From the sequence record OR427838.1: a DNA stretch of 64,000 nt. The stretch is one strand, 5' to 3'. The position numbers and the translations under genes are program-made. The first letter of the stretch is position 1. The number at the start of each line of letters is the position of its first letter. Origin of the DNA: Escherichia phage fDHCT2. Positions 1 through 64,000 of the stretch are shown piece by piece. The notes beneath the pieces were generated by a model. That model worked only from the letters and a program-made list of their open reading frames with translations. It made no database searches and was not told where the DNA came from.

Positions 1-1073
1 ACGGCAGTAATGGCTTGCTGCTTATGAGTAGCTATCTGAGATTTAATACTCAATGCTTTATTACGTTGTTCGGTTACTTGGTCCTTAATGAGCTTGAGTT
101 CTTGGTACTGCTCGTTAATCTTATCTAAAGATTTTTGAAGCTCAAAGTTCTTATCCTTAATTTTAGTAAGGATATTTCCGTGCTCTTCTAGCCCTTGCAT
201 ACATGTAGGACAGCTGCCACCAGTTTCGTATAATTTCACGACCTTAGTAAAGGTTGCCATATCATTCTTGATTGCAAATCCTTTATTGCTCAGGTCACTC
301 ATGGAGTTGCTAGGGTCATCATCGACGACGACATTGAGTAATTCATCAGTTAGTTTTTCTATATTGCCCTTCGCAGTCCTGGCTTCTTTAACGAGCTCGT
401 CATACATTACTTGTAGTCTTGCTGCGTTCTCGCCAGATAATTTACGTTGACGTTCTTCGTTGTCATTATAAATTTTAATCTGTTGGGTAATAGAATCCTG
501 TTTAACGTCTATCACCTGGATTTGGCTATTAGTCTCACGAATCAGAGATTTGTTCAACTTATCCATATCCGCTAGTACAGAAACCTCTAAAAGGTCTTCC
601 ACCAGCTTTCGACGCGCTGGGGTTGACAAACCCATGAAGGGGGTATACCCTGCCGTGCCAAGAACGACAATCTGTTTGAAGCTTGCATAGGACATTCCGA
701 TAAGCTGTTCAAATTCTGCTTGGAAGTCTTTACTGCTGGCAGATTCATCAAGACGTTCACCGCCACAAGAGATTTCAAAAACGTTCGGTTTTTGCCCACG
801 TTTGATGTAGTATTCTTTGCCATCATATTCCATCCACAGTTCGACCAAAAGGTCTTTCTTGTTACTTGAATTAATCAACTGCCCTTTCTTAACATCGCGA
901 AAAGGCTTACCAAACAGAGCAAATGTTACGGCTTCAAGGAATGTTGATTTCCCTGCACCATTTTTACCAGTGACTAAGGTCTTTTGGACCTTATCAAGTT
1001 GGATTGTAATAGGTTGCTGGCCTACCGACATAATATTTTTATACGTTACTTTCTTTAACTTAAACGTTTTCAT
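1..1073 (-). CDS. 46: Recombination endonuclease subunit gp46 (SbcC/Rad50-like ATPase); N-terminal part only, C-terminus lies beyond window start
   Basis: Minus-strand ORF running off the window; N-terminus MKTFKLKKVTYKNIMSVGQQPITIQLDKVQKTLVTGKNGAGKST with Walker A; matches T4 gp46 from memory; ATGA overlap with upstream ORF. Confidence 0.9.
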   Translation of the reverse strand, partial: MKTFKLKKVTYKNIMSVGQQPITIQLDKVQKTLVTGKNGAGKSTFLEAVTFALFGKPFRDVKKGQLINSSNKKDLLVELWMEYDGKEYYIKRGQKPNVFEISCGGERLDESASSKDFQAEFEQLIGMSYASFKQIVVLGTAGYTPFMGLSTPARRKLVEDLLEVSVLADMDKLNKSLIRETNSQIQVIDVKQDSITQQIKIYNDNEERQRKLSGENAARLQVMYDELVKEARTAKGNIEKLTDELLNVVVDDDPSNSMSDLSNKGFAIKNDMATFTKVVKLYETGGSCPTCMQGLEEHGNILTKIKDKNFELQKSLDKINEQYQELKLIKDQVTEQRNKALSIKSQIATHKQQAITA

Positions 1074-1294
1074 GTATTGTTCTCACGAATTGTTTGTTCA
1101 GCATATTCTAGCATTTCTTCGGAAGAAGCAAACACGTCGTCAAGTTCCATGGCCCATGAAACACCTTCAGAATATTCAGAAGTGACATACATAGTTCCGG
1201 TATACCAAGAACCATCCACGTCCCATTCTACATTACCGAACCAGCCATCGCCAATATGAAAATCATGTTTATACATTTTCATCATTATAAGCAT
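1070..1294 (-). CDS. hypothetical small protein (46.1-like position)
   Basis: 74-aa ORF between genes 47 and 46, stop overlaps gp46 start. Confidence 0.5.
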   Translation of the reverse strand: MLIMMKMYKHDFHIGDGWFGNVEWDVDGSWYTGTMYVTSEYSEGVSWAMELDDVFASSEEMLEYAEQTIRENNT

Positions 1295-1532
1295 CCTTGA
1301 TGCATGATTCAGCCATATGGATTAATGTTTCTGGAGTATCATCTACCATTACATTAAAGCTAAATTCCACAGCCCAATCGGTAGCAACATAAACTTTAAT
1401 AAGCTCGTTGGTATCACGAGTGCTCACCGCTTCAAACCAGAACTTAATTGTATTCGGTTCGTTATCATCATCTAGAACCAGGCAGTCATGCTCAAGCTCA
1501 AGACCCGATTTTTTGAATTCATCTAATGTCAT
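1269..1532 (-). CDS. hypothetical small acidic protein (46.2-like position)
   Basis: 87-aa ORF, tightly packed between 47 and 46. Confidence 0.5.
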   Translation of the reverse strand: MTLDEFKKSGLELEHDCLVLDDDNEPNTIKFWFEAVSTRDTNELIKVYVATDWAVEFSFNVMVDDTPETLIHMAESCIKDAYNDENV

Positions 1533-2551
1533 CGCGTAACCTCATTATAAAGTTGTGCAGCCATGGTTTTGAGGGCCTTAACGTCATCTTCGGTATGTCC
1601 ATCTGGTAAAGCATCGATATAATCATACATCATATCCAAGAGGGACTTAACTTCATCTTCCTCTTCAGAATCATCGATATCAACGCTGTTATCTACCTTA
1701 GACACAATACGTAAAGAGTGAACAACCTTTTCAAGCTCTGATTCGAACTTAGTAAGACCGTCATCGATTTTATCGACTATAACACGAACTGCGATATTTG
1801 TAAAATCTTTGTAATCGATAGTCGCGTTAGGATAATGAATCTTACGATGCCAACAGGTTTCATTAATGATGAAATCCATTTTATGAGTTTCGGTATCGAA
1901 AATCCAGAAACCACGAGGGTCGTTCTCATCACCTGCAGTCAGGGTCCATGGAGTACCAATGTACTTAACGTTTGCTGCATCAGAAATAGTGTGGAAGTGG
2001 CCTGACCAAACTTGCTTATACTTTTTAAGGAAATCAGGTTCTAAACCATGGGATTTCATTCCTTTATAGAAATAGAAACCATTTAATTCCCAATGCCCAA
2101 TACAGAAATCTGCTGTGGTATTTTTGATATGGTCCATGATATCGGTCGTGTTTTCTTCACACATCCATGGAATCAAATCAATTTCGGTGCCATCAAAGTT
2201 AACCGTAGTAGGTTTTTCAATAACCTTGATATGGTCATATTTACCCAGAACTTCAGAAGCAGCATTAGGAGTCAAGGTATTTTTGTAGTGCATATCATGA
2301 TTACCAACAACGGTATACATGGTAATGCCATTAGCTTTAAGCAAATCAGAGATTTCGCGAGCGAATTCCATGCACTTGTGGGTAATTGCTTTACGAACAT
2401 CAAAGATATCACCGTATTGAATCCATACAGTAATGCCATTTGCTTTAGAATAATCAATAGCGTCTTGGATACCTTGACGTTGGATATTTTGTACCCACAC
2501 ATCATCAGCCTTAACTCCAAGGTGCCAGTCACCGGTGTTTAATATTTTCAT
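1529..2551 (-). CDS. 47: Recombination endonuclease subunit gp47 (Mre11/SbcD-like metallophosphoesterase)
   Basis: MKILNTGDWHLG N-terminus, GNHD and GHFH phosphoesterase motifs; start placed at internal Met (track ORF begins 9 codons upstream). Confidence 0.9.
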   Translation of the reverse strand: MKILNTGDWHLGVKADDVWVQNIQRQGIQDAIDYSKANGITVWIQYGDIFDVRKAITHKCMEFAREISDLLKANGITMYTVVGNHDMHYKNTLTPNAASEVLGKYDHIKVIEKPTTVNFDGTEIDLIPWMCEENTTDIMDHIKNTTADFCIGHWELNGFYFYKGMKSHGLEPDFLKKYKQVWSGHFHTISDAANVKYIGTPWTLTAGDENDPRGFWIFDTETHKMDFIINETCWHRKIHYPNATIDYKDFTNIAVRVIVDKIDDGLTKFESELEKVVHSLRIVSKVDNSVDIDDSEEEDEVKSLLDMMYDYIDALPDGHTEDDVKALKTMAAQLYNEVTR

Positions 2552-2693
2552 AAGCCAAGCGCCGTTATCGAAATACAAAATAAAATTATTGAAATGAACC
2601 CGTCAGAAGTGGAAAAGAATCCTATCCAACAAGCTCTTGTGAATGTGTAGAATGCCATGAATAACACGACATATCCTAAAAATAATTCCATAT
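2548..2693 (-). CDS. small hydrophobic peptide (~47 aa)
   Basis: SD gaggag + ATG; stop overlaps gp47 start (ATGA); below 60-aa track cutoff. Confidence 0.3.
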
Positions 2694-2711
2694 GTTCTCC
2701 TCAGTTGGTTC

Positions 2712-2740
2712 ATTTTATCATCCGAATATAAAGCAAAAAA
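2712..2740 (-). promoter_or_regulatory. candidate MotA-dependent middle promoter (GCTTTA box, 11 nt, TAAAAT)
   Basis: minus-strand ttttttGCTTTAtattcggatgaTAAAAT immediately after terminator T-run. Confidence 0.3.
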
Positions 2741-2754
2741 GGAGCCTAAGCTCC
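2735..2754 (-). terminator. rho-independent terminator
   Basis: minus-strand ggagcttaggctcc hairpin followed by TTTTTT. Confidence 0.5.
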
Positions 2755-2977
2755 TTTACCAATTAATACACCGTACAGAGGTTCGTGATTAGACCTGAAC
2801 TTGATAGGCTTATAGGTAATAGTACCTTCATTTTCCGCTTTAATACGAGCAGCTTCAAATTTAAGTATCATCTCATTTTTGTCAGATTTAATCTTATCAA
2901 AATCCGTCGAATTCGTCATTCATAAAACCTCTTAAACTTTTTCGTATTCGTCATTCATTAGCCTGCAGTCCATGTTA

Positions 2978-3178
2978 TCATCGCTGCCACCATTTCTTAA
3001 GTTGATGAGAATCTACCCAAACCTTGGCTACAGGTTCAATCTGAAAAATTCCATCAGAATACTGACCAACCATTTTGTATTCGGTTTCGGACTGCTTAAT
3101 ACAGATATTACCGTATGAGCGAAGTCTGAAAGCGGCTCCAACAAGAAGCCGTTTAAAGGGTTTATTTACTAAGGCCAT
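2978..3178 (-). CDS. hypothetical protein
   Basis: 66-aa ORF in tight minus-strand array. Confidence 0.4.
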   Translation of the reverse strand: MALVNKPFKRLLVGAAFRLRSYGNICIKQSETEYKMVGQYSDGIFQIEPVAKVWVDSHQLKKWWQR

Positions 3179-3473
3179 TGACGATTTCCCAAATTTGTTT
3201 GCGGGTAGATTCCCACATCAATTGAACAAGTTCATCAGTAACAGGTTGACGGTAAATACCGCGTAATTTAATTAAAGCGTACTTATATGCTTCAAAGTTG
3301 TTTTCAAGTACAGCGCCTTGGGCATGGAGATTTAAACGACGGATTTCACGAGCATTCTTCTTAAGAATCTTAGCCGCTTGCGAATTAGCTTCTTTAATAT
3401 TGTGCTCTTCTAAACGTTGCTGGGCTTCTTCAATTTGCTCATCAGTCAATTGAGAAATGTCATGGCTTTGCAT
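3162..3473 (-). CDS. hypothetical protein
   Basis: 103-aa ORF, helical/charged. Confidence 0.5.
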   Translation of the reverse strand: MQSHDISQLTDEQIEEAQQRLEEHNIKEANSQAAKILKKNAREIRRLNLHAQGAVLENNFEAYKYALIKLRGIYRQPVTDELVQLMWESTRKQIWEIVNGLSK

Positions 3474-3474
3474 A

Positions 3475-3741
3475 TTAATCCTTTGGAGTCAATTCGATAG
3501 TGAAGTAGAAATTAGCGTTCTCAACATGATAACGATAATCTACGTTATTGTCAGGAGAAGTGAATTCAATATTCCTGACGTTAAGTGGGTCAATATCAAT
3601 AGGAAGGCCTTTAACATCCCGTAATATCAATTTAATAAAATAAGGGAGTGCTTCGAAGTCTTCCATTCCATCTAAAAGTGGAGTGATATTAATCTGATGT
3701 TCCATATAAAAAATCCAGTTCGCCAACTTTAGGTTCGGCAC
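3475..3741 (-). CDS. hypothetical protein
   Basis: 88-aa ORF immediately downstream of gene 55; start may be an internal Met. Confidence 0.45.
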
Positions 3742-4246
3742 TCTTATCAGACCCTGGTGCTTTAGTTAAAGAGGTTTCATACTGTGTCATTTTATCGTAG
3801 ATATCTTGGATAAAGGTTTCATCTGCAATACCTACCATATCGTCATCATTACTGTCATAGACATTATGGACGAAGTAGCTGTATTTCTTTGCCATTTCTT
3901 TACGTTCTTTCTTGATACGCTGAACAAAGGCATTAAAACAAGCCATAGTGATATATGCATGTGGGTTGTCGTATTTTGTTTCGTCGAAGTTGTGAAGACC
4001 TTTAATAGAAGCTTCGATTCCATCAGCAATCATTTCTTGCTTCCAGGATTGGGTATACCCGGAGAAGTTGAAACGCTTAGAAAGGCCTTCAGCAATGAGC
4101 ATAATAGCCAAGCCGATAACATCGTTCTGACGAACTATTTTATTAGGATCGGTATTTTCTCGGAGCTCTGTTTTCCACTGGGTAATGGCTTTCAGAAGCT
4201 CCTTATTATTTACATAGTTATTTTTAGTCAGTTTAATTTCGGTCAT
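3689..4246 (-). CDS. 55: Late-transcription sigma factor gp55
   Basis: 185 aa; [63 protein letters not shown] match T4 gp55 from memory. Confidence 0.9.
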
Positions 4247-4312
4247 TGTTACCTCAGATAACTCAAATCATAGGTCTATTATATCATAGTATTTGAAGAC
4301 CCGTTTAAAGCA

Positions 4313-4576
4313 TCAACGGAGTAAGCAATAAGCCTGAAATACTGTTTCAAGAATTTTTTTGAACTCTTCAAAGGAAGGGGCCCCTTCAAACCCTTGGCTT
4401 TGAATGTAAAGGCAGAATTGTTGGTAAAGAACCAAATATTCGGATTGATTATATTTGGAAATATGAGACTTCCACACTTCAGAAGTCTCTCCGCAAATAA
4501 ACTCAACATTCATATAGTTATCTATTAAGAAAAATCCTAAGCCTTCATAAGCTAATGTTATGGATACAGGCGTCAT
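4313..4576 (-). CDS. hypothetical protein
   Basis: 87-aa ORF; 4-nt overlap with upstream ORF. Confidence 0.5.
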   Translation of the reverse strand: MTPVSITLAYEGLGFFLIDNYMNVEFICGETSEVWKSHISKYNQSEYLVLYQQFCLYIQSQGFEGAPSFEEFKKILETVFQAYCLLR

Positions 4577-4839
4577 TGTAGGAATCTGGCTCCTTCTAGT
4601 GCATCATCAAGATTATCAAACTCATCAACGTAATCAATACCGCCGACCTCATCTTTAGCGTATAGCCAGTACTGTTTAAATTCATATTCAATAATAAAGT
4701 GGTCACCCTCAATCTGGAGAACCCCATCACTATTAAATTGAACTGCATAACCGGTAAAGCGGACATCATTCAAGAGTTCTTCTTTCATAGCAATCATTTC
4801 CAAGTTTTTATCGTAATTAGAGAGTTTTATTTTAATCAT
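4573..4839 (-). CDS. hypothetical protein
   Basis: 88-aa ORF. Confidence 0.5.
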   Translation of the reverse strand: MIKIKLSNYDKNLEMIAMKEELLNDVRFTGYAVQFNSDGVLQIEGDHFIIEYEFKQYWLYAKDEVGGIDYVDEFDNLDDALEGARFLQ

Positions 4840-5080
4840 TTAAATAATCCTCAAATTCATTTAATGTCATGCCTTCGTCCCAAGCTATTTTAGGATCGGG
4901 CATTTTCATATAAGTGGTCTTAGAGCTTATAGGAAATATCCTGAAATCGCGATGACTTCCACTTAACATATTAGCCGCTTTTATAATAGTTTCACTATTA
5001 TTCATCATAGGGGTACGTTGGAAACCGGCTAAAGCTTTAAGGACTATTATAACCGATACATCTTCAGGCAAATTACTCAT
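4832..5080 (-). CDS. hypothetical protein
   Basis: 82-aa ORF. Confidence 0.5.
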   Translation of the reverse strand: MSNLPEDVSVIIVLKALAGFQRTPMMNNSETIIKAANMLSGSHRDFRIFPISSKTTYMKMPDPKIAWDEGMTLNEFEDYLND

Positions 5081-5406
5081 TTCGCAGCCTTAACAATTTT
5101 CAGGTCAACGAATTTTTTCTTACGTTGATTCTTCATACGACGGATGGTTTTGTCTGTGATTTCACCTGGCTGCCAAGCTTTAGATTCAACACCAAAGGCG
5201 GCCACATCAAACTCGTCGAGAATATATTGAACCAGGATTTCACGAATACCGTTCTTACCAATTTTTTGGTCTTTAGAGTGCATGATTGGTAACAGTTCAG
5301 CAACCCATTGGTCAAGAACCTGAGGAGTTACAAAGCCGGTTTTCATCAGTTCGTTAACTTTATCGAAAGCGAAAGAGTTCAGTACGTTTTTAATAGCTTG
5401 TGACAT
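5077..5406 (-). CDS. hypothetical protein (basic C-terminus)
   Basis: 109-aa ORF preceded by gaggaaa SD. Confidence 0.5.
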   Translation of the reverse strand: MSQAIKNVLNSFAFDKVNELMKTGFVTPQVLDQWVAELLPIMHSKDQKIGKNGIREILVQYILDEFDVAAFGVESKAWQPGEITDKTIRRMKNQRKKKFVDLKIVKAAK

Positions 5407-5474
5407 AATAATTTCCTCAGTTTAAAATTTATAATCCATGGGACCATTATACTCGGGTCCCAAGAGTTTGTAAA

Positions 5475-5675
5475 CTATTTTTGTGCTAATGCGCCTTTCC
5501 AACCTTCATACATCATTGCGGCCGATATTAATATTGCTCCTGAGCATTTTGAATATTTGTTATTCCAAAACCAGTTTAGAAAAACTTCATCATCAATACC
5601 TTGGGCTATCATATTTTCAAAGAACTGACGTCGAGATTCAGCAATTCGCTGTGATAATTTAGATTCAGGATTCAT
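5475..5675 (-). CDS. hypothetical protein
   Basis: 66-aa ORF. Confidence 0.45.
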   Translation of the reverse strand: MNPESKLSQRIAESRRQFFENMIAQGIDDEVFLNWFWNNKYSKCSGAILISAAMMYEGWKGALAQK

Positions 5676-5900
5676 TTAAATTTTCCAGTTACCGTGTTTA
5701 TCAATGAATTTAATCCAGTCATTTACTGACCACGTGGTTGTATCGCCCTTTGGACTGACATTTAAAGTGTATAGTCCTTGCTTAAAAAGCATCCGTTTGA
5801 TATTCATATTTTCCTCAGCTGTAACGATAGCATTCGTTTGATTTACGTTTTGCAACTTGATGAGAAGTATTGTAATCAGGTTCATCGTCGTTGTAAACAT
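5676..5900 (-). CDS. hypothetical protein (true start possibly internal Met near 5807)
   Basis: 74-aa ORF overlapping the 3' end of the next ORF. Confidence 0.35.
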   Translation of the reverse strand: MFTTTMNLITILLIKLQNVNQTNAIVTAEENMNIKRMLFKQGLYTLNVSPKGDTTTWSVNDWIKFIDKHGNWKI

Positions 5901-6108
5901 CTTTTTTCAGCTTTCTCACTTCTTTACGAAGCTGGCGATTCATTTCATTCTTAACTTCAGAATCAACACCGCGCATACGTTTCCACTTGTCGGAACGGAA
6001 GATATTTTCTTCAACTCGTTCCTGACTTACGCCGTCTGGTGCTTTACGGCGTCCGGAATAATAAAAATCTTTTACAGACAATTCTTTACGACGGATAGTT
6101 TTACCCAT
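5815..6108 (-). CDS. hypothetical highly basic protein
   Basis: 97-aa Lys/Arg-rich ORF. Confidence 0.45.
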   Translation of the reverse strand: MGKTIRRKELSVKDFYYSGRRKAPDGVSQERVEENIFRSDKWKRMRGVDSEVKNEMNRQLRKEVRKLKKDVYNDDEPDYNTSHQVAKRKSNECYRYS

Positions 6109-6110
6109 AG

Positions 6111-6365
6111 TTACCTCAACAGTTTGTATCCAATAAGATTTTTAATGTACTGGATGTCTTTGACATCCAAATCCAACTTAATATCTTTCAAGCGCTCAGC
6201 CAGAGTAAGAAATGTTACTCGCTTCCAATTCTTAACCGGACAGCAATAAGTTTTCGGCCCGTTAGCGATTTCAATATTTTTATCTGTGGCGGTGATAAAA
6301 ATCAAACGTTCATCATCAAGATTAAGGGTGATGACATTTTTCATTGAATGTAATTTCAGGCTCAT
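6111..6365 (-). CDS. hypothetical protein
   Basis: 84-aa ORF. Confidence 0.45.
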   Translation of the reverse strand: MSLKLHSMKNVITLNLDDERLIFITATDKNIEIANGPKTYCCPVKNWKRVTFLTLAERLKDIKLDLDVKDIQYIKNLIGYKLLR

Positions 6366-6544
6366 AATTTAATTTCCTTGGCTATCGAACAAAACAAACT
6401 ACGGTCACATACCATCATTGGAATATTTCTATGGTCCAGTACACGATACCATACGTCTGAATCGCTAGCAGCAATTACACGAACCGCACGCCCGTTTACC
6501 AAATAATACTGGTCGGCTTTAATTTCTTTATCTTGGATAGTCAT
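6362..6544 (-). CDS. hypothetical protein
   Basis: 60-aa ORF directly downstream of an early promoter. Confidence 0.5.
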   Translation of the reverse strand: MTIQDKEIKADQYYLVNGRAVRVIAASDSDVWYRVLDHRNIPMMVCDRSLFCSIAKEIKL

Positions 6545-6573
6545 AATGTTCTCCTCATGTGTTGATAGGATAG

Positions 6574-6602
6574 ACTATAACACGTGAGGAGAGGAAGTAA
6601 AC
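6574..6602 (-). promoter_or_regulatory. T4-type early sigma70 promoter
   Basis: minus-strand GTTTAC-17nt-TATAGT with TGn; -10 flanked by inverted repeat ctcctcacgtgt/acacatgaggag that includes the SD. Confidence 0.55.
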
Positions 6603-6603
6603 A

Positions 6604-6921
6604 CTAATCTTCAATTAAATCTCGGTCATAACCAAGTTCAATCAAAAGTGCTTTAAAAGCAGGAATATTTTCTATTTTCTTATTATCAACAAAGATGACA
6701 GGATAGCGTATAGCTAAGCTCTTGAAGCCGGCCCGTTTGGCCAATGATACTATAAGAGGCTTGTCATATACTGCGCCTGACAGCGTCCGGTTAATCACAG
6801 GATAGAAAGTATGTGGGATAGAAAGGGAATTTAGGAGCGATAGAACAGCAATGCACCCTGGACAGCGCATGACTGTCTCAGGGATACCGTAAATCTCAAT
6901 TTTAGTTAACTTTTGGTCCAC
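6604..6921 (-). CDS. thioredoxin/glutaredoxin-fold protein (CPGC active-site motif)
   Basis: KIEIYG beta-strand followed by CPGC; 105 aa. Confidence 0.55.
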   Translation of the reverse strand: MDQKLTKIEIYGIPETVMRCPGCIAVLSLLNSLSIPHTFYPVINRTLSGAVYDKPLIVSLAKRAGFKSLAIRYPVIFVDNKKIENIPAFKALLIELGYDRDLIED

Positions 6922-7198
6922 AGGAAATAACTCCTTGGTAGTCCCAAGTTTTTAGAACTTCGTCTTCATTAGTTCCATATGGGACGTAAATCTGGATAAG
7001 GAACCCAGTATCATCAAAAGAGAAGTAGACAGTAGGTTTAATACCATGAATCTCTGACAGAGCATAGATGTCCTTGAGGTCGTCTTCCTTACCTTTAAAG
7101 AATTCAGGGTTCAGGTCACAGTCATGGAAGTACCAATCATCACCAAACTTGTCCCATGCGGTCCAATTCAAAGCTACATATTCTTCAAAACGTTTCAT
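6902..7198 (-). CDS. hypothetical protein
   Basis: 98-aa ORF. Confidence 0.45.
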   Translation of the reverse strand: MKRFEEYVALNWTAWDKFGDDWYFHDCDLNPEFFKGKEDDLKDIYALSEIHGIKPTVYFSFDDTGFLIQIYVPYGTNEDEVLKTWDYQGVISCGPKVN

Positions 7199-7422
7199 TC
7201 TTTCACCTTCATCATTTTTGCTATAACACTATGAACAGCCTGGATTCGTTTGTTGAACTCAGACCCTTCAAGACCTTTTTCAGTACTCAGCGCACCAATA
7301 ATAACGAACAGCAATCCAAATGGGATGGCCAGGATTAAAAGGCACACGATAAACAGAACTAATGTAATATTGGCCAGGATATCAGAAACAGCATTACGAA
7401 ATTTATTCATTAAAGAACCCAC
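7195..7422 (-). CDS. small membrane protein
   Basis: 75 aa with a long hydrophobic stretch LANITLVLFIVCLLILAIPFGLLFVIIGAL. Confidence 0.5.
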   Translation of the reverse strand: MGSLMNKFRNAVSDILANITLVLFIVCLLILAIPFGLLFVIIGALSTEKGLEGSEFNKRIQAVHSVIAKMMKVKE

Positions 7423-7531
7423 ATATTAGTTACAACAAATAACCATTGAGCAGGATACTCAACACCCATAATACGCACTGCATCGTTCAGAGATTCAGCT
7501 AGAGCATAGAATGTGTAGCCATAAAAATTAA

Positions 7532-8005
7532 TCATTTAAGCGATTTCCTCAGTTGTTTTTTAAATGAATCGACCATTTGTTTCTTTGTGTCAGATTCATT
7601 ATAAGTCATTCCATGTGAAAGCATTTCAGCAATCATTTCTTCCTTACCTAATCTACTGAACTCTTTGGTTTTATCAGGAACGAAATTAGGATGGATATTG
7701 TTTTCAGTGTAATCAGATTTCAGATAGACCAGCAAATTCTCTAACCATTCGAGGTAGTCAACGTTTTGACCTTTAAGACCAGAACGGTTGAACTTATGCT
7801 TCATTTGTCCTTCTGCAGCATTGCACAGGTTACATAGTAAACCACGAACCTTACCGGCTTTCGGCCCATTCAATTCATGGTCGTGGTCAAGGTGGTTACT
7901 TTGAACATCAGGGTTTAATTCACGTTTACAAATCAAACACTTACCATGTTGTACATCATAAAGTTTTTGTTTTTCTTCTTTGTATAGTTTGCCAGTCAAC
8001 AACAT
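7532..8005 (-). CDS. 49: Endonuclease VII (Holliday-junction resolvase) gp49
   Basis: 157 aa; MLLTGKLYKEEKQKLYD...HLDHDHELNGPKAGKVRGLLCNLCN matches T4 gp49 from memory. Confidence 0.9.
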   Translation of the reverse strand: MLLTGKLYKEEKQKLYDVQHGKCLICKRELNPDVQSNHLDHDHELNGPKAGKVRGLLCNLCNAAEGQMKHKFNRSGLKGQNVDYLEWLENLLVYLKSDYTENNIHPNFVPDKTKEFSRLGKEEMIAEMLSHGMTYNESDTKKQMVDSFKKQLRKSLK

Positions 8006-8134
8006 AATAAACCCTTACCATTATTAGATAAGGGTATTTATTAATATCCTAATAGTTTAGCAGTGCAACTTAGCACTAACAACAATCCGAATAAAACGAC
8101 TCCGACCCAAAATACCGTAATAAGATCATCCATA

Positions 8135-8311
8135 TCAGACCCCGTAGAACGAGCGATGTAACCGTTTAAATTGACGAATCATCTTTTTGGTAGGACGGGT
8201 GTATAACCCTACACAGGTGGCCATAAACTGGTCAGTAGGACTTCCTTTGATAAGAAGTTTCCAGACCTTGTCACCATTTAACTTTTCAGTATAGACTAAT
8301 ACAGTTTTCAT
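8135..8311 (-). CDS. small hypothetical protein (58 aa)
   Basis: ATG ORF below the 60-aa track cutoff, in an otherwise unannotated 600-bp stretch. Confidence 0.3.
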   Translation of the reverse strand: MKTVLVYTEKLNGDKVWKLLIKGSPTDQFMATCVGLYTRPTKKMIRQFKRLHRSFYGV

Positions 8312-8484
8312 CAGAACGCCTTATCAGCAAAGCGAAGTTGGGCTTCAAGCCAATGGATATAATCCGCTGCAGCAGAAATCAAAGCAGATTCTTCATCAGG
8401 TAACTTACGAGAATCCGACAACTCGTAAAGCGAATGTTCAATCAGACGGCCTTTATGACGGCCGATTTCAATTTTGGTACTCAT
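8311..8484 (-). CDS. small hypothetical protein (57 aa)
   Basis: ATG ORF; stop overlaps start of the next small ORF. Confidence 0.3.
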   Translation of the reverse strand: MSTKIEIGRHKGRLIEHSLYELSDSRKLPDEESALISAAADYIHWLEAQLRFADKAF

Positions 8485-8600
8485 ATCCAAACCCCATATC
8501 GATTAAATCATTGTTTGAAGGTTCATTATACTCTATTTCGGAATCGTTGTAAACCGGTTCCTCTGGCTCGGTAGTTTTCCACCGAGCGACATACCATGGC

Positions 8601-8909
8601 TTAACGGTCACACCACCAACTACTTACTTCAAAATCAGGTTCACCGTGTTCCCAGTACCAAGGGCCGACTGGGTGCCAATCGCCATGTTCATCTTCTTCA
8701 AATTCTTCAGATTCAAGCCCAACATATTGCCATTGGACTTCATAAGCAGTACCACCGATTACAACGGTGTTCTCGCCATATGGGTGAGCTACAGCAAAGT
8801 CTATACCTTCTGCTTTAGCCAGCCAAACCATATATTCGTATAGTTTATATTCCAGGTCATCTTCGATGCCATCACCTAGAAAAATGGTTTGTTCGTTTAA
8901 TTCAATCAT
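8601..8909 (-). CDS. hypothetical acidic Trp-rich protein
   Basis: track ORF starts with a non-ATG codon; first ATG gives MIELNEQ... (102 aa). Confidence 0.45.
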   Translation of the reverse strand: MIELNEQTIFLGDGIEDDLEYKLYEYMVWLAKAEGIDFAVAHPYGENTVVIGGTAYEVQWQYVGLESEEFEEDEHGDWHPVGPWYWEHGEPDFEVSSWWCDR

Positions 8910-9063
8910 TTGAAGTTCCAGAATGAAGCACCAACCAGAAATAAAGGCCAACAAATCATAGACGTCAGCCACCAACAAAAATCACCGGAATCATCTAATT
9001 TAGCTAGGGTCTTAGCATAACCAATACCGATGATAAGATATAAAACAACCAACATTAATTCAA

Positions 9064-9327
9064 TCATTTGAAATAAGCTCGCAGTTGGTCAAAGCCACCA
9101 ATATGACTTCCATCCGGAGCAAATACCTGAGGCATAGTCAAACCCACCTGAGATTCGCGACCAAGAGCAGTCAAGAGTTCAGCAATCTTCTCATCATCAA
9201 ATACACCTTTTTCAGGCATCACGTTAATGAATTCGTAAGGTTGTTTCTTAACATCAAGCAGACGTTTGGCATTATCACAGAAAACACAGCGGTGAATATT
9301 TGAATCGTAACCATAAACTTTAAACAT
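9064..9327 (-). CDS. nrdC: Glutaredoxin NrdC
   Basis: 87 aa; MFKVYGYDSNIHRCVFCDNAKRLL with CxxC; matches T4 NrdC from memory. Confidence 0.85.
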   Translation of the reverse strand: MFKVYGYDSNIHRCVFCDNAKRLLDVKKQPYEFINVMPEKGVFDDEKIAELLTALGRESQVGLTMPQVFAPDGSHIGGFDQLRAYFK

Positions 9328-9328
9328 T

Positions 9329-9580
9329 TTAAATTCCTAATATTTGTTTGAATGCTTCAGAACGGTCGAGTTCTGTTCCATATTTTTCCATGTGCTCATA
9401 TTTTAAATCATACACATCAGACAGTATATTATTATACGAACGAGTTAAAGCAGATTTTAAAACTGAATAACTGTCCGGAAATTTACCATGCTCTTTATAA
9501 TAAGCTAGAGTAAGTTCGCGGACTGCCTTATCGGCAGCCTCTACATATTCTTTACGCTTTGCCATTTTCGTCTCGCTCAA
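9329..9580 (-). CDS. hypothetical protein
   Basis: 83-aa ORF. Confidence 0.5.
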
Positions 9581-9773
9581 ATCGGTGTTTACAATGACGG
9601 CATTTGTACTGAAGCGGATTGTGTCGCCAACAAGTCAATTGGACCTGTTCAGTTCCACATTCAGGACAGTTTGGAACATTCTTAGAAGCTCGTTCGCGAC
9701 GTTCTACAATTTTAATAATTTGATTCCAATCAGGAATAGTTTGGTCGATATCATCGGCTAATTGGTATTTCAT
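9552..9773 (-). CDS. zinc-ribbon protein
   Basis: CPECG...CRHCKH two CxxC pairs. Confidence 0.5.
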
Positions 9774-10780
9774 TTCAACAGCTCCAGAGCTTGTTCAAGA
9801 CGGTCTAAACGATTGGTAGACTCTTCCCAAAGTTTCTTGGCGGCGGTATATTGCCCGGTCAGTTTTTTGTTAATAGCAAGGGCATCTTTATATGCTTTTT
9901 CTAAGGCAACGACTTCCGGTAACTTGGATTTAGTAATTGGTGTAGGGGCCATGATAGGGCTGTTCAAGTCGTTAATCAAGTCTTCTAATGTAGCAGGCTC
10001 TTTATCAGTGTTCACAATTTCCTCACATTTTTCTTGGTAAATTTCAGCATCAGTTTTTGGAACGGGGCATTTGATTTCGCGAACTGTTACCAAAACTTCA
10101 TATCCTTTCCAGCCTAAGTGGTGTTTAACTTCTTGGGTCTCATATTTCTCTACTGTATCCATCAAAGCTAAGGCTTGTTCGATAGTATTCAAGGTATCGT
10201 AAGCAATATCTTGATACTTTACAACTTCCGCATCATCTTTAGGTTTCCTATTAGGTGACCAAATAACAGAAATAATAGCTTTTCCTTTATAACTATTTGT
10301 TTTAATCATGCAATTAGCCATCGGGTGAATAGTACGACAATCACCGGAAACTATAGTTTTAGAGGCCGCTTTGAGAATTAATGCAGAGTTAGCCTTGAAT
10401 TCGGTAACCCAACGTTGCGGAAATAAACTACTAGGGTCCATACCTTTAATTTTGATATAACTTTTTATGGTATCACCAAACCATTTGTAGCTAACAGCAT
10501 GGCTAGAACCCGGATATTTCTCTTTACCGAACTCAGAAAGGATGTCCTTATTGACCAGTCGAGAAAGCAGTCGAGAACCTTTAAATGTATCTACGATATC
10601 AGGAATAAACAAACGACCCGCTATCTTTTCGATTTCAGCTTTGAAACAGCGCGATAATGCATCATCAATTTGGTCGACCCATTTATTGATATTAGAAACT
10701 ATTACCACATATGGGGTTAATGGAGGGGTATTGGCAGTGATATACGTAGTAAAGGCATTGATGTATTCAGTACGGGTCAT
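9770..10780 (-). CDS. hypothetical protein (~336 aa)
   Basis: start placed at Met preceded by gaggag SD (MTRTEYINAF...); coiled-coil C-terminus. Confidence 0.55.
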   Translation of the reverse strand: MTRTEYINAFTTYITANTPPLTPYVVIVSNINKWVDQIDDALSRCFKAEIEKIAGRLFIPDIVDTFKGSRLLSRLVNKDILSEFGKEKYPGSSHAVSYKWFGDTIKSYIKIKGMDPSSLFPQRWVTEFKANSALILKAASKTIVSGDCRTIHPMANCMIKTNSYKGKAIISVIWSPNRKPKDDAEVVKYQDIAYDTLNTIEQALALMDTVEKYETQEVKHHLGWKGYEVLVTVREIKCPVPKTDAEIYQEKCEEIVNTDKEPATLEDLINDLNSPIMAPTPITKSKLPEVVALEKAYKDALAINKKLTGQYTAAKKLWEESTNRLDRLEQALELLK

Positions 10781-10839
10781 GATATTCTCCTCAGCAGTTG
10801 ATAAAAGGATTATACTCCATCCGTCCTTGGATGTAAACA

Positions 10840-11709
10840 TTATTTTAGAGCTAATACTGCCGCGCGAAGCTTGTCACGCTGGATTTCCATATTCTTGATG
10901 CGAATCAATACGTCTTGAATACTCTTTTTCTCATCTTCGATCTGACCATTTAAACGGTGGATTGATTCCTGGAGGTGGTCCTCATGATACTTCTCGATAG
11001 GTTTCATCGTAGGGTTAGTAACAACCAAAGAATTATCAGGTTTAATTTTCCAATGATACGGTTCTGAATTGAATGGACTCGGCACAGCCGTGGTTTTGAA
11101 TTTGTCATAAGTAGCATACTGGCCTACAGGCCCATATGACGCGGTGGAGATTCGACGTTCCATTTGTGGGTCCTTTTGTTGTGGTTGATAAGGCGCATAA
11201 GACAAAAGATATTCACGAGTTAGTTTAACATTAAAATACACTGCATCAGGCCGCCCGGAACAATCAGCATATTCATCTGTTGTAACCTTATATGATTCTA
11301 CTGCCTTAATACGAGTCATTGCCTCTCTGAATAAGGTTTCGAATGCTTCACGAAGGGCCTTATTGCCTTTTGAGGTGGGACGGAAACGAACTTGAATACC
11401 GTCAGGCAGAATATTAATGACCAGGTTACGAGCCGTAAAATTAATATTTTTGATATTAACAGGAACCGTAGAAATACGTCCTGCAGTAGCCAAGAGGTCT
11501 TTAATATTAGCTCGTAATGTCGCGCCAAATAAATGAGCTGGGCTACGGCAATAATCGTTCAAAGAACTAATATAAGTTCCTTTACGGCCTACGCCGTAAG
11601 TGTAGTTACCATTACGAATCTGACCAAAGTCTGCTAACCGGTCAATAGCGATACGACGAGTAGTGTCATGGTCGTATATAGAGTATTCTTTACGCGTTTT
11701 AATGTTCAT
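10840..11709 (-). CDS. hypothetical protein (~289 aa)
   Basis: long ORF, start at MNIKTRKEY; coiled-coil C-terminus. Confidence 0.55.
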   Translation of the reverse strand: MNIKTRKEYSIYDHDTTRRIAIDRLADFGQIRNGNYTYGVGRKGTYISSLNDYCRSPAHLFGATLRANIKDLLATAGRISTVPVNIKNINFTARNLVINILPDGIQVRFRPTSKGNKALREAFETLFREAMTRIKAVESYKVTTDEYADCSGRPDAVYFNVKLTREYLLSYAPYQPQQKDPQMERRISTASYGPVGQYATYDKFKTTAVPSPFNSEPYHWKIKPDNSLVVTNPTMKPIEKYHEDHLQESIHRLNGQIEDEKKSIQDVLIRIKNMEIQRDKLRAAVLALK

Positions 11710-11710
11710 A

Positions 11711-11911
11711 TTAAAGTCCAAATAATTTTTCATAGAGTTTAGCTAAAGGCCAAGTCACAATAGAAACTATTCCAAATAAAGCAAGCACCGGCCAAATAAA
11801 GGTAGCGAATACTGCTTCGCCACCTGAGCTAATTTCCATATGTTTGCGGCCAATCAGAACAGTAATGAATCCTAATGCAAGGTACAGAAGAATAAAACCT
11901 GCGATTTCCAT
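11711..11911 (-). CDS. small membrane protein
   Basis: 66 aa, two hydrophobic helices. Confidence 0.5.
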   Translation of the reverse strand: MEIAGFILLYLALGFITVLIGRKHMEISSGGEAVFATFIWPVLALFGIVSIVTWPLAKLYEKLFGL

Positions 11912-11913
11912 AA

Positions 11914-12753
11914 TTAATCCTTAAGAAGATTTAGGATATCGATATATTTCTGACGTTCGGCCTTAGCTTTAGCATTCAGACCAGAGAGTCGGAAAATCTC
12001 ATCATCTTGTTGCTGAATTGTAACATTCAAGCAAGTAAGCAAATTGCTAAAATACTCGATTTGAGCTTGATGTTTCTCATTGCTGCGCACTGGTACAGGT
12101 TCTGGTTTAGGAGCTTCTGGGTGCTCTTCAGCCAGGTCTTTAATTTTATAAAGTTTAATACGCTGACCTGCTCCAGTTTCGGCATCACCAAAACTAAGAA
12201 CACCGCGGCATTCCAGTACAGACAACGCCAAACGAAGATGGAATTTCCAGTTTTCGTATTGACATCCACTAAAAGAAGAAATACTGTATTCACCTTCATT
12301 TTGACCTTTAATAACATTAAATAGTTTATAATCTAAAGAATTATTGGTTTTAAATGTCATTTGTTTATCAAGACCTTTTGCAAGTCGAGCACCAAGAGCC
12401 AGTAGACGTCGTTGGTTGGCATGAAGGTCTTGAACAACTTCGTCAAATGACATCACCGGGATTAAACGACCATAAAGGTCGTAGCCTTTGTTATAATTTT
12501 TAAGAATAATTTTGGCATTAGCACGAGACAACATACCCGTTTTACGAAGAGTTTTCATGACTCGGTCTTCTAACGTAAACGAACCTTTAGTCTTGTCAAA
12601 GATTTTAGTGAAGTCATCTTTAACAGTACAAACGTTGAACTTGTCCCACATCATATATAGAACCTTTTCAACTACTTCTTTAGAACTCGGAATACGACCA
12701 AATTTAACAACTTTTTTAACTTCAGAACGAATTTGATTAATTGCCTGTGACAT
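11914..12753 (-). CDS. hypothetical protein (279 aa)
   Basis: long ORF with gaggaaa SD. Confidence 0.55.
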   Translation of the reverse strand: MSQAINQIRSEVKKVVKFGRIPSSKEVVEKVLYMMWDKFNVCTVKDDFTKIFDKTKGSFTLEDRVMKTLRKTGMLSRANAKIILKNYNKGYDLYGRLIPVMSFDEVVQDLHANQRRLLALGARLAKGLDKQMTFKTNNSLDYKLFNVIKGQNEGEYSISSFSGCQYENWKFHLRLALSVLECRGVLSFGDAETGAGQRIKLYKIKDLAEEHPEAPKPEPVPVRSNEKHQAQIEYFSNLLTCLNVTIQQQDDEIFRLSGLNAKAKAERQKYIDILNLLKD

Positions 12754-12816
12754 AATAATTTCCTCAGTAAGTAATTAAGAACCTAGAACCATTATACCAT
12801 CCTTGGTATAAAGCGT

Positions 12817-13341
12817 TTATGCGAGAACCGTCTTTAAACGCTCTTCAAATTTCTGAAGCAGAGCTTGGCGTTCAGCTCGTTGTGATTTGTACTGCTCGAT
12901 ACGACCTGAAGTGAGGGCGTACTGTTCGTTTACTGATTCCCGCATGAATTCAGGAATCTCTTTACAAGCTTTGATTTCGTCAAACTTATCAATAACAGCT
13001 TGTTGTTCAGCAATCAGATTATCGAAATAAGCGATATCAGATTTAACGTTTGCCAGGTCGGATTCAGTAGGCATTAAACGTTTGTTACGTTCAGCTTGAT
13101 AAGCTTGATTGTTTTCACGACTCCAGTGAAGAGTACGTTTTTTGTTAGTGTTTTTATAGAGCTCTACAATACCAACTGAATCGATGACTGCAATCCAGTT
13201 CCAATGGCTTTTGTAAATCTCTCCTCCAGATACGGTAATCTCATTACCACAAGCAACATCGTTAAAGAACTTGCTTTGTTTTTCAGATTTGAAATTACCG
13301 TTGTTGAAATTAATCAGTGAAAAAATATCTTTAGCGTTCAT
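12817..13341 (-). CDS. hypothetical protein (174 aa)
   Basis: ORF directly downstream of an early promoter. Confidence 0.55.
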   Translation of the reverse strand: MNAKDIFSLINFNNGNFKSEKQSKFFNDVACGNEITVSGGEIYKSHWNWIAVIDSVGIVELYKNTNKKRTLHWSRENNQAYQAERNKRLMPTESDLANVKSDIAYFDNLIAEQQAVIDKFDEIKACKEIPEFMRESVNEQYALTSGRIEQYKSQRAERQALLQKFEERLKTVLA

Positions 13342-13367
13342 GATAACCTCCAGTAGTTGATAGGTCT

Positions 13368-13396
13368 ATAGTATCATTTCTACTGGAGATGTAAAC
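13368..13396 (-). promoter_or_regulatory. T4-type early sigma70 promoter
   Basis: GTTTAC-17nt-TACTAT with TGa; inverted repeat ctccagtag/ctactggag flanks -10 and includes the SD. Confidence 0.6.
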
Positions 13397-13398
13397 AA

Positions 13399-13740
13399 CT
13401 AATAAAAACTTTTTTCACCTGCTTGCCCACTAAACCATGCGGATTGAGTGTTCTCTTTCCGTTGGTGTTTAATACGAATAAGGTATTCGTTCCTGATGGC
13501 GCAGAGTTCATCTCTGAAGTCGACTGCCAACTTAACCTGCTTACGGTCTAGATTTATTAAGGCCTGGGTCTTCGCGGCCAAGGCCAGTCTCTTGTAGTCT
13601 CCTTCTTCACAATCGGTTTTGTAAACCTTCTCGGCGAATTGGTGTTTAAATTCATTATCATAGTCTTCAATAGACTGTTTCATGGCATTAGAGTATTTCA
13701 ACTCTGCTTTTATAAGGTCATAACTAAATTGTTCGAACAT
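13399..13740 (-). CDS. hypothetical protein
   Basis: 113-aa ORF. Confidence 0.5.
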   Translation of the reverse strand: MFEQFSYDLIKAELKYSNAMKQSIEDYDNEFKHQFAEKVYKTDCEEGDYKRLALAAKTQALINLDRKQVKLAVDFRDELCAIRNEYLIRIKHQRKENTQSAWFSGQAGEKSFY

Positions 13741-13750
13741 AATTTCACCT

Positions 13751-14731
13751 TTATTTCAGAAGTGTAACTTCAGCGATTTCGCTCCAGTCATTTTTATCGG
13801 TGGCAATGAAGTCCGCCAGATAAAGAGCCGTACGTAATGATACGTTACGAAGACGAGATACATTGGCCTTCATCCATGCTAGAGCTTGATAAGTCTCAGC
13901 ATCAGTCAGACCTCGGTTTTGCATCATATCAGTGGACAGGATAACGTCTTCAACACGAACCATAATCTCTTCATTCGAGTGAACTCCGAGGTCTAAGTAA
14001 ACTGAACGAGATACTAAAGCCTGGAGGTGTGGAGCAAGTTTAGTGCCACGTTCTAATTCACGGTCAATATCAACGTTGGTGATGAACACGATGGTGCCTT
14101 CATATTCGAATTCTTTATCGATATTTTTATCATCGAGGTAAGAACTTGAAGTGCTCCAGCACACCTTACGTTTTTCACCGGTATCCAATGCCGCTTTTAA
14201 CAGGTTCAGGATATCCATATCAGAGAATACATCGACATCATCGATAAGAAGAACACTATTAGGGCCGCGGTTATTCCAAAGCTGCTCGTAAAGACCGATT
14301 CCACTAATCTTTCCGTTGATTGATTTATATTCGATAGTTTCATTTTCGTGGGCATTCTGTAATGCTTTATCCAAAGAATACGTTTTACCAATACCTGCGG
14401 CACCAGAGATGATAAGGGAACGAATTTTACCATCGATGATTCCGTTAGTCATCATGTTCATTACTTTAAAACGTTTGTTGATGCGGTGTTTCATTTCTTC
14501 AGCGGATTCAGTAACCACTACAGGAGCTTCAGCACCTTCCATTTCAACATCACATTTGAACACCCATATACCACGTTCAACACCATCAATCTGTACGAAT
14601 ACCTTACCATCACCGAGGTGAGCTTCGGATTCATGAATTTTGTTAGGGAACCAGGTTTTACCTGAACTCATGAACGTACCAGAGATTTCATTACCGCGAT
14701 AGATACCTTTGTTGATTTTGATAGTTAACAT
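13751..14731 (-). CDS. P-loop (AAA-type) ATPase with ~120-aa N-terminal domain
   Basis: Walker A GAAGIGKT, Walker B VLLIDDVD; start at MLTIKINKG. Confidence 0.65.
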   Translation of the reverse strand: MLTIKINKGIYRGNEISGTFMSSGKTWFPNKIHESEAHLGDGKVFVQIDGVERGIWVFKCDVEMEGAEAPVVVTESAEEMKHRINKRFKVMNMMTNGIIDGKIRSLIISGAAGIGKTYSLDKALQNAHENETIEYKSINGKISGIGLYEQLWNNRGPNSVLLIDDVDVFSDMDILNLLKAALDTGEKRKVCWSTSSSYLDDKNIDKEFEYEGTIVFITNVDIDRELERGTKLAPHLQALVSRSVYLDLGVHSNEEIMVRVEDVILSTDMMQNRGLTDAETYQALAWMKANVSRLRNVSLRTALYLADFIATDKNDWSEIAEVTLLK

Positions 14732-14768
14732 TATATTCTCCGTTTCACTCAGTAGATTTGATAGGTCC

Positions 14769-14797
14769 ATAATAACATGCTCTACGAGGTTGTAAAC
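14769..14797 (-). promoter_or_regulatory. T4-type early sigma70 promoter
   Basis: GTTTAC-17nt-TATTAT with TGt. Confidence 0.55.
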
Positions 14798-14813
14798 ACT
14801 TTTTTGCACTAAA

Positions 14814-14839
14814 CCCAAAAAAGGACCCCGAAGGGTCCT
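14814..14839 (-). terminator. rho-independent terminator
   Basis: minus-strand aggacccttcggggtcct hairpin + TTTTTT. Confidence 0.6.
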
Positions 14840-15033
14840 AAATTGCGCTCCAATAATTATGGAAGCGGATATTATTGATAGCCCAGTTAATACAACGTCT
14901 TATCTGCTTAGTCGTAGGCTTGCATACGTACTTGAAATTGATTCTTCTACCGGTTTCTCTACAAACTACTTCAAGATACCAACGACAGGTTTTATGAGGT
15001 CTTCCATATGACAGGAAAACCTTGATTTCTTCT

Positions 15034-16044
15034 TTAACGGTAATAAGAGTTGTGGTTGTCAAGATACACCTCTTCGACGAACTTGTCCCAGAACTTCATG
15101 TCCACCTTCGCAGGCATACCGTTCTTAGCAGCCCAGATGGCATTAGTTTCGACTTCATCAACTATAGCTTCAAGTTCAGCCTGCACATCTTTAAAAGCAT
15201 GTAACCCCTGTTTGATTTCAAGGATAAATGGCGCAGTACGTAAAGGGTATTGAAGGTCACCAGTTTGATAGATTTCCTTCAACTGGTATCCGGCCCTATA
15301 AGCATGACTCAGAGCTTTCCAGTCAATACCTTCATTGGCTTCTGCCTTACGAGCACGTTCACCATATTCGGCGTCAAGCTTATTCAGAGATTGCTTGAGC
15401 TCGATTAATGACAAAGTAGTCTGATATTTACGTCCGAGAACAGTATAGAACGTTTGTGGGCCTGTTTTCTCATGGTTATGGAATACCCATTCACAGAATT
15501 CGTTTTCAGGGAGTCGATGTTTGATATCTTCTACCTTAGTGCGACGTTGTTTAGTGGAACCATCTTCTTGATAATCGACCCACTGTTCAGGAATCTGGTT
15601 AACAATTGCCAGTACACCACGTAAAGCGGCCAGACGAGAACCTTTAACACCATATTTAGAAGCTTGCTTACGGACGTACCCTAAATAGGCTTTCATGTTG
15701 GTTGTATAGAAACGCGAACGGTTGTCTTGGATAAATTTCCATACGTCAGGTAAATCAGATTTAACCACCATTTCAGGTGGGGTGTGGAGCATATCCAGAG
15801 CAACGGTTTCGCCATCAGCAGCCAGTTTAAAGAAATATTTCAGGCTATAAAGCTCATGGTCAACATCATCTTTAGTGTTTTTGGAAGCAGTGTTATTCGT
15901 GTTCAGGTTGGTATGGTTCATAGCCGTACCTAACAGAATATCACGCGGATGTGGAACAAAGATTTCTTTAAAATCGATATCAGATTCCGGAGTACTTGTT
16001 CCATAAAGGTGGCTACCGAAGTAGCCTTTCATAACTGTTCTCAT
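15034..16044 (-). CDS. Pol-beta-superfamily nucleotidyltransferase (336 aa)
   Basis: GSHLYGTSTPESDIDF (GS-x9-DxD) motif and downstream DVDHE; ATGA overlap with upstream membrane-protein stop. Confidence 0.7.
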   Translation of the reverse strand: MRTVMKGYFGSHLYGTSTPESDIDFKEIFVPHPRDILLGTAMNHTNLNTNNTASKNTKDDVDHELYSLKYFFKLAADGETVALDMLHTPPEMVVKSDLPDVWKFIQDNRSRFYTTNMKAYLGYVRKQASKYGVKGSRLAALRGVLAIVNQIPEQWVDYQEDGSTKQRRTKVEDIKHRLPENEFCEWVFHNHEKTGPQTFYTVLGRKYQTTLSLIELKQSLNKLDAEYGERARKAEANEGIDWKALSHAYRAGYQLKEIYQTGDLQYPLRTAPFILEIKQGLHAFKDVQAELEAIVDEVETNAIWAAKNGMPAKVDMKFWDKFVEEVYLDNHNSYYR

Positions 16045-16493
16045 TCTTTGTTCTCGAAGTGGATTACAGGACACATCTTAGATTTACGAGCTTTAATGTA
16101 TTGAATAACGATATTTTCTTTAGTTTCTCGGCCTTCACGCTCAGCTTGAATACGTTGCCATTCCTTTTCTTCTCTACGGGCATCATACCATGCGTGTAAA
16201 TTCATCGCACCAAATGCCAAACCAATGGATAGCGCAATAATAAGAGCTATTGCAATCAACCCTAAAACAAACCCTAGACTCAACAGAACAGGAGTACTTA
16301 ATACAAAGAAATGCTCTAATACACCAGCTCCTGCAACAGTTAATCCAAAAAGCGTACTACCTGCAACAACAGCACAAGCAAAACAAGCCCAAATCATTTT
16401 CCAGAAATATGCACATAAAGAGTGTGGTCGAGAATGGCTGTCATAAAAATGGTCGTGTAATTTAACGTGCCAAGAGTTTGAATTGATAATCAT
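16041..16493 (-). CDS. membrane protein (2-3 TM helices)
   Basis: 150 aa with long hydrophobic segments; translationally coupled to the nucleotidyltransferase. Confidence 0.6.
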   Translation of the reverse strand: MIINSNSWHVKLHDHFYDSHSRPHSLCAYFWKMIWACFACAVVAGSTLFGLTVAGAGVLEHFFVLSTPVLLSLGFVLGLIAIALIIALSIGLAFGAMNLHAWYDARREEKEWQRIQAEREGRETKENIVIQYIKARKSKMCPVIHFENKE

Positions 16494-16503
16494 AATATTT
16501 TCC

Positions 16504-17064
16504 TTAAGAGTTCATAGTTGGGATAACAGAGTTCAGATAAGAGACTAAAACTTTTAGCTCGTCTTTAGTAAATACAACTTCACTTTCACCGTCATGTCTT
16601 TGGACAATGGACAACAAATCACGACCCTGATGTTGATACACGGATAATTCGGTATCATAATCCAGTTCTTCTTCATCACCTTCAAATGTTTCACTAGAAC
16701 GAATTACAGCATCTTGTCCAGGGACTTTCCATTCAACTTCTGGCTTGCATTCTTCCTGGAAGAGTTTGAAAATACATTTAAAGAAATTACTAGAATCGCT
16801 AATGCTTAGGCATTCCGTATCAGTTTCGATATTAAACCCGTTGTCATGGTTATAAATCTGGGCCCACATATCATCATTAATATCAAATACACCTCTAAAA
16901 CTACCATTAAGATATTCGTGTTTGTCCAAAACCTTTAAATCGTAAAGTGGTTTGATATCTTGGATAGTCAGTACGATTTTATCGTCTTCTTGTGAAAGCA
17001 CAATTGCATTATCAACTACTTCAGCGGTCAGGTCACCAAACAGCCCAGATGTTTCAATAATCAT
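16504..17064 (-). CDS. hypothetical acidic protein (186 aa)
   Basis: Asp/Glu-rich ORF. Confidence 0.55.
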   Translation of the reverse strand: MIIETSGLFGDLTAEVVDNAIVLSQEDDKIVLTIQDIKPLYDLKVLDKHEYLNGSFRGVFDINDDMWAQIYNHDNGFNIETDTECLSISDSSNFFKCIFKLFQEECKPEVEWKVPGQDAVIRSSETFEGDEEELDYDTELSVYQHQGRDLLSIVQRHDGESEVVFTKDELKVLVSYLNSVIPTMNS

Positions 17065-17074
17065 TTTCCGTTCC

Positions 17075-17257
17075 TCATTTCACATTTTGTTTAATAAAAT
17101 TTAACAACTCTTTAAGAGCTTCATCTTCTTCTTTAGAAAGCCTGCTGCATTCACTAGCTGGGTAATCATTGCAAAACGCAGTTTCAAATCTAGCAACTGT
17201 ACCTGCATAGGCCTCGATAAGCTCTTCAAGCTTTAAATGTTTTTCTTCGGTTTTCAT
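17075..17257 (-). CDS. hypothetical protein
   Basis: 60-aa ORF. Confidence 0.45.
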   Translation of the reverse strand: MKTEEKHLKLEELIEAYAGTVARFETAFCNDYPASECSRLSKEEDEALKELLNFIKQNVK

Positions 17258-17260
17258 AAA

Positions 17261-17527
17261 TCACCGGTTATGTTTTAAAATACTATAAAGCTCTTCGACC
17301 TGGCTCGCATTCAGACAAATCATATCATTTTCTTGTTGGAGCGTAATTCCACCTTTTTCTTCCCAATCTTTAACAAAGATGTCATCGTCAGATTCTTCAA
17401 CATCTGCCAAGAGGACAATAATACCGTCTTCAGAATTACCACTTGGGTCGTATAACATTACAGTTTCCTCGCTAACCATGAAAAGAATAAACCAATTAAA
17501 ACAGGCCCTATAAGCATTGTTAACCAA
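17261..17527 (-). CDS. hypothetical acidic protein
   Basis: 88-aa ORF; true start may be internal Met. Confidence 0.45.
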   Translation of the reverse strand: MVNNAYRACFNWFILFMVSEETVMLYDPSGNSEDGIIVLLADVEESDDDIFVKDWEEKGGITLQQENDMICLNASQVEELYSILKHNR

Positions 17528-17577
17528 GCCCAGGGTTCTAAGTAATAAATCATCTCATACTCCTGTGCCATCAGCCA

Positions 17578-17760
17578 TTATGCTTTCAACTCATTAAGAT
17601 ACTCAACCAATGCAGCTTTAGAATTAGCCAAATCTCGTTTACACTGCTCTATTCCGGAATATGAATAGCCTTCACAATATTCAACGGCCAGGTCATTGGA
17701 TGCGTTTTCAATGTGCTGGGCGAGTTTAAGGATTTGTTCAATCTGTTCAGTAGTTAACAT
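17578..17760 (-). CDS. hypothetical protein
   Basis: 60-aa ORF. Confidence 0.45.
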   Translation of the reverse strand: MLTTEQIEQILKLAQHIENASNDLAVEYCEGYSYSGIEQCKRDLANSKAALVEYLNELKA

Positions 17761-17764
17761 AATA

Positions 17765-18001
17765 TCACCAGTATTTGTTGATAGTAGAAATTAATTCTTG
17801 GGCTTGGGTGGTTTTCAGTTTACATCCACAACCCTTTAATGTGTCTTTAAGGAGCCACGGTTCCTTGAGCTCGCCCTTTTCTAGACGAATTCTGTATCCT
17901 CGATAATCAGCGAAGATACTTCGGTCGTCGAATATCTTAATCTCAAGGATACGACCGTTGATTTCATATTCTAATGAAACCGTAGTACTTGTAAGTTTCA
18001 C
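17765..18001 (-). CDS. hypothetical protein
   Basis: 78-aa ORF; first codon appears to be GTG. Confidence 0.45.
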   Translation of the reverse strand: MKLTSTTVSLEYEINGRILEIKIFDDRSIFADYRGYRIRLEKGELKEPWLLKDTLKGCGCKLKTTQAQELISTINKYW

Positions 18002-18029
18002 ACCGTTCTCCTCATTAGTTGATAGGTCT

Positions 18030-18059
18030 ATAGTATCACGTTCCTAGAGGATGTAAATA
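18030..18059 (-). promoter_or_regulatory. T4-type early sigma70 promoter
   Basis: ATTTAC-17nt-TACTAT with TGa, located just downstream of a terminator. Confidence 0.5.
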
Positions 18060-18065
18060 CCTAAA

Positions 18066-18093
18066 CGAAAAAAGGTCCCACCGAAGTGAGACC
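18066..18093 (-). terminator. rho-independent terminator
   Basis: minus-strand ggtctcac-TTCG-gtgggacc hairpin + TTTTTT. Confidence 0.65.
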
Positions 18094-18098
18094 TTTGA

Positions 18099-18482
18099 TT
18101 ATTCTAACGTTAACAAATATTTAGTCTGGTAAAAGACCCCAGTGATATCGTCCAAAGTCGACTGGATGGCCTTAGGAAGGGTAACATAGATTTTATCAGA
18201 TGCTTTAAGAAGCTCGTCAAGGAAATCTACAGGGTCCTTAGGCAAGTCTGAAGCAGACGGTAATGATGCTTTATATTCTTTGCCACTGAATCCAAGATAT
18301 TGCTCACTAAATTGGTCCAGCGGTCCTTGAACTTCTACATAATAGAAGTCATACGCTTTGTGTCTTGCATAGCTTTTGGTTTCTAAATGGGCTGACTTAA
18401 AATAGGCTAAAGAAACCAGTAGCCAACCAATATAAGAATCCACTTCAGACCCTCGACCGGGTACGAAATCATTGAACTTCAT
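18099..18482 (-). CDS. hypothetical protein
   Basis: 127-aa ORF. Confidence 0.5.
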   Translation of the reverse strand: MKFNDFVPGRGSEVDSYIGWLLVSLAYFKSAHLETKSYARHKAYDFYYVEVQGPLDQFSEQYLGFSGKEYKASLPSASDLPKDPVDFLDELLKASDKIYVTLPKAIQSTLDDITGVFYQTKYLLTLE

Positions 18483-18762
18483 CTTCCACCTTCATTAGTT
18501 TTGCATAACGCTCTCCGATGGCACGACCCTCAATTGAGCACGCTTCTATAGTCCGACAACTTGATATCTTCCAAGAAGCCGTAACATAGGCCCAATAGTC
18601 TTCGGAGGCCTTTATGCTAGGTCTACTCATTTGCGCATAAACAGGCATCGCACTACTAGCAAATGCATCCATCAATTTATCGTGAGTATTATTTGCTAGT
18701 GAAACTGTAGGGCTTAAACATCCTGCCATAAGGATACAAGCCGCTGTACGGAAAATATCCAT
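18469..18762 (-). CDS. rI: Lysis-inhibition regulator RI-like (antiholin) secreted protein
   Basis: 97 aa, N-terminal signal-like segment; C-terminal CRTIEACSIEGRAIGERYAKLM resembles T4 RI; upstream of tk as in T4. Confidence 0.6.
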   Translation of the reverse strand: MDIFRTAACILMAGCLSPTVSLANNTHDKLMDAFASSAMPVYAQMSRPSIKASEDYWAYVTASWKISSCRTIEACSIEGRAIGERYAKLMKVEDEVQ

Positions 18763-18854
18763 ACAAAAGTCCTTTGTTGTTTTATACTATTTGCCTTTCG
18801 GCCTTAACCGATAGCGATTACCAAAAGCTAAAGCTCTACGGTTAGTATTATTAT

Positions 18855-19133
18855 TTATAGCTTTTTAAGCTTACGACAATAAGAATAGAACACGTCGTTA
18901 AAATTATGCTCAACCCAATTCCTCTGTATAGGCGAGGTAATGGAAAGCATATAATGGGCTTTAATTAAATCCATCCCATTTTTATTAGGACATTCTTTAT
19001 TATTAGCATTATACGTCGCCGCTACAACCTCTATCTCTCTTTTGTAAGCCACATCATCCATGATAGGCGAAAGAACAATATAAGAAATAGCCACAGCGAA
19101 CGCTAGAATTAAAATCTTTGAATTTAGGTCCAT
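18855..19133 (-). CDS. hypothetical membrane-anchored protein
   Basis: 92 aa with N-terminal hydrophobic helix. Confidence 0.45.
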   Translation of the reverse strand: MDLNSKILILAFAVAISYIVLSPIMDDVAYKREIEVVAATYNANNKECPNKNGMDLIKAHYMLSITSPIQRNWVEHNFNDVFYSYCRKLKKL

Positions 19134-19140
19134 AGTACCC

Positions 19141-19713
19141 TCAACTCGTTATTTCTATCCAGTGCTTCCTGCACAATGACACGTAAGAATCGTTGCCACC
19201 TATAGAAACTTGGGCTCCGTCCTTAATTGCGACACCATCTTGGACCCTAGCAGTCATAGTAGCTTTACGGCCGCAATGGCACACACCTTTGTACTCAACG
19301 AGTTTATCTGCCGTAGCGAGTAATTCAGCAGAACCAGGAAACAGTTTACCCTGAAAATCAGTTCTTAGCCCATAGCACATAACTGGAACATTATAATTGT
19401 CTACTATCTTTGCCAGTTGTTTTATCTGTGCAGGTTCTAAGAACTGCGCTTCATCCACAAATACACAGTGGATATCTTTTTGAGATTCAGCCCAACGATA
19501 GAACTCGTATAGGTCCATATCCGGAGTCACTGCATTAGCCTCTTGACTAATCCCTATACGAGACGAAATGGTATGGCTTGATTCTCTATTGTCTATCGCA
19601 GGCTTTAAAAGGAGCACGCCCATACCACGTTCTTTGTAGTTATGAGCTGCCGTTAGCAATGAAGCGGTCTTACCTGAGTTCATTGCCGCATAGTGAAACA
19701 TCAAACTTGCCAT
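19141..19713 (-). CDS. tk: Thymidine kinase
   Basis: 190 aa; YAAMNSGKTASLL P-loop, VFVDEAQFL, CHCGRKA zinc motif; matches T4 Tk from memory. Confidence 0.9.
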   Translation of the reverse strand: MASLMFHYAAMNSGKTASLLTAAHNYKERGMGVLLLKPAIDNRESSHTISSRIGISQEANAVTPDMDLYEFYRWAESQKDIHCVFVDEAQFLEPAQIKQLAKIVDNYNVPVMCYGLRTDFQGKLFPGSAELLATADKLVEYKGVCHCGRKATMTARVQDGVAIKDGAQVSIGGNDSYVSLCRKHWIEITS

Positions 19714-19722
19714 ATCACCTTC

Positions 19723-19929
19723 TTAAAGCGTATTCACATAAGCAATTAATTCGTTTTCTTTCTCATCAAATCTATTAGCAAATTCTTCCAGATGTTCGGC
19801 ATCTATCGGGCCATATTCATCGTAAAAAGCGTTTGCTTCTGTATGCTCATCCAAAAGCTCATGGATAAGCTCAAACAATTTATCTTTCTGTTCTTTACTC
19901 AGACTCATAACCATTGCACCTTTAAGCAA
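19723..19929 (-). CDS. hypothetical protein
   Basis: 68-aa ORF. Confidence 0.45.
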   Translation of the reverse strand: MLKGAMVMSLSKEQKDKLFELIHELLDEHTEANAFYDEYGPIDAEHLEEFANRFDEKENELIAYVNTL

Positions 19930-20117
19930 TATTCTTCTACATGCTGTTTACGTTTATTTTTATCTATAAAAGTATATTCAACATATTCACCGATATACCA
20001 TTTATCAGTGTTGTGTTGACTTTTTATAGGGCATTTAGTTACTCGGGTTTCGGTCCAGCGCCGAATAATTTCAGCTTTATTTTTAGGGTCAAATGGATGC
20101 GGGTAATGTGCTTTCAT
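19905..20117 (-). CDS. hypothetical protein
   Basis: 70-aa ORF. Confidence 0.4.
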   Translation of the reverse strand: MKAHYPHPFDPKNKAEIIRRWTETRVTKCPIKSQHNTDKWYIGEYVEYTFIDKNKRKQHVEEYCLKVQWL

Positions 20118-20568
20118 AATCCACCACTATTAAATCAATATCAGGAGTAAACATGTCGATTAATTTAGAAACCTTGTCCCAATCGCCGCCAGCAATACCA
20201 CAACCTATGCGCGGAATATAAATTCTTGGTTTAAACAAAAGGGTTTCTGCTTGTAGATTTAATTCTATCATACAGTTTACTAAAGCACCGTAATCAAGAT
20301 TAGGGCCTGGTTCGTATTGTGTGTATAAATTATAGCACATTGCAAATCCATTAGGCTTATGTTTAAAAGCAATAGACATATCACCCAATTTATCTCGAGA
20401 GCCGTATTCGGTAGTAGTCTTATCAATTTCTAAAATTTTAGGATAAGCCTTAGCCAATTGTCCAGCTACACCTGAACCCATAGTGTGAAAACAATTACAC
20501 CCATGTGCAATAATATTACCTTGGAGAAACAGGGCGACGATATCGCCCTTAATATAATCAATAATCAT
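20089..20568 (-). CDS. Macro-domain (ADP-ribose-binding/hydrolase-like) protein
   Basis: 159 aa; N-terminal NIIAHGCNCFHTMGSGVAGQL and later GCGIAGG match macro-domain signature regions. Confidence 0.65.
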   Translation of the reverse strand: MIIDYIKGDIVALFLQGNIIAHGCNCFHTMGSGVAGQLAKAYPKILEIDKTTTEYGSRDKLGDMSIAFKHKPNGFAMCYNLYTQYEPGPNLDYGALVNCMIELNLQAETLLFKPRIYIPRIGCGIAGGDWDKVSKLIDMFTPDIDLIVVDYESTLPASI

Positions 20569-20921
20569 TTAGAGTTTAGCCCTCGATTGTAAGAGTCAAC
20601 GAGTCTGTCTACCATAGACGCGCACATTTCTTTGTACTTTTTATCAGACGGAACACATTCAGTAACGTTTAGACGTTGCTCGTATCTTTTAGAAAGAGTT
20701 TTCTCTTTCATTCGGCGATGCTCGACGTCGTTCTGTCCATCTTTAAAAGCAGCTGTTATTTTTGAACTGAATTCAATAATACATTCAGTATTACTAGGAT
20801 GACAATAATCTTTTGCTGTACGGGTAGCATACTCGACAATTGAATTATTGCTATCATCAACTTGTGACGCTAATACTCCCGGAGCGATCAACATAAGCGC
20901 TATAGTCATCTGTTTAATCAT
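20565..20921 (-). CDS. secreted/periplasmic hypothetical protein
   Basis: 118 aa with signal-peptide-like N-terminus MIKQMTIALMLIAPGVLAS. Confidence 0.5.
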   Translation of the reverse strand: MIKQMTIALMLIAPGVLASQVDDSNNSIVEYATRTAKDYCHPSNTECIIEFSSKITAAFKDGQNDVEHRRMKEKTLSKRYEQRLNVTECVPSDKKYKEMCASMVDRLVDSYNRGLNSK

Positions 20922-21461
20922 TTAATATACCGCCTCAAACATCTTTTTAGATTTTAGGTAATTGGCCTTTTCTAGAACTTCAGAAGCATATTTACTGCCT
21001 GCTTTGACGTCCCAGCCCGCATTATAAGAAGCAATCGCTTTTCTCAGGTCACCTTTGTGAACACCAATCCAATAAGACAGTTCAATGTAGGCCCAAGAGG
21101 CACTGTTCTGTCGTTTTTGGACCATACGGATTATTTCTTTATCAGACATCTTCCAACCTACCTGTTGAACACGACTTCTTAACGTAGGCAAGTAATTTTG
21201 GAACATGCCATAAGCATGGTGCTTATCTTTATTTAAACCCTGATTAATTCCGGCGGATGATTCCTGCCATAGTAATCCGGCCATGATATATCCTAATCCT
21301 TTTTGATTAGGGTTTTCTTTGAACTTTCCCGACTTTTGGTATTGTTCACCGAAAGCATACGCATAATGTAAATTATCGAGTTGTTCATTACTGAAAGTAG
21401 GCTCTACGCTATGGGCAGACATACTAACTGTCAATAGTAAAGTGGCTAATACTTTTTTCAT
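20922..21461 (-). CDS. secreted lytic-transglycosylase-like protein
   Basis: signal peptide MKKVLATLLLTVSMSAHS; QESS...GMFQ resembles SLT catalytic region. Confidence 0.5.
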   Translation of the reverse strand: MKKVLATLLLTVSMSAHSVEPTFSNEQLDNLHYAYAFGEQYQKSGKFKENPNQKGLGYIMAGLLWQESSAGINQGLNKDKHHAYGMFQNYLPTLRSRVQQVGWKMSDKEIIRMVQKRQNSASWAYIELSYWIGVHKGDLRKAIASYNAGWDVKAGSKYASEVLEKANYLKSKKMFEAVY

Positions 21462-21473
21462 GAGACCTCATTA

Positions 21474-21932
21474 TTAAAGATAGATTACTTTCGTGCTGGT
21501 TTTACCTTCTAAACGTTTAGAGTTAACAAATGCCATACGACATTTTAATGAATATCCTTTATCAGGATGTTTACGATCTACGGTCATACCTAGCCATAAG
21601 GTTTTATCGGTAATTTCGAGACGCAATGGACGATACACTTTACCAGGGACAATTTCGGATTCTACATCAGGCAGAGGTTCCTGGATTAAGAATTCATGGA
21701 TTTCTTTAACATGGTTATGGAGTTGCTTGAATAAAGCAAAAACGTATTTTTCGTCGATTTCACGTTGGATAGCACGGTCCAACAAGTGATTAGAGTACTT
21801 AATAAAGAAAGCTGGGACACCGCTCTTGATGGCGGCTTTTTTGATGGACGCGTTAAGTTCACGAAATTCGGTTTCGAACTGACGACGTAATTTGTTGCGG
21901 CGGATGAATACTTCTGAATTAATTTCTGACAT
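21474..21932 (-). CDS. regB: Endoribonuclease RegB
   Basis: EVFIRRNKLRRQFETEFRELN...HLLDRAIQREIDEKYVF...RLEITD matches T4 RegB from memory; start at MSEIN (track ORF begins 53 codons upstream). Confidence 0.85.
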   Translation of the reverse strand: MSEINSEVFIRRNKLRRQFETEFRELNASIKKAAIKSGVPAFFIKYSNHLLDRAIQREIDEKYVFALFKQLHNHVKEIHEFLIQEPLPDVESEIVPGKVYRPLRLEITDKTLWLGMTVDRKHPDKGYSLKCRMAFVNSKRLEGKTSTKVIYL

Positions 21933-21960
21933 TTTGTAATCTCCTGTAGTTGATAGGTTT

Positions 21961-21989
21961 ATAGTATCATGTCTACAGGAGATGTAAAC
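21961..21989 (-). promoter_or_regulatory. T4-type early sigma70 promoter
   Basis: GTTTAC-17nt-TACTAT with TGa; inverted repeat ctcctgtag/ctacaggag flanks -10 and includes the regB SD. Confidence 0.6.
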
Positions 21990-21993
21990 AGCT

Positions 21994-22272
21994 TTAGTAC
22001 TTTTCTTCCGGTTGGAACACGGAACGACAAGCCCACATACTAGCTTCTTTAAGACGGTCAATTGCATTACGAATCTGGGTAATGCGTTCATGAGCCTGGT
22101 CTAGTTCTTGTTCAGAAACCTCTTCGGTATCTAAGTTCATATAATAGGTAACATGTTCTTCTTCTAGAGCTTTAAACATCAGCCCTAACCGAACTTCAGC
22201 ATCTTTAATGGCATTCACTTTACCGATTTTATCGTCGGTATGTGGCTTGTAACCTTTGATATCTTCAATCAT
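21994..22272 (-). CDS. hypothetical protein
   Basis: 92-aa ORF. Confidence 0.45.
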   Translation of the reverse strand: MIEDIKGYKPHTDDKIGKVNAIKDAEVRLGLMFKALEEEHVTYYMNLDTEEVSEQELDQAHERITQIRNAIDRLKEASMWACRSVFQPEEKY

Positions 22273-22487
22273 TTCACTTCCTCATCAGATGCAATATCAT
22301 ATTCTACAAAACGAAGGCCATCGTATCCACCACTAACAGAGATATACGTAGTCGGGTAAACAATTTCTTTACCATTCCATTGGCCGCCGTCCCAACATTC
22401 CAAAAAGCCTTGTTCGCCTTGTTCGTGGAACCAATCAACAAACATCTTCAGAGCTTCATCAGAGCCTTCAATTGCCAATTTAGACAT
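22269..22487 (-). CDS. hypothetical protein
   Basis: 72-aa ORF. Confidence 0.45.
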   Translation of the reverse strand: MSKLAIEGSDEALKMFVDWFHEQGEQGFLECWDGGQWNGKEIVYPTTYISVSGGYDGLRFVEYDIASDEEVK

Positions 22488-22776
22488 ATTTCTTCCAGCC
22501 AGAAATCATATGAATCTCTTGGTCGTATGTCAAGAGACTACGAGTTATAATACCCTTACAAGGCCCTGAGATGAACTCGAGAGTGAAGTAAGGAACCTGT
22601 TTCATTAATCGGATACTAGGAGCATGACATCTAAAACGAGAGCCCTTAAAGGGCCCTGACATGAATACATATTCTAATGGATAGAAATAAGCATATTCGA
22701 AATTTGCAGTAAGGTCCTCTCTTCGAACCTTACGTGAGAAATAACAGAACTCAAAAAGTTCTTCATCAGTCATCAT
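22480..22776 (-). CDS. hypothetical protein
   Basis: 98-aa ORF. Confidence 0.45.
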   Translation of the reverse strand: MMTDEELFEFCYFSRKVRREDLTANFEYAYFYPLEYVFMSGPFKGSRFRCHAPSIRLMKQVPYFTLEFISGPCKGIITRSLLTYDQEIHMISGWKKYV

Positions 22777-23300
22777 TGCATTCCTATCACAAAGAACAGC
22801 GGCAGAGGTTTAGAACCCTGGCACATAAATTTGTTAATCATTACCTGGTAAGCTTCATAGAACTTATCCATCGATGGAAGGCGCATTGGCTCTTCGATAA
22901 TAATCAATAATCGAGTAACTGATAGACCACGATACTTATGGAAGTTATCTTCGTCTAAAAATGATCGCACGGTATCATATACAATAAACCCAGGACCTTC
23001 TACTTGAAGATGTGGATGAGCCTTAGAAACCCTTTTTATTACATTACAGATTTCGCGTGACCGGTGCGAAGAACTCGACATAACAATCACATCATTACCC
23101 TTGGAAACCCAATCAGCTGCGAACTGGGCAAGGGCACTTGTTTTACCTGTTTGGCGCCCGCCGTCAAGTCGAAGAGTACCAAACTCTTGCATTCTTGAAG
23201 TAGGTTCGTACCAGGTGTATTGGTTTGAGTCTAAACGTTCAATGGCGCGTTCAGCGAAGGCGTGCATTAAGGTTAGATAAATGGGAGTTAAAAATTTCAT
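22773..23300 (-). CDS. small P-loop NTPase
   Basis: Walker A GGRQTGKTS, Walker B LLIIIEEP. Confidence 0.55.
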   Translation of the reverse strand: MKFLTPIYLTLMHAFAERAIERLDSNQYTWYEPTSRMQEFGTLRLDGGRQTGKTSALAQFAADWVSKGNDVIVMSSSSHRSREICNVIKRVSKAHPHLQVEGPGFIVYDTVRSFLDEDNFHKYRGLSVTRLLIIIEEPMRLPSMDKFYEAYQVMINKFMCQGSKPLPLFFVIGMQ

Positions 23301-23460
23301 AGTGGTCTCTTAGTTGTGGGGCCATTCCTTGGCACATAATTCATCCATGTATCCGTATGTAAACCCTTTACCGCACTTGGGCTCGACCTTATTACAGGTA
23401 GGGAAAGGTCCATCACTCAGAGGACGCGACGTTCATGAGGAGAGGGCCGGCTTGCCTTTA

Positions 23461-23760
23461 TTAGAAAGAACCAGAACCTCTAATTGTGTTCTGGCGACCT
23501 TTATTTTCCAATTCGGAATGGTCGATTTCGTAGGCTTGTGCTACACCAAAAGCCTTTTTAACTTTAGCTAAAGAGCCTTTAGATGTAACAATATTAAAAG
23601 TATTACCTTTGGTAAAATCAACCAAATCCACTTGTACACCTTGTTTACCGAGGCTTGCTACAATAGCATCAACATATTCTTGGTCTAAGGTGCCTTGGAC
23701 GCCTATTTGGAATGCTTTAGGAGCTTTGGCTTCTGTAATAAATTCTTGATAAGTTTTCAT
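23461..23760 (-). CDS. internal-protein-like protein with capsid targeting sequence
   Basis: N-terminus [11 protein letters not shown] as in T4 IPI/IPII/IPIII; third CTS gene next to denV. Confidence 0.55.
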   Translation of the reverse strand: MKTYQEFITEAKAPKAFQIGVQGTLDQEYVDAIVASLGKQGVQVDLVDFTKGNTFNIVTSKGSLAKVKKAFGVAQAYEIDHSELENKGRQNTIRGSGSF

Positions 23761-23802
23761 ATTATTCCTTAAGTTGATAGAAGTATTCTACCACGGATTT
23801 AA

Positions 23803-24219
23803 TTAAGCGTAAATAGCCTTGCCATAGTGTTTGTACCAGGTAGGACGTTGTGCAATTTTTTCATCCAAACGGGCTTGTGAAATAGCGATAGAAGCTTCGT
23901 GAGGAACATAATCACCACGGAATTCCTGAGGAATATCACTAATGTCCTGGACTGTAGTATCCTTGATATTAAAGCCACGTTTTAAACATTCGGTTATAAG
24001 CTCGATTTGACGCTTACGTAAAAATTCAAGCTTATCGTAAAAGAATGTAACATGGCCTGTACCAAGGATAAAAGTAGGGCTGATTTTAAAATCACGAACG
24101 CGTTTACCGTTAGCAACATGCTTACGAACTGCACCGAAAACACGTGGTAATTCACGATATTCAGCCATTAAGTGTTGGTCAGCCAATTCAGATACTAAGG
24201 TAAGGTTGATACGAGTCAT
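23803..24219 (-). CDS. denV: Endonuclease V (pyrimidine-dimer DNA glycosylase) DenV
   Basis: 138 aa; [34 protein letters not shown]... near-identical to T4 DenV as I recall it. Confidence 0.9.
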
Positions 24220-24248
24220 TTTAGTGTTCTCCGTGTTTGTATGAGAAC

Positions 24249-24277
24249 ACTATATCACAGCTATCGTAAAAGTAAAC
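24249..24277 (-). promoter_or_regulatory. T4-type early sigma70 promoter
   Basis: GTTTAC-17nt-TATAGT with TGa; leader hairpin gtgttctc/gagaacac covers the SD. Confidence 0.55.
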
Positions 24278-24279
24278 TA

Positions 24280-24582
24280 TTATTTACCTTTAATTGCTTT
24301 AGCTGCTTCGGTAGCCGCTTGCTGAAGGTCATCCATAGTCATGCCGAACTTAGAAGCAAAGTTATCAATTTTCTTTTCGACAGAATTCAAAGGCTTGGCC
24401 TGTTTACCTTCATTAGCGCCAGGAAGAGCGAGAATACGCTCTTTGTCAATATAAAGGCTTACAAGTTTCTTACGGTCTTTATCGGACAAATCATGAAATG
24501 AATGAGCCTTTTTATTTATAGCGGCTTCTAATTTACCCGCAGTTACGCGGGCTTCAGTGATAAATTCTTGATAGGTTTTCAT
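24280..24582 (-). CDS. ipII: Internal protein II
   Basis: 100 aa, [14 protein letters not shown]; between denV and ipIII as in T4. Confidence 0.8.
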   Translation of the reverse strand: MKTYQEFITEARVTAGKLEAAINKKAHSFHDLSDKDRKKLVSLYIDKERILALPGANEGKQAKPLNSVEKKIDNFASKFGMTMDDLQQAATEAAKAIKGK

Positions 24583-24623
24583 ATGTTTCCTTTAAATGTA
24601 AATAGGCCTAAGTATCGGCCTTA

Positions 24624-25220
24624 TTAATTACCACGGGCTGCATTAGCAACGGCGTAAGCGTACTGAATATTAGCGTCTTTAAACGTACCTTTAGAGGTAT
24701 CTATTTCTGCCTTAAAGCCGCCTTTAGCCATAACATCGGCAAATTCTTTACGGAAAGCCATTGCATCAAGACCTTTCCATGATGATTTGTGCTTGGCAAA
24801 TTCAAGACCAGCGAAGTTGACAGCCTTAGCCAATTTATTATCAATAGTCCATTTACCTGCTTTAGGTACAACTACCGGGCCTTTTTGTTTAGAGAACAGT
24901 TTTAAATTCCAGCGACGAAGGTCGCCGTCAGCTTTAACAAAAGCTGCGTCCAAGTTACTAGCAACAACATCCTGAATATGGCCAAATTTAAGCCCATCAG
25001 CTTCAATATTTAGGTCGTTACGCCAGCGAAGTCCTTCCCAGGCGAAAGCTTTAAAGTCAGAAGCTTTTGTAGCTAAATACCGTTCAATAGGAGCTGTTTT
25101 AGCGTCAAAACCATTTCCTGGGTTGTCAACGCCGTTTCCTCGGTAGGTCCACTCATCTTTATTAATGCCTTGGACCTTTCCTACAGAAGCTTCGGCGATA
25201 AATTCTTTATACGTTTTCAT
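24624..25220 (-). CDS. ipIII: Internal protein III
   Basis: 198 aa, CTS MKTYKEFIAEA; adjacent to e as in T4. Confidence 0.75.
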   Translation of the reverse strand: MKTYKEFIAEASVGKVQGINKDEWTYRGNGVDNPGNGFDAKTAPIERYLATKASDFKAFAWEGLRWRNDLNIEADGLKFGHIQDVVASNLDAAFVKADGDLRRWNLKLFSKQKGPVVVPKAGKWTIDNKLAKAVNFAGLEFAKHKSSWKGLDAMAFRKEFADVMAKGGFKAEIDTSKGTFKDANIQYAYAVANAARGN

Positions 25221-25273
25221 ACGGGTTCCTTAAAGGTAAATATTTTAATTAGTCTGTTCAAGTAACTGTATAT

Positions 25274-25301
25274 ATACTATCACAATTCTAGGAGATGTAA
25301 A
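25274..25301 (-). promoter_or_regulatory. T4-type early sigma70 promoter
   Basis: GTTTAC-17nt-TAGTAT with TGa. Confidence 0.5.
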
Positions 25302-25306
25302 CTGCT

Positions 25307-25795
25307 TTATCTATAAGCAGCCCAAGTACCTGTTTTAAATGTTGAAATCACGCGCTTAGCACGATTAGGAGTTTGTTTATACCAACGGGATTGAGCCAGG
25401 TTAACTGCGGCATCATCCCAACGTTTCTGTTGGAGCATACGCAGAGAGTTGGTAAATCCTGCTACACCAGCTTCGCCCATTTGGAAGACCATGTTAATTA
25501 AAGCACAACGACGAACTTCGTCCAGCACATCATAAACAGGTTTCAATTTAGGATTACGCAGAATAGCTCTACGAGCATTATCAACCGACCGGTTAAAGAG
25601 TTGTTCTGCTTCAGCCATAGTAATACGACCATTACAAACTCGACCCATAAGCTTATCAAGTTCAGCGCGGGCAACATCTTTAGATGGGTTCTTGGTAACT
25701 AACTGGCCAATACCAATAGTCCAATAACCTTCAGTGTCTTTATAAAGATTTAAATCAAGACCTTCGTCTTGACGTAACATATCAAAAATATCCAT
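25307..25795 (-). CDS. e: Endolysin (T4 lysozyme)
   Basis: 162 aa; [35 protein letters not shown]...[18 protein letters not shown] matches T4 lysozyme. Confidence 0.95.
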
Positions 25796-25797
25796 AA

Positions 25798-25825
25798 TAC
25801 CTCCTGAGTATAGGAGGTATTTATA
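25798..25825 (-). promoter_or_regulatory. gene e late promoter (TATAAATA) abutting an SD-sequestering hairpin
   Basis: minus-strand TATAAATAcctccTATACTCAggaggta tt ATG; perfect 7-bp stem containing the SD. Confidence 0.7.
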
Positions 25826-26275
25826 TCAAAAGAGCGAATCTAAAACCTTAAACATCGACGGGCCCATGACATATTTCCATTGTGGACGTTTAATCAAGGC
25901 AAAAGCATCGAATTCAGGAATCGTACGACCATCAGGGAACGTATGGTAAGCTGTACATTTGCAATCCTTGAACTGCTCGTGTTCGACAGGCACAGTATAT
26001 AAGAACAGGTGTAGATTCTTATTGCTAGAATATTTGAACTCACCTAGGTCTTTCAGGAATGCAGGATCGTATGCCGTGAATCCAATCTCTTCTTCGGTTT
26101 CACGCATTGCGGCTTGAATAGGCTCTTCGCCTGGTTCTACATGACCTTTAGGAATGTCCCATTTATGACGCATGTTCTCTGGATTACGAGAGCCTGTTAC
26201 ACGACCCATAACTAGTTCTTTATCAACGGTCATGAACAAAATACCGGCAGATAGTTCTTTCACTTTCTTACTCAT
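25826..26275 (-). CDS. nudE: Nudix hydrolase NudE
   Basis: Nudix box GHVEPGEEPIQAAMRETEEEIG; position next to e as in T4; start at MSKKVKEL. Confidence 0.75.
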   Translation of the reverse strand: MSKKVKELSAGILFMTVDKELVMGRVTGSRNPENMRHKWDIPKGHVEPGEEPIQAAMRETEEEIGFTAYDPAFLKDLGEFKYSSNKNLHLFLYTVPVEHEQFKDCKCTAYHTFPDGRTIPEFDAFALIKRPQWKYVMGPSMFKVLDSLF

Positions 26276-26504
26276 CGTCTCGTTTCCATGATTGGTTAAA
26301 AATATCTTGCATAATAATTTGAAGTCTATTTTCTGATGATGGACTTTCACTATCAGACACTTGAAGCATATAGTCACCAATAGGACAGAACATATCCATA
26401 TCGCTTTCTAAGTCTTCTTTAATTTTCTCTTCTGATGTTCCGGTGTCATAGGAATACAGATAAGAATCACATGACTCAGATTTAATATAAATTGCAATAC
26501 TCAT
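26268..26504 (-). CDS. hypothetical acidic protein
   Basis: 78-aa ORF. Confidence 0.4.
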   Translation of the reverse strand: MSIAIYIKSESCDSYLYSYDTGTSEEKIKEDLESDMDMFCPIGDYMLQVSDSESPSSENRLQIIMQDIFNQSWKRDDE

Positions 26505-27094
26505 TTACGGCATTCCTTAATAAACTCATTTAAATTATGTTTGTTTTTACCTTCGTCGTAAAGACGTTGTTGACGACGTAAACGCCATGGCATTTCAATA
26601 GCCAAGCACCAAATACTTAAAGCAGCGCCAGCTGTGAAAAGATTCATTAATCCGGCGCCAATAATAGTTCGTTCTAGCGCATCATTCCAGTTAGCATCGA
26701 TTAAAAATGAACTCAACACTAACATTGGAAGTAAAGTAATAAAATACGCTACAACATATCGTCCGAACGTAAGCCATTCAGTATCGATGAGCTTAGCCTT
26801 TCCATCTTGGAGACAAATATACTTATCGTCAGTGCGGGTGATTTTCTTTACCGGTTGCCAACCATTTACGATATAACCCATTCTGAACTCCTCAATTAAA
26901 AGCTGTTTCATTTCGGCAGTACAACCTGACCAATCTATTGTACTGGCTGAAATTCCTTCATCACCGTCATCGATATTTCGCCAGGACTTTTTAATAATCA
27001 TAGTCTCACCACTTGGGATAATAATTCCGGCATTTTCCGACCGACGGATGAAGTTTGTATCAATACCCATACAACCAGGTTCATAAAGGGCCAT
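26501..27094 (-). CDS. membrane protein
   Basis: 197 aa with C-terminal TM helices. Confidence 0.5.
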   Translation of the reverse strand: MALYEPGCMGIDTNFIRRSENAGIIIPSGETMIIKKSWRNIDDGDEGISASTIDWSGCTAEMKQLLIEEFRMGYIVNGWQPVKKITRTDDKYICLQDGKAKLIDTEWLTFGRYVVAYFITLLPMLVLSSFLIDANWNDALERTIIGAGLMNLFTAGAALSIWCLAIEMPWRLRRQQRLYDEGKNKHNLNEFIKECRK

Positions 27095-27780
27095 TACCAG
27101 CCCTCCATAGGAAATTCCAGATATACTTGAGCATTAACGCGGATTTCATTTGTAATCTTTTTAACACGGTCGGTATTACGAGACACACGACCAAACCAGC
27201 GCCACCCGTTACTTACTGCACGAGAACCTGTATGCCATGTTTGCCAATCAAACTGGAGTAACGTGCGGTCAGGAGCATCCCACTTGGTTAATTCATTGGA
27301 CTCAATTTTTTCCAGAACTTCTTTATGCCACTGGCGATAGATAAGTTCGCCTTCAGGAATCTGACTGAACTGTGCAGTTCCGGTTGCAAAATGAGTAGGA
27401 CACACATCAGCATTAACAAGACCAAGAATATGTTCAGAATGGTATCGAGGATTATCATAATCAGGTTGCCCTGCGGTAATAAAGTGTTGACCCACCGGAA
27501 TATCTGGACGTGGTACATCATCATGGTGGAAGCCTGGAATTGCAGGGTACCAGCCGGGCATTAACATGTGTACACGGGAATCAAATACGCATTCAACGGC
27601 TTTCCACTCATCAGGGAGATTAGTAATAAAGCTACGAGTAATAGGACCACCATTTTGTGCAGCAAAATTCAAATCACAGTTAAAGAACATAGGCTCGTTT
27701 TTAATATCATCATTAGAAATATGACCTGCAAAACCACCTACTGCACGAGCTTTAGAATTAAAAGTTTTTGGACCGTTCAT
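27094..27780 (-). CDS. hypothetical protein (228 aa, His/Asp-rich)
   Basis: long ORF; HHDD and HSEH motifs suggest possible metal-dependent enzyme. Confidence 0.5.
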   Translation of the reverse strand: MNGPKTFNSKARAVGGFAGHISNDDIKNEPMFFNCDLNFAAQNGGPITRSFITNLPDEWKAVECVFDSRVHMLMPGWYPAIPGFHHDDVPRPDIPVGQHFITAGQPDYDNPRYHSEHILGLVNADVCPTHFATGTAQFSQIPEGELIYRQWHKEVLEKIESNELTKWDAPDRTLLQFDWQTWHTGSRAVSNGWRWFGRVSRNTDRVKKITNEIRVNAQVYLEFPMEGW

Positions 27781-27794
27781 AATATTTTCCTCAC

Positions 27795-28007
27795 TTACTT
27801 TTTATTGAAAAAGTACATTTTACCTTTAGGAGATAAGGATACACGAAGGGCGTTACCAATACCAACTGAACATTTAACCAGGTCAGCAGATTTCAATTCA
27901 CCAAATGCTTGACGAAGGTCTCCATCACGAGTGTTAACCATCAGGCATTTAGCACCAGCTGCACGAACTTCGTTTAACATGTTGATTGCTTGGTTAGAAA
28001 GTTTCAT
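27795..28007 (-). CDS. hypothetical protein (~70 aa)
   Basis: start at MKLSNQ preceded by ggag SD and early promoter. Confidence 0.45.
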   Translation of the reverse strand: MKLSNQAINMLNEVRAAGAKCLMVNTRDGDLRQAFGELKSADLVKCSVGIGNALRVSLSPKGKMYFFNKK

Positions 28008-28044
28008 TTTATTCTCCATTTCACTCTGTTGTTTTGATAGGTCT

Positions 28045-28072
28045 ATAGTATCACACCTATAGACCTTGTACA
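28045..28072 (-). promoter_or_regulatory. T4-type early sigma70 promoter (variant -35 GTGTAC)
   Basis: GTGTAC-17nt-TACTAT; palindrome aggtctatag/ctatagacct overlaps -10. Confidence 0.45.
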
Positions 28073-28085
28073 CTGTTTTGTGCAA

Positions 28086-29045
28086 TTATTTTTCGAAAGG
28101 ACGAATTAAATGATGGTTATCTTGGAAACGCTTGATGTAGTCGTTTTCACCTAAAGTCTTATACATATTCACTACAGCTTGGTAGTTTTCCCAGGCGTAC
28201 TCGCGGAACCAACCTGAAGTGATTGAGGTACACACTTTCTCAAGAGCCATATAAAAACTTAATGATGGTGAAATATTGAAGTCATTAGGAACCTGTGAAC
28301 GTTCTAGTGCCAGGACACAAGTTTCTTCATATACACCAGCCAGTTTAATAGCTTCAGGCAAAGCCTCGAACTTCTCACGAGAGGTCATGACTTCAGAACC
28401 TTCCTTCATATAAAAGGTATATGCAGGGCGTCCAGCCAATGCTACTGCTTCATGAATAGAGTCATGGTCCAGCGTATAAATGGTATCATTAAAGAACGAT
28501 GATTTGTTTACGTCCAATTTAGGGTGAGAATAGCTCAACGTTTCTTTTTGACGTTGCAACATAATTTCCCGGAGTTCTTCGTTCAGGGTGATACCTTTAT
28601 TACGAAGGTATTTGATGTGGGACATAGTTTTCAAGAAGAACGGATTATTCTTCAGGAAACGATGAGAGGTTTTGATAGCCAGACAGATATCAGGGGTTGC
28701 CCAATAGAAACCAGTAAGACGGTCCTTTTTAATATGATTTTCAGCATATTTCAGGAGACGATAACTTGAAGTGAAATCTTCGTCTTGAAGCTCGCCAGTA
28801 ATTTCTCGTACGTTAGTCAGAGCACGGACAATATAAGCTTCAAAATAGGTTTCTTTACCATTGTACATACATTTAAAGGCCTGGACATCAGGGTTATCCA
28901 CAGGAACATGAGCGCCGAACATCCGGGCTTTAAAGTGATTCCATGAGCCTTGGTCGGCAATGAAATCCCAATCAGAATTTTCGATATGCTTACTTTCAAT
29001 CAGACCAGCGTGGTGCAGTGCACGAGAACCAATAACTAGCATCAT
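28086..29045 (-). CDS. hypothetical protein (319 aa)
   Basis: long ORF; no motif I recognise. Confidence 0.5.
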   Translation of the reverse strand: MMLVIGSRALHHAGLIESKHIENSDWDFIADQGSWNHFKARMFGAHVPVDNPDVQAFKCMYNGKETYFEAYIVRALTNVREITGELQDEDFTSSYRLLKYAENHIKKDRLTGFYWATPDICLAIKTSHRFLKNNPFFLKTMSHIKYLRNKGITLNEELREIMLQRQKETLSYSHPKLDVNKSSFFNDTIYTLDHDSIHEAVALAGRPAYTFYMKEGSEVMTSREKFEALPEAIKLAGVYEETCVLALERSQVPNDFNISPSLSFYMALEKVCTSITSGWFREYAWENYQAVVNMYKTLGENDYIKRFQDNHHLIRPFEK

Positions 29046-29058
29046 AATATTTTCCTCA

Positions 29059-29226
29059 TTAATAAAGACGAGTTACTTCATATTTACCCAGTTCAGATTT
29101 TTTTGCTTCAATACGCGTTGCGGCTAGATTAGCAGCCTCTAGTGAAGAAAATTGGACCACTTGGGAAGTATTCTGCCTTACGCCACCTTGTGGGTGAGTA
29201 ACAAAAACAATAAGAACATTATACAT
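29059..29226 (-). CDS. small hypothetical protein (~55 aa)
   Basis: gaggaaa SD + ATG; below track cutoff. Confidence 0.3.
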   Translation of the reverse strand: MYNVLIVFVTHPQGGVRQNTSQVVQFSSLEAANLAATRIEAKKSELGKYEVTRLY

Positions 29227-29247
29227 AATATTTTCCTCAGAGTAAAC

Positions 29248-29487
29248 TTAAATTTCAGCAACGTAATCGTTATGCAATTCCCACATATCATCAGAATTAT
29301 TCTTAATGATAGGAATTATCTCATTAGAGATTTCTTCTGCATAAGGGTCATTGATACAGTGGGCATCTTCAAAACGAACACCGTAATCAGACTTCTTATA
29401 GGCAAAGCCATAAATCTTTTTAAACTTGGCACGACTAATTCGTACCGGCTCATCAGACTTATCAGACAATGGAGAGTAATACCACAT
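29248..29487 (-). CDS. hypothetical protein
   Basis: 79-aa ORF. Confidence 0.45.
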   Translation of the reverse strand: MWYYSPLSDKSDEPVRISRAKFKKIYGFAYKKSDYGVRFEDAHCINDPYAEEISNEIIPIIKNNSDDMWELHNDYVAEI

Positions 29488-29530
29488 ATGTTCTCCTCAT
29501 GTTTGTGTAGGGTAATAGTAACACAAGTTT

Positions 29531-29881
29531 TTAGAGTTGTACATCACTTCTGCAATATTCTAAAAATAATTTATCGTTGTCTACGGTATCCCAACGACGC
29601 CAAGATGGGTTCCAGACCAAAGCGTTGTCACCACAATCATTGAGCTTAAAATGGTCGTAGTACATAGCTATGCGTCTAGTCTCGTCACCGGAGAACCCTA
29701 GTATAGGCTCGCCGTGGGTATGATACATATGATGGTGCATTGAGAGGTCACATTTATAAAACATCTCACGTTTACCACGGACGAACAAGAAAGCTTGCCC
29801 ATTCATATAGAATTCTTTATCCGTTTTCAAAAGATATTTGAATACCGAATCTTTGTGCATAAGTCCTCCTACCACATCCAT
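29531..29881 (-). CDS. hypothetical protein
   Basis: 116-aa ORF. Confidence 0.45.
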   Translation of the reverse strand: MDVVGGLMHKDSVFKYLLKTDKEFYMNGQAFLFVRGKREMFYKCDLSMHHHMYHTHGEPILGFSGDETRRIAMYYDHFKLNDCGDNALVWNPSWRRWDTVDNDKLFLEYCRSDVQL

Positions 29882-29890
29882 GTGATTAAA

Positions 29891-30118
29891 TTATTTTCCT
29901 AACGAAATACGGGTAGGTTTTTTACCAAAATAGTCTTCATAAGAACCATCTAAACGACCTGCTTTAGACCGACAATATGAATCGTACTTTTTGTAATAAG
30001 TCATCTCAGTATTATAACGCGGGTGTCTATCAGCCATAATAATACTTAATGGCCAACCTTTGGCATAATCGCGAAGACTGTTTATTTTACGAATGTATCT
30101 TTTCTTTAATTTTAGCAT
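29891..30118 (-). CDS. hypothetical basic protein
   Basis: 75-aa ORF. Confidence 0.45.
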   Translation of the reverse strand: MLKLKKRYIRKINSLRDYAKGWPLSIIMADRHPRYNTEMTYYKKYDSYCRSKAGRLDGSYEDYFGKKPTRISLGK

Positions 30119-30336
30119 GAGCTCGGATACCAGATTTTACCATCAGAACGAGCAACGAAGGTTCTGCCGGCTTCTTCGCCGTAACAAGAGCTATTCAGCC
30201 AATCTTCAAGACGAACTTCACCATCATAATCATCAAGCTCAACACCAAAATCTTGTGCAGAAGCCATATCTTTTACTTTCTTATACAGCGCAGCCAGTTC
30301 AAGAGCAGCTTTTTCTAATTCATTAATATCAGACAT
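30112..30336 (-). CDS. paralog family member 1 (C-terminal W-x-SS-C)
   Basis: 74 aa ending KIWYPSSC. Confidence 0.55.
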   Translation of the reverse strand: MSDINELEKAALELAALYKKVKDMASAQDFGVELDDYDGEVRLEDWLNSSCYGEEAGRTFVARSDGKIWYPSSC

Positions 30337-30345
30337 TTTATTTCC

Positions 30346-30576
30346 TTAGCAAGACATAGAGGAGTTAAACCAGAAACCCTGGCCATCATTGATACCGTAA
30401 TCACTGCGAATCCAGTCATATTCTTCGTATTCTTCGCTAGAAGCCGGAATATAACGCTGGAAACGGTCTGCGGCGTGTAAATTAAAAATTTCGCCGGTTT
30501 TATCGGCCAGCTGCTCACCTTCACAGATTAGTGCACGGATTTGGTCTTCGATTTCTTTAACAGTTTTAGAAGTCAT
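30346..30576 (-). CDS. paralog family member 2 (C-terminal F-W-F-N-SS-M-S-C)
   Basis: 76 aa ending GFWFNSSMSC. Confidence 0.55.
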   Translation of the reverse strand: MTSKTVKEIEDQIRALICEGEQLADKTGEIFNLHAADRFQRYIPASSEEYEEYDWIRSDYGINDGQGFWFNSSMSC

Positions 30577-30585
30577 TTTATTACC

Positions 30586-30783
30586 TTAGCATTCGTAAGA
30601 GGAGGACACCCAAGAGGTACCACTAATTGTAATACAACCATTATAAAGCGTGATATGACGTTCCAGGTCACGAACACCGTCGATATAGATATCAGCTTCT
30701 TCGCGTTCTTCTTTACAAATCTGGATAACGTTTTCAATAGCTGCGGCTGCAGTACGGATTGCACAATCTAGTTCACGAGACAT
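30586..30783 (-). CDS. paralog family member 3
   Basis: 65 aa ending SWVSSSYEC. Confidence 0.55.
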   Translation of the reverse strand: MSRELDCAIRTAAAAIENVIQICKEEREEADIYIDGVRDLERHITLYNGCITISGTSWVSSSYEC

Positions 30784-30792
30784 AATAATTCC

Positions 30793-31074
30793 TTAACATT
30801 CAGAAGAAGAGGATACCCATCCACCATTTTCTAGGCTGGTAGTGTAATCATGTTGGTTTACAATAGCGTACTGAGCTTCACCGTATTCTTCCCAGTGGGC
30901 CAGGTCAGCTTTCAAGGCGCCAGGAGAATAATAGTCACCGCCCATACCGCGAGCAGGGTATATATTAAAATGAGTCTCATATTTGTTGGCAATTTCCTCG
31001 GCACGACGAATAGCTTTATGGATATCATTTACTGCAGCAGCCAGCTCTTTATTTTTACGGTAATCATTCATCAT
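30793..31074 (-). CDS. paralog family member 4
   Basis: 93 aa ending GWVSSSSEC. Confidence 0.55.
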   Translation of the reverse strand: MMNDYRKNKELAAAVNDIHKAIRRAEEIANKYETHFNIYPARGMGGDYYSPGALKADLAHWEEYGEAQYAIVNQHDYTTSLENGGWVSSSSEC

Positions 31075-31083
31075 AGCGTTTCC

Positions 31084-31374
31084 TTAGCACATTGCCGAAG
31101 AGGAGACCCAAGCACCAACTGTAACGACGCCATTTTCAACTTCACCACCATTGTTTTCAATTTCATCTTTAAACCACTGGGAGCATTCATAACCAACAGG
31201 GTAGTATGTACGTCCTGAGCCATAATCACCTGTTCCGAATTGAATACCGTACTTATCGGCAATAGCTTCACATTTGGATTCGATGGTATCCACTTTATTC
31301 AGAAGAGCATAGATAGCCTTTTCTGCAGATTTCTCGTCATTGTATTCAGGGATTTCAATTTCAATTTTATTCAT
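31084..31374 (-). CDS. paralog family member 5
   Basis: 96 aa ending AWVSSSAMC. Confidence 0.55.
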   Translation of the reverse strand: MNKIEIEIPEYNDEKSAEKAIYALLNKVDTIESKCEAIADKYGIQFGTGDYGSGRTYYPVGYECSQWFKDEIENNGGEVENGVVTVGAWVSSSAMC

Positions 31375-31757
31375 GATTTACATTCCTTAATAAAGGTTTC
31401 AAGGTCATTACGTTTGGTTTGTTTTACATACTCATTATAATTAGCCATCTCTAAAGCATATCTCTTTTTACGTGGCTTGTTTATCCTATTGGTGTTGATA
31501 ATATCCAAGACCAGAGGGATAAAGTATCCTATTAAAGCTGGAACCCAAATCCAGGCAAGGTTCAATTCAAATAGGTTTTGTGTCGTATCATTAACGACTC
31601 CACCAGCAATTAGTCCAACAAATCCGGCAATCGTACCAGTGACAAGTCCAGCGAATAAAGAAATAGCGATATCATAATCTGCTAATGCGTAACCAGGGTC
31701 GGTTTTACTAGGCTTATACATTTTGGACCTCTTTGGCGTATTCGCGGCATTCAGCAA
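31371..31757 (-). CDS. membrane protein
   Basis: 128 aa with two Gly-rich TM helices. Confidence 0.5.
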   Translation of the reverse strand: MLNAANTPKRSKMYKPSKTDPGYALADYDIAISLFAGLVTGTIAGFVGLIAGGVVNDTTQNLFELNLAWIWVPALIGYFIPLVLDIINTNRINKPRKKRYALEMANYNEYVKQTKRNDLETFIKECKS

Positions 31758-32250
31758 TAAAACGATTAAGCTTACGTTGTTGTTTACGACTTTCTAATGT
31801 GTATTCGTTGGCTAAAATAATAAGCTCATCTTTATCGTAGTTTTTGATATCCGAATAACTCGGACGGCGGTCGACCATTCCAAATACATCACCATTTTCT
31901 AAAGCTACATAGCATACTAAATGGTAATCATCGTCTGCCATATTAAGAAGCACACAATCAGCGCTCTCGTTTAAAGAATATACTGAATAACGTAGTCCGG
32001 CGAATTCCACTCGTTGAATAGCCAGATTTACGTCAATAATTTCCAAAGCATCTTCAAAAGAAAGGTCTTCAGCTAAAGCAAAAATAAAAGGTAATTTGGT
32101 AGTATCGCCACGGCTAGATGTTCTGCTTAAGAAATCGTTTGAATAGCCTAGGTCTTGGCGAATTCTATAAAGAACTGAATTGGTTTCATGGGAAAGACCA
32201 CTATTTTTAAACCAATCAATATTTGATATAAGGTTATCATATAAACTCAT
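31714..32250 (-). CDS. hypothetical protein (178 aa)
   Basis: ORF with ggagga SD. Confidence 0.5.
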   Translation of the reverse strand: MSLYDNLISNIDWFKNSGLSHETNSVLYRIRQDLGYSNDFLSRTSSRGDTTKLPFIFALAEDLSFEDALEIIDVNLAIQRVEFAGLRYSVYSLNESADCVLLNMADDDYHLVCYVALENGDVFGMVDRRPSYSDIKNYDKDELIILANEYTLESRKQQRKLNRFIAECREYAKEVQNV

Positions 32251-32298
32251 AATATTCTCCTCTCCTCCAAATAGGGAGACCGAAGTCTCCCGGTAATA

Positions 32299-32892
32299 TT
32301 ACTTAAGTGAATTAATGTAGTCTTCGATATCAGCAGAAGTCGTATCCATTCCAACTTGTGGGCCTTTAAACGTTTCTACACGCATCAGAGTATCTTCAAT
32401 ATCAATCTTAGTCAGTGCAGCGATTTCAACAACGTCATCGGCAGTAGCAATACCCAGGGCAGCCATATTACGAGTTTCACGAATGTACTCAAGCTTAACC
32501 GCTAGTTCCTGGCGAGAGTCATCAAGTTCCTTGACCTTAAGCTTAATTTCATTACGCATTTCAACATAATCATCGGCTTTCTTACGAAGTTGAGTAGCCG
32601 TACGACGATAAAGGAGGCCAAGTTTAGCATGCACCTGAACATCAGCACCTTCTTTAATCAGTTTACGAATTTCACGTTCTTTAGAACTAGCCAGTTGGTC
32701 CTTTTCGTTAGCGAGTTCACGAATACGTTTTTCTTCATTCACGGACTTAACATGAGCAGTCTGGAGTTCAGTGATTTTATCAATCAGAGTAGAAGCCGCT
32801 TTGGTGTATTGGTCTTCGATTGACAGGTTCTGAGACATTGCTGTACCCAGTTTAGAACGGATGAATTCAACGATTTTCTTTAAAGTGTTCAT
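32299..32892 (-). CDS. coiled-coil protein (197 aa)
   Basis: long helical heptad-rich ORF. Confidence 0.5.
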
Positions 32893-32935
32893 AGTATTTC
32901 CTTCAGTTGGTTAACGTTTTGTAATCCATGAGGAC

Positions 32936-32965
32936 ATTATACCCTGTCCTCTGAGGGATGTAAAC
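32936..32965 (-). promoter_or_regulatory. T4-type early sigma70 promoter
   Basis: GTTTAC-17nt-TATAAT; gaggac/gtcctc inverted repeat flanks -10. Confidence 0.55.
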
Positions 32966-32967
32966 AT

Positions 32968-33366
32968 TTATTTCATTTTTGCGAGGCAAATTTCATTGGC
33001 TTCCCATTGAGCTTGCTTAATAATAGCTTTGGATACAGGAGCCCTTTGGCCATAAGTTTTTGACGTTGAGAGAACAATACATTTGTTTGCTTCATTATGC
33101 CAGCCCCATGATTTTTCGCCATGGGTGCCTTTAACTACAGCTGACACCTCAACAGAGCAACCACCATCAGAAATCTTGGTTTCGACAATCCATTCATTTC
33201 TCTCAGCAGCTTCAAGTTCCAATCTAGTTTTTTCTTCATACATCGCGGCCCAATCAGTTTTTGCCAAGTTGAAAGTAAGAGCTTTCTCTAATTCTTTGGC
33301 ATATTTTTGTTGTTCAGGTGTTAATGAATTATACAACTCTTGCATTTCTTTATCTTCGATATTCAT
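32968..33366 (-). CDS. hypothetical protein (132 aa)
   Basis: ORF downstream of early promoter. Confidence 0.5.
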   Translation of the reverse strand: MNIEDKEMQELYNSLTPEQQKYAKELEKALTFNLAKTDWAAMYEEKTRLELEAAERNEWIVETKISDGGCSVEVSAVVKGTHGEKSWGWHNEANKCIVLSTSKTYGQRAPVSKAIIKQAQWEANEICLAKMK

Positions 33367-33391
33367 TATGATCTCCTCAAATTATGGGCTC

Positions 33392-33421
33392 ATAATATCT
33401 TAATCATGGGCCCATGTAAAC
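33392..33421 (-). promoter_or_regulatory. T4-type early sigma70 promoter
   Basis: GTTTAC-18nt-TATTAT; atgggc/gcccat inverted repeat flanks -10. Confidence 0.5.
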
Positions 33422-33424
33422 GTT

Positions 33425-33688
33425 TTATTTCATATTATTGAAATAATCTTCCGCATCAAAATCGTTATCATGATAAACTTTGGTAGACAATTTAACATAA
33501 CCTTCGGCGGCGAACATATTAACCACAACCTTTACAGTATACCATTGTCCATCATCATTACCCATTACTGCATAGGTTTCAAATATGGGATGGTCATCAC
33601 CGATAACTTTAATATCGTTAACTGTAGCACCAAATTCTTCAGGAACGCATTTCATAAAGAAATTAAACAATTCACCATAATTATCCAT
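33425..33688 (-). CDS. hypothetical protein (~87 aa)
   Basis: start at MDNYGELF downstream of early promoter. Confidence 0.5.
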   Translation of the reverse strand: MDNYGELFNFFMKCVPEEFGATVNDIKVIGDDHPIFETYAVMGNDDGQWYTVKVVVNMFAAEGYVKLSTKVYHDNDFDAEDYFNNMK

Positions 33689-33722
33689 TTTACTCTCCTT
33701 CACACTGTTGTTTTGATAGGTC

Positions 33723-33751
33723 TATAGTATCATGTTCTACGAAAGAGTAAA
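33723..33751 (-). promoter_or_regulatory. T4-type early sigma70 promoter
   Basis: GTTTAC-17nt-TACTAT with TGa. Confidence 0.55.
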
Positions 33752-33774
33752 CATCTTTTTTAAACTTTTTAGAA

Positions 33775-33803
33775 ACAAAAAAGGCCCAACCTTTCGGAAG
33801 GGC
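33775..33803 (-). terminator. rho-independent terminator (5-bp stem, 12-nt loop)
   Basis: minus-strand ggccc-ttccgaaaggtt-gggcc + TTTTTT. Confidence 0.45.
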
Positions 33804-33895
33804 CTAGAATCAGTTCTTGTAGAACCGGAATGGGTTTATGTGGAAGGCTAACATAGCTTTTATTTTAAAAGTTTCATATATTTCTCTAAGTTAAC

Positions 33896-33916
33896 CAAAA
33901 AAGCCCCAGACGGGGC
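33896..33916 (-). terminator. rho-independent terminator
   Basis: minus-strand gcccc-gtct-ggggc + TTTTTT immediately after the upstream CDS stop. Confidence 0.65.
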
Positions 33917-33921
33917 TTTCG

Positions 33922-34386
33922 TTATTTGATTTGTTTAGCAGACCAGATACGGTCTTTGATGATTTTCTGAATATCTTCAACATACTCTAAGTCGTGAGCA
34001 TGCGGATTATCTTTGAAGCTATGTGCTCGTGCCAGTTTCTGGCCTTCTGTTTTGATTACTAAAAGCTCTTTAAGAATTGCTTCATACTTAGAAATGATTC
34101 CTTTAGCGATATTTTTTTCTTGAGCGGCTTTAGGGTCCGCTTTTGACGCAGGTGCTTTACCTGTAGCTTTCTGGAACAATTCACCTGATGCAGCTAGGCT
34201 TTTAAAAACTCGGCTAACAGTATTAGCATTAGTAAAACCTTCGGCTTTAAAATCTTTAATAAAACGGAAACGTTCTTCATCAGAGGCGTCTTTGTAAGAA
34301 TATTTACCTGCTTGAATTGCTGCAATCGCGGCGGCTTTTACATCTGAACTAGATTGTTCGGTCAAAAATTCATTGTAAGTTTTCAT
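33922..34386 (-). CDS. internal-protein-like protein with capsid targeting sequence (154 aa)
   Basis: N-terminus MKTYNEFLTEQ (CTS-like); Lys/Ala-rich. Confidence 0.55.
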   Translation of the reverse strand: MKTYNEFLTEQSSSDVKAAAIAAIQAGKYSYKDASDEERFRFIKDFKAEGFTNANTVSRVFKSLAASGELFQKATGKAPASKADPKAAQEKNIAKGIISKYEAILKELLVIKTEGQKLARAHSFKDNPHAHDLEYVEDIQKIIKDRIWSAKQIK

Positions 34387-34427
34387 TATTATTTCCTAAG
34401 TTAATTAACTTATCTATTTATTATGCC

Positions 34428-34454
34428 AAAAAGCCCCAACCTTTCGGAAGGGGC
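34428..34454 (-). terminator. rho-independent terminator after the tRNA/stable-RNA cluster
   Basis: minus-strand gcccc-ttccgaaaggtt-ggggc + TTTTT. Confidence 0.5.
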
Positions 34455-34469
34455 TATGCCTTGCGGTAA

Positions 34470-34560
34470 CCTTGTCGGGGTTCCACCTGCTAGGCAAGTG
34501 TTTGTACGAAACGCCAGGATTCGAACCCGGTTATTAAGCAGTTGACGCTACTCAATATTT
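34470..34560 (-). ncRNA. tRNA-like / stable-RNA candidate (no clean cloverleaf)
   Basis: minus-strand T-arm-like ccgggTTCGAATcctgg with pairable acceptor-like ends cggaacg/cgtttcg, but no convincing D or anticodon arm. Confidence 0.25.
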
Positions 34561-34836
34561 TTAAAAGGCCATATCTCGACCATATCCGAACGTTCCGTCA
34601 AAAACGCTACTCGGCTTACGGCAAAGATATTTCCTCGAATCGATAATTAGGTGCGCCGTTTCTGCTGTGATGTAAGGGGACATTAACAGATCGTAAAGAT
34701 TTGTTAATGCCAGTCCTTACTCAGGGAACATCAGTCCGACGACTTACCGGTAGCGACCCGGTTTCTTGTTTGTTGCGCCGGTGAATGCTGGTAATCAGTC
34801 TTCATACGACGGCTTGACTATATAATAGTCTTCATT

Positions 34837-34911
34837 TGGTATCCCGCCCTGGGATCGAACCAGGACCGCAAACTTAGAAGGATCGTATGCTATCCATTAC
34901 ACCAGCGGGAC
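34837..34911 (-). tRNA. tRNA-Arg (anticodon UCU)
   Basis: hand-folded cloverleaf: acceptor gtcccgc/gcgggat, anticodon loop cuUCUaa, T-arm cctgg-TTCGATC-ccagg, encoded CCA. Confidence 0.7.
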
Positions 34912-34916
34912 ATAGT

Positions 34917-34993
34917 TGGTGACCCGGACCAGATTTGAACTGGTAACCTTTCCCTTATGAGGGGACTGCTGCTAACCATTGAGCTACAGGGCC
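34917..34993 (-). tRNA. tRNA with CAU anticodon (Ile2-lysidine type or Met)
   Basis: resembles E. coli tRNA-Ile2: anticodon loop cuCAUaa, T-arm accag-TTCAAAT-ctggt, encoded CCA; acceptor stem has one mismatch. Confidence 0.6.
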
Positions 34994-34998
34994 TTAAT

Positions 34999-35265
34999 TT
35001 AAATTACAAATCCAGCAGGGGCATTATCATCTTTAGCCATGTGCTGAATTGTATGATAAGTCATTTCTTCAGGAGCAACCAGATAAGCCGCAACGTTAAC
35101 TAGTGGAATTATTTTTGGTTTAGCGAACGTGCTATCAGAAATTGCCATAAAGGGCTCGCCGTCGGTCTCAACTTCGCCAAATTGGCACTCGTAAGAAATA
35201 GAACAACGTTTGGTGGTGGTTGTCTTGGTTTTAGGGTCATAAAAAGCTAATTTTAATACTAACAT
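34999..35265 (-). CDS. hypothetical protein
   Basis: 88-aa ORF just upstream of the tRNAs. Confidence 0.45.
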   Translation of the reverse strand: MLVLKLAFYDPKTKTTTTKRCSISYECQFGEVETDGEPFMAISDSTFAKPKIIPLVNVAAYLVAPEEMTYHTIQHMAKDDNAPAGFVI

Positions 35266-35443
35266 AATACCTCAAATAAAATTAAGTAAAGTAAGTTTGA
35301 TTAATAGACCTTGTCTATTATGAAAGGCTCTTTGAGGGAAGAACCTTTGGTAATAGAGGGTTACTTAATAATGTTAGAGTAATAATATCACATTACTCTT
35401 AAAGCATATTACTATTTTTAGGAATAGTCTGGTCAAATTTGAT

Positions 35444-35734
35444 TCATTGTGGCCACATATTAATGTAATCAAGTTTAATAGAAGCAATCTTCAAAGGATT
35501 TTTAAAGATGTCGTATTCGACCAATCCATTTTCAGTTGCAGTATAAAAAGTAAAATTAACAGAATTATAACGATGACTGTTAACTTTGAGTTTAACGTCG
35601 CTTGAACTACGGCCAATATTAACCTGTTGAACATCAAGCACGGCATCTTTGCCAAAGTTGCGAATCAGTAGCTCTGCTGCAACCTGGTCCGAATTATAGC
35701 CATTCTCTGGATTAGTAACTTTAACGTATAGCAT
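35444..35734 (-). CDS. hypothetical protein
   Basis: 96-aa ORF. Confidence 0.45.
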   Translation of the reverse strand: MLYVKVTNPENGYNSDQVAAELLIRNFGKDAVLDVQQVNIGRSSSDVKLKVNSHRYNSVNFTFYTATENGLVEYDIFKNPLKIASIKLDYINMWPQ

Positions 35735-36115
35735 TTAACCCTCGTCTACAATAGTGTGGGTATTGGCATTAACAATCTGCCACCAGTCAAAACGATTGGA
35801 ACCATAACAAGGCTTATTCTCGTTTTCTTTAATGATATCGCGCAGTTCATCTTCAGTCGCTGCCTTTGCGATTAAGTCAGCATAACCGCCACGAGGATAA
35901 TAGTTATCACCGGCAAAGAGCAAAAAGTTTGTTTTGATATTCTTGAATTCTTCAAGAGTAATAACTGTTCCGCCAGGTTGAACAATATCTATATAACTAT
36001 ATCCTAATTTCTGTGCTTCATTTACCGCTTCGAGCAGGGTGTCGTGTGCCCACCCAATTTGGCAATCTGGTTTTTCAGATGGATTTGCTTGATAATCCGC
36101 ATACACTTTATACAT
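35735..36115 (-). CDS. hypothetical protein (~126 aa)
   Basis: start at MYKVYADYQ. Confidence 0.45.
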   Translation of the reverse strand: MYKVYADYQANPSEKPDCQIGWAHDTLLEAVNEAQKLGYSYIDIVQPGGTVITLEEFKNIKTNFLLFAGDNYYPRGGYADLIAKAATEDELRDIIKENENKPCYGSNRFDWWQIVNANTHTIVDEG

Positions 36116-36116
36116 T

Positions 36117-36299
36117 TTACTCACCTTTAGAGATTTTATCCATAACGAAAGAAATTGAACCAATTAAGAATGCCACTACTAAAGAAATTATATTCTCGGA
36201 AGTTGAAAGCATATCGAGCATGAATCCTGCAAACATACTAAAGCCGAAAGCAGTAACAGCGGCCAGTGCAGTAACATTTCTAATTAATTCACAACGTTT
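36117..36299 (-). CDS. small membrane protein (~60 aa)
   Basis: start at MKRCELIRNV; hydrophobic helices. Confidence 0.45.
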   Translation of the reverse strand, partial: KRCELIRNVTALAAVTAFGFSMFAGFMLDMLSTSENIISLVVAFLIGSISFVMDKISKGE

Positions 36300-36338
36300 C
36301 ATTTTATTCTCCAATCACTCATTTGTTTTGATAGGGCT

Positions 36339-36368
36339 ATAGTATCACCACTAAAGCCCGTTGTAAAC
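36339..36368 (-). promoter_or_regulatory. T4-type early sigma70 promoter
   Basis: GTTTAC-18nt-TACTAT with TGa. Confidence 0.5.
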
Positions 36369-36370
36369 AC

Positions 36371-37317
<947 letters not shown>

Positions 37318-37325
<8 letters not shown>

Positions 37326-38079
37326 TTTTATTTCCTAATAATTTATCAATAGTAGTGTATAGTTCAGAAAGAGTGCCGTTATTTTCAACAACAACGTCAC
37401 CAGGTAAAATTGGTAGACCCGCTTCAGTGATGTGCGAGTCTTGTACTTGACCGGTTTCAGCGCGAACTACATGAATAATCGTAGCACCCATCGCTCTGAG
37501 CGAATCAATTTCGTGTGTTTGACGAACATCAGGTACGACATAGTATTTCGCATCAGAGTATATTTTATCAAAATAGTCTAAAGCGAACAACTTAACCCAA
37601 TACATCTTATCAAATTGGTTAACAATAATATCAGTCCCAAGGGTCTGCATGAGACGACGTACTGACCAATTGTTATTTTTATTTATTACTTCAAACAGTT
37701 GGTCTTTTGTTTCTTCAGACAGATACTGGACCGGGGTAAGACCATAATGATATGCGGTACGAACATCCATTCCTGGAATAGGAAGGATATTATTCAGTTT
37801 GACAATAGCATTTTCAAAGATATCAATCACATCATATGGTTTTAAAGGAAGGATTTCTTCACGGTCGTAACCGATACCTTCAAAACAGTTAAAATCGAGT
37901 TTAGGCATATAACTACGGTCGAATACAGGGTCATCAGAGATGTATTCATAGGCTTCAGCCAGATACTTTTTAATAGGACCTGCTAGCTGAAATTTTACCG
38001 AATCCATATTTTCGATTACATAGTTAGCAACGGTATCCTTACCGCTACGTTTGATTCCTACAATTGATATTAGTTTCAT
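37318..38079 (-). CDS. 1: Deoxynucleoside monophosphate kinase (gene 1)
   Basis: GIKRSGKDT P-loop, SVRRLMQTLGTDIIVNQFDKMYWVKLFALDY matches T4 gp1. Confidence 0.9.
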
Positions 38080-38669
38080 TATTTTCTCATAGATGGATGC
38101 ATAGACATACGAGCCACACGTTGTTCGGCATACGAATCAATTTGTGGACGACCTGTAACTATTGTACCATCTATTTCTACAGCAAACGATTTGAAGTTGA
38201 ATGTTGCTGTAGCGATTATCGCAGGGTCAGAATCTTCTTTATACGAGTACTGGATTTCCGAGAGGTCAGAGGGCCAACCACCATAGTAATGAATGCTCAT
38301 TACGATTTTCTGTTTGTTGTTATCAAGGATGTGGAGCGTAATTGCTTCAGGTAAGCCTTTAGGATGCCAGGCTTCTGAATCATGGGTTACGTAGTTGTTT
38401 AATGATAACATCCACTTATAAACGTCAAGCCATGATTTCAATTCTTTGTCCACAAGAAAGTTCACGACCAATGGGTCGAATTCTACAGTAGAACCTGGCA
38501 GCTTAGCACGATGTATGCCCTGGGTCGATCCTGGGACGTCTGAGATCGGAATATGGATACCAGGTAGTGTTACATCTTGTACGTTCAATTTGAATGACTG
38601 TGTCATTCCTGAGTCACTAACCTCTAAGATAAAGTTAGTGGTGTTAGTTTGGTTAAATAAACCGTTCAT
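38079..38669 (-). CDS. 3: Tail completion/sheath stabiliser gp3 (start uncertain: 38669, 38606 or 38831)
   Basis: ORF between gene 1 and gene 2 as in T4; AGGA SD before Met at 38669; longest ORF would overlap gp2. Confidence 0.6.
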   Translation of the reverse strand: MNGLFNQTNTTNFILEVSDSGMTQSFKLNVQDVTLPGIHIPISDVPGSTQGIHRAKLPGSTVEFDPLVVNFLVDKELKSWLDVYKWMLSLNNYVTHDSEAWHPKGLPEAITLHILDNNKQKIVMSIHYYGGWPSDLSEIQYSYKEDSDPAIIATATFNFKSFAVEIDGTIVTGRPQIDSYAEQRVARMSMHPSMRK

Positions 38670-38751
38670 AAGGTTCCTATATTGCTTAAGTCCCGGACAG
38701 TGTATAATGGTCCTAGGTCTGTTCCATTCAATAACTGGCTGGGATAATAGA

Positions 38752-39579
38752 TTATGAATTCTTCCATACTTTCTGAGCTGAGTAACGCTTACCTTTAGAC
38801 ATAAATTGCTGAAGTGGAAGCATGACCACATTAGCCCAATCAGCAGGTTTTATCTCTACTAAAGGGCCCTTGATATTTCCAGGGATATAAGCCTTAATCA
38901 TCACGTCTGCACCAGCGAATCCTTTTACCTTACTCCAATCGATTTTTAATTTAGTCGAGTTAGTAATGATAGGCGTACTCGCGTATTGCTTCAGCAATTC
39001 TTCCAGAAATTGTTGACGTGCTTTAGGTGGAATATAGTGTAAGTTCAGTCCGTACATTAAATTATGCTTACCTAACCCAAGATAAATGATTAAAGGATAT
39101 TTGTCCCAGTATGGTAGGGTATCCTTGTGCTTGGCGTCATAGATATAAGCATAAAGCTTACCAGGAGATGGTTTAGATACCTGGTGTCCACGAATTCCTT
39201 TCTTTAATGTTTCTGTAAACCATTTAGCTGATTTATTGTTTACAGCGGCGCCTTCGTTAGCAATCTTATCACGAATACTCTTTCTAAAACTATTCACCAA
39301 AATTAATTGACGTTCGGCTTTGGTTAATTTATTGCCAGGTTTATTCTGAAGTTTTTCAACCTGTACAGCAGTTTTAATTCGACTCGAGTATCGAGACATC
39401 GCAGATGTAAAGCTAGAATACTTAATGCCTTTATCTTCAGCGAATTTCTTAGCCGAGACACCTTTAGCCTTAGCCTTGGCATATTCAACGCCTAAAGTTA
39501 TCCATTGTTGTTCTGAACGAGTAGGCTTGGAACCTTTTGTGGTTTCAGTAGCCTCATTGATGTAGGAAAATATACTCAT
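38752..39579 (-). CDS. 2: DNA-end protector gp2
   Basis: ~275 aa between genes 3 and 4; ATGA overlap with gp4 stop. Confidence 0.8.
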
Positions 39580-40025
39580 CCTTTCCATCCTAATTTTTTC
39601 AGTGAATGTTCGGTAATCAATCTAAAGGTGATACCCATTTTATCTGCTGTAGCTTTAGCTGCTTTCCACTTATCAGTATTAACAGACCAAGTATAGTGTT
39701 CGTTGATATATCTCTTTTTAGCAGCCGTAGTCATTTTAACAGGCACCGCAGGAGCATGGGTTTCTTTAAAAGGTTTGACTTCAAAAAAGAATTGTTGGCC
39801 TGTATCAAATTTAACCCAGAAGTCCATAAAATATCGTCTTTTCTTTCCTTCAGCATTGCAAAAGTAAGGAATGACCACCTCTTCTGAATTCCACTGGACT
39901 ACATTAGGATGGTTGTCAAGCCAACGCATAAACCATGCTTCCCAAGAGGAACGATATTGGATTTTCTTCCAATCACCTTTATATTTTTGTAAGTTTGTAG
40001 GTTTAAATTTCCCTGAGTAAGCCAT
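39576..40025 (-). CDS. 4: Head completion protein gp4
   Basis: 149 aa, position and size as T4 gp4; divergent from gene 53. Confidence 0.85.
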
Positions 40026-40036
40026 AGTTGCCTCCT

Positions 40037-40044
40037 TATAAATA
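40037..40044 (+). promoter_or_regulatory. late promoter TATAAATA for gene 53
   Basis: exact TATAAATA ~30 nt upstream of gp53 ATG. Confidence 0.6.
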
Positions 40045-40051
40045 TTAATAT

Positions 40052-40059
40052 TATTTATA
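40052..40059 (-). promoter_or_regulatory. late promoter TATAAATA for genes 4-2-3
   Basis: exact TATAAATA on minus strand upstream of gp4 start; forms a palindrome with the plus-strand box. Confidence 0.6.
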
Positions 40060-40071
40060 CTCGGAGGCCCT

Positions 40072-40674
40072 ATGCTCTTCTCATTTTTCGATCCTATCGA
40101 TTACGAATCAAAAACAGTCAAGCCGGATTCGGGCTCATTAACAAATGCCGATGTACTGAGCGTGCCGATGACTGATATATTTAGAAATTATAAAGAATAT
40201 TTTGATAAAGTGGCTAAAAACTATACACTAAAGACTTATTATATCAACGGGGCCCCACGCCCTGAAGAATTAGCCCATCAACTTTATGGTAATGTCCAAT
40301 TATATTGGGTTTTATTGATGTGTAATAATGTATACGACCCTTATTACGGCTGGATTACAGGCCAAGAAGTCGCATATCAAGCGGCAATCCAAAGATATTC
40401 TACTGCAGGTGGCAATCAAGTTCTTTATCATGTTAATGAAAAGGGTGAGAAATTCTGGAATCTTGTTAATACTCCAGAAAACCCATATACTTGGTATGAT
40501 AAAGGTGATACAGAAAAACGTTATCCTCAATATGAGGGCCCTTTGGCTGCAGTAGATATTTACGAGGATGCTATTCGTAAAAATGAATATAAGCGCGAAA
40601 TAAAGATTGTAGACCCTAATGATATTGAGTCCTTTATTTCTGCCCTTATTCGCGAAATGGAGAAAGCCCTCTAA
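40072..40674 (+). CDS. 53: Baseplate wedge protein gp53
   Basis: 200 aa; first plus-strand late gene, followed by gene 5 as in T4. Confidence 0.85.
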   Translation: MLFSFFDPIDYESKTVKPDSGSLTNADVLSVPMTDIFRNYKEYFDKVAKNYTLKTYYINGAPRPEELAHQLYGNVQLYWVLLMCNNVYDPYYGWITGQEVAYQAAIQRYSTAGGNQVLYHVNEKGEKFWNLVNTPENPYTWYDKGDTEKRYPQYEGPLAAVDIYEDAIRKNEYKREIKIVDPNDIESFISALIREMEKAL

Positions 40675-42461
40675 TGATTAACATGTCTGATAATGTAAGT
40701 TGGTTCGTCGGTGTAGTTGAAGACCGAATGGACCCGCTCAAACAAGGCCGAGTACGTGTACGCGTATGGGGTATGCATCCCTATGAAAAGGTACAAGGCC
40801 CTGTAAAAGGTCTTCGTACAGAAGATTTACCATGGATGTCGGTATTAATGCCTACATCTTCGGCCTCTGTTTCAGGTATACAAACCGCTATGACCGGTAT
40901 GGTCCCAGGTACACAAGTTTATGGCCACTTTCTTGATAAGTGGAAATTAAACGGACTTGTCCTCGGTACATACGGTTCTGCATCAAAACAAAAAGCAAAC
41001 CCTAATGAAGGTTTTAGCGACCCAACAGGCCAATATCCACTTTATTTAGGTAACGATGCCGCTGCACTAAACCGAGGTGGTGAAGTTGGATATGATGCCA
41101 CTTCTAACGTAATCCAGGATTCTAACCTAGATTTAGGTATTAATCCTGACGGTTTAGATTTAAGTCAAGTCAAGCCTGACGATAATCCTAATTTCACAAT
41201 AGAAAACATGCTTCACCGTGATGAAGGGCTTCGACTGAAGGTATATTGGGACACCGAAGGTTATCCTACTATCGGTATAGGTCACCTTATTACGCCACAA
41301 CCTATTAGAGATATGAACCAAATAAACAAAATATTGTCTAAACAAATAGGTCGAGAAGTTAAAGGTAACCCTGGTGCAATATCAATGGACGAGGCTTCTA
41401 AATTATTCCAAGAAGACCTTAAAAAAGTCCAAAGCGATATAGGTCGACATAGTGTTGTGGGTCCGGTTTACAATAAAGAAAACCGTTCAAGACAAATGGC
41501 TCTTGAAAACATGGCTTTCCAAATGGGTTTAGGTGGGCTTGCTAAATTCCGTGGTATGCTCAGTGCTATGCTAATAGGCGATTATAAAAAGGCATTTGAG
41601 GAAGCTCGTAATTCAGTGTGGTTCAACCAAACTAAGGGCCGTGCATCAAGGGTATCAATGATTATCCTTACAGGTAACATGGAATCATACGGTATTATGG
41701 CCCCTAAAGAAAGGTCATTTAAAGGGCGTTCGTATAGAATGATTCAAACTTTTGCCGCACCTGCAAATTCAGACCCAGCCGACCCATGGACCCCAGAAGA
41801 TACAAGGATTCTGTTTAAAGAGCCAGAATCAAGTTACAAGGGCGAATATCCTTACGTGCAGACAATGCAAACTGAAGGTGGGCATATCCAAGAATTCGAT
41901 AACACCCCAGGGCAAGAACGTTATCGTTTAATCCATCCTACAGGTAGTTATGAAGAAGTTGCTCCTGATGGCCGCAAAACTTCTAAGACGGTAGCCGATG
42001 GTTATTATATGACCCAAGGCGATTCTAATACTTATGTCGGCGGTAATAATAAAGTCAACATAGGCGGTGATGAAACATATTATAATATGGCTAACGTTCG
42101 CCGTCAGACCGACGGAAACGAAAGCATTCATATTCGAGGGAATGAAACCAAAACTGTAGAAGGTAATGGAACTCTGCTTGTTAAAGGAAATGTTAAAATA
42201 GTTATTATGGGTACTGCTGATATAACTGTTGAACAAGAAGCATATATTACGGTTGAAAAAGATACAACAGTTAATGTCAACCAGAATGCAGATATAAGCG
42301 TTAAACAAAAGGCCACAATCAATGCTCAAAATATGGATGTAAATGTCGAACAAGATTTAAATTTTGCAGCGACGAACATTAATTTAAACGCATCAAATAC
42401 TGTGCATATGGATGGCGGTTCATTAGCTAAAGTATCTGGTGGCAACGTACAGGTCGGTTAA
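40674..42461 (+). CDS. 5: Baseplate hub/cell-puncturing protein gp5 with lysozyme domain
   Basis: N-terminal WFVGVVEDRMDP...RVRVRVWG, lysozyme-like GLRLKVYWDTEGYPTIGIGHL, C-terminal beta-helix repeats. Confidence 0.9.
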   Translation: MINMSDNVSWFVGVVEDRMDPLKQGRVRVRVWGMHPYEKVQGPVKGLRTEDLPWMSVLMPTSSASVSGIQTAMTGMVPGTQVYGHFLDKWKLNGLVLGTYGSASKQKANPNEGFSDPTGQYPLYLGNDAAALNRGGEVGYDATSNVIQDSNLDLGINPDGLDLSQVKPDDNPNFTIENMLHRDEGLRLKVYWDTEGYPTIGIGHLITPQPIRDMNQINKILSKQIGREVKGNPGAISMDEASKLFQEDLKKVQSDIGRHSVVGPVYNKENRSRQMALENMAFQMGLGGLAKFRGMLSAMLIGDYKKAFEEARNSVWFNQTKGRASRVSMIILTGNMESYGIMAPKERSFKGRSYRMIQTFAAPANSDPADPWTPEDTRILFKEPESSYKGEYPYVQTMQTEGGHIQEFDNTPGQERYRLIHPTGSYEEVAPDGRKTSKTVADGYYMTQGDSNTYVGGNNKVNIGGDETYYNMANVRRQTDGNESIHIRGNETKTVEGNGTLLVKGNVKIVIMGTADITVEQEAYITVEKDTTVNVNQNADISVKQKATINAQNMDVNVEQDLNFAATNINLNASNTVHMDGGSLAKVSGGNVQVG

Positions 42462-42462
42462 T

Positions 42463-44526
42463 ATGAATTACTACGATAAAGTTGATGAAGTGGTAGGGAC
42501 TGTAACAAGTCCCTGTGATGACGCAGTAGGACCTGGTGAATATCGCCGGGTTAAATGGGAATTATATAACCCAACAGGTGCTTTTATTCAACCCGGGAAT
42601 GGCGTTGAATGGGATACCGAGATTATTCCACTAGCTACACATTTATACACACAAAATCCATTTGGTAATAAGTCCGAAACTTTTCCTGCACCTCCCCCGC
42701 CGGAAGATGGAACAAGTCAAGGTATCTGGTGTGCTAAACTCGGAATATTCTTTATTACGCAATTGGATTTAGAAAATTATGTAGAATCGATTGGTGCAAC
42801 TCTTTTGCCCGGTAATGATTGGTACGGCGCTGATTTATCAAAATCTGTATTGTATAAAACATCTATTGAATATGATATGTATCGCATCGAAAACTGTGGC
42901 GGTGTATGGACGTCACAAGGCCCCAGAATGGACCCCAGGACGATGATTGCAGTTACGGCTGATTATCATATGTATGTCAACTTTAACGGCCTTGGTGACT
43001 CCCGCAGGGCTTATTTGAAGTACTATGAGACAAAACCTTGTACTTATGTTGGACTGGTATTAAATCTAGATGTTGATATGAGTATCCCAGGAACTCCGAT
43101 TCCAGGACCGGTATCCATCGGGTCTTTACCACCAGAAATAACCGGGCGAGCCAGGGCAATAAGCTGTGTTCCTTTTACAGCGGAATTCCCTTACAACGGA
43201 TTGACCAATGCGATTATGGCTTCATGGAATACATCTAGGAATTCATTCAAATTATATTGGGATATGCTCCCTGGATGGCCATCATCTGGTGGAACCGATT
43301 GGGAAAAATTCTTCGATTCCGGTTATAGTAAGCTATCGGTCGCAATGGAAGAGCTAGGCAACTCAGCTGTTGCTATGTGTCAATATGTTCAGCAAATGGC
43401 TTTTCTTGCATTTAAAGATGCCATATCACAGGTCTTGGATATTGTTGGTGGTGGGTGGGACTTACTTAAAAGCTTTTTACCCTCGATTACTATTATGGGC
43501 ATGACTATTGACCTGGAAGACCTCTGCACTTCAGGTGATGGTGTACAGAAATTAAAAGAAGCATGGAAAAACTTTAATTTAGAAGAAACCATCCAATCGA
43601 TTTATTCTGCCATTGGGTCGGCATACGATTATTCGGTTGAACGCGTCAAGATGTATTCGCGTGACCTTATTGATGCAATTACAGATTTGTATGACTGGGC
43701 CTGGTCTCAATTGCTTATGGCTGGTGTTGCATTATCAAAACTGTGTGTAGACCTCGCTCAAATATGGAGTATGCCTCCTATAGTTCCGAACCCAGTTTGG
43801 AGCGTTATTACTGCGGTCAAGGAAATGATGAAGCAAGTTAAACCACTGGACATGATAATGAGCGGTAACTTTCCAGGATTCACAGCATCAGATGTTTATC
43901 AAATGGTTATGGAAAAGGTAGACCAGAAAATAGACGAAGCTTATGCAATGATTGAGGCTCTTAAAACCCAGGCACTCAATCTGTGGAATGAGATTAAGCT
44001 CAAAAAGCAAGAAGTACAAAAACAAGCTATTGAATTTAAACAATATCTTTCAGGAATGTACGAAAAAGTTACAGACGAGCTAACTGCTCAGAAGGAAGCC
44101 GCATTAGCACAAGCTGAAGCTGCACTTGAACTTTTAAAGAATAAATATAAACAGATTAAGAACTCTATTACCGAAAGTCAAACCTCCGTTTCTGATGTAT
44201 TAGATATGGCTTTAGAAGAATTCAAAAAACTTCCTATTGTGGCTCAAATGGAAGAACTTCTCGGTATGCTCGGAGCTACTGTAGATGATATCATGGTTAT
44301 ATACGAGAACTCAGTAACTAAAGCAAAATCTTTATATCACGAATTTACTGATGGTTCCAGGTCAATGAAAGACTTGTGCAAATCAATGTATAACCAAATA
44401 TCAACATTATCCTTAAGTAAGGTGGTACAATGGATTAATAAGATGCTGGGAATATTCGGTTTAACGATTGCATTTCCATCCCTTTCCATTTGCATACCTT
44501 GTTTAGAATCTCCTACTAGGAATTAA
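42463..44526 (+). CDS. hypothetical 687-aa protein (baseplate-module insert; coiled-coil C-terminal half)
   Basis: ATG 1 nt after gp5 stop, stop 1 nt before gp6 ATG; no T4 counterpart of this size that I know at this locus. Confidence 0.6.
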   Translation: MNYYDKVDEVVGTVTSPCDDAVGPGEYRRVKWELYNPTGAFIQPGNGVEWDTEIIPLATHLYTQNPFGNKSETFPAPPPPEDGTSQGIWCAKLGIFFITQLDLENYVESIGATLLPGNDWYGADLSKSVLYKTSIEYDMYRIENCGGVWTSQGPRMDPRTMIAVTADYHMYVNFNGLGDSRRAYLKYYETKPCTYVGLVLNLDVDMSIPGTPIPGPVSIGSLPPEITGRARAISCVPFTAEFPYNGLTNAIMASWNTSRNSFKLYWDMLPGWPSSGGTDWEKFFDSGYSKLSVAMEELGNSAVAMCQYVQQMAFLAFKDAISQVLDIVGGGWDLLKSFLPSITIMGMTIDLEDLCTSGDGVQKLKEAWKNFNLEETIQSIYSAIGSAYDYSVERVKMYSRDLIDAITDLYDWAWSQLLMAGVALSKLCVDLAQIWSMPPIVPNPVWSVITAVKEMMKQVKPLDMIMSGNFPGFTASDVYQMVMEKVDQKIDEAYAMIEALKTQALNLWNEIKLKKQEVQKQAIEFKQYLSGMYEKVTDELTAQKEAALAQAEAALELLKNKYKQIKNSITESQTSVSDVLDMALEEFKKLPIVAQMEELLGMLGATVDDIMVIYENSVTKAKSLYHEFTDGSRSMKDLCKSMYNQISTLSLSKVVQWINKMLGIFGLTIAFPSLSICIPCLESPTRN

Positions 44527-44527
44527 A

Positions 44528-46486
44528 ATGGCTACTCCTACGAATTACCAATTAACAAGAACCGTTAACGCTATCCCAAAAGTATTTGTGGGAGCTACGT
44601 TTGAAGAAATTAAAAAGAATATTATAGACTGGCTTTCTAGCCAGGACGAATTTAAGGATTATGATTTCGTTGGTTCTCGAATGAATATCCTTATTGATAT
44701 GCTTGCTTATAATACCCTTTATATGCAGCAATTTGCTAACACCGCTTTATACGAATCTTTTATAGGAACTGCAAACCTTCGTTCTTCGGTTGTCCAGGCT
44801 GCACAAGATAATGGATATCTTCCTAGTTCTAAATCCGCGGCAAAAACTTCCGTAATGCTTACGTGTACTCAGGCCCTTAATGAAAAGAATATTCGTATTC
44901 CACGTGGTACTAAATTCTTGGCTTATGCTCGTGATACTTCAGCCGATCCATATGCCTTTGTGACCACTGATAACGTTATTGCAGTGCGTGACGTTAATAA
45001 CCAGTACTGGCCCATTGTTTCTCTGGCTCAAGGACGTATTATTCGTACCGAACTTAAATACGACCCTAAAACTCCTATTCTTATTCGTGACCCGGATATT
45101 GATAGACAAGAAGTTAAACTTTATGTTGATGGGGCAGAATGGATTAACTGGACCGATAAATCAATGGTTCACGCTGGTAGCACCTCGACAATTTACTATA
45201 TGCGCGAAACCGTAGATGGTAATACTGAATTCTTCTTTGGTGAGGGTGAAGCCGAGAAATCTGTTGCAGGCGGAGTATTAGAAGCTAATTATATCGGCGG
45301 TCTAAAACCTGTTAAAGATTCTACCATTGTTATAGAGTACCTTCGTACAGACGGTGAAGTTGCAAACGGTGCAGTTGACTTCAGTTATGCTGACTCCTTG
45401 GCTTATATTACTGTAGAAAAAATTACTGAAAACTATAACGACGACCCCGATTATGTGGGTGCTGACGGTGGTGGTGACCCTGAAGATATTGAACGTATTC
45501 GCGAATTAGCCGTAGTTAAGCGTGAAGCCCAGATGCGTGCTGTAACAGGAACCGACTATGATACATTCGTATCTGAACGTTTTGGCTCTATTGTACAAGC
45601 AGTACAAACCTTTACAGACCCAAATAAACCAGGTTATGCTTTTGTCACCATTAAACCTAAATCAGGGCTATATTTGACAGCCGTCCAACGTGAAGACATC
45701 CAAGACTACCTAAAAGAATTTAACTTAGCCCCTATTACCGCTTCTGTTATTTCTCCTGATTATTTGTTCTTAAAGCATAAAATTAAGGTATCATATGCCT
45801 TGAATAAATTACAGGAATCTGAACAGTGGCTATCGGCTCAAATTCTTTCTCAGATAGACCGCTATTATATTAACGAAGTAGAAATTTTTAACCACGGATT
45901 CGCTAAGTCAAAAATGCTGACTTATATTGATAATGCTGACCATAGTATTTTAGGCTCCTCTGCTACCATAACAATGGTTCGTGAGGTATTGAACTTTTTC
46001 AAAACCCCTGAATCAGGTATTAAATACTATAATCAATACACCAACCGTTCTGTGGTTTCTAGTGAATTTGAGTTTGTCCCTACTATCGTTTCTGAAGACA
46101 GTCCGGCGTATAATGTCAGAATTGCCGCTACAGATAAAGACGAACGTGGTGATGGTAAAATGGTTATTGGTCCTTTCCGACCAGGAGATGTAATTGAAAA
46201 CCAATATATTAAACCATATACAGGAAATGACTTTGATAAAATGCCTGCTCCTGCAGACCAATCCGTTTATTACGTTATAGGTGAAATTGATTATTATTCA
46301 GATTTCATTTTCTGGGACATTGCGGCTATCGGTTTAACGTCCGATCGTTTTGAAGTTCAATCTATAGAACTTTATGCGGGACCTGACCAAGACAACATCT
46401 TTACAAAAGACGGTTCGTTAATCGTATTTGAAGATGACCTCCGCCCTCAATACACGACCATTGAATTAGAACCTATTACAATATAA
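44528..46486 (+). CDS. 6: Baseplate wedge protein gp6
   Basis: 652 aa; MATPTNYQLTRTVNAIPKVFVG..., GADGGGDPEDIERIRE match T4 gp6. Confidence 0.85.
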   Translation: MATPTNYQLTRTVNAIPKVFVGATFEEIKKNIIDWLSSQDEFKDYDFVGSRMNILIDMLAYNTLYMQQFANTALYESFIGTANLRSSVVQAAQDNGYLPSSKSAAKTSVMLTCTQALNEKNIRIPRGTKFLAYARDTSADPYAFVTTDNVIAVRDVNNQYWPIVSLAQGRIIRTELKYDPKTPILIRDPDIDRQEVKLYVDGAEWINWTDKSMVHAGSTSTIYYMRETVDGNTEFFFGEGEAEKSVAGGVLEANYIGGLKPVKDSTIVIEYLRTDGEVANGAVDFSYADSLAYITVEKITENYNDDPDYVGADGGGDPEDIERIRELAVVKREAQMRAVTGTDYDTFVSERFGSIVQAVQTFTDPNKPGYAFVTIKPKSGLYLTAVQREDIQDYLKEFNLAPITASVISPDYLFLKHKIKVSYALNKLQESEQWLSAQILSQIDRYYINEVEIFNHGFAKSKMLTYIDNADHSILGSSATITMVREVLNFFKTPESGIKYYNQYTNRSVVSSEFEFVPTIVSEDSPAYNVRIAATDKDERGDGKMVIGPFRPGDVIENQYIKPYTGNDFDKMPAPADQSVYYVIGEIDYYSDFIFWDIAAIGLTSDRFEVQSIELYAGPDQDNIFTKDGSLIVFEDDLRPQYTTIELEPITI

Positions 46487-46514
46487 GCCTCTTAGGAGGC
46501 TTTGAGGAGATTTA

Positions 46515-49500
46515 ATGTCTGTGCAAGCGCCTTCCGTTACTAGTTTGAGAATTGATAAACTCTCGGCTAACCATGTAAGTATTCTTTGGGATGACGTAGG
46601 CGCCAATTTCTATTATTTCGTAGAACTGGCCCAAACCAAGGATGCGGGTGAATCTATACCCGATGATAAGTTATTTTGGAGAAATTTAGGTTACACCCCG
46701 AACAATAACTGGTTCGAAGAAAGATTTATTTCTCCTAATTCGTTTTATAAAATGCGTGTCGCTGTAGCTGCTCAAGGATTTGAACAATCTGAATGGGTTT
46801 ATACAGAAGAATTCGAGACATTTTCTACTAACGCATATACCTTCGAGCATATGCGTGAATTTACTTTATCCAATAAATTCATTGAAGAAAAATTTACCAA
46901 AAATAACCAGAGTTACGTGGATTTTAATAGTGACGCTATTATGGCCTCTATGATGTCCGAAGATTTTACTTGGACTCCGGCATATTCACACCTTTCTTCA
47001 ATTTCTAATTATGTATTAAAGGCTGACCGCTTCCATGAGATTCAAGGAAGTATCCAAGCTGTTTGTAAAGACCCTAATCGTTCTATTTTAATGGAGCTTG
47101 GTGGTGTACTTTACCTTTTAGAAAGATTCCAGAACACAGCTAAGGTATCTAACGACAAAGCTCAAAACTGGCACTATATTCGTTTGTTTAATGACCGAGT
47201 AGGTAATCCAGTTTCACGTACGGCTCATTATCAAACAGACACCACAACTTATGTTTTAGGTTATGACCGTATATTTTACGGACGTAAATCGAGCGATATC
47301 AGATGGTCTGCTGATGATGTACGTTTTAGCTCACAAGACGTGACATTTGCTAAAATTGGTAGTGATATCGACCTTGATTTTGAAATTGAAATTTTTGGTT
47401 CTTATGCACGTTTACCATTAGCTATTTCTACTATCTCAGAAGCTATGTGTGCTTCGGACGATTTTATTTACGTTGCAGCCCGTGATAGAGTTTACAAAGC
47501 AAAAACTACTGACGCCCCTATTGACACCGACCCAGGTTCTCCTACTTACGGTGAGAAAATATTTGAAAGCGGATATTCGACTATAACCGGTAACCCTAAA
47601 GCAGTTTGTTATAAATTAGATTCAATCCAAGGAAATACCTTTGCCTTAATTACAGGTGAAGTTAAAGAAGAAAGAATGGACCCTACTAAAGAAGAAAACG
47701 TGGTTGATTCTGAATCTAAAGGTGTTTATTGGTTGGATGCCGAAACCGATACATGGACCAGAGTATTTGGTAACACTGAAGAAGAGAGACGTCGTATTGA
47801 GCACGGGTACACTAGCATGTCTACCGATGGCGAAGAAATATTCTTTAGCTCAAGTAACTTCAAATATGAAGTAGAAGTTGATAACGAATTACCTTTAGAA
47901 TACCCTATTGTGGCCTCAGCGGTAAAATATGTTAAGGACGAACAGTGGATTCACGATAAACATTATCTGATGATGAGCTTTAGAGCTAACAGTAAGTCAG
48001 ATTTTAAAGAATTCAAACCTGGTCGAATGGCCTATTATGCTGAACCATTCTTTAGTTGGTCTAGACGCGACGGGACCCGTTCTTGGATTACCACAAGTAA
48101 TCATGCAATGGTTGTTTATAACGATGCCTTATACCAGAAAATTATTGATTTAAACAGTGGTTCTTCTCCTGAACGTATTATTCATGAAATTTGGGATAAA
48201 GGCTTTTGTACTGTAACATGCCCTAACATTGAATTCAGTGGATTTAAAAAATATTCCTCGGGTATCATGATTCACAAATCATCAGGTGAATTGGTTGGAT
48301 ATTTCGAGTTCGACTACCGAGTTCGAGATGAAGTTAGAATAATTTGGAAGCCTAAAGAAATAATGTTTACGGCTGAACTCCAAAACCAAGAGCATGAAAT
48401 TCCATGGACCCCTAAAGAGGAAACTGGTGAACAAGACCCTGATTTGCGTCCTTTATTGGTTAAAATGGTTCCCGATAGTTATTTGCTTCAAGATTCTAAC
48501 TTTGAAAAATTCTGCGAATATTATCTCCAGTTTATTAGTGATGGCTCCGGTACCCATTATAATAATCTATTAAATCTTATTCGTAACCAATATCCTAGAG
48601 AAGAAGATGCATGGGAATACTTATGGTCTGAAATCTATAAACGCAATATCTATTTGTCTAAAGAAAAACGCGACGAAGTAGTTCGTTTCTTCCAAGCAAG
48701 ACAATCGGATTTCTGGTCTACAAAAGGTACCGAAGCTTCATATAAATTCCTGTTTAAATTACTTTATAACGAAGATGTTGAAATTGACATCGAGTCCAAG
48801 AACTCGATTGAATATGATATCATCGTAGAATCTGACAATATCAGTGAAGATATCGTGGGCCAAACGATTTATACTCCTACAGGAAGAAGTAATGTTACTT
48901 ATATAGAACGAAATTACAAAGAGGGTAAATTGCAATGGCGTTTAACCATTCACAATCTTTTAGGCCGTTTTATAGTAGGACAAGAGATTAAATCTGAACG
49001 CACCTCATTTAAAGGTATGATAGTGCAGGGTGTACGCGGTAAAGAATTGTTAAGTAACAATATCGATTATATTAACCGTAACCGTTCTTATTATGTTATG
49101 ACTATTAAATCCAACCTCCCTACTTCTCGATACCGTAATGACGTGTTGAGATTTGTCCACCCTGTAGGATTTGGCTTTATAGGGATTACGTTGCTTTCTA
49201 TGTTTGTTAACGTTGGTTTGACATTAAAGCACACGGAAACCATTATTAATATACTTAAGAACTATAAGTGGGACTCAGGTCTTCCATCCGAGTGGTACGA
49301 TAGAGTTGCTGTAATCGGATTTGATGGTAATATAGAAAGAGACCCTAGAACAGGACTTCCGGTTTATAACGTTGGGCCTAAAGCAGGCGAACCGTTCCCT
49401 ATTCCTAATGATTATGATGCAGAAAATGATTTCTCTGTATTCCAAGGTCAATTACCTCATGAACGTATTAAAAAGCATAGTCCTTTATTTGACCAAAGTG

Positions 49501-49607
49501 CAGTAACATTTTCAAAATGGCGCGCTTTAGTTGACGATAGGCTTAAAGCTGATATTGGAAACCCTAGAGACCCGCAAGACCCAACTCAGGTAAAAATTGA
49601 TGATTAA
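46515..49607 (+). CDS. 7: Baseplate wedge protein gp7
   Basis: 1030 aa; MSVQAPSVTSLRIDKLSANHVSILWDDVGANFYYFVE matches T4 gp7. Confidence 0.85.
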   Translation: MSVQAPSVTSLRIDKLSANHVSILWDDVGANFYYFVELAQTKDAGESIPDDKLFWRNLGYTPNNNWFEERFISPNSFYKMRVAVAAQGFEQSEWVYTEEFETFSTNAYTFEHMREFTLSNKFIEEKFTKNNQSYVDFNSDAIMASMMSEDFTWTPAYSHLSSISNYVLKADRFHEIQGSIQAVCKDPNRSILMELGGVLYLLERFQNTAKVSNDKAQNWHYIRLFNDRVGNPVSRTAHYQTDTTTYVLGYDRIFYGRKSSDIRWSADDVRFSSQDVTFAKIGSDIDLDFEIEIFGSYARLPLAISTISEAMCASDDFIYVAARDRVYKAKTTDAPIDTDPGSPTYGEKIFESGYSTITGNPKAVCYKLDSIQGNTFALITGEVKEERMDPTKEENVVDSESKGVYWLDAETDTWTRVFGNTEEERRRIEHGYTSMSTDGEEIFFSSSNFKYEVEVDNELPLEYPIVASAVKYVKDEQWIHDKHYLMMSFRANSKSDFKEFKPGRMAYYAEPFFSWSRRDGTRSWITTSNHAMVVYNDALYQKIIDLNSGSSPERIIHEIWDKGFCTVTCPNIEFSGFKKYSSGIMIHKSSGELVGYFEFDYRVRDEVRIIWKPKEIMFTAELQNQEHEIPWTPKEETGEQDPDLRPLLVKMVPDSYLLQDSNFEKFCEYYLQFISDGSGTHYNNLLNLIRNQYPREEDAWEYLWSEIYKRNIYLSKEKRDEVVRFFQARQSDFWSTKGTEASYKFLFKLLYNEDVEIDIESKNSIEYDIIVESDNISEDIVGQTIYTPTGRSNVTYIERNYKEGKLQWRLTIHNLLGRFIVGQEIKSERTSFKGMIVQGVRGKELLSNNIDYINRNRSYYVMTIKSNLPTSRYRNDVLRFVHPVGFGFIGITLLSMFVNVGLTLKHTETIINILKNYKWDSGLPSEWYDRVAVIGFDGNIERDPRTGLPVYNVGPKAGEPFPIPNDYDAENDFSVFQGQLPHERIKKHSPLFDQSAVTFSKWRALVDDRLKADIGNPRDPQDPTQVKIDD

Positions 49608-50604
49608 TTCAACAGTAATATATCGTTCTATTGTTACTTCTAAATTTAGAACGGAAAAGATGTACAACTTTTACAGAACAATCGGTGATGGTGAAGACCA
49701 GAACACGATGTATGTATCTTTCGGGAGAGCCCAACCATGGGCTCCTAACGAAAACGACCCAGGCTTTGCTCCACCTTATCCTGTAGATGATTCTGAGGGC
49801 GTAGAAGACGTCTGGACAAACATGATGGGTTGTGTTAAGGTTTATAAGAGTATGCTGGATTGTGTTGTTCCTCGCAAAGACTGGGGCGATACCTCTTATC
49901 CTAACCCTTTCACTTTCCAAATCGGTGAAATTGTAGTGGCGAATAGTCAACCTCAAAACCGTACTGATGTTGGTGCAGGTTGGATGGTTTATCGTTGTGT
50001 AGACGTGCCTGAATCAGGAGCATGTTCTATTTTGTCCCTTGATAATAAAACCGAGTGTATTAAACTTGGCGGTAAATGGACTGCTAATGTTCCTTCAGTT
50101 AAAGCTCCAGCAGGACAAGGCGATACGGAAGGTATGGTAGACACTGGTGATGGTTACCTTTGGGAATACCTTTATGAGATTCCACCTGATGTAAGTATCA
50201 ACCGTTGTACTAATGAATATATTGTAGTTCCATGGCCAGAAGAAATTGCTGAAGACCCTGAACGTTGGGGATACGAAAACAACTTAACTTGGCAGCAAGA
50301 CGATTATGGTTTAATTTATCGTATTAAAGGCAATACTATTCGTTTTAAAGCATTCTTAGATTCGGTTTACTTCCCTGAATTTAGTCTGCCTGGTAACAAA
50401 GGGTTTAGACAGCTTTCGATAATTTCTAACCCGTTAGAAGCTAAAGCTCACCCATCCGATCCGATCATTAAAGCCGAAAAAGAGTACTACGATGTTATAG
50501 ACCTCTCCCACCATTCAGGTGAAATGATTTATATGGAAAACCGTCCTCCGGTTATTCGTTCCATGGACCAAACAGAAGAAATTAACATTATCTTCGAATT
50601 CTAA
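49597..50604 (+). CDS. 8: Baseplate wedge protein gp8
   Basis: 335 aa; VIYRSIVTSKFRTEKM, INRCTNEYIVVPWPEE match T4 gp8. Confidence 0.85.
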   Translation: MMINSTVIYRSIVTSKFRTEKMYNFYRTIGDGEDQNTMYVSFGRAQPWAPNENDPGFAPPYPVDDSEGVEDVWTNMMGCVKVYKSMLDCVVPRKDWGDTSYPNPFTFQIGEIVVANSQPQNRTDVGAGWMVYRCVDVPESGACSILSLDNKTECIKLGGKWTANVPSVKAPAGQGDTEGMVDTGDGYLWEYLYEIPPDVSINRCTNEYIVVPWPEEIAEDPERWGYENNLTWQQDDYGLIYRIKGNTIRFKAFLDSVYFPEFSLPGNKGFRQLSIISNPLEAKAHPSDPIIKAEKEYYDVIDLSHHSGEMIYMENRPPVIRSMDQTEEINIIFEF

Positions 50605-50607
50605 TAA

Positions 50608-50624
50608 GGGCCGCAAGGCCCTTT
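50608..50624 (+). terminator. hairpin/weak terminator after gene 8
   Basis: gggcc-gcaa-ggccc followed by ttt. Confidence 0.4.
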
Positions 50625-50630
50625 CGGGGG

Positions 50631-50638
50631 TATAAATA
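50631..50638 (+). promoter_or_regulatory. late promoter TATAAATA for gene 9
   Basis: exact TATAAATA ~27 nt upstream of gp9 ATG. Confidence 0.6.
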
Positions 50639-50664
50639 CAGTATATCAATAATGAGGCATACCT

Positions 50665-51525
50665 ATGATTAAGCAAACTGGTAAGTTACTAATTGACGTC
50701 GGTGAGATTGGTAATGCTAGCACCGGCGACATTCTTTATGACGGTGGCGTTAAACTGAACACCGACTTAAACAACATCTATAATACTTTTGGTGACCAAC
50801 GTAAAACAGCCCTTACGGGTGAAACCACCGGTCAAAAATTACATGCCACTGGATACTATCAAAAATTCGGCGATACCGACCAAGCGGGTTCTGTTGATTT
50901 AGGCTCTTTGGTGGATGTCGATGCTTCTACCGGTTCTATAGTTTTAACAACCGTAAAAGGAGCTGTAGGTGAAGGTATTGAAATAATTAACTCTAATGGA
51001 AGTATTTCAGCTACTAACTATCTTGAAATCCGTATATTGGATTCGTTTTTGAACCATCCTACATCAGCCTTAAGAATAGTAACTCCTTATACTCGAGTTC
51101 TTTTATGGTGTGTAAGCGATATAAACGGTATAGCTGTATGGGATTATTCTATTGAGAGCATGTTTGGTGACAAACGAGTACCATTAAATAGAACATATAA
51201 CATTTCCAACGTACCTAGAGATATACCGGTGGTTTATTCAGGTCAATATTCTTTAGTTAAGCTTTTGGTTACGGCAGTAAATGCCAATGAAACCGTTTAT
51301 AAAGCTTCTGAATATCTTTTGTTTATGGATAACCAAGCTAAAAAAATATATTCCACGGAATATGCTGTTATCCGTCGTGGACAAGCCACTGATGAAGACG
51401 AAATTTACAATCTCGATTTTAAATTTGATGCATCCAACTATATAGTGGCTACGGCATCATCTGAAACCCCTATGAGATTAGCAATTAAAGTCGTAGATAC
51501 CCAAACTATTGGAGTCCCAGTATAA
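50665..51525 (+). CDS. 9: Baseplate wedge / long-tail-fibre attachment protein gp9
   Basis: 286 aa; GEIGNASTGDILYDGG, HATGYYQK match T4 gp9. Confidence 0.85.
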   Translation: MIKQTGKLLIDVGEIGNASTGDILYDGGVKLNTDLNNIYNTFGDQRKTALTGETTGQKLHATGYYQKFGDTDQAGSVDLGSLVDVDASTGSIVLTTVKGAVGEGIEIINSNGSISATNYLEIRILDSFLNHPTSALRIVTPYTRVLLWCVSDINGIAVWDYSIESMFGDKRVPLNRTYNISNVPRDIPVVYSGQYSLVKLLVTAVNANETVYKASEYLLFMDNQAKKIYSTEYAVIRRGQATDEDEIYNLDFKFDASNYIVATASSETPMRLAIKVVDTQTIGVPV

Positions 51526-53336
51526 TGAAACAAGAATTAAAAATCGGCCAGGCCGTTGATGATGGCTCCGGAGATTACCTGCGCGCAGGTGGTCTAAAAA
51601 TCAATAATAACTTTAATGAGTTATACTATCAATTAGGTGACGGAGATAATCCTCACGCTGCTGGTGCCTGGAAACAATATTCTACTGCAGACGGTCCTTT
51701 ACTTAATGCTGTTATGGGTCATAGCTATACATTGAATACCCAAGGTGGAAGGATTAACGTTCAACTTCCTAAAGGCACTCCATCAGAATATAACTTTGTA
51801 ATTCGTTTACGTGACGTTTATTCTTCTTGGCAAGCTAACCCTGTGACTATTATACCAGCCCCAGGTGATACAATTAAAGGTTCCGCTGTACAGGTTGAAA
51901 TAGCTCGTAATTTTGCCGACCTTGAACTTGTTTACTGTGCCCCGGGACGTTGGGAATATGTTGAGAACAAGCAAGTTAACCGTATTCCAAATAACGACCT
52001 CGCTACTGTAGCAACTAAACAGTTTATTGCTACTGAAGGTCAAACTGATTTCTTGGATATTTTCCCAGGCCTAACCTATAATATTTCAAGTCTTAGCGTT
52101 ATCCAACGTGGTAACACCTTGTTCTACGGTGTGGATGATATATTTGATGAAGCTACTTCTGAGTTTGGTAGCCCAGGTACAAACCCAGGCGAATTGGTTG
52201 AATTGAACGGTAAAGATATCCGTTTGAAATATCCTTGTGAAGCCGGCGATACGGTAATTATTAAATCGTATAACGATGGATTGGCCCAATGGCGCAGTTC
52301 TTATAATCGTCGTGATATTACTATTTTAGATACGACCCTTACCCATGAAACCACAGTTAACGGTTCTAAAGTAGTATTAGACCTTTCTACCGTACAGACT
52401 ATTACATCAGCAGAATTAAATGTTTCTCCTACAAGCCCTATTAACCCTAATGCTTGTCAGGTAATGCTTAATAGTACTTTATTGCACCAAGCTGGTACTG
52501 CCGGATTCCCTGCTTTCTATTGTGAAGGTGTTGATACGGATGATGCAGGCCTTTGTGCAGATTCAGGTGGGGTATGGACCCAATCTAAATCCGATTATAT
52601 TTTGAATATTGCAGATGACGATAAAATCGAGTCATTTGAATTTGGACGTAAACTGGAACATGGTGATATCCTTACTGTAATTTGGTATAACAATGATATT
52701 GGTACCACTATGACTATTGATGAGATTTTAGATACCACAAATGATATCTATATTTCTCAAGGTCCTTCAGTATCTTTAACCGGTCGGGTTCGTATTACTG
52801 ATGTGGATAATCCATTTTCTCCTAACTTTGAACCTGTAGCAGAATCTGAAGTTTCTATTAATACGGCAGCAGTGATGTTTGATTTGTTCCACCCTATTGG
52901 AACGATTTATGAGAACACCGTGAACCCTAATAACCCTGCAACTTATATGGGTATGGGTAGCTGGAAAAGACTGTCTGATAGTTTCCTTGTAGGTTGGTCT
53001 CCGGACGCCGATTCATTGTTCAATGCGAACAATAACGATTTAGATTCTGGCGGTGCTCCTAAATCTACTGCAGGTGGTACGGGTGGTTCTCATAATATTT
53101 CCATTAAATATGAAAACGTTCCTGAACTTAATACAGATGACAAGGTATTAGTTGCCGATGATAACGGCCCTATTGTTATTGGCGGATGTTTGGTAGACCC
53201 GGATGCCCAAGGCCCGGCTTATACAAAATATCGTGAAGATAAAGCTACGATAAACAAACAGCAATCTACAACGCCTATTCCTATTGGCACTTTGCCTCCA
53301 TATACAACCGTTTATCGCTGGGTGAGGATTGCGTAA
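51525..53336 (+). CDS. 10: Baseplate wedge protein gp10
   Basis: 603 aa; DDGSGDYLRAGGLKINNNFNELYY, LELVYCAPGRWEYV match T4 gp10. Confidence 0.85.
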   Translation: MKQELKIGQAVDDGSGDYLRAGGLKINNNFNELYYQLGDGDNPHAAGAWKQYSTADGPLLNAVMGHSYTLNTQGGRINVQLPKGTPSEYNFVIRLRDVYSSWQANPVTIIPAPGDTIKGSAVQVEIARNFADLELVYCAPGRWEYVENKQVNRIPNNDLATVATKQFIATEGQTDFLDIFPGLTYNISSLSVIQRGNTLFYGVDDIFDEATSEFGSPGTNPGELVELNGKDIRLKYPCEAGDTVIIKSYNDGLAQWRSSYNRRDITILDTTLTHETTVNGSKVVLDLSTVQTITSAELNVSPTSPINPNACQVMLNSTLLHQAGTAGFPAFYCEGVDTDDAGLCADSGGVWTQSKSDYILNIADDDKIESFEFGRKLEHGDILTVIWYNNDIGTTMTIDEILDTTNDIYISQGPSVSLTGRVRITDVDNPFSPNFEPVAESEVSINTAAVMFDLFHPIGTIYENTVNPNNPATYMGMGSWKRLSDSFLVGWSPDADSLFNANNNDLDSGGAPKSTAGGTGGSHNISIKYENVPELNTDDKVLVADDNGPIVIGGCLVDPDAQGPAYTKYREDKATINKQQSTTPIPIGTLPPYTTVYRWVRIA

Positions 53337-54001
53337 TGACTTTAACAGAAATGAAAAGCGGGTTAAAATCCCGCCTTGCCGACTTTTTAGAATTTTCTTT
53401 TACAACTAATCAACCTGCCGCAGTGGCAGGTCAACGCCCTATTGGTGGTCCATCGGCAAACCAAACCCAAAAAGGTGTTTATTACCCTACGGTCCAAAGT
53501 GCTATTGATGATATTGCTTTCCGTGCAGAACTTCCTGTCAATGCAGTGGTAACTACTACTGAAAACAGGGCACCTGGCTTTATTCAACAATCAGATAAAT
53601 TAACTTTCTCCGGCTCCATTTCTTCTGGTGGCGAATTAGGCGATACGGTTATTATTAAGGTATTCGGTTTGCCTGTTGAAGTTATTGTGGGTGATTCTTC
53701 GGTCCTGGTTGCTTCTAAAGTTAACGATGCTTTTATAAGCGCTATTGCCGATAGTTATATTTTGGCAGAAACGTCTATCGACCCTCTAGACCAGTCTACT
53801 TTAAACATTAAATATAACGACTACCAAAACCATATTTTTGAGCCATTTAAACAAGCAGGATGCACCATTTCTCAGACTATAGTTCAACAGCCTCGCGCAG
53901 GTTATGGATACTGGGAATATTTAGGTTCTACTACAGAATCTATGACAGGTGGAACCGTAAATGGAACAACAACCTTATATCACTATAAGCGAGTAAGTTA
54001 A
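53336..54001 (+). CDS. 11: Baseplate wedge protein gp11
   Basis: 221 aa; VFGLPVEVIVGDSS region matches T4 gp11. Confidence 0.85.
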   Translation: MTLTEMKSGLKSRLADFLEFSFTTNQPAAVAGQRPIGGPSANQTQKGVYYPTVQSAIDDIAFRAELPVNAVVTTTENRAPGFIQQSDKLTFSGSISSGGELGDTVIIKVFGLPVEVIVGDSSVLVASKVNDAFISAIADSYILAETSIDPLDQSTLNIKYNDYQNHIFEPFKQAGCTISQTIVQQPRAGYGYWEYLGSTTESMTGGTVNGTTTLYHYKRVS

Positions 54002-55533
54002 TGTCTACAAATACACTAAAACACATAAGTGATAAATCAGAATTTAAAACATTCGACCCTACCGGGTCGAATTTTGACCCCTCTATTACTAATGTCCAGG
54101 ATGCATTGGCGTCTATTTCCGCTATAGGTGTTACAGGTAATATACCTTCGGCTTCTGAAACAGAACAGGGTATTATTAGATTAGCGACCCAACAAGAAGT
54201 TATTGATGGCACCGATACTTTCTCTGCAGTAACTCCGGCCACTTTAAAAGGCCGTTTAGATATTCCTACTCAAGCAACAGAAACTTATGTAGGTATCACC
54301 CGTTATGCCACTAATGGTGAAGCCATTGCTGGAACAGAAACCCAGGCTGCAATCGTAGCATCGTCTTTGAAAGCTACTATAGATTATACATTCACCAATC
54401 GTTTAGCCACAGAGAACACTACAGGCGTACTCAAGATTTCAACCCTGCCGGCCGCTCTAGCAGGTACAGATGATACGACGGCAATGACACCGCTGAAAAC
54501 CGCCCAGGCAATTGGCGCTGCTACATCGGCATTACCGACTTATGCCAGTGCTACTCAAACTACTGAAGGTATTGTTAGAATCGCAACAAATGCTGAAGTG
54601 GCAAATGGCACATTGACTAATGGTGTGGCAATTTCTCCTTCTGGGTTAAAATCTTTAACTTCTACCCAAGGACGGGCAGGTATTATTAGATTAGCCACTC
54701 CACAAGAAGCTTCTGCTGGCAGTGATTCTAATATAGCTTTATCTCCTTCAACTCTTCTTTCTCGTACTGGTACTACCGGAAGAGTGGGCGTTGTTAAATT
54801 AACAACTACGGTCGGTTCTGGTGATGGAAGCACTGCATTGGCATATAATGCTAACGTTATTTCTACCACAGGCGGCACCATTAATGGTACTTTAAACGTT
54901 AACGGTACTTTACGTCGCAATGGGCGCGATGTTGTTACTATCGACCAATTAAAAGATTCTGTCCCTATCGGTACTATTGTTATGTGGGGTGGCCAGATTA
55001 ATAATATCCCTGCAGGTTGGGCCGTTTGTGATGGCGGTAACTCTGGTGAACAAGGATTCCGAAATGTAGTTGGTAGTAAATGGGGTTCAACTGGAGCACG
55101 TCCTGACTTCCGTGGATTATATCCTAGAGGTGCAAACCAGACTAACGACGGTGGATTAAGAGAATGGGATGCCAACGTTAGAATTAGAGATGCCAAAGGT
55201 AATGATGCCAAAGGTAAACCTAAATTAGGCGTGGGTTGTGGTTCATATGGCCATGGTACTGTACAAGCCCAGCAGCTTCGTTTCCATAAACACGCTGGTG
55301 GTTTTGGCGAACACGACAACGCAGGTGCATTTGGTAATACCGTTCGTTCCAACTTTGCCGGTACTCGTAAAGGGCTGGACTGGGATAACCGTTCCTACTT
55401 TACAAACGAAGGATATGAAATTGACGGTTCTGGTTCACGAGATTCAAGAACTACTCTAAACAGTGAAGGGTTGGTTGGTAACGAAAACCGTCCTTGGACT
55501 ATGTCCATCCTATTCATTATTAAAGTTGCTTAA
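54001..55533 (+). CDS. 12: Short tail fibre protein gp12
   Basis: 510 aa; AGADDTTAMTPLKT, PKLGVGCG...HKHAGGFGEHDNAGAFGNT...RKGLDWDNRSYFTNEGYEID match T4 gp12. Confidence 0.9.
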   Translation: MSTNTLKHISDKSEFKTFDPTGSNFDPSITNVQDALASISAIGVTGNIPSASETEQGIIRLATQQEVIDGTDTFSAVTPATLKGRLDIPTQATETYVGITRYATNGEAIAGTETQAAIVASSLKATIDYTFTNRLATENTTGVLKISTLPAALAGTDDTTAMTPLKTAQAIGAATSALPTYASATQTTEGIVRIATNAEVANGTLTNGVAISPSGLKSLTSTQGRAGIIRLATPQEASAGSDSNIALSPSTLLSRTGTTGRVGVVKLTTTVGSGDGSTALAYNANVISTTGGTINGTLNVNGTLRRNGRDVVTIDQLKDSVPIGTIVMWGGQINNIPAGWAVCDGGNSGEQGFRNVVGSKWGSTGARPDFRGLYPRGANQTNDGGLREWDANVRIRDAKGNDAKGKPKLGVGCGSYGHGTVQAQQLRFHKHAGGFGEHDNAGAFGNTVRSNFAGTRKGLDWDNRSYFTNEGYEIDGSGSRDSRTTLNSEGLVGNENRPWTMSILFIIKVA

Positions 55534-55542
55534 GGAAATAAA

Positions 55543-57090
55543 ATGATTGACAAACTGAGTATTAAAGAACTTCCGTTTGTCGATGGTGTACCCGATGCAT
55601 CCCAAGAGCGTATCCGTTGGATACGCAATGGAGAATGTATTGAAGGAGCCACGACTAAATACGGTCACGACGGTAATTTGAATGCCCCTGCTTTAGGAGT
55701 ACAAACCAACGTAGTTAGATTAGAAGAAAACAGTATAGCTTCTAAAGACAAAATTAACGAGCTTGTGGATAACGTTAATTTGATTAATGAAGCCCTAGAT
55801 ATTTCTACTGATACGGGCGTTATTCAGCAAATTGAAAAGAACCGAGTTGATATACTGGCTGTGGATGCAAAGGCTTCCGAAACTAAACAAGAATTAGGTG
55901 ACTTAACCGTTAATTTTAATTTTTTAGAAGAAGATGTAGGTTATTACGACCCGTCTTTAGATGGCCCATATCTCACCGTCAGAGAAAATATAAATCTTCT
56001 TAAATCTGAAATTGGTCATTATGCGAACCAGGATATAAACAGCCAACCGCTTCCTCCAGGTGAAACTTCTGAAGCCACCGGCATGAAACGACGCATTATG
56101 GATAATACCAGTGCTATTGTCGACCATTCACAACGTATAGATACCCTTGAAAAGAATTACGAAGATTCCGATGTAGGGCAGCTCGGGCTTAAGATTAACG
56201 AAATTCGTGAAGAACTAGGTCCTCATATCGATACCGTAGGTAAACAACCAACGTATACCAGGATTTCTACTCTTGAAACTGCTGCTGTAAGCTTTAACGA
56301 ATCAATAGATTCTATCAAAACCAGTATAGGTTTTAATAAAGGCCCTATTGATACAAGAGTAACCACGCTGGAAACTAAAACTTCCACTTTAGAAAACACT
56401 GTTAATAACGGTTTGACCCCTAGAGTTACTGCAGTGGAAACCGCTATCGGCGAGGCAGGTACCCCTACTTCTATTAATGGTAGATTAGGTGGCTTACGTA
56501 CTGATGTTAATGAACTAAAAACTATAGTAGGTGCCAGTTCGTCTGAAGGGCTTCGTTTCCAGGTTTCTGATATTGACCGTAAAATTGGCGCCGATGTAAG
56601 TCCGGCTGCAGGAACAATTAATAAACGTTTGAATGACCTTACGACTCAAGGTAATACTTCGGCCTCAACTATTCAGGATTTACAGGCTGAAATTGGTAAT
56701 AACCAAACCGGTATTAAAGGTTCTATTCTTAAAATTACCAACCAAATTGAAGGAACAAACCCTAACGGTAGCACTGTAGAAGAACGAGGGTTAATAAACT
56801 CTGTTAAAGGCCTTGAAGCTCAAATGCCTACTAAATTGGGCGATGCCCCTGCTGATGGTAAATTGTACGGGCGTAAAGATGCTGCATGGGCTGAAATCCT
56901 TGGTGGCACTACAGAAATTGATACGGTCAAAGCTTCTTTATTGGAGGCTGAAGGTAAAATCACTGCACTAGAAACTGAGTTGGCTAAACGCCCTCCTGTT
57001 GCTCCTGCGGCTGATGGACTCCCGTATGTTCTGGTTGATAACGCATGGGTGCTATTGTCAGATTTTGTGACTTTAAACCCGGCACCATAA
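55543..57090 (+). CDS. wac: Fibritin (whisker antigen control protein)
   Basis: 515 aa; N-terminal LPFVDGVPDA...RIRWIRNGE and NPNGSTVEERGLINS match T4 fibritin; C-terminal foldon-like motif. Confidence 0.9.
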   Translation: MIDKLSIKELPFVDGVPDASQERIRWIRNGECIEGATTKYGHDGNLNAPALGVQTNVVRLEENSIASKDKINELVDNVNLINEALDISTDTGVIQQIEKNRVDILAVDAKASETKQELGDLTVNFNFLEEDVGYYDPSLDGPYLTVRENINLLKSEIGHYANQDINSQPLPPGETSEATGMKRRIMDNTSAIVDHSQRIDTLEKNYEDSDVGQLGLKINEIREELGPHIDTVGKQPTYTRISTLETAAVSFNESIDSIKTSIGFNKGPIDTRVTTLETKTSTLENTVNNGLTPRVTAVETAIGEAGTPTSINGRLGGLRTDVNELKTIVGASSSEGLRFQVSDIDRKIGADVSPAAGTINKRLNDLTTQGNTSASTIQDLQAEIGNNQTGIKGSILKITNQIEGTNPNGSTVEERGLINSVKGLEAQMPTKLGDAPADGKLYGRKDAAWAEILGGTTEIDTVKASLLEAEGKITALETELAKRPPVAPAADGLPYVLVDNAWVLLSDFVTLNPAP

Positions 57091-57095
57091 TAAAA

Positions 57096-57113
57096 GGGCT
57101 TCGGCCCTTTTTT
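57096..57113 (+). terminator. rho-independent terminator after wac
   Basis: gggc-ttcg-gccc + TTTTTT. Confidence 0.7.
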
Positions 57114-57115
57114 GC

Positions 57116-57123
57116 TATAAATA
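57116..57123 (+). promoter_or_regulatory. late promoter TATAAATA for gene 13
   Basis: exact TATAAATA ~22 nt upstream of gp13 ATG. Confidence 0.6.
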
Positions 57124-57144
57124 CGGTTATTAGAGGAATAAAAC

Positions 57145-58077
57145 ATGGCAAGCGAATCATTTAACCCTAAGCAACTCAAGGACGCTATTCTGCGCCGCCT
57201 GGGTGCACCGATTACAAATATTGAAGTAACTACAGACCAAGTATACGATTGCATCCAGCGCGCTCTAGAGCTCTACGGTGAATACCATTATAACGGGTAT
57301 AACAAAGGTTATCAGGCTTTTTATATCGGCCATGACGATGAAGAAAAATTCCGTAATGGTGTATTTGACCTTAAAGGCCGTAATATATTTGCGGTGACAC
57401 AAATTTTGAGAACCAATGTAGGTTCTTTAACATCTATGGATGGGCAAGCAACTTATCCATGGTTTACTGATTTTGTATTAGGCTTAGCTGGTATTAATGG
57501 TGGGCTTGGGTCTTCATGTAACAGTTTTGGACCTAATGCCTTCGGCGCCGACCTTGGTTATTTTACCCAACTAATGCAATATCGTTCTATGATGCAGGAC
57601 CTTTTGGTTCCACTACCTGATTATTGGTATAACGATGCCACTGAACAGTTGAAGGTAATGGGTAACTTTGTTAAAGGCGATTTTATTGTAATCGAAGTTT
57701 ATACTCGTTCTTTTAATGGAGTCGATTCTATGGTAGGAAACACCGTAGGCTATGGTTATGCTTCGGCTTGTGGTGAAAACGAATGGAGCCCAGGTGCTAT
57801 TTGGGATAACCCGGCGCGTCGTATTTCCGGTATGCGTGTAGGCGAGGACCTTGGTCTTCAAGACGGTGCATATAATAACCGTTGGGTTAAAGATTATGCC
57901 ACGGCATTGGTTAAAGAAGTCAATGGCAATATTCTAGCCAAACACCAAGGCATGCAACTTGCAGGTGGAACCACCGTAGATGGTATTCGATTGATTGAAG
58001 AAGCTCGTTTAGAAAAAGAACGACTTCGCGAAGAATTGGATTTGCTCGACCCACCAACACCTATTTTAATTGGATAA
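57145..58077 (+). CDS. 13: Neck protein gp13
   Basis: 310 aa; [33 protein letters not shown] match T4 gp13. Confidence 0.9.
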
Positions 58078-58079
58078 TT

Positions 58080-58853
58080 ATGGCTACTTTCGATTCGAGT
58101 TTATTCGCTAAGCTAGAAGATAATACTGGCTATGCTAACACGAACGAAACTGAAATAATGAACCCTTTCGTCAACTTTTATCGCCATGAGAATACCCAAA
58201 CCTTGGCTGATGCTTTAGTTGCTGAGTCTATTCAGATGCGTGGTATTGAGCTTTATTATATACCACGTGAATATGTTAAACCGGACCAGCTATTTGGCGA
58301 AGACCTTCAGAACAAATTTACTAAAGCCTGGAAGTTTGCAGGATATTTGGATTCCTTTGAAGGTTATTCCGGTGACAATACTTATTTCAGTAAGTTCGGT
58401 ATGATGGTTAATGATGAAGTAACAATCACAATTAACCCTAACCTTTTTAAACATCAATGCAATGGCACTGAACCTGTTTCAGGCGACTTGATTTATTTCC
58501 CAATGGACAACAGCCTATTCGAAATTAACTGGGTTCAACCTTACGACCCGTTCTATCAAGTGGGTGCTAACGTCCAGCGTCGAATCACTGCTACCAAGTT
58601 CATTTACAATGGTGAAGAACTTCGTCCTGAATTACAGAGAAATGAAGGTATTAATATTCCTGAGTTTAGTGAGCTTGATTTAATGCCTATTAAGAATATC
58701 GACGGATTGGCTGACGTCTCCGACATTCAATATGAAGAGGTCAATGAGATTAATTCTGAAGCGACGGAATTCGTACATCCTTATGTTGTGATTAATGGAC
58801 GAGGAGAGGATGCTCCTCCTACAGCATTTGATGATGCTTTTTTAGATGATTAA
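58080..58853 (+). CDS. 14: Neck protein gp14
   Basis: 257 aa; [43 protein letters not shown] match T4 gp14. Confidence 0.9.
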
Positions 58854-58863
58854 ATAATACATG

Positions 58864-58879
58864 GCGCATGGTGCGCCAT
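58864..58879 (+). other. short hairpin between genes 14 and 15
   Basis: ggcgca-tgg-tgcgcc followed by attt. Confidence 0.3.
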
Positions 58880-58891
58880 TTAGGAGGTTTG

Positions 58892-59754
58892 ATGTTTGGA
58901 CATTGGTATAATAGTTCGCTACGTCGCTATATTGTTTTGATGGGTGATTTATTTTCCCATGTTCAAGTAGCACGTCAAAGAGAAGATACAGGACTTAAAT
59001 TTATTAAGGTTCCTATTACATATGCTTCTAAAGAAAGATTTATGGCTAACTTAGGTAAATGGACGGCAGTACAGAATATTCCAAACCCTAATATGACAGC
59101 TAAAGAACGGGCCGAACAAAAAGCTAAAGTGGAAACAGTTCTTCCGCGTATGAACCTCCAAATGGTTGATATGCTTTACAACTCACAATATAAAACGGCC
59201 CTTCAAAACAGAACACAAATTCAATTTGAGAATGGCGACCCACGTAAGCGTGTCAGCCAATATTCTCCTACTCCGGTTAAAATGATTTTCGAACTGGGTA
59301 TTTACACTAGAACCCAAGATGATATGTTCCAAATTGTAGAACAGATTATGCCTTATTTCCAACCTCACTTCAATACAACTATCACTGAACTCTATACAAA
59401 CGAAATTAAATTTGACCGTGATATCCGTATTGTGTTCCAATCTATAGCAATGGATGAACAATTAGAAGGTGATACCACTTCTAGACGTCGCTTAGAGTGG
59501 TCTATGATGTTTGAGGTTAATGGTTGGTTATATCCTCCTGTGAAGGAAATGGAAGGCGAAATTAAAACCATTTATCTTGATTTCTTTGCCAACTCAAAGG
59601 AACTCGCTCCTGAAGGTAATTTCGAATCGGTTGATAGCGAAGTGGTTCCTAGAGGTGTAGAAGAAAAAGAATGGGATGGAAGTTCTGTTCAAACATATTC
59701 ACAAGATATTCCAGTGCCTGTCGAGCCAGCGCCTCCAGCACCAAGGAGAAACCC

Positions 59755-59758
<4 letters not shown>
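58892..59758 (+). CDS. 15: Tail sheath stabiliser/terminator gp15
   Basis: start at MFGHWYNSS after aggagg SD; [19 protein letters not shown] matches T4 gp15. Confidence 0.9.
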
Positions 59759-62068
<2,310 letters not shown>

Positions 62069-62097
62069 ACAATAAAGCATAACCAAGAGGATTCAAA

Positions 62098-64000
62098 ATG
62101 TCTTTATTATCACCGGGCATTGAGCTCAAAGAAACGTCCGTACAGAGTACTGTCGTTCGTAACGCAACGGGTCGTGCAGCGCTGGTTGGTAAATTCCAGT
62201 GGGGCCCTGCTTTCCAGGTAACTCAAATTACTAACGAAGTTGAACTGGTGGATTTGTTTGGAGGTCCTAACAACGAAGTGGCAGATTATTTTATGTCTGG
62301 TATGAACTTCCTCCAATATGGTAACGACCTTCGTACTGTTCGTGTTGTTAACCGTGAATTCGCTAAAAACGCATCTCCTGTTGCAGGCAATATCGAAACC
62401 ACTATTACTACGGCTGGTTCTAACTATGCAGTAGGCGATAAAATTAATATCAAGCACAACCAAACTGTTGTTGAATCTGAAGGTCGTGTGACTTCTGTAG
62501 ATACGGATGGTAAAATTCTTTCCGTGTTTATCCCATCAGCAAAAATTATTGCTTATGCACGTTCTTTAAACCAGTATCCTACCCTGGGCCCGGCTTGGAC
62601 GGCTGAAGTTACTTCCGCTTCTTCTGGTGTTTCCGGTACTATTACCGTAGGTAAAATTGTTACGGATTCAGGTATTCTTTTAACTGAAGCAGAGAACAGT
62701 GAAGAAGCTATTACTTCCCTGGAATTCCAAGCATCTCTTAAGAAATTTGCTATGCCAGGCGTAGTTGCTCTTTATCCAGGCGAAATTGGTTCCACCTTAG
62801 AAGTAGAAATCGTTTCCAAAGCCGCTTATGATGTTGGTTCTTCTAAAATGCTGGATATTTATCCGGGCGGTGGTTCTCGTGCTTCTATTGCCAAGGCGGT
62901 ATTTAATTACGGGCCACAAACAGATGACCAATACGCGATTATTGTTCGTCGTGATGGCGCTATCGTAGAATCTGTCGTACTTTCTACCAAAGAAGGTGAA
63001 AAAGACGTTTACGGTAATAACATTTATCTTGACGACTATTTCGCTAAAGGTACTTCTAACTATATTTTTGCTACCTCTTTGAACTGGCCTAAAGGCTTCA
63101 GCGGTATCATTAATCTGATGGGTGGTGTATCTGCTAACGATAAGGTTACTGCGAGTGATTTGATGCAGGGTTGGGATTTGTTCGCCGACCGTGAAGCACT
63201 CCATATTAACCTTTTGATTGCCGGGGCCGTTGCCGGTGAAGGTGATGAAGTTGCTTCTACCGTCCAGAAACACGTTGTTAGTATTGCTGATGAACGTCAG
63301 GATTGCTTAGCATTTATTTCTCCTCCTAAAGGACTGTTGGTTAACGTTCCATTGACTCGTGCAGTAGATAATCTTATCGACTGGCGTACCGGTGCAGGTA
63401 CTTTCGATACCAACAACATGAACATTAGCACCACTTATGCTGCTATTGACGGTAACTATAAATATCAGTATGACAAATATAATGACGTAAACCGTTGGGT
63501 GCCTCTGGCCGCTGATATGGCTGGTTTGTGTGCGCGTACAGATGATGTTTCTCAGCCTTGGATGTCTCCGGCCGGTTATAACCGTGGTCAGATTCTTAAC
63601 GTTCTGAAATTGGCAATTGAACCTCGTCAAGCTCAACGCGACCGCATGTACCAAGAAGCTATTAACCCGGTTGTTGGTTTTGCTGGTGGCGATGGTTTCG
63701 TATTGTTTGGTGATAAGACTGCAACTAAAGTTCCATCTCCGATGGACCATATTAACGTTCGCCGTCTGTTCAATATGCTTAAGAAAAATATCGGTGATGC
63801 CTCTAAATATAAACTGTTTGAATTGAACGATAACTTCACTCGTTCAAGCTTCCGTATGGAAGTTTCTCAGTACTTAGATGGTATTAAGGCACTTGGTGGG
63901 ATTTATGAAGGACGCGTGGTTTGTGATACTACAGTGAACACCCCTGCGGTTATCGACCGTAATGAGTTTATTGCTAATATCTACGTTAAACCGTCGAGAT
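62098..64000 (+). CDS. 18: Tail sheath protein gp18 (N-terminal part; continues beyond window end)
   Basis: MSLLSPGIELKETSVQSTVV..., GNDLRTVRVVNREFAKN, ADMAGLCARTDDVSQPWMSPAGYNRGQILNV match T4 gp18. Confidence 0.95.
   Translation, partial: MSLLSPGIELKETSVQSTVVRNATGRAALVGKFQWGPAFQVTQITNEVELVDLFGGPNNEVADYFMSGMNFLQYGNDLRTVRVVNREFAKNASPVAGNIETTITTAGSNYAVGDKINIKHNQTVVESEGRVTSVDTDGKILSVFIPSAKIIAYARSLNQYPTLGPAWTAEVTSASSGVSGTITVGKIVTDSGILLTEAENSEEAITSLEFQASLKKFAMPGVVALYPGEIGSTLEVEIVSKAAYDVGSSKMLDIYPGGGSRASIAKAVFNYGPQTDDQYAIIVRRDGAIVESVVLSTKEGEKDVYGNNIYLDDYFAKGTSNYIFATSLNWPKGFSGIINLMGGVSANDKVTASDLMQGWDLFADREALHINLLIAGAVAGEGDEVASTVQKHVVSIADERQDCLAFISPPKGLLVNVPLTRAVDNLIDWRTGAGTFDTNNMNISTTYAAIDGNYKYQYDKYNDVNRWVPLAADMAGLCARTDDVSQPWMSPAGYNRGQILNVLKLAIEPRQAQRDRMYQEAINPVVGFAGGDGFVLFGDKTATKVPSPMDHINVRRLFNMLKKNIGDASKYKLFELNDNFTRSSFRMEVSQYLDGIKALGGIYEGRVVCDTTVNTPAVIDRNEFIANIYVKPSR

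Follow-up and report, generated by a model that had tools for sequence, protein, structure and literature searches.

A putative capsid-targeted internal head protein encoded by a late gene cassette downstream of the tRNA/rnaC block of a Dhakavirus

The gene, its transcription unit and its flanking repeat

The DNA analysed here, called the window throughout, is a stretch of 64,000 nucleotides of Escherichia phage fDHCT2 (OR427838.1). The phage is a Dhakavirus, a T4-like coliphage, and the 3.8 kb round the gene under study are about 95% identical to UGJNEcP3, QL01, PSD2002 and WG01. In the order in which they are read on the minus strand, the main features of the locus are as follows.

34837-34993, tRNAs
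34650-34769, homologue of T4 rnaD, by alignment with T4, RB32 and WG01
34505-34643, homologue of T4 rnaC, by alignment with T4, RB32 and WG01
34428..34454, minus strand, stem-loop SL1, GCCCCTTCCGAAAGGTTGGGGC followed by T5, with a GAAA loop; located by folding and conserved in T4, RB32 and WG01
34415..34422, minus strand, putative late promoter box AATAAATA, the A(-13) variant of TATAAATA; read from the sequence
34394..34397, minus strand, ribosome-binding site AGGA, 7 nt 5' of the ATG; read from the sequence
33922..34386, minus strand, complete ORF of family PHROG 2280, 154 aa, ATG start, stop codon included
33897..33919, minus strand, intrinsic terminator of the gene, AAAGCCCC-GTCT-GGGGCTTT followed by TTTTTT; -16.7 kcal/mol, z = -3.66
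33778..33804, minus strand, stem-loop SL2, GGCCCTTCCGAAAGGTTGGGCC followed by a T-run; second copy of the flanking direct repeat

The ORF at 33922-34386 is a real gene, since comparison with its Tequatrovirus orthologues gives a dN/dS of 0.08-0.09 (dN 0.14-0.16, dS 1.5-1.9), which corresponds to purifying selection at a locus whose synonymous sites are saturated. Its position, the length of its product (154 aa) and the N-terminus of that product are exactly those given in a preliminary description made from the letters alone. The product starts MKTYNEFLTEQSSSDVKAAA (MKTYNEFLTE; as a longer start, MKTYNEFLTEQSSSDV), and an upstream in-frame alternative start is absent. The context of the ribosome-binding site, AACTTA(A)GGAA(A)TAAT, is common to this gene and to the gene starting at 23760, which likewise bears a capsid targeting sequence (CTS).

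Upstream of the gene, SL1 is the terminator that ends the tRNA/rnaD/rnaC unit. The preliminary description had called it a terminator of the tRNA cluster; the hairpin is real, but it follows the rnaD and rnaC homologues and not directly the tRNAs. Within 33300-35300, Rfam recognised two tRNAs only, and a weak Phe-leader match at 33894-33964 was discarded as being the terminator hairpin of the gene. Two intervals of this upstream region deserve mention in their own right. Between tRNA-Arg and the rnaD homologue, the window and WG01 share about 70 nt (34770-34836) that have no T4 counterpart. The approximately 50 nt that separate the annotated 3' end of T4 rnaC from the hairpin (34455-34504) are almost invariant in T4, RB32, WG01 and the window, so the stable RNA rnaC or its precursor may be longer than annotated.

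A box absent from the preliminary description, AATAAATA, begins three bases past the T-run of SL1 and is one mismatch away from TATAAATA, the 8-bp box of T4 late promoters; among 50 such promoters listed, 32 are perfect and 9 carry A at -13, which makes A(-13) the commonest variant (PMC2988020). The exact TATAAATA occurs in orthologous loci of four genera. WG01, slur03, RB32, phiD1 and Jiaodavirus KP1 all have it where the window has its variant, in these five loci two bases past the T-run of the hairpin, even where the hairpin sequence itself differs. It is also found upstream of gp154 of Yersinia phage fHe-Yen9-01, there 14 bases from the T-run; Marfavirus EK29 has only CATAAATA, located further upstream. 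At the other end of the gene, the strong terminator that had been placed at 33896-33916 proved to be real: its hairpin (stem GCCCC, loop GTCT, stem GGGGC, then T6) is identical in WG01, and none of 200 shuffled sequences folded as well. Because a late box after SL1, a ribosome-binding site and a terminator of its own are all present, the gene is, as far as its sequence can be read, a self-contained late transcription unit. From this box, transcription is predicted to start about 6-7 nt downstream of 34415. Expression from a late promoter would place the gene product at prohead assembly, the timing expected of a protein that co-assembles with the scaffold.

Beyond the terminator lies SL2, which differs from SL1 at 2 of 27 bases. 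The window contains no further copy, and by chance not even one would be expected. In T4 a single copy of the hairpin is present and the gene is missing, and the sequence that follows the T4 hairpin is the one that follows the second copy in RB32, whose record comments that the gene is "flanked by 34 bp imperfect direct repeat". The earlier suggestion of an independent cassette is therefore well founded, with a promoter and a terminator belonging to the gene, a flanking hairpin repeat and an empty site in both T4 and PST.

This arrangement recalls the PeSL cassettes (Arbiol 2010; Comeau 2014), whose stem-loop/promoter modules have been put forward as mediators of indels among T4-like phages (PMC4122927). 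As in those cassettes, an optional gene is inserted between repeated modules of stem-loop terminator and promoter, and related phages show an empty site with a single module copy. It differs from them in that the promoter after the upstream hairpin is of the late and not the early type, and in that the hairpin is local, with two copies in the 64 kb window, which speaks for a local duplication and not for a dispersed family; the early promoter in the upstream module and the dispersed motif that characterise PeSL were thus not found in the window.

An early-type promoter (GTTTAC, a spacer of 16-17 nt, TACTAT) occurs on the minus strand at 33724-33752, after SL2 and before e.8 (33425-33703), so that the SL2 region looks like a classical terminator/early-promoter module. 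Between the terminator of the gene and SL2, at 33860-33877 on the minus strand, a 5-codon stub (ATG AAA CTT TTA AAA TAA) is the remnant of a 184-aa gene of PHROG 2143, unknown function (WG01_138; 6510-7064 of L001), of which WG01 and UGJNEcP3 have intact copies. A deletion of about 500 bp has struck this neighbouring locus in the window phage, leaving the first 17 nt and approximately the last 60 nt.

Capsid targeting sequence and predicted mature protein

The product can be divided into a short N-terminal propeptide and a basic body, and four further CTS-bearing ORFs, all located by six-frame pattern matching, are present in the window.

34357..34386, minus strand, predicted CTS and propeptide MKTYNEFLTE, codons 1-10; assigned from the motif pattern and the positions of IPIII mutagenesis
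33925..34356, minus strand, predicted mature protein, residues 11-154, 144 aa, 15.9 kDa, pI 9.5
23461-23760, minus strand, CTS-bearing ORF of the PHROG 2667 internal-head-protein family
24280-24582, minus strand, CTS-bearing ORF, IPII homologue
24624-25220, minus strand, CTS-bearing ORF, IPIII homologue
36371-36643, minus strand, CTS-bearing ORF, Ip9-like, PHROG 7673, adjoining 57B

Amber-suppression work on the CTS of IPIII assigned targeting mainly to residues 4 and 7 and processing to residues 8 and 10 (PMC9026906). The product of the PHROG 2280 gene retains all four of these mutagenesis-critical positions as Y4, F7, L8 and E10, and thus has an N-terminal motif of about ten residues with both targeting positions (Y4 and F7) in place. 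A search for the pattern MK[TS][YF].[EDQ]F[IL].E in the six-frame translation of the window gave five matches, each at the start of a minus-strand ORF, and none in 200 shuffles used as control. The ORF at 23461-23760 encodes 99 aa, lies in the ipII/ipIII region and is similar to proteins annotated as Ip7 in RB32 and WG01.

The prohead protease gp21 cleaves after the Glu of (L/I)-x-E. A site of this form, with Leu at P3 and Glu at the end of residues 8-10, is found at the sequence level, and cleavage is predicted after Glu10 (L8-T9-E10, then Q11; LTE/Q, the slash marking the cut). Analysis of the cleavage site, which the preliminary description had put forward as a check on its proposal, thus yields L-T-E/Q, in agreement with the consensus; a review similarly describes gp21 as cutting after a Glu that follows a short motif. 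The mature protein would then begin QSSSDVK, and its RB32 counterpart ASSTEIQ. All homologues carry (L/I/V)-x-E at the end of the N-terminus, some with a second site 4-5 residues later. A further (L/I)-x-E motif, LKE at residues 105-107, lies inside the predicted C-terminal hairpin.

The description of the N-terminus as a variant CTS holds: beyond the four retained residues, the design M-x-x-(Y/F)-x-(E/D/Q)-(F/I)-(L/V)-x-E, or a close variant of it, is kept in five genera despite saturated synonymous sites. With predicted cuts again marked by slashes, the N-termini read MKSYAQFLNE/AVLNE/A in Tequatrovirus, MLEYSEFLKE/LFCE/A in fHe-Yen9-01, MKFKEFLAE/A in Klebsiella phage KP1, MITFNDILVE/G in Klebsiella phage AmPh_EK29 and MLKFNEFLAE/G in the homologue P0010. 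Between Dhakavirus and Tequatrovirus the synonymous sites of the CTS codons themselves are saturated (pS 0.86), which argues that the motif is held by selection on the protein and not by recent exchange of DNA. The identical decapeptide MKTYNEFLTE also begins WG01_147, a 69-aa ORF in the classical ipI locus beside 57B. This ORF (2848-3057 of L001) has a body unrelated to the PHROG 2280 protein and is absent from the window. Co-variation between the CTS of the family and that of the resident internal proteins is mixed: the two agree in WG01 and within the fHe-Yen9-01 pair and disagree in Jiaodavirus, where the N-termini of the Klebsiella homologues (MKFKEFLAE, MITFNDILVE) differ from the resident MKTY(Q/K)EF.

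The predicted mature part contains 21 K, 5 R and 23 A in its 144 residues, as the earlier characterisation of a Lys/Ala-rich body had implied, and its pI is close to that of IPII (pI 9.66) and IPIII (pI 9.56) of the window. AlphaFold2 modelled it with a pLDDT of 72.6, rising to 78.8 with a more diverse alignment, as a three-helix N-domain (residues 13-67), a linker of lower confidence (about 72-84) and an antiparallel helical hairpin (85-151). In all homologues the linker is rich in Lys, Ala and Pro, for instance TKPKPGAAKPKAAKK in KP1. NMR work has shown contacts between DNA phosphates and the lysines of internal proteins (PMC3012670), and by analogy we regard the Lys/Ala/Pro linker as a likely DNA contact.

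That the body is unlike ipI, ipII and ipIII, as first stated, was confirmed by BLASTP: once residues 1-10 had been taken off, the lowest E value against the internal proteins of the window and of T4 was 0.05. Searches of Pfam, NCBIfam and PADLOC gave no meaningful match to the window protein, a profile search against PDB sequences gave no match, and structure searches returned generic helical matches only; likeness in sequence or fold to the known type IV restriction inhibitors IPI*, Ip2 and Ip3 was not found. Residues 37-76 of the N-domain weakly match an 869-aa PPR-like repeat protein, P0016, with a summed E value of 1.7e-4 over six repeats; this was put down to a chance resemblance of helical hairpins.

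Distribution and evolution of the family

By tblastn, the family is carried by 511 phage records, at one place per record. About 70 of them are 90-100% identical to the window protein, those checked being Dhakavirus, while about 400, at 60-80% identity, contain the 157-aa Tequatrovirus form, whose first catalogue entry was RB32ORF133c; Yersinia and Klebsiella phages have more divergent forms. WG01_139 and the QL01 counterpart match the window protein at 100% identity. The window protein is assigned by PHROGs to family 2280, "unknown function" (E = 6e-53), and the families of internal virion proteins in PHROGs match its first 26-44 residues only. Every record inspected annotates the protein as "hypothetical" and none labels it an Ip, and searching the literature by locus tags and motif strings retrieved no paper describing the family. 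When 1.8 billion representative proteins were searched exhaustively with a profile, 10 matches only were obtained, with no cellular one among them except P0016.

The family extends to at least five genera (Tequatro-, Dhaka-, Teguna-, Marfa- and Jiaodavirus), with body identity down to 32-39% among distant members, and in Tequatro-, Dhaka-, Marfa- and Jiaodavirus the gene comes immediately after the tRNA/rnaC block. Its absence from T4 and PST marks it as optional; a product that is small and basic (15.9 kDa, pI 9.5), dispensable and polymorphic between close relatives is thus encoded. Within coliphages, amino-acid change is 7-20 times faster in the N-domain (dN 0.30) than in the C-terminal hairpin (dN 0.014-0.04).

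Yersinia phage fHe-Yen9-01 has two tandem paralogues, both with CTS-like N-termini: gp154 (1922-2491 of L004) starts MLQYNEFLKE and gp153 (2501-3037) starts MLEYSEFLKE, and a late promoter box is located 5' of the first paralogue only. Some Jiaodaviruses have lost the gene or carry a broken copy, whereas KP1 keeps an intact gene of 177 codons. One Jiaodavirus protein (P0013) consists of the N-domain of the family joined to the product of the next downstream gene, and ValerieMcCarty03 retains, after tRNA-Thr, only that downstream ORF (gp137, 38-409 of L011).

Proposed role and alternative explanations

Taken together, these observations are best read as those of an accessory internal head protein of T4 type that bears a CTS, a reading to which we give a probability of roughly 0.65; an anti-restriction role is proposed for it by analogy. 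Like the known T4-type internal proteins, the PHROG 2280 protein has an N-terminal CTS with an (L/I)-x-E cleavage site, a small basic Lys/Ala-rich body and a late-type promoter, and it is non-essential and polymorphic between related phages. It differs from them in a mature part of no detectable similarity and in location: the T4 ip loci adjoin e/denV or 57B, whereas the PHROG 2280 gene occupies a third locus, between rnaC and e.8. The predicted fold, with two all-helical domains, also contrasts with the compact alpha/beta fold of IPI* (PMC3012670).

A similar comparison can be made with the series Ip4-Ip12 (Ip5, Ip6, Ip7 and Ip9 being annotated in T6, RB32 and WG01) and with Bas37_0260, which are likewise recognised by the N-terminus only and have unrelated bodies; Bas37_0260 shows that a CTS-bearing orphan can be an inhibitor of a type IV restriction enzyme. 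Those genes, however, lie in the hypervariable ipI locus and are for the most part confined to close relatives, whereas PHROG 2280 has a conserved location and extends over at least five genera. The Dar proteins of phage P1 (DarA, DarB, Hdf) offer a functional parallel, being head-internal, injected with the DNA and protective against restriction (PMC12810830), although their sequences are unrelated, their packaging signal is different and they come from a different phage lineage.

In the proposed mechanism, tRNA/rnaD/rnaC transcripts would stop at SL1, and a late box of the gp55 type just after it would drive the PHROG 2280 gene. By comparison with the T4 pathway, the precursor would be made during prohead assembly, its decapeptide MKTYNEFLTE would dock it onto the scaffolding core, and the gp21 prohead protease would cut after Glu10 (L-T-E/Q). 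The 144-residue, 15.9 kDa basic and Lys-rich product would remain in the head among the packaged DNA and be ejected into the cell with it. There it may neutralise a first-line, DNA-directed host defence, by analogy most probably a type IV modification-dependent restriction enzyme, given that all four characterised CTS-bearing proteins block such enzymes: Ip1, Ip2 and Ip3 of T4 each inhibit a different GmrSD type IV restriction enzyme (PMC12373910; PMC9391042), and Bas37_0260 inhibits McrBC (bioRxiv 10.1101/2025.11.20.689424). The parts of this scheme are not equally firm. It is probable that the protein is packaged by means of its CTS, and a type IV restriction enzyme as its target is a tentative proposal drawn from analogy.

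Direct data on virions exist for Yersinia phage fD1 (phiD1), whose g140 (67942-68415, 157 aa, 17.3 kDa) is 75% identical to the window protein and is listed among the particle-associated proteins of purified virions by LC-MS/MS (PMC8309999, Table S3). Neither of the genes beside it, g138 and g139 (e.8), had its product detected in the same proteome, which is of low specificity, with 113-137 of 277 gene products counted as particle-associated, including DenV, lysozyme and NudE (PMC8309999); the data are deposited as PXD026812. The support from g140 is thus real but modest. The virion proteome of ValerieMcCarty03/04 (PMC13119998) was also considered as a source of orthologue evidence and set aside as uninformative, because ValerieMcCarty03 has lost the gene.

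The packaging step itself could be questioned if the CTS-like N-terminus were a relic of recombination between ip genes and the protein acted late in the infected cell. The ribosome-binding site and CTS DNA do resemble those of other ip genes, and all database records name the protein hypothetical. Repoila et al. (1994) reportedly attributed the shuffling of ip genes to shared segments of this kind. A relic would hardly be expected to persist where the body has fallen to 32-39% identity and synonymous sites are saturated, nor to retain all of the critical positions 4, 7, 8 and 10, and the recovery of an orthologue from purified virions further lowers the chances of this explanation, which we hold to be quite improbable. 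Still less credence is given to a tRNA- or RNA-related role, for example the shielding of tRNAs from host anticodon nucleases. It is suggested by the location directly downstream of the tRNA/rnaC block in four genera and by the weak resemblance of the N-domain to the PPR-like P0016 over its six repeats, but T4-like phages keep the same order of genes all through this region, and synteny by itself is therefore of little weight. Moreover, the gene would be transcribed separately, from a late promoter after a terminator, the P0016 match rests on a generic helical hairpin and no RNA-binding family was matched; such a role seems highly unlikely.

A packaged protein might also do its work inside the head, with no host target, as a basic DNA-associated core or condensation protein or as an assembly helper resembling the morphogenetic side of IPIII. 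The basic, Lys-rich composition with a Lys/Ala/Pro linker reminiscent of histone H1 would suit such a function, as would the presence in five genera at a fixed position with a strongly constrained C-terminal hairpin, and IPIII mutants show slower head assembly and smaller bursts (PMC9026906). Yet the heads of T4 and PST are normal without the gene, and presence/absence polymorphism, tandem duplication and a fast N-domain are more typical of genes that interact with the host, so that we consider a purely head-internal role unlikely. Several facts nevertheless count against the preferred reading: the low specificity of the fD1 proteome, the one mismatch of the window's promoter box to the consensus, the departure of the Klebsiella N-termini from the resident CTS of Jiaodavirus, the lack of any match in sequence or fold to IPI* or to an anti-restriction protein in the searches made, the location of the gene outside both classical ip loci, and a conservation across genera that far exceeds that of the known internal proteins. 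A highly specific inhibitor shaped by an arms race fits less well with such conservation, which gives some scope to a more general target or to the head-internal role.

In its most general form, the family would represent an injected internal protein shared by T4-like genera that infect several enterobacterial hosts (Escherichia, Yersinia, Klebsiella, probably Erwinia and Serratia), the first of its kind, and would be directed at a broadly conserved host function or defence. We regard this as a speculative proposal with a rather low chance of being correct. Were it true, the target would be something other than a strain-specific type IV enzyme and would be encountered within the first seconds of infection; the effector or oligomerisation module would then be the constrained C-terminal hairpin, with the fast N-domain as the adaptable part.

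Under the preferred reading of an accessory, CTS-bearing internal protein, the PHROG 2280 protein is ordinary in kind, and the evidence supports its being an unannotated member of the class of CTS-bearing internal proteins. What sets it apart is its third locus, its own putative late promoter and its wide occurrence, which make it a good candidate for testing, the injected internal proteins of T-even phages having recently been a productive source of anti-restriction factors. More than 500 sequenced phages carry the family, among them therapy candidates and BASEL phages such as AdolfPortmann and AlbertHofmann. The view of how CTS-bearing proteins work is unchanged by these results, which add a third genomic locus in which to search for them.

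The window phage has five predicted internal proteins, distributed over three loci.

Follow-up and report, generated by a model that had tools for sequence, protein, structure and literature searches.

The stretch that follows the tRNA genes in Escherichia phage fDHCT2 contains homologs of two stable RNAs of T4, species 2 (rnaD) and species 1 (rnaC), an identification confirmed by alignment to the T4 record X03016. We interpret the locus, two rare-codon tRNA genes followed by rnaD and rnaC, as the tail of a tRNA/stable-RNA operon in a T4-type (Dhakavirus-like) phage, and the rnaC product as a tRNA mimic that probably folds as a four-way junction; we place the probability of identity and fold taken together, with function left aside, at about 0.85. 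The genes themselves are already known as classical T4 stable RNAs, and the fold model for rnaC may be new. On the minus strand of the 64,000-nucleotide stretch of DNA that was analysed (the window), the order is tRNA-Ile(CAU), tRNA-Arg(UCU), a 66-nt insert, rnaD, rnaC, a 48-nt trailer and a terminator (Table 1). A preliminary description of this DNA had placed a T-arm-like element in the ~380 nt before the terminator and proposed either a stable RNA resembling T4 species 1/2 or a degraded tRNA. The T-arm-like element is there, and the homology to X03016 bears out the first of the two proposals, but the interval does not hold a single element or one remnant: two genes and the 66-nt insert occupy it, together with the trailer.

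Table 1. Features of the tRNA/stable-RNA locus, in minus-strand order, with the evidence for each
Feature	Position	Strand	Basis
tRNA, anticodon CAU, homolog of T4 tRNA-Ile, CCA encoded	34917..34993	-	ARAGORN; Rfam tRNA, 50.9 bits
tRNA-Arg(UCU), CCA encoded	34837..34911	-	ARAGORN; Rfam, 48.8 bits; 75/75 versus T4
66-nt lineage-specific insert between tRNA-Arg and rnaD core	34767..34832	-	Absent from T4
rnaD (T4 species 2 RNA) homolog core, 118 nt	34649..34766	-	105/118 identical to X03016 annotation
rnaC (T4 species 1 RNA) homolog, 137 nt	34506..34642	-	134/137 identical to X03016 4741-4877
Conserved trailer, rnaC to terminator, predicted hairpin	34455..34502	-	T4 alignment; fold
Intrinsic terminator, GCCCC...GGGGC hairpin then UUUUU	34428..34454	-	Sequence; fold; T4 homology

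The order tRNA-Arg, rnaD, rnaC, trailer and terminator is that of T4 tRNA subcluster II, and in a collinear alignment rnaC has its T4 position, 3′ of tRNA-Arg and species 2 and 5′ of the operon terminator. Identity to T4 is 97.8% for rnaC and 89% for rnaD. Three differences from T4 are evident: (i) the 66-nt insert lies between tRNA-Arg and rnaD; (ii) the 3′ end of rnaD is CCU here and CCA in T4 and (iii) segB is missing, as are the subcluster I tRNAs for Gln, Leu, Gly, Pro, Ser and Thr, and tRNA-Ile sits 5 nt from tRNA-Arg. Related phage records number 766 to 818, with rnaC or rnaD annotated in some; in many genome records the stretch is entered as hypothetical proteins or 'tRNA-OTHER'.

Only two tRNAs had been recognized at the outset, and this count holds. 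ARAGORN finds tRNA-Arg(tct) and the CAU tRNA in the whole 64 kb window and Rfam agrees; a search of the interval for additional canonical tRNAs with ARAGORN and Rfam cmscan found none. The two tRNAs, both members of the cloverleaf family RF00005, are also the only cmscan matches at the gathering threshold across the 64 kb window and at E ≤ 10 across positions 34300–35100, and no Rfam family for rnaC or rnaD was returned at either threshold. The CAU tRNA had been likened to tRNA-Ile2. It differs from the T4 tRNA-Ile of X03016 at one of 74 aligned positions, a near-identity that fits the tRNA-Ile2/lysidine reading, and it carries C4–G69 and C5–G68, which we take to be TilS determinants. Its sequence fits a tRNA that would read AUA after modification of C34. 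The tRNA-Arg, 5 nt away, is identical to that of T4. AGA and AUA are rare codons in E. coli, and in the long open reading frames of the window they make up 18.5% of the Arg codons and 15.5% of the Ile codons, respectively. The two tRNAs would provide decoding capacity for these codons, which the phage uses often.

The T-arm-like element, CCGGGTTCGAATCCTGG, lies at 34530..34514 of the minus strand, and the preliminary description was accurate both in noting pairable ends on either side of it, CGATTCG (34642..34636) and CGTTTCG (34513..34507), and in finding no canonical D or anticodon arm around it; ARAGORN and the Rfam tRNA model leave it uncalled. In our model of rnaC, these ends form a 7-bp acceptor stem with two invariant U·U mismatches. 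A long, irregular arm of ~70 nt (34635..34566) with the apical loop UUGACG (34601..34596) and a second, 10-bp hairpin (34557..34532) with the loop CGUCAA (34547..34542) stand where a tRNA has its D and anticodon arms. The T arm comes next, and the discriminator U (34506) is followed by ACA (34505..34503). In this fold the acceptor stem and T arm together match a tRNA's 'top half'. The mature species 1 RNA would consist of the 137 nt annotated in X03016 and an added CCA.

Comparison of 25 distinct rnaC homologs from T4-type phages supports this fold. The 53-pair model has 92.4% of its cells paired, versus 37–44% when the pairing partners are slid, and 24 pairs show double-sided (compensatory) changes, versus 2–9 in the slid controls. 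Acceptor pair 3:134 is G–C in 14 sequences and A–U in 11, and the middle pair of the T arm is G–C in 11, U–A in 11 and A–U in 1. All five pairs of the apical stem co-vary, as do 8 of the 10 pairs in the second hairpin, and RNAalifold recovers the same helices. Four unrelated long-arm sequences independently fold alike, with a 3–4-nt 5′ bulge, a 5-bp stem above it and a 6-nt loop. The rnaC stretch has a minimum free energy (MFE) z-score of −4.45, and the insert together with rnaD one of −3.85; along with the covariation across homologs, these values indicate structure beyond chance. An acceptor pairing of the long-arm segment CGGAACG with the 3′ strand, which underlies an ARAGORN 'tRNA' reading, was considered and rejected: where T4 has a G·U pair, Karamvirus-type phages have A/C. 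The acceptor pairing that uses the 5′ end is preserved between T4 and the Karamvirus-type phages, with A–U changed to G–C.

The resemblance of rnaC to canonical and class II tRNAs extends to a 7-bp acceptor stem, a 5-bp T stem that directly abuts the 3′ strand of the acceptor, a 7-nt UUCGAAU loop, a discriminator and an N-C-A end. Like tRNA genes, rnaC occurs in tRNA arrays; in Karamvirus-type phages it lies between tRNA-Trp and tRNA-Gly, 5–6 nt from each, a tRNA-like spacing. With the covariance model, each locus yields a single copy, and the second hairpin is aligned with the variable arm of tRNA-Ser. Some variation is seen at the tRNA-like end. Marfavirus-type Klebsiella phages encode U-CCA at the rnaC 3′ end where the others have U-ACA, and the T loop of one group is the non-canonical UGCAUGC. 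Unlike a tRNA, rnaC lacks both the D arm and the anticodon arm with its loop, has a ~70-nt arm instead and carries tandem U·U mismatches in the acceptor stem. Over positions 34428–34836, which cover both rnaC and rnaD, there is no canonical tRNA call by ARAGORN and no match to the Rfam tRNA model at E ≤ 10.

A tRNA top half on a non-tRNA body is also found in the tRNA-like domain of tmRNA, in mascRNA and in the tRNA-like structures of plant viruses. No tmRNA is reported here by ARAGORN or Rfam. Unlike tmRNA, rnaC is short (137–140 nt) and lacks a tag reading frame, the series of pseudoknots and the G3·U70 pair, position 3:70 being A–U or G–C. No curated Rfam model of a YrlA Y-RNA-like mimic matches rnaC or rnaD at E ≤ 10, and the open acceptor end of rnaC is presumably a further difference from YrlA.

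The 6-nt loops of the rnaC long arm and second hairpin are exact complements. The pair UUGACG/CGUCAA is present in 23 of the 25 sequences, and UUGGCG/CGCCAA replaces it in Marfavirus-type Klebsiella phages. That the complementary loops change together in one clade suggests that they form a kissing loop, although the covariation amounts to one independent compensatory event and the invariance elsewhere is uninformative. Calculated duplex energies are −5.5 or −7.6 kcal/mol for matched loops and −0.4 or −4.9 kcal/mol for mixed ones. Because the arms differ in length (~25 bp versus 10 bp), an intramolecular kiss requires a sharp bend, and an intermolecular rnaC dimer would also fit the loop data. 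Kissing complexes such as TAR–TAR*, in which two 6-nt loops pair fully, are a close parallel to two complementary 6-nt loops with one compensatory change; the proposed rnaC contact could be intra- or intermolecular. The D-loop/T-loop contact of tRNA is another loop–loop interaction with which it can be compared.

The rnaD model is structured, yet it is not tRNA-like. It begins with a 5′ hairpin, ACCGG-GUCGCUA-CCGGU. The long irregular stem that follows is closed by GUCGUCG/CGGCG(C)AC, and its apical hairpin is variable. Across 13 homologs, 91.7% of the cells are paired, versus 30–51% in slid controls, and nine pairs show compensatory changes. The insert comes between tRNA-Arg and the core, and after the tRNA the match to T4 extends over just the first 3–4 nt. 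At the other end, the 3′-terminal CCA of the T4 annotation is missing (the window has GCGCAC-CU); relatives end in CCG, CAG or CCU, so a 3′ CCA is not conserved in the family. A candidate pairing between the rnaD loop CGCUAC and the rnaC bulge GUAGCG has no support: chance alone would produce such a 6-mer, and phages without rnaD have the same bulge sequence. Karamvirus-type phages are without rnaD and phage JS10 is without rnaC; judged from these genomes, each of the two genes is dispensable in some lineages.

Two stem-loops lie in the 66-nt insert, one of them the hairpin GACTAT-TAT-ATAGTC (34830..34816). The insert is present in only 26 phage records, at 98.8–100% identity, all of them from phages of E. 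coli, Shigella or Salmonella. UGJNEcP3, the sole carrier whose taxonomy was checked, is a Dhakavirus, and with taxonomy taken from this one carrier the insert appears confined to Dhakavirus-type phages. Collinear blocks are shared with rnaD (CGTCG, GACTGAT, CAGCA and CGGCGCA), giving a chain score of 24 versus 14.4 ± 4.7 for shuffled sequences (57 of 2000 shuffles as high, p about 0.03); plain local alignment of the two is not significant (56 of 500 shuffles as high). Tentatively, the insert may be a truncated duplicate of rnaD, and it would represent a lineage-specific addition on the rnaD 5′ side.

Further copies were sought in several ways. A metagenome scan with a gapped pattern, which proved too loose, gave 120 loci, all of them chance matches by nhmmer, and further patterns run on IMG/VR yielded no new variants. 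In a genome scan, a strict pattern gave 0 matches and a looser one gave 98 loci, all chance; within the reach of such exact-pattern scanning, no bacterial or archaeal copy was seen. A blastn search of the rnaD and rnaC stretch against 5,426 E. coli genomes returned no match, so no obvious host RNA is mimicked at the sequence level.

What these RNAs might do can be considered in light of the fold. RNase P and the CCA-adding enzyme are expected to act on tRNA mimics that have an acceptor and T-arm top half. The tRNA-like half could be what makes rnaC a substrate for host tRNA maturation, in which RNase P would cut the 5′ end and the 3′ end would be trimmed and its CCA added or repaired. Such maturation would free rnaC from the polycistronic transcript and make it very stable; its body, locked by the kissing loop, would be the functional module, and rnaD would be a separate structured RNA freed by the same processing events. 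With less than even confidence, we propose that rnaC takes no part in decoding and serves as a tRNA decoy or adaptor for a tRNA-recognizing host or phage protein, possibly host-specific or anti-defence. A narrower version, which we regard as unlikely, is that the kissing-loop-locked rnaC is a T4-group decoy or adaptor directed, for example, against a host tRNA-targeting nuclease or sensor, with rnaD and its partial duplicate tuning host range. The possible anti-defence role is suggested only by gene neighbourhood, the anti-CBASS gene acb1 lying 1.7 kb upstream of the locus, and by one evolution experiment, in which a T4-like phage adapting to host ECOR34 acquired a convergent SNP in rnaD (PMC12685909). 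Northern blots show that RNAC and RNAD of T4 are real late RNAs, with species 1 accumulating as a discrete, stable product of about 140 nt (PMC9697503), and the literature gives their roles as unknown (PMC12685909, PMC9697503). If the decoy reading is true, two T4 stable RNAs without a role since the 1970s would at last have one. The comparative fold of rnaC supplies concrete mutations and assays for this old question, and could seed a covariance model that corrects annotation in several hundred T4-type genomes.

Two alternatives deny rnaC and rnaD any role of their own in trans. They could be decaying, functionless tRNA-gene relics carried in the operon. T4 with deletions in the tRNA region is viable on laboratory hosts, one or the other gene is missing from some lineages and only the acceptor stem and T arm are left in rnaC. 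The 5′ end of rnaD also resembles the 3′ strand of the anticodon stem plus the variable arm of T4 tRNA-Ser (20/24 identical, z = 5), and the sole other matches of the covariance model are class II tRNA-Ser genes, at 25–26 bits. Against this, rnaC is closer to T4 than are rnaD or the trailer and terminator (91%), compensatory changes maintain the helices across genera while the loops are invariant, the architecture of the long arm has survived its replacement by unrelated sequence and rnaC is kept as a discrete unit within otherwise functional tRNA arrays. Because rnaC and rnaD are clearly under structural selection, they are not decaying, and we consider the relic explanation improbable; 'degraded tRNA' may describe their distant origin rather than their present state. 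An exclusive role in operon processing and stability, through recruitment of RNase P and shielding of the upstream tRNAs from 3′ exonucleases, seems rather unlikely too. The T4-type location at the 3′ end of the operon, right before the terminator, is consistent with it, as are the tRNA-like top half and the conserved, structured trailer, but in Karamvirus-type phages rnaC is in the middle of a tRNA array rather than at the 3′ end. A mere RNase P handle would need neither a conserved 70-nt arm nor complementary invariant loops nor two invariant U·U mismatches, and in their mature form the RNAs build up as stable species (PMC9697503).

The remaining alternatives assign the stretch a different kind of product. 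Base-pairing regulation of phage or host mRNAs would agree with late expression (PMC9697503), with the label 'small regulatory RNAs', given without evidence in the literature (PMC12685909, PMC9697503), and with conserved single-stranded stretches in rnaD (GUUCCCUG and AGAAA) and in the rnaC linker (UUUUAAAAAU). It is nonetheless improbable: no target was found, the blastn search of 5,426 E. coli genomes was blank, and the best-conserved rnaC loops would pair with one another. Still less probable is a functional acceptor RNA that is aminoacylated and used on or off the ribosome. The acceptor stem, T arm, discriminator and N-C-A end are all present, one clade encodes CCA and ARAGORN calls part of rnaC 'tRNA-Phe' in COW86c and 'tRNA-OTHER' in G9062. 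However, rnaC lacks a 7-nt anticodon loop, a D arm and G3·U70, the Karamvirus-type A/C contradicts the alternative pairing on which ARAGORN relies, and in the window rnaC is called neither by ARAGORN nor by the tRNA and tmRNA models of Rfam. To our knowledge, the combination of C1–G72, U73 and tandem U·U fits no E. coli identity set. Finally, it is hardly credible that the stretch encodes small proteins, as the 'hypothetical protein' CDSs in several GenBank records would have it. Such annotations are found here in many records, and frames do exist: 34–40-codon ORFs at 34423–34545(+), 34542–34646(+) and 34561–34683(-) and a 24-codon frame from 34805(-). However, the substitutions compensate one another within RNA helices and are not of the synonymous kind, the frames lack conservation (the start region is missing from Karamvirus-type phages, and the upstream ATG from JS10 and L037) and the T4 products are characterized as RNAs (X03016 annotation; PMC9697503).

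With regard to expression signals, the minus strand has no T4 late-promoter motif TATAAATA in the 5 kb upstream, and a sigma-70 scan gives no excess over shuffles. A simple terminator scan does not list 34428..34454, probably because of an internal mismatch in the stem; the terminator is homologous to the 'pot. terminator' of X03016. The trailer folds with z = −2.4 and is retained in JS10, the phage that lacks rnaC.

By sequence and synteny, the stretch between tRNA-Arg and the terminator belongs to the rnaC/rnaD family of T4 (species 1 and species 2 RNA, respectively). Pairwise alignment of the window with X03016, the T4 tRNA-region record, is collinear, and the annotation of that record runs tRNA-Ile, ORF5 (segB), tRNA-Arg, species 2 RNA, species 1 RNA and potential terminator. 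The trailer, which extends from rnaC to the terminator, and the terminator itself are together identical to X03016 at 72 of 79 positions. All features of the cluster lie on the minus strand, including the T-arm-like element with pairable ends that the preliminary description placed ahead of the terminator. Its suggestion of a stable RNA like T4 species 1/2 is borne out by collinear homology to both T4 species. Its reading of the ~380 nt as one remnant needs a refinement: the T4-type stable RNA stands, but the stretch resolves into four parts, namely the insert (a block between tRNA-Arg and the rnaD core), rnaD, the spacer with rnaC, and the trailer. Canonical tRNA, tmRNA and a Y-RNA-like mimic were each tested as identities of rnaC/rnaD and rejected.

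Features of the tRNA/stable-RNA cluster (window coordinates) and elements of rnaC (rnaC numbering)
Feature	Position	Strand	Remarks
CAU-anticodon tRNA	34917-34993	-	ARAGORN; Rfam cmscan 50.9 bits
tRNA-Arg(UCU)	34837-34911	-	ARAGORN; Rfam cmscan 48.8 bits
Insert	34832..34767	-	66 nt; not in T4
rnaD homolog	34766..34649	-	core 105/118 identical to T4 species 2
Spacer rnaD-rnaC		-	6 nt
rnaC homolog	34642..34506, then ACA	-	134/137 identical to T4 species 1
Pairable ends CGATTCG / CGTTTCG	34642..34636 / 34513..34507	-	
T-arm-like element CCGGGTTCGAATCCTGG	34530..34514	-	
Trailer		-	48 nt, conserved
Terminator	34454..34428	-	hairpin and U-run
rnaC (a) acceptor-like stem	1-7 with 130-136		
rnaC (b) long irregular arm	8-77		
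rnaC (c) A-rich linker			
rnaC (d) 10-bp hairpin	86-111		6-nt loop
rnaC (e) one A, then T arm	113-129		
rnaC (f) discriminator U137, then A/C-C-A			

The rnaC fold is based on an alignment of 25 distinct homologs in which pairs were counted for an explicit structure, with controls in which partners were slid by 1-3 columns. Standard pairs occupy 92.4% of cells versus 37-44% in the slid controls, two-sided changes occur at 24 of 53 pairs versus 2-9, and RNAalifold independently gives the same nested helices. In the acceptor-like stem, pair 3:134 is G-C in 14 homologs and A-U in 11, and each of the 25 has U.U at 4:133 and 5:132. The apical 5-bp stem of the long arm co-varies at every pair (5/5), and four unrelated long-arm sequences (T4 type, L041, VPA32 and Marfavirus type) fold separately to one shape, which has a 6-nt loop and, under the apical stem, a 3-4-nt 5' bulge. 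Eight pairs of the 10-bp hairpin co-vary; the middle pair of the T arm is G-C in 11 homologs, U-A in 11 and A-U in 1. The T stem adjoins the 3' strand of the acceptor, as it does in tRNA. The T loop is mostly UUCGAAU, but a group of IMG/VR contigs (L012, L030, L033) has UGCAUGC with the stem retained, so a canonical T loop is not universally required. A tRNA-like 3' end is supported by the Marfavirus-type Klebsiella clade, which encodes U-CCA where all other homologs have U-ACA. With a covariance model derived from these aligned homologs, each locus yields a single rnaC; the only other matches of the model (25-26 bits) are class II tRNA-Ser genes, whose long variable arm aligns with the second hairpin of rnaC.

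Two 6-nt loops of rnaC, UUGACG and CGUCAA, are exact complements and are unchanged in 23/25 aligned sequences. Marfavirus-type Klebsiella phages have UUGGCG and CGCCAA, a difference that most likely reflects a single evolutionary event, one compensatory change from A-U to G-C. Duplex energies are -5.5 and -7.6 kcal/mol for matched loops versus -0.4 and -4.9 for mixed ones, and the probability that any two of the three hairpin loops would be perfect 6-nt complements by chance is roughly 3/4096.

The 13 distinct rnaD homologs hardly vary over the 5' 46 nt and the 3' 23 nt, which flank a variable hairpin. The fold opens with a 5' hairpin (ACCGG-GUCGCUA-CCGGU) and continues as a long irregular stem, with 91.7% paired cells versus 30-51% in slid controls and 9 compensatory pairs; the closing helix does not vary, and pairing there is predicted only. 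The 3' overhang is 2 nt. Its end is not tRNA-like, since CCA occurs only in T4 and CCU, CCG or CAG elsewhere. The first 23 nt of rnaD are similar to the anticodon-stem 3' strand and variable arm of T4 tRNA-Ser (T4 locus L001, 1347-1433 versus 379-401; 20/24 identical, z = 5 versus shuffles), a resemblance that hints at tRNA ancestry. The insert folds into two small stem-loops and has collinear blocks in common with the conserved segments that close rnaD. Plain local alignment of the two is not significant, and the score of the block chain is reached by 57 of 2000 shuffles; the blocks are a weak suggestion of relatedness.

Megablast against phage genomes matched 766 records, X03016 among them, the best being Escherichia phage UGJNEcP3, a Dhakavirus (98.9%). 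With sensitive blastn the stable-RNA stretch is found in 818 phage records, with hosts that include Escherichia, Shigella, Yersinia, Salmonella, Enterobacter, Citrobacter and Erwinia; further searches added Klebsiella, Edwardsiella and more Citrobacter phages. No copy was found in 5,426 E. coli genomes, nor by pattern scans in which each bacterial or archaeal species was represented by one genome. Both genes are present in phages of T4-type organization (taxonomy read for T4 and T6, Tequatrovirus; VR7, Gaprivervirus; and UGJNEcP3). JS10 (L006, 699-900) keeps rnaD, trailer and terminator; the missing segment is exactly the spacer, rnaC and ACA, and the junction is GCGCACAG|AACACTTGCC. Conversely, rnaC without rnaD is the arrangement in Karamvirus-, Moonvirus- and Marfavirus-type phages; in Karamvirus-type arrays rnaC lies between tRNA-Trp and tRNA-Gly with a gap of 5-6 nt on either side, placed like one more tRNA gene. 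Only 26 records contain the insert, at 98.8-100% identity, and all are E. coli, Shigella or Salmonella phages; the one checked for taxonomy is a Dhakavirus. In Klebsiella phage Clarke_MM3 (L164, 531-600), a GC-rich stretch of ~70 nt between tRNA-Met and rnaC contains the inverted repeat GGGGTGG...CCCACCCC and could be another small structured RNA.

The genes at the locus are already known, an ordinary feature that the preliminary description guessed correctly. What may be new is the covariation-supported rnaC fold with its loop-loop complementarity (parts may have been drawn in structural papers of the 1970s-80s), the behavior of rnaC as a self-contained unit within tRNA arrays in other genera, and the lineage-specific insert.

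On northern blots, T4 RNAC and RNAD build up late during infection (PMC9697503), and they have no known function (PMC9697503; PMC3014915). The analysis shows the homology to T4 genes, the folds and the tRNA-array context. Beyond these, the acceptor and T-arm half would make rnaC an RNase P substrate, and its 3' end would be trimmed, with CCA addition or repair. Such processing would account for the tRNA-like spacing of rnaC in arrays, for the 137-nt species 1 annotation in X03016, which ends at the discriminator, and for the CCA encoded in one clade. That rnaC is a chargeable acceptor RNA seems very improbable, and a role for rnaC/rnaD as an operon processing or stability module is unlikely.

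The invariance of the tandem U.U pairs and the missing anticodon arm argue against decoding by rnaC, and the conserved body, locked by its loops in our model, argues for a specific binding function. We therefore tentatively favor rnaC as a non-decoding tRNA decoy or adaptor, with a probability of roughly 0.35. It is doubtful that the two RNAs are a relic, and equally doubtful that they act as base-pairing sRNAs. Weak, circumstantial hints for the decoy or adaptor come from a convergent rnaD SNP that arose as a T4-like phage adapted to one E. coli host (PMC12685909) and from acb1, an anti-CBASS gene that lies upstream of the cluster at a distance of 1.7 kb (36640-37095, minus strand; 151 aa; Pfam PF23474, 197.9 bits; PHROGs family label 'RNA ligase').

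The preliminary description had counted only two cloverleaf tRNAs, Arg-UCU and CAU, and ARAGORN and Rfam cmscan agree: ARAGORN finds no other tRNA gene in the 64 kb window, and cmscan finds nothing further at gathering thresholds over the window or at E<=10 over 34300-35100. By pairwise alignment tRNA-Arg is identical to the X03016 copy (75/75). The CAU tRNA, described as resembling tRNA-Ile2, matches T4 tRNA-Ile at 73 of 74 aligned positions (one difference) and encodes CCA, whereas the T4 copy does not. The cluster is indeed reduced, to tRNA-Ile and tRNA-Arg from the eight tRNAs plus segB of the T4 region. The 5-nt gap between the two genes (34912-34916, minus strand) looks like an empty homing site. 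The segB homing-endonuclease gene occupies the matching position in T4 and T6, and in the relatives KIT01 and LHE83 a homing-endonuclease gene is inserted within the cluster stretch. Among the Arg codons in the window's long ORFs, 18.5% are AGA (8.4 per 1000), and among the Ile codons 15.5% are AUA (10.9 per 1000). Both values are several-fold higher than in E. coli, which fits the usual rationale for carrying these two tRNAs.

Small ORFs are the sole rival explanation of the stretch that we exclude. A 24-codon frame, MKTDYQHSPAQQTRNRVATGKSSD (34731-34805, minus strand), begins in the insert, enters rnaD and is in register with the T4 AUG-AGA-AAC...UGA mini-frame; JS10 and L037-type phages do not conserve it, and we therefore judge it a coincidence. 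In the sequence records rnaC and rnaD are systematically misannotated. Annotation tools label the 3' 96 nt of rnaC 'tRNA-OTHER' in G9062 (L168, 475-570) or 'tRNA-Phe(gaa)' in COW86c (L003, 754-849), and many records have 'hypothetical protein' CDSs drawn over both genes.
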